Virus record (IMG/VR): IMGVR_UViG_2778261064_000011
Direction: 5' to 3' (one strand)
Length of the DNA stretch: 5,921 nt
Source of the DNA: a virus
Lineage: Duplodnaviria > Heunggongvirae > Uroviricota > Caudoviricetes
In this document: positions 1 through 5,921 of the stretch, piece after piece
Position numbering within the stretch: position 1 is the first letter of the stretch
How the letters are laid out: each line of letters begins with the position of its first letter
Notes under the pieces: model-generated
The model's database searches: none
The model's input: only the letters and a program-made list of their open reading frames with translations
Told to the model about the DNA's origin: nothing
Program-made: the position numbers and the translations under genes

Positions 1-602
1 GACGACCAGAGCGTTTTGTTCTGCAGCTGGTCTGTGGTGCTGTCCGGTGTCATCCTGCGCATCCGGATATTGAACGGTCGCGGCGGCAGGTTATCCACCA
101 CCACCGAGGCCAGATACTGCGACGTGGTTTTGCCCTTAATGGTGATGTCTTTTTCTGTCACCCAGCCACCGTTACGTTGTATCTGAACCAGCAGGCGGAC
201 TTCCGACGGATTCCGGTCACCCTTTGAGGTGGTTTCCACCAGTGCCCGCACACCGAAGGTAAAGCGCAGACGGTCGATGTTTGCAGACGTGATGGTCCGG
301 GTGATCGGCGTGTCGTATTTCACTTCCGTACCCAGCACCGTCTCGGAACCGGAGGATTCAAATCCCTCCGGCGGTGTCTGCTCCTGCTCACCTGCCCGGA
401 ACACCACCGTGACACCGGAGATGTTGGTATTCCCCTCACTGTCCAGCACCGGTGTACTGTTCAGCAGCACGCTTTTTAATCCATCCACCGGACCTTCAAT
501 CGGCCCTTCGCTGATGGCATCGATCACACTCAGCAGCTGCGTGGATTTCAGGTTATCCTTCGCTTCGCGCGGGGTATGCCCCTTACTGCTGCCTTTACCC
601 AT
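1..602 (-). CDS. J: Central tail fibre / host specificity protein J, N-terminal 200 codons only (3' end of gene lies beyond window start)
   Basis: Minus-strand ATG at 602..600. I translated the reverse complement of 481..602 directly as MGKGSSKGHTPREAKDNLKSTQLLSVIDAISEGPIEGPVDG, and of 1..60 as ...RRMTPDSTTDQLQNKTLWS, with the frame open to the window edge. This matches the lambda gpJ N-terminus as I recall it. GGAG Shine-Dalgarno 8 nt upstream. Not in the ORF track because there is no in-window stop. Confidence 0.93.
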   Translation of the reverse strand, partial: MGKGSSKGHTPREAKDNLKSTQLLSVIDAISEGPIEGPVDGLKSVLLNSTPVLDSEGNTNISGVTVVFRAGEQEQTPPEGFESSGSETVLGTEVKYDTPITRTITSANIDRLRFTFGVRALVETTSKGDRNPSEVRLLVQIQRNGGWVTEKDITIKGKTTSQYLASVVVDNLPPRPFNIRMRRMTPDSTTDQLQNKTLWS

Positions 603-610
603 TCGTCATG

Positions 611-614
611 CTCC
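611..614 (-). promoter_or_regulatory. Shine-Dalgarno (GGAG) for J
   Basis: Minus strand reads GGAG at 614..611, then 8-nt spacer (610..603), then J ATG at 602. Confidence 0.5.
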
Positions 615-624
615 ATAAACGACA

Positions 625-644
625 AAACCGCCCGGAGGCGGTTT
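625..644. other. Intercistronic stem-loop between I stop and J start (8-bp stem 625..632 / 637..644, 4-nt loop 633..636)
   Basis: Plus strand aaaccgcc-cgga-ggcggttt is a perfect inverted repeat. On the mRNA (minus) strand it reads AAACCGCC-UCCG-GGCGGUUU followed by UGUCGUUUAU, a U-rich tract. Confidence 0.45.
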
Positions 645-662
645 CACATAAAACATTTTGCA

Positions 663-1334
663 TCAGCGACCAATCACCACAACCTGACCACCGTCCCCTT
701 CGTCTGCCGTGCTGATCTCCTGAGAAACCACCCGCGACCCCACACGCATTTCACCGTACAGAACAGGCAAAACATTGCCCTGAGCAACCATGTTATCCAG
801 TGAGGAAAAATAGGTGTTCTGTTTGCCGTTATCCGTTGTCTGTGTACGGGGAGTTCTGGCTTTCGGTGCCAGCATCTGCGCCACACCACCGAGCACCATA
901 CTGGCACCGAGAGAAAACAGGATGCCGGTCATACCACCGGCCCCAATGGCTGCCCCCCATGCTGCAAGGGTGGCTCCGGCAGTAAAGAATGATCCGGCAA
1001 TGGCGGCAGCTCCCAGGACAATCTGGAATACACCACCTGACTTGGCCCCGGCGACTCTGGGAACAATATGAATCACAGCGCCATCAGGCAGAGTCTCATG
1101 TAACTGCGCCGTTAATCCGGACGTGCTGACATCCCGCCCGGCAATCCGTACCTGATACCAGCCGTCGCTCAGTTTCTGACGAAACGCCGGGAGCTGTGTG
1201 GCCAGCGCCCGGATAGCTTCAGCCCCCGTTTTCACACGAAGATCGATGCGGCGGCCAAATCGTTGCAAATCCCCGTAAAGGCAGATGCGTGCCATGCCCG
1301 GTGACGCCAGAGGGAGTGTGTGCGTCGCTGCCAT
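663..1334 (-). CDS. I: Tail tip assembly protein I (223 aa), ubiquitin-like N-terminal region and hydrophobic Gly/Ala-rich C-terminal half
   Basis: Complete ORF in track (MAATHTLPLASPGMARICLYGDLQRF...VVVIGR) with TGA stop at 665..663. Recognised as lambda gpI. Same strand and order as lambda. Start lies 103 nt inside K in a different frame. Confidence 0.92.
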   Translation of the reverse strand: MAATHTLPLASPGMARICLYGDLQRFGRRIDLRVKTGAEAIRALATQLPAFRQKLSDGWYQVRIAGRDVSTSGLTAQLHETLPDGAVIHIVPRVAGAKSGGVFQIVLGAAAIAGSFFTAGATLAAWGAAIGAGGMTGILFSLGASMVLGGVAQMLAPKARTPRTQTTDNGKQNTYFSSLDNMVAQGNVLPVLYGEMRVGSRVVSQEISTADEGDGGQVVVIGR

Positions 1335-1975
1335 TTGTCGGTATACCTCTCTCGTTTGCTCAGTTGTTCAGGAATATGGTGCAGCAGCTCGCCATCACCA
1401 CAGTAAATGGCGGCATGATTCGGCACCGATGAACCAAAACAGCACAGCAGCACATCGCCCGGTTGTGCTGATGACAACGGCACCTGATACAGCCCTGTGG
1501 CCTCCAGATTATCCAGATAGAGATTCTGACCGTGACGCCACCAGTCATCCTCGCGATGAAAATCCGGCATCTCAATCCCCGCCAGATGATAAGCATCCCG
1601 GAACAGCGTGTAACAGTCCGTCACCCCGTGCTCAAAGCGCCGCCCGGTGAGATGCGGCACACAGCGGAACTTATGAATCGTCCCCCGGCAGACCAGCCAC
1701 CACGGCAAATCACTCTGCACCTGCAGCCGCCGGTCGGCCTCACTCAGCCAGGGCAGACCACCGGGGTGGCTGTGGACCAGCGCCACAATCTCACCCTGCA
1801 TTTCTGCCTGCAGCCAGTCTTCCGGCGACATACGGAAATACGCCTCCGGCTCACCGGAGATATTCACGCAGGGGAAATATCTTTCCCCCTCCGGCGTGCT
1901 TACCACGAAGCCGCACGACTCCGCTGGCGCACATCGCCGGGCGTGCGCCAGAATCGCTGATTCTGCCTGTGTCAT
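1232..1975 (-). CDS. K: Tail tip assembly protein K (247-aa ORF), N-terminal JAB/MPN metalloprotease-like region plus C-terminal NlpC/P60-like cysteine peptidase region
   Basis: ORF MTQAESAILAHARRCAPAESCGFVV...HSHPGGLPWLSEAD... contains the JAMM signature H-x-H-x7-S-x2-D (HSHPGGLPWLSEAD) with an upstream Glu candidate (PAESCG), and a downstream Cys/His pair (GVTDCYTLF ... HAAIY) typical of NlpC/P60. ATG at 1975 lies 5 nt after the L stop with no Shine-Dalgarno, consistent with translational coupling. An alternative internal start (ATG at 1831, MSPEDW..., 199 aa) is preceded by GGAGG and matches the classical 199-aa lambda K length as I recall it. Confidence 0.88.
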   Translation of the reverse strand: MTQAESAILAHARRCAPAESCGFVVSTPEGERYFPCVNISGEPEAYFRMSPEDWLQAEMQGEIVALVHSHPGGLPWLSEADRRLQVQSDLPWWLVCRGTIHKFRCVPHLTGRRFEHGVTDCYTLFRDAYHLAGIEMPDFHREDDWWRHGQNLYLDNLEATGLYQVPLSSAQPGDVLLCCFGSSVPNHAAIYCGDGELLHHIPEQLSKRERYTDKWQRRTHSLWRHRAWHASAFTGICNDLAAASIFV

Positions 1976-1980
1976 GGGAT

Positions 1981-2679
1981 TTACTGCGAAAGTTTGTTAA
2001 TGGAAAGGAAGCCGCCAAAGTTGCCGACGTTATTGCGGAACTTACAACCGCTCAGGCATTTGCTGCATTTATCCTTCGTGATATCGGACGTTGGCTGGTC
2101 ATATTCATCCGCGACCGCCGGACCGTGATAACCGCACTCATCGCCGCGATAGGTCCAGGTGCAGGTGTTGGCCAGCATGATACGTCCCGGAAAAACAGCG
2201 CCGTCCGTTTCCGTCGGCGTGGACAGTACAAAAGAGGCACTCACCGCGCTCAGTTCGCTGCACTGCTCAATGCGCCAACGGCTGATCACCTCCTGCTCCG
2301 GATCGGCGTCACTGTTTCCGTTGACGAAGTTCACCGCATCCAGAAAACGGGCGTAAACCTTACGCCGGACCACCGTTCCGCCGACCAGACTCTGCAGATC
2401 TTCCGCCATCCCGGTGACCATACCGTACAGGTTAGAAACCGTCAGCGTGGGGCGCGTACTGGTGCCTTTGCCATTCAGTTCAAAACCACTCCCCTGAATG
2501 GGATACGGCTGATACTGTCGCCCCTGCCAGGTGACCGGCTCACCTTTTTCGTTCTGCTCATTACAGAAAAAATAACGTTCTCCACCGACCTCTGTCAGGT
2601 CGATTTCCCAGAGCACCACGCTGGCCGACTGCTCCGCACGGGTGCATTCATTCAGTGTTTCCTGCCGGATATCCTGCAT
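1981..2679 (-). CDS. L: Tail tip protein L (232 aa) with C-terminal cysteine cluster (putative iron-sulfur site)
   Basis: Complete ORF in track (MQDIRQETLNECTRAEQSASVVLWEIDLTEVGGERYFFCNEQ...). Recognised as lambda gpL. C-terminus carries clustered cysteines (...ANTCTWTYRGDECGYHG...KDKCSKCLSGCKF...). ATG at 2679 overlaps the M stop by 1 nt (minus strand TGATG). Confidence 0.93.
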   Translation of the reverse strand: MQDIRQETLNECTRAEQSASVVLWEIDLTEVGGERYFFCNEQNEKGEPVTWQGRQYQPYPIQGSGFELNGKGTSTRPTLTVSNLYGMVTGMAEDLQSLVGGTVVRRKVYARFLDAVNFVNGNSDADPEQEVISRWRIEQCSELSAVSASFVLSTPTETDGAVFPGRIMLANTCTWTYRGDECGYHGPAVADEYDQPTSDITKDKCSKCLSGCKFRNNVGNFGGFLSINKLSQ

Positions 2680-3008
2680 CAGTTCACCACCTGTTCAAAC
2701 TCTGCGCTGAACTCAACACGCAGCATACTGACCCGCGACGACCATTTTGCGCAGGTCACCTTTATCTGCCGCCACTCATAAGGCGGCGTCCACAGAAAGG
2801 CTTTCCAGCCCCCGTGCTCTTCCAGAAACGACTCCAGTACCGTGGCCTCCTCACGGGGGACAGAAAGCGTCACGCTGTACGTTTTCAGGTTGGCATTCAG
2901 CCCGGCAGGCGCTCGCTGGGAATAGCCATCACCAAAGCGCACCTTTCTTACAGAAGGGGCCGAAGCCACATCCATACCGGGTTTCACTTTCCAGCGGAAG
3001 GTTTTCAT
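2679..3008 (-). CDS. M: Tail tip protein M (109 aa)
   Basis: Complete ORF in track (MKTFRWKVKPGMDVASAPSVRKVRFGDGYSQRAPAGLNANLKTYSVTLSVPREEATVLESFLEEHGGWKAFLWTPPYEWRQIKVTCAKWSSRVSMLRVEFSAEFEQVVN). Recognised as lambda gpM. GGAGG Shine-Dalgarno at 3019..3015, 6 nt before the ATG. The ATG overlaps the H stop by 4 nt. Confidence 0.93.
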   Translation of the reverse strand: MKTFRWKVKPGMDVASAPSVRKVRFGDGYSQRAPAGLNANLKTYSVTLSVPREEATVLESFLEEHGGWKAFLWTPPYEWRQIKVTCAKWSSRVSMLRVEFSAEFEQVVN

Positions 3009-5566
3009 CGTCCACCTCCGGAGAACAGACCACCATCACGCATCTGCCCGGTCACAACATCCATTGCCGCCTTACGGGCTACGTCATAAACAGCCTTCAG
3101 CGCCTGTGGCCCTATCTGACCGTTCGTGCCGTCGTTGTTAATCACCACATGGTTATTCTGCTCAAACGTCCCGGACGCCTGCGACCGACTGTCCGCCATG
3201 CTGCCCGGTGTACCGACATAACCGCCGGTGGCATAGCCGCGCATCAGCCGGTAAAGATTCCCCACGCCAATCCGGCTGGTTGCCTCCTTGGTGAAGACAA
3301 ATTCACCACGGTGAACAATCCCCGCTGGCTCATATTTGCCGCCGGTTCCCGTAAATCCTCCGGTCGCAAAATGGAGTTTCGCCGCAGCTGCCTGAATGGC
3401 TGTACCGCCTGACGCTGATGCGCCACCACTGGCAGCACCGCCAATGGCGCTGCCGATACTCCCGACAATCCCCACCATTGCCTGCTTAAGCAGAATTTCT
3501 GTCATCATGGACAGCACGGAACGGGTGAAGCTGCGCCAGTTCTGTTCACTGCCGGTCAGCATCGCCGCCATATTCTGTGCAATACCATCAAAGGTCTGCG
3601 TGGCTGCACTTTTAACCTGCGACATACTGTCCGTGGCGCTCTCTTCCCACTCACTCCAGCCTGACCTGAGGCCTGCCATCCAGCTCCCACGAAGCTGGTC
3701 TTCAGCCGCCCAGGTCTTTTTCTGCTCTGACATGACGCTATTCAGCGCCAGCGGATTATCGCCATACTGTTCCTTCAGGCGCTGTTCCGTGGCGTCCCGC
3801 GCTGCCTGCCGGTCAGTCAGCCCCCGGTTTTTCGCATCAATGGCTGCCCGTTTTGCCCGTTGTTGCTGTGCGAATTTATCCGCCTGCTGCGCCAGCGCAT
3901 TCAGGTGCTCCTGATACGTGACCTTATCGCCAAGTGCAGCCAGCTGGCGTTTGTACTCCAGCGTCTCGTCTTTATGCGCCAGCAGGGATTTCTCCTGTGC
4001 GGACAGCTGGCGACGTTGTGCCGCCTCCTCCAGTACCGCGAACTGACTTTCTGCCTTCCACAAATCCCGGCGCTGCTGGCTGATTTTCTCATTCGCTCCG
4101 GCATGCTTCTCCAGTGTCCGGAGTTCTGCCTGAAGCGTCAGCAGGGCAGCATGAGCACTGTCTTCCTGACGATCGCCCGCAGACACCTTCACGCCGGACT
4201 GTTTCGGCTTTTTCAGCGTCGCTTCATAATCCTTTTTCGCCGCCGCCATCAGCGTGTTGTAATCTGCCTGCAGGATTTTCCCGTCTTTCAGTGCCTTGTT
4301 CAGTTCTTCCTGACGGGCGGTATATTTCTCCAGCGGCGTCTGCAGCCGTTCGTAAGCCTTCTGCGCCTCTTCGGTATATTTCAGCCGTGACGCTTCGGTA
4401 TCGCTCTGCTGCTGCGCATTTTTGTCCTGTTGACTCTGCTGTTCAGCCTTCTTTCGGGCGGCTTCAAGCGCAAGACGGGCCTTTTCACGATCATCCCAGT
4501 AACGCGCCCGCGCTTCATCGTTAACAAAATAATCATCCTTGCGCAGATTCCAGATGTCGTCCGCTTTCTTAAACGCAGCCTCTGCCTTAATCAGCATCTC
4601 CTGAGCGGTATCAGGACGACCAATATCCAGCACCGCATCCCACATGGATTTGAATGCCCGTGCTGTCCTGTCTGCCCAGGTTTCCAGCGTGCCCATGTTC
4701 TCTTTCAAGCGTCGGGTCTGGTCATCAAACCCTTTCGTTGCGGCCTCGTTCGCCGCCTGCAATGCCCCGGCTTCATCGCCGGAACGCTGCAACTGAGCAA
4801 CATACGCAATCTGCTCCGCCGTCACGTTATGGAACTGGCGCGCCATCGCCGTCAGCCCCGACGTCGGGTCAGTGGTCAGCTTCCCGAAGGCTTCAGCGAC
4901 CTTGTCCACCTCCACACCGGATGCAGAGGAGAAACGCGCCACACTCTGGCTGATGGACGCAATCTGAGCCTCACCGCTTACCCCCGCCTTAACCAGTGCA
5001 CTGAGTGACTCGCTGGTCTGGTTAAACGTCAGCCCTGCAGCCTGCCCGGCTCTGGACAGGACCAGCATACGATCTGCCGTCAGTCCCGCCTGATTACCGG
5101 AAAGGACCAGCGTTTTGTTGAAATCGGACAGGGTTGAGTTACCCTGATACCAGGCATACGCCAGCGCACCGGTCGCCACCGCCAGCGAGGTGGCCCCGAC
5201 CATCGGCAGGGTGATCGCACCGGCAAGCCCCCGGAACATGGGGATCATCCCGCCGAAGGAGTCCTTAACCTGACCACCCTGTTGCAGCAGGATCAGCCAC
5301 GGGCTTTGCCCGCCTGCAAGCTGCGTGGCCACGTCGGTGAACTGTGCAGGCAGCATACGCATGGCGGCTTTATACTGCCCGACGGAAATCCCCGCTTTCT
5401 GTGCAGCCAGCGCCTGTCGGCTCAGCGACTGTTCAACGACTGCCGCTGTTTTTTTCGCATCACTTTCCGTACCGGAAAAATGACGCCTGACTCTGGCCAT
5501 CTGCTCGTCAAATCTGGCCGCATCCAGACTTAAATCAACGACCAGATCGCCTACCGGTTCAGCCAT
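3005..5566 (-). CDS. H: Tail tape measure protein H (853 aa)
   Basis: Single 2562-nt ORF. Translation (MAEPVGDLVVDLSLDAARFDEQMARVRRHF...) recognised as lambda gpH. N-terminal-proximal hydrophobic segment (GLAGAITLPMVGATSLAVATGALAYAWY), long central Ala/Gln/Lys/Glu/Arg-rich coiled-coil-like region, Gly-rich hydrophobic C-terminal segment (GIVGSIGSAIGGAASGGASASGG). Strong Shine-Dalgarno AGGAGGA 7 nt upstream. ATG overlaps T stop by 8 nt. Confidence 0.95.
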   Translation of the reverse strand: MAEPVGDLVVDLSLDAARFDEQMARVRRHFSGTESDAKKTAAVVEQSLSRQALAAQKAGISVGQYKAAMRMLPAQFTDVATQLAGGQSPWLILLQQGGQVKDSFGGMIPMFRGLAGAITLPMVGATSLAVATGALAYAWYQGNSTLSDFNKTLVLSGNQAGLTADRMLVLSRAGQAAGLTFNQTSESLSALVKAGVSGEAQIASISQSVARFSSASGVEVDKVAEAFGKLTTDPTSGLTAMARQFHNVTAEQIAYVAQLQRSGDEAGALQAANEAATKGFDDQTRRLKENMGTLETWADRTARAFKSMWDAVLDIGRPDTAQEMLIKAEAAFKKADDIWNLRKDDYFVNDEARARYWDDREKARLALEAARKKAEQQSQQDKNAQQQSDTEASRLKYTEEAQKAYERLQTPLEKYTARQEELNKALKDGKILQADYNTLMAAAKKDYEATLKKPKQSGVKVSAGDRQEDSAHAALLTLQAELRTLEKHAGANEKISQQRRDLWKAESQFAVLEEAAQRRQLSAQEKSLLAHKDETLEYKRQLAALGDKVTYQEHLNALAQQADKFAQQQRAKRAAIDAKNRGLTDRQAARDATEQRLKEQYGDNPLALNSVMSEQKKTWAAEDQLRGSWMAGLRSGWSEWEESATDSMSQVKSAATQTFDGIAQNMAAMLTGSEQNWRSFTRSVLSMMTEILLKQAMVGIVGSIGSAIGGAASGGASASGGTAIQAAAAKLHFATGGFTGTGGKYEPAGIVHRGEFVFTKEATSRIGVGNLYRLMRGYATGGYVGTPGSMADSRSQASGTFEQNNHVVINNDGTNGQIGPQALKAVYDVARKAAMDVVTGQMRDGGLFSGGGR
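3015..3019 (-). promoter_or_regulatory. Shine-Dalgarno (GGAGG) for M, embedded in the 3' end of H
   Basis: Minus strand reads GGAGG at 3019..3015, then 6-nt spacer, then ATG at 3008. Confidence 0.5.
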
Positions 5567-5921
5567 ACCGGACTCCTCCTGCGATCCCTTCTGATACTGT
5601 CATCAGCATTACGTCATCCTCCGTCATGCCCGCCATATCCGGGGAAGCGGGGATAACTTCATTTCCGTCCGGGTCAAAGCGGACGCCTCCGGTAAGCCCT
5701 GCCGCTTTCTGCATCAGCACATCATCTTCAGGCTCTTCGTCATCCTCACGCCGGTTCAGCAAACTGAAATCCAGCGGATGCATATCCGGATCGCTGAAAA
5801 ACAGGCTGAGCACAGTGTACGTCAGCCCGGAAAAGTGCATATCCGTAACCGGCTCATTTAAACCGTCTGGTCTGTTTCCTCCGGCTCTACAAAAATAATG
5901 TCCATCATTTTTAATGGACAC
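5559..5921 (-). CDS. T: Tail assembly chaperone T-frame product, C-terminal 120 codons (5' end beyond window; in lambda made only as a G-T frameshift fusion)
   Basis: Open frame from the window edge to TGA at 5561..5559. Acidic stretch (NRREDDEEPEDDV) and C-terminus ...MTVSEGIAGGVRYG. Position immediately upstream of H with 8-nt overlap matches lambda T. The first codon in the window is an internal GTG, not a start; the track's initial M is an artefact. Confidence 0.82.
   Translation of the reverse strand: MSIKNDGHYFCRAGGNRPDGLNEPVTDMHFSGLTYTVLSLFFSDPDMHPLDFSLLNRREDDEEPEDDVLMQKAAGLTGGVRFDPDGNEVIPASPDMAGMTEDDVMLMTVSEGIAGGVRYG
5574..5580 (-). promoter_or_regulatory. Shine-Dalgarno (AGGAGGA) for H, embedded in the 3' end of T
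   Basis: Minus strand reads AGGAGGA at 5580..5574, then 7-nt spacer, then ATG at 5566. Confidence 0.55.

Follow-up and report, generated by a model that had tools for sequence, protein, structure and literature searches.

Why does a lambda-like tail operon, in which most genes run into one another, hold between genes I and J a 60-nt gap containing a perfect GC-rich hairpin directly ahead of the J ribosome-binding site? We addressed this question in the window, i.e., the whole 5,921-nt stretch of Caudoviricetes DNA analyzed here, and in related phages and prophages. The I-J element is of an ordinary, known kind, already annotated as a predicted terminator in public records. What is new is comparative: distant lambda-like tail modules keep the element by its structure, and it marks a hot spot for accessory genes.

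Gene order and nearest relatives of the window

The minus strand of the window encodes a tail operon resembling those of lambda and 434, which runs from the end of T through H, M, L, K, and I to the start of J. The genes were assigned from the open reading frame (ORF) list and translations, I additionally by its match to the annotated I of 434 and lambda, and J from its translation:

5559-5921, minus strand: ORF, end of the G-T frameshift product
3005-5566, minus strand: H
2679-3008, minus strand: M
1981-2679, minus strand: L
1232-1975, minus strand: K; the ATG at 1975 is the start in the 434 record
663-1334, minus strand: gene I, tail-tip assembly protein, 223 aa
1-602, minus strand: start of gene J, central tail fibre/host specificity protein

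The J ATG lies at 602-600, and the first 200 codons of the gene fall within the window, with the rest beyond its edge; this part is 99.5% identical to J of phage 434. The closest phage record to the window as a whole is also 434 (98.5% identity), lambda itself standing at 96.8%, and 4711 of 5426 complete E. coli genomes contain the same tail cluster, the best match being 98.8%. The DNA therefore derives from a phage or prophage of the lambda-like kind. The sequence-only reading from which this study started had described all the other gene junctions as overlaps of 1 to 103 nt. This is correct for T/H (8 nt), H/M (4 nt), L/M (1 nt), and K/I (103 nt), but not for L and K: L ends at 1981 and K, with the start used in the 434 record, begins at 1975, leaving them 5 nt apart (1976-1980) and without overlap. 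The lambda reference annotation has a shorter K, which starts further downstream than 1975.

At the far end of the window, the last 77 bases (5845-5921, in the T part of the G-T product) have no megablast-level alignment to 434, lambda, or the best E. coli matches, to all of which the rest of the window does align; judged by these alignments, the boundary is a mosaic breakpoint. The same end holds a 10-bp AT-rich hairpin at 5898-5921, followed by UAUUUUUG, which is on the list of the terminator scan. Sequences 96-100% identical to lambda J also turned up on short, low-coverage contigs of unrelated organisms (L088-L101 and L104-L131), including Neobacillus, Kitasatospora, Bradyrhizobium, Shewanella, Chromatium, and others; these look like lambda DNA contamination of assemblies.

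Anatomy of the element in the I-J gap

The gap occupies positions 603-662 and, read in the direction of transcription from the end of I to the start of J, is organized as follows:

665-663, minus strand: gene I stop codon TGA, from the sequence
645-662, minus strand: spacer of 18 nt from the I stop to the hairpin, with 9 variable columns among close relatives (alignment A2)
647-656, minus strand: possible 5' strand AUGUUUUAUG of a weak, G-U-rich lower helix, predicted to pair with 608-617 (UAUGGAGCAU)
644-637, minus strand: hairpin 5' arm AAACCGCC, changed in relatives only by a C-to-U that preserves pairing as G-U
636-633, minus strand: tetraloop UCCG, of the UNCG type with a C-G closing pair, from the sequence
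632-625, minus strand: hairpin 3' arm GGCGGUUU, from the sequence
627-615, minus strand: U-rich tract UUUUGUCGUUUAU, whose first three U double as the base of the stem
614-611, minus strand: J Shine-Dalgarno GGAG, 8 nt before the ATG, the annotated ribosome-binding site in the 434 record

The initial description of a 60-nt gap with a perfect 8-bp hairpin at 625-644, followed by UUUUGUCGUUUAU, GGAG, and the J ATG, is exact to the base. Five of the eight pairs are G-C, and the hairpin and U-tract are oriented along the strand that codes for I and J. Thus, the gap combines a GC-rich stem and a short loop, a U-rich tract 3' of the stem, and co-orientation with the transcript; with both the anatomy and the orientation of an intrinsic terminator in place, calling the element terminator-like was justified. 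A bidirectional terminator was considered and rejected, as the opposite strand after the stem has only UUUCACAUAAAAC, which makes a poor tail. The ORF list has no ORF inside the 60-nt gap, and the promoter scan calls no promoter-like site in or beside it, on which ground a J promoter downstream of the hairpin was rejected for the window. A search of window positions 300-1000 on both strands against Rfam 15 gave no matches at E values up to 1.

Scanning the entire window identified 625-644 as its sole perfect Watson-Crick hairpin of at least 8 bp with a loop of 3-8 nt. One such hairpin somewhere in 5.9 kb is unsurprising because dinucleotide shuffles average 0.72 per window (the probability of at least one being 0.47). 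The same shuffles give an expectation of 0.007 for a given 60-nt stretch, and a chance origin of the I-J hairpin was rejected on its position and on the conservation described below. Folding across the gap, which had been suggested as a check, returned a stable hairpin, with the local fold of 615-650 (36 nt) at -16.2 kcal/mol (z = -3.8; 1 of 200 shuffles was equally stable) and the larger fold of 590-680 (91 nt) at -28.5 kcal/mol (z = -2.0).

The window's I-J site is missing from the list of the built-in terminator scan because the maximal 10-pair stem, which includes G-U pairs, leaves fewer than 5 T among the 8 bases that follow. When shorter stems are permitted, the site is listed, the 7-bp stem passing the threshold of at least 5 T in 8, and the built-in scan itself lists the I-J elements of relatives with runs of T6-T8. 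The interruption of the window's U-tract (UUUUGUCGU), taken together with the lack of a built-in call, suggests that this copy is possibly a weak terminator.

Existing annotation of the site

Ever since the genomes of lambdoid phages were sequenced, terminators have been noticed within their single late operon, and several records mark one at this junction. The phage 434 record (OL657226) has a "regulatory: terminator" feature at 15466-15485, which is the I-J hairpin, and annotates the J ribosome-binding site at 15493-15496. HK639 (NC_016158) has a terminator annotated in its 55-nt I-J gap. In phi80 (FN582354), the moron MorF, a lipoprotein gene with its own promoter, is annotated between I and J, along with a "putative rho-independent transcription terminator" just before J, 16 nt away. 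Lambda carries the same hairpin with the loop UGCG, and its reference record has no features within 15445-15504. The sequence-only reading was right about the hairpin itself but missed both these terminator annotations and the role of the I-J gap as an insertion site. In the searchable literature, we found no functional study of the I-J element and no functional data on the I-J site or on lambda late-operon terminators.

Conservation among lambda-type relatives

The 116 lambda-type loci reduce to 35 distinct 78-nt sequences across the gap (alignment A2). Among these, 22 of the 60 gap columns vary, with variation in 1 of 16 stem columns versus 21 of 44 elsewhere in the gap (Fisher p = 0.0028), and the sole change in the stem is a C-to-U opposite a G, which keeps the pair. 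The loop takes the forms UCCG, UGCG, UCAG, and UCUG, its positions 2 and 3 varying freely. Pairing in the upper helix is 100%, with two one-sided pairing-preserving changes and no two-sided ones, and with so little variation the shuffles do equally well. At this depth, the evidence from the lambda-type loci is of purifying selection on the stem and not of covariation.

Conservation across lineages

A further 240 loci were gathered with the first 200 J residues of HK639, phi80, and BP-4795 as queries, and the end of I and the start of J were located in each to obtain the gap length:

Lambda type: empty gap of 59-61 nt (113 loci); longer gap of 477 nt (1 locus)
phi80 type: empty gap of 35-54 nt (63 loci); longer gaps of 625-631 nt (16 loci)
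HK639 type: empty gap of 54-56 nt (77 loci); longer gaps of 496, 541, and 941 nt (4 loci)
mEpX1: I-J gap of 52 nt; no longer gap listed
BP-4795/Stx-prophage type: no empty gap, all being 234-343 nt or longer; longer gaps of 851 and 1599 nt
ES18: I-J gap of 9 nt, hairpin absent

A terminator-like hairpin lies no more than 70 nt upstream of J in all 271 loci scored in three lineages (112/112 lambda type, 78/78 phi80 type, and 81/81 HK639 type), against a background for the same scan, on the same strand of the same loci, of 0.15-0.42 hits per kb, or about 0.01-0.03 expected per 70 nt. At the same junction, phi80-, HK639-, mEpX1-, Stx-prophage-, and T1-type phages have a hairpin and U-tract with unrelated stem sequences. 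The distance between the hairpin and the J ATG is 16-23 nt in four lineages and 41-50 nt in the Stx-prophage-type loci. Across lineages, counts anchored on the loop gave 15 different 6-bp stems, in which positions 2-6 are each occupied by standard pairs of 3-5 kinds; in 51 of 53 cases a C-G pair closes the loop, and loops of the UNCG type are frequent.

With stems unrelated in sequence, the cross-lineage MAFFT alignments (A1, A3, and A4) were out of structural register and were dropped in favor of an ungapped alignment of 23 distinct phi80- and HK639-type sequences anchored by distance to the ATG (A5). The A5 sequences, which had been selected beforehand for six in-register pairs and stand for perhaps five independent types of stem, have 96.7% of their cells paired. 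In shuffles the figure is 73.4%, with none of 500 attaining the observed one, and shifting the 3' partner along brings it to 31-59%. Under the same pre-filtering, both-sided changes occur in 5 of 8 pairs, and the covariation score is 0.54 versus 0.14 in shuffles; these changes may reflect replacement by recombination rather than stepwise compensation. In either case, the I-J junction keeps a terminator-shaped element but not its sequence. Preservation of the stem among related phages, which the initial interpretation had named as a check, is thus borne out, by structure and not by sequence. A covariance model built from A5 (R1) gives the window hairpin only 12.9 bits (E = 0.04) and picks up other terminators as well. 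Given this lack of specificity, we claim shared position and architecture, and not sequence homology, between the lambda-type elements and those of the phi80 and HK639 types.

Two of these lineages have additional terminator-like structures. In the phi80-type loci (L218-L297), a second strong sense-strand terminator-like hairpin is present about 2150 nt upstream of J, inside the tail cluster, in 55 loci. BP-4795 (L133, 1255-1500) and about 45 related loci with gaps of 234-260 nt have an opposite-strand terminator right after the I stop (CCCGCAG...CTGCGGG preceded by A7) and a second, sense terminator 41-50 nt before J; the roughly 140 nt between the two, in which no ORF exceeds 41 codons, could represent a small gene or a small RNA.

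The element also occurs outside temperate phages. In T1-like phages (SH6 and 17 of the 18 related contigs), I and J are 77 nt apart, and the gap reads AACCCGC-CUUGC-GCGGGUU-U8, with a conserved TATAAT next and then a leader of some 35 nt. The corresponding gap of the Webervirus MezzoGao is 87 nt long and contains an 11-bp hairpin together with a T5 run. Both hairpins are terminator-like according to the built-in scan, which calls no promoter. The T1-like TATAAT (L379, 1914-1967; L382-L399) is perfectly conserved, 6-7 nt past the U8 and about 35 nt before the J ribosome-binding site; it has no recognizable -35 element, and the promoter scan makes no call on it. In these virulent phages, J may start its own transcription unit. 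A Mannheimia phage has an I-J gap of 2 nt without the hairpin and a terminator after K instead. In the lineages whose hairpin is distant from J (41-77 nt), the U-tract still follows the hairpin, which indicates that it goes with the hairpin and not with the ribosome-binding site. Taken together, the comparative data indicate that the I-J element is under selection.

The I-J gap as an insertion site

The longer gaps accommodate diverse accessory genes. Two lambda-type loci (L047 and L042) have a gene for a 112-aa lipoprotein between I and J, 16 phi80-type loci have MorF, and the HK639-type inserts comprise ORFs of 138 aa and 265 aa and a 541-nt insert that has no clear ORF. The gap of Stx-prophage-type and E. 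albertii loci contains, on the opposite strand, the Cu/Zn superoxide dismutase gene sodC (PF00080, E = 3.9e-32). The sodC loci (L358, 1650-2500; L109; L112) have no sense-strand hairpin beside J, and the 1599-nt gap of L356 is occupied by an insertion sequence (IS) with two transposase-like ORFs. Most inserts have a G+C content of 0.37-0.43, compared with 0.53-0.58 in the flanks, while the gaps with sodC and the 265-aa ORF are at 0.50. The comparisons mark the I-J gap as a recurrent insertion hot spot for accessory genes.

Insertions in L047 and in the phi80- and HK639-type loci lie upstream of the hairpin, and where the cargo is in the sense direction, the hairpin remains 16-22 nt from J. The hairpin at the cargo site is the same as, or clearly homologous to, that of empty-site relatives in L146 and L047, and differs from it in three other cargo cases, suggesting that the resident terminator is sometimes reused and sometimes replaced. 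Relative to the typical make-up of a moron, the window has the 3' terminator, its hairpin sitting where the phi80 MorF terminator and the hairpin of the L047 lipoprotein gene sit. It has neither an extra ORF nor a promoter of its own; an extra ORF is found in relatives such as L047 and the phi80-, HK639-, and Stx-prophage-type loci.

Similar hairpins elsewhere in late operons

The I-J element is one of several of its kind in the late operon of phage 434 (L378, OL657226), where predicted terminators are annotated at D-E, I-J, J-lom, lom-stf, and after tfa. All six gaps of more than 40 nt in this operon hold a GC-rich hairpin with a 4-6-nt loop, and five of the six are annotated as terminators; the sixth, a UUCG hairpin in the E-FI gap, is not. 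The gaps other than I-J are at 6079-6133, 7160-7200, 18919-18987, 19588-19651, and 21237-21300. Four of these hairpins are just ahead of the next ribosome-binding site, and one precedes the major capsid gene E, indicating that elements of this class do not generally serve to turn a gene down. Near-identical hairpin/U-tract modules stand directly ahead of E and stf. R1 also matches the lom-stf junction (L378, 19614-19654) and the pre-I junction of mEpX1 (L136, 770-806) over its full length, with 32-35 bits and E values of about 1e-8 to 1e-9, the shared module being hairpin/U-tract/UGGRKG/AUG. In mEpX1, such a module is closely preceded by a 74-aa ORF (gp20), located between K and I.

Proposed function and alternative explanations

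We propose, with a confidence that is about even, that the I-J element is a Rho-independent terminator that stops RNA polymerase lacking the Q modification and is read through in lytic growth. Its anatomy, its orientation, and the association of the U-tract with the hairpin wherever the latter lies all argue for a signal that RNA polymerase reads, in other words for an intrinsic terminator. Q-antiterminated polymerase transcribes the late operons of lambdoid phages, and for terminators within them Zaworski et al. put forward two roles, as proposals and not as established functions (PMC8022706). The Q dependence of late expression suggests, as the likely logic, that Q-modified polymerase ignores the signal and that unmodified polymerase stops at it. 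Such a logic fits the architecture of morons, whose own promoter and terminator permit expression from repressed prophages (PMC3594210), the high expression of sodCI of the Gifsy-2 prophage in lysogens in which the lytic genes are silent (PMC7067206), and one of the two roles proposed in PMC8022706. In mechanistic terms, the hairpin and U-tract would release polymerase without the late antiterminator modification, which might derive from prophage-state transcription of morons inserted in the gap or from stray promoters inside the tail genes, and release at this point would insulate J and the downstream genes. In lytic growth, Q-modified polymerase would pass the signal, and the single late transcript would still provide for J. 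The hairpin, being very stable, would also fold in this read-through mRNA and might offer an additional barrier to 3'-to-5' exonucleases. Against the terminator explanation counts the emptiness of 113 of 114 lambda-type gaps, in which no accessory gene precedes the hairpin and no transcript is known that would need a stop, as does the lack of the hairpin in ES18, the Mannheimia phage, and the sodC prophages with their antisense cargo. Furthermore, insulation of the prophage cannot be the sole role, since the virulent T1-like phages, which have no prophage state, keep the element.

The hairpin could instead act after transcription, on the read-through mRNA, a reading that we consider doubtful and that might take one of three forms. 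It might be a barrier to 3' exonucleases or a processing point, giving the upstream and downstream segments of the mRNA different stabilities; it might shield the J ribosome-binding site from upstream sequence and block re-initiation by ribosomes leaving I; or, in the lambda type only, the lower helix might hide the J Shine-Dalgarno until the ribosome finishing I melts it. The stability of the hairpin and its closeness to the J ATG in four lineages are consistent with such roles, as is the placement of a hairpin in each of the larger 434 gaps, four ahead of a ribosome-binding site and one before E. Further backing comes from the minimum-energy fold of 590-680 (frequency 0.22), where 647-656 pairs with 608-617 and covers the GGAG, and from the phi80-, HK639-, and mEpX1-type sequences, where the binding site is usually computed to be costlier to open once the 5' arm is shuffled. 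In the lineage of the window itself, however, opening the J binding site costs 7.1 kcal/mol in the native sequence and 6.0-7.2 kcal/mol with the hairpin deleted or shuffled, so that modelling shows no loss of accessibility and no consistent effect in the lambda type. The lower helix has 95.7% of its cells paired in the 35 relatives, with 15 broken and no two-sided, compensatory change, shuffles do equally well, and the minimum-energy fold of the lambda reference variant lacks this helix. Neither stability nor insulation needs a U-tract, yet the U-tract is universal and stays with hairpins that are far from J.

According to the sequence-only reading, the hairpin might set the stoichiometry of J. 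This would require a leaky terminator that also acts on Q-modified polymerase, lowering J mRNA and hence the copy number of J, and we rate it as rather improbable. The necessary terminator anatomy is present, and in T1-like phages, which are not known to have an antitermination system, the terminator followed by the conserved TATAAT would fit a separate control of J. Yet Q-modified polymerase reads through terminators over more than 20 kb, and the genes immediately upstream are likewise low-copy, M, L, K, and I being needed in few copies or not being in the virion. The dependence of late lambdoid transcription on Q antitermination (PMC8022706), the presence of the same module before the major capsid gene E and stf, and the hairpin-less gaps of ES18 (9 nt) and the Mannheimia phage (2 nt) all speak against dosage control, and the claim finds no support in our data. 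A functionless relic, either the terminator of a deleted accessory gene or a recombination scar at a module boundary, would be in keeping with the insertions and deletions that the gap undergoes. The clear homology between the L047 hairpin, which follows a lipoprotein gene, and the hairpin of empty lambda-type sites agrees with this, and in moron-bearing phi80-type and some HK639-type loci, the hairpin differs from that of empty-site relatives, as if borne by the insert. A relic would nonetheless hardly be retained in 271 of 271 loci of three lineages, with a stem significantly less variable than the surrounding gap and pairing maintained through one-sided and two-sided changes, in compact phage genomes that shed useless spacers; we regard this reading as highly improbable.

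The element is present in lambda itself, in non-coding DNA, and its stem can be disrupted and repaired without affecting a protein. If it insulates accessory genes expressed from the prophage, this would explain how virulence and exclusion genes, such as sodC or those for lipoproteins, could settle in the middle of an essential operon. For annotators, the message is that the I-J gap of this tail cluster can be expected to hold a terminator and, often, cargo. A broader and more speculative view, to which we attach little confidence, is that the I-J terminator is an old, selected punctuation mark of the tail-tip clusters of temperate and virulent siphoviruses and, at the same time, a landing pad for cargo. 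If this were so, a gene arriving upstream of it would at once gain a 3' end and be insulated from J, which would explain why such unrelated cargo (lipoproteins, MorF, sodC, endonuclease-like ORFs, and IS elements) is found here, and the element might also tune J in phages without antitermination.

Comparison with known systems

The closest counterparts of the I-J element are other predicted terminators of lambdoid late operons, namely those at D-E, J-lom, and lom-stf in 434 and the one after the procapsid module in phage L/P22. Like it, they consist of a GC-rich tetraloop hairpin with a U-tract in the sense orientation and occur in the rare gaps of a tightly packed operon with a single Q-dependent promoter. 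Nothing essential sets the I-J element apart from them, and it is best seen as one more instance. A second parallel is with the terminators of morons, such as the gene 15 moron of HK97 and MorF of phi80. The phi80 terminator, 16 nt before J, holds the position of the window hairpin, and in L047, a lipoprotein gene lies upstream of a hairpin homologous to that of the window. In contrast to these morons, the window gap has no ORF or promoter-like site, and the terminator stands alone at an "empty" site.

Other systems are more remote. In phage T7, the leaky terminator T-phi, which follows the major capsid gene 10, reduces transcription of the lower-copy structural genes located downstream. As a leaky terminator inside a late gene cluster, it is the model behind the idea of J dosage control; however, T7 uses its own polymerase without antitermination, whereas the I-J element faces the Q-modified late polymerase, and the same kind of hairpin stands before the most abundant capsid gene. 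REP elements, as in malE-malF, are intercistronic stem-loops that can block 3'-to-5' exonucleases and confer segment-specific mRNA stability. They form a repeated sequence family without a U-tract, whereas the I-J hairpin is single-copy, without an Rfam match, and is followed by a U-tract of the terminator type.

Follow-up and report, generated by a model that had tools for sequence, protein, structure and literature searches.

Gene K of a lambda-like tail module probably encodes a 247-residue two-domain protein, and one G missing from the lambda reference probably gave rise to its 199-residue form

Gene K in the window, by which we mean the whole 5,921-nt stretch of viral DNA that was analysed, very probably encodes a 247-residue protein of two domains starting at the ATG at position 1975, and the 199-residue K in turn very probably owes its existence to a single G that the lambda reference sequence lacks. 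Translation from this ATG would yield a 28.2-kDa tail-assembly protein. Approximately 105 residues at its N-terminus are predicted to fold into a complete zinc-metallopeptidase domain of the JAB/MPN (JAMM) kind, whose key residues are E19, H68, H70, S78, and D81; the C-terminal part is predicted to be a cysteine-peptidase domain of the NlpC/P60 kind, built around C121, H187, and H199. The JAB plus NlpC/P60 architecture of K was published by Iyer, Burroughs and Aravind in 2006 (PMC1779556) and its JAMM motif was listed earlier (PMC300881), so that the architecture has been in print since 2003–2006. The 247-aa two-domain K is thus largely known already, and K is an ordinary gene with a useful annotation lesson; the key new point is the origin of the 199-aa K in a reference sequence that lacks one base.

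Reading frame and start codon of gene K

The open reading frames of the window run in the order H, M, L, K, I, and K sits between the homologues of L and I, with Pfam matches to Phage_min_tail, Phage_tail_L, and Lambda_tail_I in its neighbours. From its L-K-I position and its high identity, the product appears to be the lambda-type tail tip assembly protein K. The elements that define the gene and its ends are as follows.

663–1334, minus strand: gene I in its classical extent (ORF list)
1232–1334, minus strand: 103-nt overlap of the 3' end of K with gene I at its classical start (ORF list, codon-position variability)
1232–1975, minus strand: full coding sequence of gene K, 247 aa plus a TGA stop at 1232–1234 (ORF list)
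1829–1831, minus strand: internal ATG (Met49), the historical 199-aa start, at lambda reference coordinate 14276
1843–1847, minus strand: GGAGG within the Pro44-Glu45-Ala46 codons, part of Glu-Pro-Glu-Ala
1973–1975, minus strand: proposed true start ATG (Met1), lacking a Shine-Dalgarno sequence, the first start after the in-frame stop, at lambda reference coordinate 14133
1976–1983, minus strand: putative termination-reinitiation junction, formed by the 5-nt spacer ATCCC (1976–1980) and the L stop TAA (1981–1983)

The first-pass annotation had placed the start of K at the ATG at 1975, which a 5-nt spacer separates from the L stop and which has no Shine-Dalgarno sequence, and all the K features that it noted were found on the minus strand where it had put them. 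An in-frame stop lies 8 codons upstream of this ATG, so no earlier start is possible. No pairing with the anti-Shine-Dalgarno sequence was found within 25 nt of the ATG at 1973–1975 (best ΔG 0.0); the corresponding values for the H, M, and L starts are −10.3, −10.8, and −7.2 kcal/mol, at 4–7 nt. Since the K start has no Shine-Dalgarno sequence, initiation would most likely proceed by termination-reinitiation, carried out by ribosomes that finish L 5 nt upstream. We infer this step, which would suit a low-abundance assembly factor that goes undetected in the virion. Judged by sequence comparison, the junction between the L stop and the K start is conserved: an ATG aligns with that of Met1 in 91 of the 94 unique homologous sequences, the spacer in close relatives is 4, 5, or 10 nt long, and at 45–50% identity the L stop and the K start overlap as TGATG.

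Two predicted peptidase domains and selection on the first 48 codons

The 247-aa product carries the following features.

1304–1645, minus strand: NlpC/P60 (C40) peptidase domain, residues 111–224 (Pfam PF00877, Foldseek)
1613–1615, 1415–1417, and 1379–1381, minus strand: predicted NlpC/P60 catalytic residues C121, H187, and H199, respectively
1661–1975, minus strand: JAB/MPN (Prok-JAB) domain, residues ~1–105 (Pfam, residues 3–104; PDB profile, positions 3–103; Foldseek)
1733–1774, minus strand: HSHPGGLPWLSEAD, residues 68–81, the predicted zinc-ligand part of the JAMM motif
1832–1972, minus strand: codons 2–48, missing from the 199-aa form (Pfam, AlphaFold2, dN/dS, codon-position pattern, PHROG matches)
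1919–1921, minus strand: codon of Glu19, the predicted catalytic Glu, in P17-A-E19-S-C21-G22 (PAESCG)

The JAMM motif E-x(n)-H-x-H-x7-S-x2-D is complete in the long product, with E19, H68, S69, H70, S78, and D81. As the first-pass annotation had described, the His/Ser/Asp part HSHPGGLPWLSEAD lies downstream of both candidate starts, whereas the upstream Glu of PAESCG (E19) and the N-terminal JAB strands (residues 21–27 and 30–36) are encoded in the long form only; E19 precedes the start of the 199-aa product and hence is outside the short form. The profile comparison gave the same division. Prok-JAB (PF14464) matches the 247-aa form with 52.4 bits over profile positions 3–112 of 114, well above the Pfam gathering cut-off of 25, but the 199-aa form with 23.3 bits, under the cut-off, and over profile positions 63–112 of 114 only. 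A full alignment of the JAB profile within the shorter product, which the first-pass annotation had named as evidence against its reading, was therefore not found. Similarity to the NCBIfam desampylase model over residues 3–103 is likewise found for the long form only. NlpC/P60 (PF00877) matches residues 111–224 with 49.2 bits, where the cut-off is 23, and by this score and the conserved Cys-His-His set K is predicted to belong to the NlpC/P60 (C40) peptidase family.

The AlphaFold2 model of K has a pLDDT of 97 and a pTM of 0.91, and within the first domain a helix (residues 3–15) and strands 21–27, 30–36, and 62–69 are modelled confidently. In this model the N-terminal helix and strands join the central sheet, as in the JAB/MPN fold. 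For the JAB domain, Foldseek ranked P. furiosus JAMM1 (5LD9/5LDA) first, ahead of Rpn11, CSN5, and AMSH. The alignment with the solved Prok-JAB structures 2KKS and 2KCQ begins at position 3 and brings their PNEACG and PEEGCG motifs in line with PAESCG. The NlpC/P60 domain is matched by MepS, Spr, and LytE.

The residues on which these predictions depend are highly conserved in distant homologues (32–59% identity). In the alignment, H68, H70, and D81 are invariant and S69 and S78 occur in 60/63 sequences, while C121, H187, and H199 of the second domain are found in 62/63, 62/63, and 63/63. For the N-terminus, where the statistics are biased because the members of the alignment were picked as full-length, E19 is present in 62/63, G22 in 63/63, P17 in 58/63, and C21 in 59/63; P17, E19, C21, G22, N38, and F47 are 90–100% conserved in 62 distant homologues, and the N-termini of these homologues (n = 62) lie within a few residues of Met1. 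Among the best 150 representatives, those at ≤61% identity are approximately 228–271 aa long, and in nearly all of them the alignment begins no later than query residue 19. A few representatives are short; P0251, for example, has 202 aa and its alignment begins at residue 47.

The IMG/VR loci are all 96–100% identical and have little power for dN/dS. Informative comparisons were made with E. albertii, Citrobacter, and homologues at 45–50% identity from genome contigs, the last group being saturated in dS. Against E. albertii, codons 2–48 contain 12 synonymous and 4 non-synonymous changes (ω 0.09, binomial p = 4e-5), and against Citrobacter ω is approximately 0.36–0.38 (p ~0.015–0.02). Variable sites in these codons are distributed over the three codon positions as 11/7/29 (chi-square p = 1.6e-4), which is the same pattern as in the rest of K (49/27/115). 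From these comparisons, codons 2–48 are under purifying selection, with ω of 0.09–0.38 where the comparison is informative; a lack of such selection on the upstream 48 codons, the other result that the first-pass annotation had named as evidence against its reading, was thus not found either. We also considered the long reading frame as a chance read-through, but the conserved motif residues and the distribution of variable sites over codon positions led us to reject this. Taken with the profile match and the near-invariant Glu in its P.E.CG context, the selection strongly supports the earlier suggestion of a functional long form.

According to the classical view, K is a 199-aa protein starting at the ATG at 1831, and the upstream 144 nt are either untranslated spacer DNA or a small ORF of their own. 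This is how K is annotated in J02459 and NC_001416 (NP_040598) and in lambda imm21 (OM418625, with an annotated RBS), and structural reviews still give 199 residues (PMC7291167). However, the upstream 48 codons hold near-invariant motif residues and show coding-type substitutions in the frame of K; Pfam, the PDB profile, and AlphaFold2 agree in assigning them to the JAB domain; and the reference on which the view is built lacks a base that is found in all the independent lambda and prophage sequences examined. The comparative data effectively refute the classical view, which we consider scarcely credible.

The internal ATG at codon 49 and the missing G

A GGAGG ahead of the internal ATG at 1831, as noted in the first-pass annotation, is indeed present at 1843–1847. 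The spacer to ATG49 is 11 nt, a usable though long spacing, and the pairing with the anti-Shine-Dalgarno sequence has a ΔG of −9.5 kcal/mol. [quoted passage not shown] Nested and dual-start genes are an established theme in lambda (C/Nu3, S105/S107), and the pair of ATG49 and GGAGG is kept in every relative with at least 91% identity, where divergence is too small to be informative.

More diverged sequences argue against two isoforms. Residue 49 in the distant homologues is mostly Ile (I 41, M 10, L 8, V 2), and codon 49 is ATC, ATA, ATT, or CTG in 12 of the 94 unique sequences. E. albertii (87% identity) has ATC at codon 49 and keeps the GGAGG, and the Citrobacter homologues keep ATG49 and have CCGACC in place of GGAGG; because the two elements are found apart in these relatives, they are not co-conserved. 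Across the 94 unique sequences and the distant proteins, joint conservation of the internal start and its ribosome-binding site in diverged homologues was not found. Nor does the combination of Shine-Dalgarno-like site and ATG stand out by itself: the strand of K holds 16 copies of GGAGG in the 5.9-kb window, and 8.9% of the internal codons of K have an equally good site within 25 nt upstream. As a conserved internal ribosome-binding site, the GGAGG was rejected, since the Pro-Glu-Ala codons spell it and since, in diverged relatives, it and the ATG do not go together. A start at codon 49 would also cost the protein helix 1, strands 1 and 2, and the catalytic Glu, leaving a JAB remnant of ~57 residues in the model. 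The internal ATG and its GGAGG are most likely fortuitous, because Met49 sits at a hydrophobic position and the GGAGG is accounted for by the codons it lies in. Of the two options left by the first-pass annotation, a functional long form or a pair of isoforms, the former is strongly supported and the latter finds no backing in the comparisons: we regard two functional isoforms as improbable, and nothing supports a minor short isoform of K. A variant restricted to the lambda-proper clade, in which ATG49 and GGAGG are a recently evolved second start and the isoform ratio tunes tail-tip processing (of gpI, for example), is if anything a shade more improbable.

A single long product starting at Met1 would leave the 199-aa annotation to be explained, and the explanation lies close to the internal start.

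1841–1841, minus strand: G absent from J02459/NC_001416, between reference positions 14266 and 14267 (alignment)

In the alignment, NC_001416 reads GGAGGC-TATTTCC; the window has GGAGGCGTATTTCC here, as do lambda imm21 and phage 434. The missing G falls 11 nt upstream of the internal ATG. Without this base the first 45–48 codons of the reference are out of frame, which explains the classical 199-aa gene, and the upstream ORF in the uncorrected reference is a 76-aa orphan. When the G is added, the lambda reference encodes a 247-aa protein that is identical to the K of the window at 240 of 247 residues. The first-pass annotation had presented the classical 199-aa product as a choice of start within one ORF; it goes back instead to a 1982 reference that is one G short.

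Among 122 matching phage records, only J02459, NC_001416, OR474059, and OR974322 lack the G, and in 3,927 complete E. coli genomes, which gave 3,944 matching records, no best match lacking it was found. Record OR974322 is described as a "lambda" recovered from chicken cloacal swabs and carries the gene coordinates of the reference; OR474059 is unannotated. Eleven lambda contigs, of which nine are stray contigs in assemblies of unrelated genomes and two are from IMG/VR, agree with the reference over its whole 2,201-base stretch without a mismatch, and the only gap is the extra G. The nine stray contigs plausibly derive from commercial lambda DNA; coverage is ~1x to 10x for the seven whose record names state it. 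All independent lambda sequences examined carry the G.

Whether the base was misread or truly lost bears only on the origin of the 199-aa annotation. The loss could be a real, private mutation of the 1982 lambda cI857 S7 stock and not a reading error, with internal initiation providing enough K function for viability: the phage that was sequenced was viable and K is essential, and the G is missing from two later records too, OR474059 and OR974322. A real deletion would mean that a 199-aa product was enough, and this in turn would favour the idea of isoforms. However, the 11 lambda contigs are identical to NC_001416 over 2,201 bases except for this G, OR974322 and OR474059 look reference-derived, and 9 differences from the original sequence are common to many laboratory lambda strains (Feiss et al. 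2022, PMC9119081). We therefore consider a private mutation unlikely, albeit less so than the isoforms. Our search of the literature found neither a 247-aa lambda K nor an error at position 14266 stated explicitly, the closest statement being that of Feiss et al.

Relation to known proteins and consequences for annotation

The gene corresponds to that of lambda gpK (TAPK of Iyer, Burroughs and Aravind 2006), with the same H-M-L-K-I order and a DNA identity of 97.3% over 1 kb, but its ORF is intact at 247 aa whereas the lambda reference entries give 199 aa. The window is not lambda itself; the closest phage record is mEp460_4F5 (99.0%). With prokaryotic JAB/JAMM peptidases whose substrates are ubiquitin-like proteins, namely JAMM1 (5LD9/5LDA, with SAMP2), the Haloferax desampylase, and Prok-JAB proteins of the 2KKS/2KCQ type, K shares E-x(n)-H-S-H-x7-S-x2-D, the P.E.CG motif, and the fold. 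Unlike proteins of the JAMM1, desampylase, and 2KKS types, its JAB domain is fused to NlpC/P60 and lies in a phage tail module, and its activity is predicted; the NCBIfam desampylase score of 30 bits is far under the equivalog cut-off of 130, indicating that K is not that enzyme. With the cell-wall endopeptidases E. coli MepS/Spr and B. subtilis LytE/CwlO, K shares the fold and the Cys-His-His catalytic residues. The protein was undetected by mass spectrometry of virions (PMC10721106) and no obvious export signal was seen in its sequence, which makes a peptidoglycan-cleaving role during infection doubtful, and the target of the NlpC/P60 domain may be a tail protein instead of peptidoglycan.

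Directly downstream of K is encoded gpI, a ubiquitin-like beta-grasp protein (Lambda_tail_I, residues 14–97). A published proposal holds that the JAB domain would release the ubiquitin-like N-terminal domain of gpI, with which our evidence is consistent, although it is not proof. Table S2 of the virion mass-spectrometry study (PMC10721106) lists one gpI peptide, with no position given. With the 247-aa K and the origin of its truncation in hand, this 2006 hypothesis becomes properly testable.

Lambda is the reference siphophage, and gpK is its one essential tail-tip assembly protein whose location and role are still called unknown in structural papers of 2023–2026; it is not resolved in cryo-EM (PMC12617516). 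A K taken from the reference record is a protein without its first 48 residues, including the JAB catalytic Glu. Its users may include two-hybrid clones, HHpred analyses of "199 residues", and expression constructs, and the truncation could explain negative or odd results. The correction concerns the record and brings no new kind of biology, and most automated prophage annotations already embody it. A 744-nt K coding sequence is annotated in RefSeq prophages, phage 434 (OL657226), and lambda PV340536. Gene callers are nevertheless split on the same K DNA, and in the top 120 clusters ~51,000 member sequences belong to 247-aa clusters and ~11,000 to 199-aa clusters.

Gene order and the start of K

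A lambda-type tail-tip module lies on the minus strand of the window in the order H-M-L-K-I:

3005-5566, minus strand: H, tape-measure protein, 853 aa
2679-3008, minus strand: M, Pfam Phage_min_tail
1981-2679, minus strand: L, Pfam Phage_tail_L
1232-1975, minus strand: K, 247 aa (ORF list)
663-1334, minus strand: I, Pfam Lambda_tail_I

In the K region, the window shares 97.3% DNA identity with phage lambda and 99.0% with phage mEp460_4F5, and an identical K protein is encoded on one IMG/VR contig, which indicates that the window belongs to a lambdoid phage or prophage other than lambda itself. Degraded K genes, frameshifted or truncated with the lambda-like L/K junction kept, occur in some chromosomes (loci L133, L134 and L136; E. 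coli ECMA0423, Shigella flexneri SFBU1023) and are probably decaying prophages.

[quoted passage not shown] On the minus strand, the L stop TAA (1981-1983) is followed by ATCCC and the K ATG (1973-1975), and an in-frame stop 8 codons 5' of this ATG makes an earlier start impossible. No anti-SD pairing was found within 25 nt of the ATG (dG 0.0), and RefSeq also annotates K as a 744-nt CDS beginning 5 nt past L. The SD sites of the H, M and L starts have values of -10.3, -10.8 and -7.2 kcal/mol at 4-7 nt; K is the only tail-tip gene start in the chain lacking one. The stop and start codons of these genes form an unbroken, closely spaced or overlapping series.

In the window, H and M overlap as ATGA (3005-3008) and M and L as TGATG (around 2679), while L and K are separated by the 5-nt gap. 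This spacer is 4, 5 or 10 nt in close relatives, none a multiple of three, as expected of a non-coding gap. The stop of the L homologue overlaps the K ATG as TGATG in homologues of 45-50% identity from Enterobacter, Erwinia, Rahnella, Hafnia, Pantoea and related bacteria. The L/K junction is thus conserved among homologues and, together with the H/M and M/L overlaps, argues that L-to-K is one more link in the coupled gene chain. Termination-reinitiation occurs in bacteria, and from this and the anatomy of the junction we infer that coupling is the actual mechanism of K initiation. The 247-aa long form has a calculated mass of 28.2 kDa, and the classical 199-aa short form, which starts at codon 49, one of 23.0 kDa.

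Domain completeness and conservation of the long form

K of the window belongs to the lambda gpK/TAPK family, whose JAB plus NlpC/P60 architecture has been in the literature since 2003-2006. Ambroggio et al. 2004 listed lambda K among JAMM-motif proteins (PMC300881), and Iyer, Burroughs and Aravind 2006 described TAPK as JAB plus NlpC/P60 and gpI as ubiquitin-like (PMC1779556). As claimed at first pass, the motif HSHPGGLPWLSEAD (K residues 68-81) lies 3' of both starts, and the Glu of PAESCG (residue 19) is found in the long form only. In the profile search that had been proposed for the two translations, the 247-aa K matches Pfam Prok-JAB over profile positions 3-112 of 114 with 52.4 bits, whereas the 199-aa K matches positions 63-112 only, with 23.3 bits, under the cut-off of 25 bits. 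The 48-residue extension on its own matches positions 3-41. The 247-aa K also matches Pfam NlpC/P60, and the K-homologue profile aligns with the solved Prok-JAB structures 2KKS and 2KCQ from position 3 to ~103, their PNEACG and PEEGCG motifs included.

The AlphaFold2 model of K, built with 62 diverse homologues as input, is of very high confidence, with a pLDDT of 97 and a pTM of 0.91, and its first domain includes a helix (3-15) and two strands (21-27 and 30-36). Its best PDB matches are to archaeal JAMM1, as 5LD9 and as 5LDA in complex with the ubiquitin-like SAMP2; next come NlpC/P60 enzymes of the MepS/Spr type, together with Rpn11, CSN5 and AMSH. According to the model, the JAB fold of a product starting at residue 49 would be short of a helix, two strands and the catalytic Glu. 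Both predicted catalytic sets are conserved in the two domains of K (JAMM E19, H68, H70, S78, D81; NlpC/P60 C121, H187, H199), and each domain carries the features tested for its family.

A full HMMER scan of 1.84 billion representatives gave 1,744 relatives with E <= 1e-10. Of the top 150, those with at most 61% identity are about 228-271 aa long, and almost all of their alignments begin no later than query residue 19; the exceptions among the 150 are a few short or fragmentary entries, such as the protein-database representative P0251 (202 aa, aligned from residue 47). We aligned K with 62 homologues of 32-59% identity, whose N-termini mostly lie 0-7 residues from K Met1, a statistic biased by their having been picked as full-length. 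G22 and N38 are invariant in the 63 sequences, E19 and F47 are each kept in 62, C21 in 59 and P17 in 58.

The selection check suggested for the upstream codons also points to constraint. Relative to E. albertii, codons 2-48 carry 12 synonymous changes and only 4 that are non-synonymous (omega 0.09, p = 4e-5), and comparison with two Citrobacter homologues gives an omega of 0.36-0.38 (p about 0.015-0.02). Across 82 close sequences, variable sites by codon position number 11/7/29 in the extension (p = 1.6e-4) and 49/27/115 in the remaining K. These patterns indicate that codons 2-48 evolve as coding sequence in K's frame and that the extension is clearly constrained, somewhat less than the rest of K. 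The 247-aa long form is the conserved gene, and its domain completeness, conserved Glu and constrained extension support the main interpretation of the first-pass annotation, that this form is the functional, protease-competent protein.

The internal ATG and the missing base in the lambda reference

The internal ATG that had been noted 3' of a GGAGG is present at codon 49 (1829-1831), with GGAGG at 1843-1847, an 11-nt spacer and a dG of -9.5. This coincidence is by itself not rare, because GGAGG occurs 16 times on the minus strand of the window and an SD-like site of equal strength precedes 8.9% of internal K codons. In distant homologues, residue 49 is Ile (41), Met (10), Leu (8) or Val (2), which suggests that it behaves as a hydrophobic core position. 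Codon 49 is ATG in 82 of 94 unique DNA sequences, all from close relatives (at least 74% protein identity), and otherwise ATC, ATA, ATT or CTG. E. albertii K (87% identity) has ATC at codon 49 and keeps GGAGG; Citrobacter K genes keep the ATG and have CCGACC instead of GGAGG, a motif that the Pro-Glu-Ala codons (CCG GAG GCG) themselves spell. The 94 DNA sequences and the distant homologues thus give no indication that an internal initiation site at codon 49 is under selection, and the short start, judged from sequence, is not conserved. Some initiation at ATG49 may occur in lambda-like phages. The other branch of the first-pass annotation, in which the full 247-aa protein and a 199-aa form from ATG49 are both made, is nevertheless very unlikely, as the ATG and the GGAGG occur apart in E. 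albertii and Citrobacter and residue 49 is mostly Ile in distant homologues.

The lambda reference (NC_001416/J02459) reads GGAGGC-TATTTCCGTATG, whereas the window, resequenced lambda imm21 and phage 434 read GGAGGCGTATTTCCGTATG. The missing G, at position 1841 of the window, belongs between 14266 and 14267 of the reference. Because of it, ATG 14133 of the reference opens only a 76-aa orphan ORF; with the G inserted, the reference encodes a 247-aa protein identical to window K at 240/247 residues. Four of 122 matching phage records are G-less (J02459, NC_001416, OR474059 and OR974322), and the other listed rows have one extra base. OR974322, a 'lambda' from chicken cloacal swabs, looks reference-derived because it carries reference gene coordinates. 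G-containing records include independently sequenced lambda LC730321 (48,503 bp), KT232076 and PV340536, and the G is also present in DE3, HK629/HK630 and lambda hybrids.

Short contigs of essentially pure phage lambda occur in many unrelated assemblies (L086-L099, L105, L106, L109, L110, L114, L116 and L119; further ones are L120, L124, L135 and L137-L139), among them Neobacillus, Pseudoxanthomonas, Shewanella, Bradyrhizobium, Enterococcus, Streptomyces/Kitasatospora and Vibrio. Where a record name states the coverage, this is mostly close to 1x and never above about 10x; the contigs are presumably laboratory or spike-in contamination. We used these stray contigs as independent resequencings of lambda. 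Eleven lambda contigs cover all 2,201 bases of the NC_001416 stretch, and their alignments contain no mismatches and one gap only, the extra G. Two of the eleven are from IMG/VR and nine from unrelated bacterial assemblies (Neobacillus, Pseudomonas, Shewanella, Bradyrhizobium and others); seven shorter contigs from unrelated assemblies have the same single gap. Among 5,426 complete E. coli genomes surveyed, 3,927 contain the stretch at the missing G, and no matching record has the G-less version as its best match. The G-less version is very rare. Feiss et al. 2022 describe 9 differences from the original sequence that many laboratory lambda strains have in common (PMC9119081). Since the G is absent from the reference and present in nearly all other records, we attribute the 199-aa gene to the loss of one base from the 1982 lambda sequence. 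By far the likeliest cause is a reading error; that the stock sequenced in 1982 had a private mutation is improbable.

Annotation of K and the N-terminus of gpI

The 247-aa K is the standard RefSeq prophage annotation; of the sequences grouped in the top 120 protein clusters, about 51,000 belong to 247-aa clusters and about 11,000 to 199-aa clusters. Confusion over the length of K persists. One 2022 submission gives 247 aa for phage 434 K (OL657226) and 199 aa with an RBS for lambda imm21 K (OM418625), the ORF being intact in both, and a 2020 review treats K as 'residues 52-182 out of 199' (PMC7291167). The note on the K CDS in the phage 434 record begins 'This start has'. PHROGs phrog_7305, a 76-position 'unknown function' family matching K residues 1-76, has the length of the 76-aa orphan ORF at lambda reference 14133-14363 (734-964 of the reference K locus, L003; window equivalent 1745-1975) and seems to have been assembled from K genes that were frameshifted or split. 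Our contribution is documentation, namely that the long form is conserved, that the short start is not, and that the short annotation goes back to a single base absent from the reference; this is a tidying of the record, of practical use when lambda K is cloned or modelled, rather than a new kind of system.

gpK is needed for tail assembly and is undetected in virions (PMC10721106, PMC12617516). K would be translated at a low level through reinitiation after L and may act enzymatically in tail-tip assembly. In the proposal of Iyer, Burroughs and Aravind 2006, the JAB domain cuts gpI at the C-terminal Gly of its ubiquitin-like domain and so releases that domain (PMC1779556). In the window, the Pfam Lambda_tail_I domain covers gpI residues 14-97, and the ubiquitin-like domain ends in ...VPRVAG96-AKSGG101, where residues 93-101 (RVAGAKSGG) are Gly-rich (G96, G100, G101). 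In cryo-EM of the tail, gpI is seen only from residue 101 (PMC11101478) or 135 (PMC10721106). The absence of the gpI N-terminus from these maps is consistent with the JAB-release proposal; disorder would explain it equally, and a virion mass-spectrometry table is compatible with N-terminal removal and disorder alike.

Gene I has three candidate starts on the minus strand, ATG 1332-1334, ATG 1293-1295 and GTG 1233-1235. The classical start gives 223 aa and a 103-nt overlap with K; RefSeq PGAP gives 190 aa from a GTG overlapping the K stop as GTGA, a start that would truncate the ubiquitin-like Lambda_tail_I domain, since the domain begins at gpI residue 14. Variable sites in I codons 1-13 number 5/2/8 in K's frame, suggesting no constraint in I's frame, and those in codons 14-34 number 6/9/6, suggesting constraint in I's frame. 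These counts, small as they are, hint that Met14 is the real start of gene I.

What the first reader, a model, noticed from the sequence alone, without database searches (positions are those of the whole stretch)
663..1975. Phage-encoded ubiquitin-like processing pair: gpI (ubiquitin-like N-terminus) adjacent to gpK (JAB deubiquitinase-like plus NlpC/P60 peptidase)
From the established comparative-genomics literature on prokaryotic ubiquitin-like systems, lambda I carries a beta-grasp ubiquitin-like domain and K combines a JAB metalloprotease with an NlpC/P60 domain. That arrangement suggests proteolytic processing or conjugation during tail tip assembly, a mechanism not, to my knowledge, resolved biochemically. 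The sequence here shows both catalytic signatures in K intact (HxHx7Sx2D; a Cys...His pair), and I begins inside K with a 103-nt out-of-frame overlap, coupling their expression.
Basis: partly seen in the sequence, partly recalled or inferred. Interest (0 to 1): 0.45.

Follow-up and report, generated by a model that had tools for sequence, protein, structure and literature searches.

The report
Lambda tail genes K and I

Summary
On the minus strand, K (1232-1975, 247 aa) and I (663-1334, 223 aa) overlap by 103 nt, in different frames. They sit in a lambda/434-type tail cluster (T-H-M-L-K-I-J) that is 98.5% identical to phage 434 and is found in 4711 of 5426 complete E. coli genomes.

Most likely K's JAB domain cuts the ubiquitin-like cap off I during tail-tip assembly, and only the C-terminal part of I stays in the virion. 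This is the Iyer-Burroughs-Aravind 2006 prediction. Cryo-EM and mass spectrometry fit it, and a 2025 conference talk reported it experimentally.

Conjugation is not supported. The 103-nt overlap is a lambda-clade peculiarity, not a conserved coupling device. Verdict: already known, low interest. The substrate of the NlpC/P60 domain is still open.

The parts
1232..1975 (-). Gene K, tail tip assembly protein. 247-aa form including stop; the ATG lies 5 nt after the L stop codon.
   Evidence: ORF. Pfam Prok-JAB plus NLPC_P60. 99% identical 247-aa proteins are abundant (P0006, 12883 member sequences). The phage 434 record annotates the same 247-aa CDS.
1664..1969 (-). JAB/JAMM (MPN+) metalloprotease domain of K, residues 3-104. 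Includes E19 (1919-1921) and the H68-x-H70-x7-S78-x2-D81 motif (1733-1774).
1829..1831 (-). Internal ATG (M49 of K), used as the K start in classical lambda annotation (199 aa). A GGAGG lies upstream.
   Evidence: Starting here would remove E19 and the first two strands and helix of the JAB domain.
1304..1645 (-). NlpC/P60 (C40, papain-like) cysteine peptidase domain of K, residues 111-224. Triad: C121 (1613-1615), H187 (1415-1417), H199 (1379-1381).
1232..1334 (-). 103-nt K/I overlap. Encodes K residues 214-247 (a poorly conserved C-terminal tail) and I residues 1-34 (N-terminal extension plus the first strands of the Ubl).
   Evidence: Coordinates. K residues 231-247 are gapped in 60-81% of distant relatives. 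Among close relatives, 5 of 100 sites vary; all are I-synonymous and K-nonsynonymous.
1346..1349 (-). Shine-Dalgarno-like GAGG, 11 nt upstream of the I start codon, inside K coding sequence.
   Evidence: Sequence. The corresponding site is annotated as a ribosome binding site in phage 434 and lambda imm21 records.
663..1334 (-). Gene I, tail tip assembly / plug protein. 223 aa including stop.
   Evidence: ORF. 100% identical to P0126. Differs from lambda gpI of PDB 8iyk by a single residue (T164 in the window, I164 in lambda).
1032..1295 (-). Ubiquitin-like (MoaD/ThiS-type beta-grasp) domain of I, residues 14-101. Ends in the conserved G96-A-K98-S-G100-G101 (1032-1049), the presumed JAB cleavage site.
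879..1031 (-). Gly/Ala-rich hydrophobic linker of I, residues 102-152. 24 of its 51 residues are G or A.
   Evidence: Composition and hydropathy. Variable in length among homologs. Its C-terminal part (137-152) is the hydrophobic start of the resolved virion fragment.
666..935 (-). C-terminal plug domain of I, residues 134-223. This is the only part seen in virions: a trimer inside the tip that holds the C-terminal helices of H and binds J.
   Evidence: PDB chains 8iyk_I and 9e7m (residues 133-222). Papers PMC10721106 and PMC12617516.
622..641 (-). Terminator-like hairpin in the I-J spacer. Context feature, not part of the protease/Ubl pair.
   Evidence: RNA fold -20.7 kcal/mol, z -3.7. Annotated as a terminator in the phage 434 record.

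Best explanation
This is the K-I pair of a lambda/434-type tail-tip assembly module, with gene order H-M-L-K-I-J.

- **I as a precursor.** I has a MoaD/ThiS-like ubiquitin-fold cap (about residues 14-101), a Gly/Ala-rich hydrophobic linker, and a C-terminal plug domain.
- **K as an assembly enzyme.** K is not part of the virion. Its N-terminal JAB/JAMM zinc metalloprotease recognises the Ubl of I and cuts just after its conserved C-terminal glycine. The most likely site is ...K-S-G100-G101 | V-F-Q.
- **Outcome.** The roughly 10-11 kDa cap is released. The roughly 12 kDa C-terminal part stays as the trimeric plug inside the tip, holding the C-terminus of tape-measure protein H and contacting J.
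- **Role of the cap.** It acts like the ubiquitin moiety of eukaryotic ubiquitin-ribosomal-protein fusions: a removable in-cis chaperone or assembly checkpoint, not a conjugated tag.
- **Second domain of K.** The NlpC/P60 domain is predicted to be an active cysteine peptidase, but its substrate is unknown.

**Shown here:**
- domain identities and folds;
- catalytic-residue conservation;
- the conserved glycine;
- gene order across diverse phages.

**From literature:**
- the virion contains only I 134-223 and no K;
- an oral report says gpK cleaves the Ubl after gpI has joined the tip complex.

**Inferred:**
- the exact cleavage site;
- the checkpoint role.
For: **K**
- Pfam finds JAB plus NlpC/P60 in K and Lambda_tail_I in I.
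- The K model has pLDDT 87.9 and pTM 0.81.
- E19, H68, H70, S78, D81, C121, H187 and H199 are each kept in at least 95% of 106 relatives below 60% identity.

**I**
- The N-terminal domain is closest to MoaD, SAMP1, ThiS and Urm1.
- P92 and G101 are invariant, and G96 and K98 nearly so, in homologs down to 32% identity.

**Context**
- L-K-I-J order holds in Burkholderia, Pseudomonas, Pectobacterium, Rhizobium, Klebsiella, Mannheimia and T1-like phages.
- K homologs occur in 1752 of 50,697 phage records.

**Literature**
- Iyer et al. 2006 predicted exactly this.
- Virions contain only gpI 134/135-223, and mass spectrometry finds no gpK.
- In F-pyocin, the N-terminus of the gpI homolog PA0640 is present in stalled tips but absent from mature particles, and the gpK homolog PA0639 is required for tip assembly.
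- The report of A. [quoted passage not shown]
Against: - The I model is low-confidence (mean pLDDT 43; 54-69 per 10-residue block across residues 11-90), so the fold match rests on a soft model.
- A profile-profile comparison with a shallow MoaD alignment was not significant (E 0.12 over 16 columns).
- A profile search of PDB sequences found only I homologs.
- Missing density for I 1-133 in virions could in principle be disorder rather than cleavage.
- The direct biochemical evidence is known to me only from a meeting summary, not a paper with data.
- The F-pyocin preprint reports that the N-terminus of PA0640 was removed by unknown E. coli proteases when expressed alone, so K is not formally the only candidate protease.
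- The cleavage site (after G101, or after G96/A97) is not determined.
Confidence: 0.85

Rival explanations
1. Counter-defence deubiquitinase. K's JAB domain exists mainly to strip host Ubls, such as BilA of Bil systems, from the central tail fibre J. This would protect tail assembly from bacterial ubiquitin-like conjugation immunity. It would not be there to process I.
Against: - K is paired in cis with a phage-encoded Ubl that carries its own conserved C-terminal glycine, across very diverse phages. This gives it an obvious built-in substrate.
- K is described as required for lambda tail assembly, and the K homolog PA0639 is needed for F-pyocin tips. Neither requirement is linked to a Bil system.
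- The 2025 talk reports that gpI is the substrate.
- A secondary moonlighting role is not excluded.
Confidence: 0.05
2. Ubiquitin-like conjugation. After release by K, the I Ubl is activated and covalently attached through its C-terminal glycine to another tail protein. This is a true tagging system, as the reader's 'or conjugation' suggests.
For: The Ubl ends in a conserved Gly-Gly-like motif, like conjugatable Ubls. Its closest folds include the conjugated archaeal SAMP1 and Urm1.
Against: - Pfam scans of K, I, L, M, H and the N-terminus of J show no E1 (ThiF/MoeB), E2 or E3-like domain in this window.
- The Ubl is made as an N-terminal fusion, which calls for a protease and not a ligase.
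- Published virion mass spectrometry and cryo-EM, as read here, list the usual tail proteins and mention no Ubl adducts.
- Iyer et al. proposed processing for the phage case, not conjugation.
Confidence: 0.03
3. The NlpC/P60 domain, not the JAB domain, is the protease that matters for I (or both cut I at different sites). The JAB domain would then act mainly as a Ubl-binding or docking module.
For: [quoted passage not shown] They also noted phages whose K has only the NlpC/P60 domain. The Cys-His-His triad is as strongly conserved as the JAMM motif. The resolved virion fragment starts at 134/135, about 33 residues past G101, which leaves room for a second cut.
Against: - All JAMM catalytic residues, including the general-base glutamate E19, are conserved in at least 95% of relatives. 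That argues for an active metalloprotease rather than a pseudo-enzyme.
- JAMM enzymes are the class known to cut after Ubl C-terminal glycines.
- The conference report attributes the cleavage to K's 'deubiquitinating domain'.
- Residues 102-133 may simply be disordered.
Confidence: 0.07

Closest known systems
Phage lambda gpK / gpI (TAPK / TAPI of Iyer, Burroughs and Aravind 2006); phage 434 CPT_434_19 and CPT_434_20
   Same: Essentially the same genes. The window is 98.5% identical in DNA to phage 434 and 96.8% to lambda. I differs from lambda gpI of PDB 8iyk by one residue. Gene order, the 103-nt overlap, domains and motifs are the same.
   Different: Only point differences. Classical lambda records annotate K as 199 aa from M49. 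The 434 record and most E. coli genome annotations use the 247-aa form, which contains the complete JAB domain.
F-pyocin PA0639 / PA0640 of Pseudomonas aeruginosa (gpK and gpI homologs)
   Same: A K-like assembly factor that is absent from particles. An I-like plug of which only the C-terminal part (127-200) is seen, and whose N-terminal region is removed on maturation. PDB 25vf_9 matches the I Ubl profile at E 1.8e-21.
   Different: It is a tailocin, not a phage. That preprint does not identify the protease responsible.
Eukaryotic ubiquitin-ribosomal protein fusions (UBA52, RPS27A) processed by deubiquitinases
   Same: A Ubl is made as an N-terminal in-cis fusion to a structural protein of a large assembly. 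It is removed by a DUB at the C-terminal glycine and is not used as a tag there. (The comparison rests on established knowledge; it is a functional analogy only.)
   Different: The Ubl here is MoaD/ThiS-like rather than ubiquitin proper. The protease is encoded by the adjacent gene and carries a second peptidase domain.
Bacterial Ubl-JAB pairs: CysO-Mec+, QbsE-QbsD, and the Bil (BilA/BilC) and CBASS Cap2/Cap3 systems
   Different: Those systems include E1 or E1/E2 enzymes and either carry sulfur or conjugate the Ubl. No E1/E2 is present here, and the Ubl is a leader domain of a structural protein.
Phage T5 baseplate hub protein pb3 plug domain
   Same: The C-terminal part of I occupies the same position and closes the tube in the same way as the pb3 plug. 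L, I and the N-terminus of J together correspond to pb3.
   Different: In T5 the plug is an insertion within a single polypeptide, with no separate Ubl cap or K-like protease described in that comparison.

Membership tests
JAB/JAMM (MPN+) metalloproteases (Pfam Prok-JAB PF14464) | Significant match to the family profile, above the curated cut-off | tested here: met
   K residues 3-104, 52.4 bits against a cut-off of 25, E 5.9e-14.
JAB/JAMM (MPN+) metalloproteases (Pfam Prok-JAB PF14464) | Complete JAMM motif E...HxHx7Sx2D (zinc ligands plus general base) | tested here: met
   E19 and H68-S-H70-x7-S78-x2-D81. Each is kept in 97-103 of 106 relatives below 60% identity. This holds only for the 247-aa form; the 199-aa annotation lacks E19.
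JAB/JAMM (MPN+) metalloproteases (Pfam Prok-JAB PF14464) | MPN fold | tested here: met
JAB/JAMM (MPN+) metalloproteases (Pfam Prok-JAB PF14464) | Zinc-dependent cleavage after a Ubl C-terminal glycine | not testable with these tools
   Only a meeting summary states that gpK cleaves the Ubl of gpI.
NlpC/P60 (MEROPS C40) papain-like cysteine peptidases | Significant match to the family profile, and the fold | tested here: met
NlpC/P60 (MEROPS C40) papain-like cysteine peptidases | Catalytic Cys-His plus a third polar residue | tested here: met
   C121, H187 and H199 are kept in 101, 102 and 102 of 106 diverged relatives.
NlpC/P60 (MEROPS C40) papain-like cysteine peptidases | Peptidoglycan (or other) amidase/peptidase activity on a defined substrate | not testable with these tools
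   Substrate unknown. K is not in virions, so a role in cell-wall penetration at infection is unlikely.
Ubiquitin-like beta-grasp domains of the ThiS/MoaD kind (TAPI family, Pfam Lambda_tail_I PF06805) | Match to the TAPI family profile | tested here: met
   I residues 14-97, 100 bits against a cut-off of 23.8. All 14 diverse N-terminal domains match PF06805.
Ubiquitin-like beta-grasp domains of the ThiS/MoaD kind (TAPI family, Pfam Lambda_tail_I PF06805) | Beta-grasp fold | tested here: met
Ubiquitin-like beta-grasp domains of the ThiS/MoaD kind (TAPI family, Pfam Lambda_tail_I PF06805) | Conserved glycine at the C-terminal end of the domain | tested here: met
   G101 is invariant, and G96 and K98 are at least 90% conserved, in 16 homologs down to 32% identity.
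Ubiquitin-like beta-grasp domains of the ThiS/MoaD kind (TAPI family, Pfam Lambda_tail_I PF06805) | Detectable sequence-profile relationship to MoaD/ThiS | tested here: inconclusive
   hhalign against a shallow MoaD alignment gave E 0.12 over 16 columns. hmmsearch of PDB sequences found only I homologs. Iyer et al. report PSI-BLAST links.
Ubiquitin-like conjugation systems (E1/E2/Ubl/DUB: Bil, CBASS Cap2-Cap3, SAMP/UbaA) | An E1 (ThiF/MoeB-type adenylating) enzyme, usually with an E2, encoded alongside the Ubl | tested here: not met
   Pfam scans of the six proteins of the window show tail-protein families only. Regions of 12 other phages show L, K, I and J with no E1/E2 annotated.
Lambda-type tail-tip assembly module | Conserved order: tape measure - M - L - K - I - J | tested here: met
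   The same order is seen in 11 diverse phages.

The most novel reading that the evidence does not exclude
K's second catalytic domain is a conserved, apparently active NlpC/P60 cysteine peptidase in a protein that never enters the virion. It may have a substrate of its own in tail maturation. The most interesting candidate is the tape-measure protein H. Its cleavage into H* and the C-terminal fragment held by the I plug has no known protease. A second cut in the hydrophobic linker of I is another possibility. Nothing here tests this. It is allowed by triad conservation, by K's absence from virions, and by the physical contact between the C-terminal part of I and the C-terminus of H.
Probability: 0.12. 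Interest if true: 0.55.

Novelty: already known. Interest (0 to 1): 0.15.

Why it matters
This pair is a clean prokaryotic example of a ubiquitin-fold domain and a JAMM deubiquitinase working as a unit without any conjugation machinery. It bears on how the ubiquitin system evolved. It also bears on how siphophage tail tips, and F-type tailocins, enforce the order of assembly.

None of that is new for this window:
- The sequence is ordinary lambda/434 prophage DNA, found in most E. coli genomes.
- The domain architecture and the processing hypothesis were published in 2006.
- Structural work since 2023 is consistent with processing.
- The cleavage has been reported orally.

Three points remain open: the exact cleavage site, what the cap does before it is removed, and the substrate of the NlpC/P60 domain.

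Tried and rejected
- **Sequence-level link of the I cap to MoaD/ThiS.**
  - A Pfam scan of 14 diverse N-terminal domains at E up to 10 gave only Lambda_tail_I plus noise.
  - A profile search of PDB sequences gave only I homologs.
  - hhalign against a MoaD alignment built from a recalled E. coli MoaD sequence gave a non-significant 16-column match. The database confirmed the sequence as the molybdopterin synthase sulfur carrier, but all listed relatives were at least 79% identical.
  - The fold evidence therefore rests on the structure model.
- **Structure of I.** The full-length AF2 model with 24 close homologs was poor (pLDDT 43). Both prediction jobs were then spent, so the cap could not be re-predicted alone with the more diverse alignment A6.
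- **Programmed -1 frameshift making a K-I fusion in the overlap.** The only X_XXY_YYZ heptamer in the K frame is at nt 99 of K, far from the overlap. Most K-I, L-K and NlpC-I 'fusion' proteins in the databases are singletons or tiny clusters, so they are probably indels. Rejected.
- **Overlap as a conserved coupling device.** Rejected. The overlap is 0-50 nt in nine other phages. In Mannheimia 535AP2 and mEpX2 the two genes are separated by inserted ORFs. In a Vibrio phage, opposite-strand genes follow K and I was not located in the stretch fetched.
- **A K that lacks JAB, to ask whether its I also lacks the Ubl.** Citrobacter phage HCF1 is flagged UNVERIFIED_ASMBLY. It shows a truncated NlpC/P60 fused to I, which looks like an assembly artefact. 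Uninformative.
- **The search for related loci.** The call with a broad K alignment failed because no conserved stretch was available. With a narrower alignment it returned only relatives at 92% identity or more. These were useful only for the overlap substitution test.
- **Literature.** Searches found no paper or preprint in the held library with primary data on gpK cleaving gpI.
Full report
**What is in the window**

All long ORFs with family matches lie on the minus strand:

| Gene | Coordinates | Product |
|---|---|---|
| G/T chaperone frame | 5559-5921 (cut) | C-terminal part |
| H | 3005-5566 | tape measure, 853 aa |
| M | 2679-3008 | |
| L | 1981-2679 | |
| K | 1232-1975 | 247 aa |
| I | 663-1334 | 223 aa |
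| J | from 602 downward | start only |

- The DNA is 98.5% identical to phage 434 and 96.8% identical to lambda over 1-5844.
- The same block occurs in 4711 of 5426 complete E. coli genomes. NCBI calls K 'C40 family peptidase' and I 'tail assembly protein' there.
- The finding therefore concerns the classical lambda genes K and I.

**Checking the observation**

- K and I overlap by 103 nt (1232-1334).
- The first base of I falls on the third position of a K codon, so the frames differ.
- K contains HSHPGGLPWLSEAD at residues 68-81, which is HxHx7Sx2D. It also has the upstream JAMM glutamate E19, and C121, H187 and H199.
- Pfam scores are well above the curated cut-offs:
  - Prok-JAB on K 3-104, E 5.9e-14.
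  - NLPC_P60 on K 111-224, E 5.5e-13.
  - Lambda_tail_I on I 14-97, E 1.1e-28.

**K in more depth**

- An AlphaFold2 model built on 39 sequences is confident (pLDDT 87.9, pTM 0.81).
  - **JAMM/MPN+ deubiquitinases:** BRCC36 12.5, Pyrococcus JAMM1 12.3, Rpn11 11.1, CSN5 11.0.
  - **Bacterial Ubl proteases:** BilC 8.5 and Cap3 8.4.
- An exhaustive search of 1.84 billion cluster representatives found 2788 relatives.
- In 106 full-length relatives below 60% identity, conservation was as follows:
  - **JAMM residues:** E19 101, H68 103, H70 102, S78 97 (plus 7 Thr), D81 103.
  - **NlpC/P60 triad:** C121 101, H187 102, H199 102.
- Both domains are therefore predicted to be catalytically competent throughout the family.
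- No structure of K or a close relative is in the PDB. The best sequence hit is an uncharacterised JAB protein, 2kks, at E 1.3e-5.

**Which start codon K uses**

Lambda-derived records annotate a 199-aa K that starts at M49 (MSPEDW...), with GGAGG upstream. The phage 434 record, and database clusters with thousands of member sequences, use the 247-aa ORF.

The long form is the functional one, for four reasons:
- Pfam's JAB match starts at residue 3.
- The first 40 residues are modelled at pLDDT 87-94.
- Distant relatives align from residues 3-10 onward, and the N-terminal blocks are as conserved as the rest.
- In the other phages examined, the annotated K start lies close to the end of L: within 20 nt in eight of them, and upstream of the L stop (overlapping L) in three. 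In the window, the ATG is 5 nt after the L stop.

The short form would lack E19.

**I in more depth**

- I differs from lambda gpI in PDB entries 8iyk, 8iyl, 8k35 and 8xcg by one residue.
- My full-length model was poor (mean pLDDT 43; 54-69 per 10-residue block across residues 11-90).
- Even so, the N-terminal domain of that model is recognisably beta-grasp:
  - **Foldseek:** the best PDB hits are MoaD, mycobacterial MoaD, SAMP1, ThiS and Urm1 (probability up to 0.99, but E only 0.017 and above).
- Sequence-only tests of the MoaD link were not significant.
- I took I homologs from 11 diverse phages at 32-40% identity and aligned them:
  - F26, G27, E39, L44, P92 and G101 are invariant.
  - G96 and K98 are at least 90% conserved.
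  - The cap therefore ends in P-x3-G-x-K-x-G-G.
- A Gly/Ala-rich hydrophobic stretch follows at 102-152 (24 of 51 residues are G or A). It varies in length among homologs.
- The conserved C-terminal domain comes last.

**What the literature adds**

- **Iyer, Burroughs and Aravind 2006.**
  - They described exactly this architecture: TAPI with a ThiS/MoaD-like Ubl ending in a conserved glycine, and TAPK with JAB plus NlpC/P60.
  - They proposed that the JAB releases the Ubl by cutting at its last glycine.
- **Cryo-EM and mass spectrometry of lambda and Ur-lambda.**
  - Only gpI residues 134/135-223 are seen.
  - They form a trimeric plug that holds the C-terminal helices of gpH and binds gpJ.
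  - gpK is absent from virions.
- **An F-pyocin preprint.**
  - The N-terminus of the gpI homolog is present in stalled tail tips but missing from mature particles.
  - The gpK homolog is required for tip formation.
  - The authors do not identify the protease.
- **A report of the October 2025 bacteriophage conference.**
  - A. [quoted passage not shown]
  - This happens only after gpI has engaged other tip proteins, which enforces stepwise assembly.
- I found no primary paper on this in the held library.

**Most likely mechanism**

- I is made as a cap-linker-plug precursor.
- After I docks on the J/L tip intermediate, the JAB domain of K cuts after the cap's terminal glycine. I infer G101, since it is the only invariant glycine there.
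- That releases a fragment of about 10.8 kDa and leaves about 12.3 kDa in the tip (masses).
- K then leaves.
- This works like the ubiquitin leader of eukaryotic ubiquitin-ribosomal protein fusions, not like a conjugation system.
- The window encodes no E1 or E2.
- The role of the NlpC/P60 domain is unexplained.

**The overlap**

Annotated K/I overlaps in nine other phages:

| Phage or host | Overlap (nt) |
|---|---|
| Burkholderia | 4 |
| Pseudomonas ZQG1 | 50 |
| Pectobacterium | 10 |
| Dhillonvirus | 10 |
| Klebsiella | 1 |
| Rhizobium | 0 |
| T1-like (three phages) | 20, 20, 26 |

- In Mannheimia 535AP2 and mEpX2 an extra ORF sits between K and I.
- In a Vibrio phage, opposite-strand genes follow K, and I was not located in the stretch fetched.
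- The long overlap is therefore specific to the lambda clade.
- K residues 231-247, which lie in the overlap, are gapped in 60-81% of distant relatives.
- Among 16 distinct close relatives, only 5 of 100 overlap sites vary. All five are at the third codon position of I, so they are synonymous in I and amino-acid-changing in K (A227E, H229R, C237Y, A241V, I245T).
- By chance alone, five of five sites falling in one phase has probability of about 0.004.
- The overlap looks like a run-on of the K reading frame over the start of I, with selection acting on I.
- I has its own GAGG 11 nt upstream of its ATG. Coupling is possible but not required.
- I found no slippery heptamer that could produce a K-I fusion.

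**Rivals**

- **Counter-defence DUB against Bil-type Ubl conjugation to J.** This is speculated by Hor et al.. It is not excluded as a side role. It does not explain the universal pairing with a phage-encoded Ubl, or the role of K homologs in tip assembly.
- **True conjugation of the released cap.** No ligase machinery is present.
- **NlpC/P60 as the I protease.** This is possible for a second cut, but the fully conserved JAMM site argues that the JAB domain is an enzyme.

**Verdict**

However, this is a textbook locus, the prediction is 20 years old, and experimental confirmation has been reported. Interest is low. The residual open question is the substrate of the NlpC/P60 domain. One candidate is the unexplained cleavage of gpH to gpH*.

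Noticed in passing
window 1829-1975 (-): Classical lambda-type records start K at M49 (199 aa, GGAGG upstream). This removes 48 conserved residues, including the JAMM glutamate E19. The 247-aa ORF starts 5 nt after the L stop and is the form conserved across the family. It is an annotation problem in lambda-derived records, or possibly a second, JAB-defective internal product.
   Followed up: yes
window 1293-1334 (-): Many E. coli genome annotations start I at M14 (210 aa; for example P0132, 5268 member sequences). The 13-residue extension MAATHTLPLASPG is absent from distant homologs. In some relatives, however, residue 14 is L or V rather than M, and the extension is invariant among close relatives. 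The true start of I is therefore not settled by sequence alone. With an M14 start the K/I overlap would be 64 nt.
   Followed up: partly
window 622-641 (-), I-J spacer: A GC-rich hairpin followed by a T-rich stretch (AAACCGCC-TCCG-GGCGGTTTTGTCGTTT) sits between I and J. RNA fold is -20.7 kcal/mol, z -3.7. It is annotated as a terminator in the phage 434 record, but the simple terminator scan did not call it. A terminator inside the late tail operon just before J could set the I:J ratio.
   Followed up: partly
window 5845-5921: The last 77 bases, inside the G/T chaperone frame, fall outside the megablast alignment to phage 434, lambda and the best E. coli hits. All of those stop at 5844. A few genomes cover this stretch as a separate aligned piece. 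It looks like a mosaic recombination joint.
   Followed up: no
proteins P0014, P0030, P0084, P0129, P0133 and others; PHROGs 28576, 35166, 30, 31: Public databases hold many K-I, L-K and NlpC-I fused ORFs. One PHROG of central tail fibres (phrog_31) matches I residues 54-209, which suggests I-J fusions. Most K-I fusions are singletons or tiny clusters, so they are probably indels in the 103-nt overlap. Iyer et al. also reported natural I-J and I-JAB fusions.
   Followed up: partly
L083:2230-2497, L087:2223-2564, L088:2246-3165: In Mannheimia phage 535AP2 and E. coli phage mEpX2, extra small genes are inserted between K and I; in 535AP2 an annotated terminator is there too. In a Vibrio phage, opposite-strand genes follow K. 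These look like morons at that junction. They show that K and I need not be translationally linked.
   Followed up: partly
window 3005-3500 (-), C-terminal part of H: The tape measure protein has a glycine-rich run (…GSAIGGAASGGASASGGTAIQ… and …GGFTGTGGK…) near its C-terminus. This is the region where the literature places the unexplained gpH to gpH* cleavage. The extreme C-terminus is the part held by the I plug.
   Followed up: no
L095:2081-3097 (Citrobacter phage HCF1, MN545971): A 338-aa 'tail assembly protein' joins a truncated NlpC/P60 domain, lacking the catalytic Cys region and any JAB, to an I-like protein with a broken Ubl. The record is flagged UNVERIFIED_ASMBLY, so this is probably a sequencing or assembly artefact rather than a natural JAB-less variant.
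   Followed up: partly
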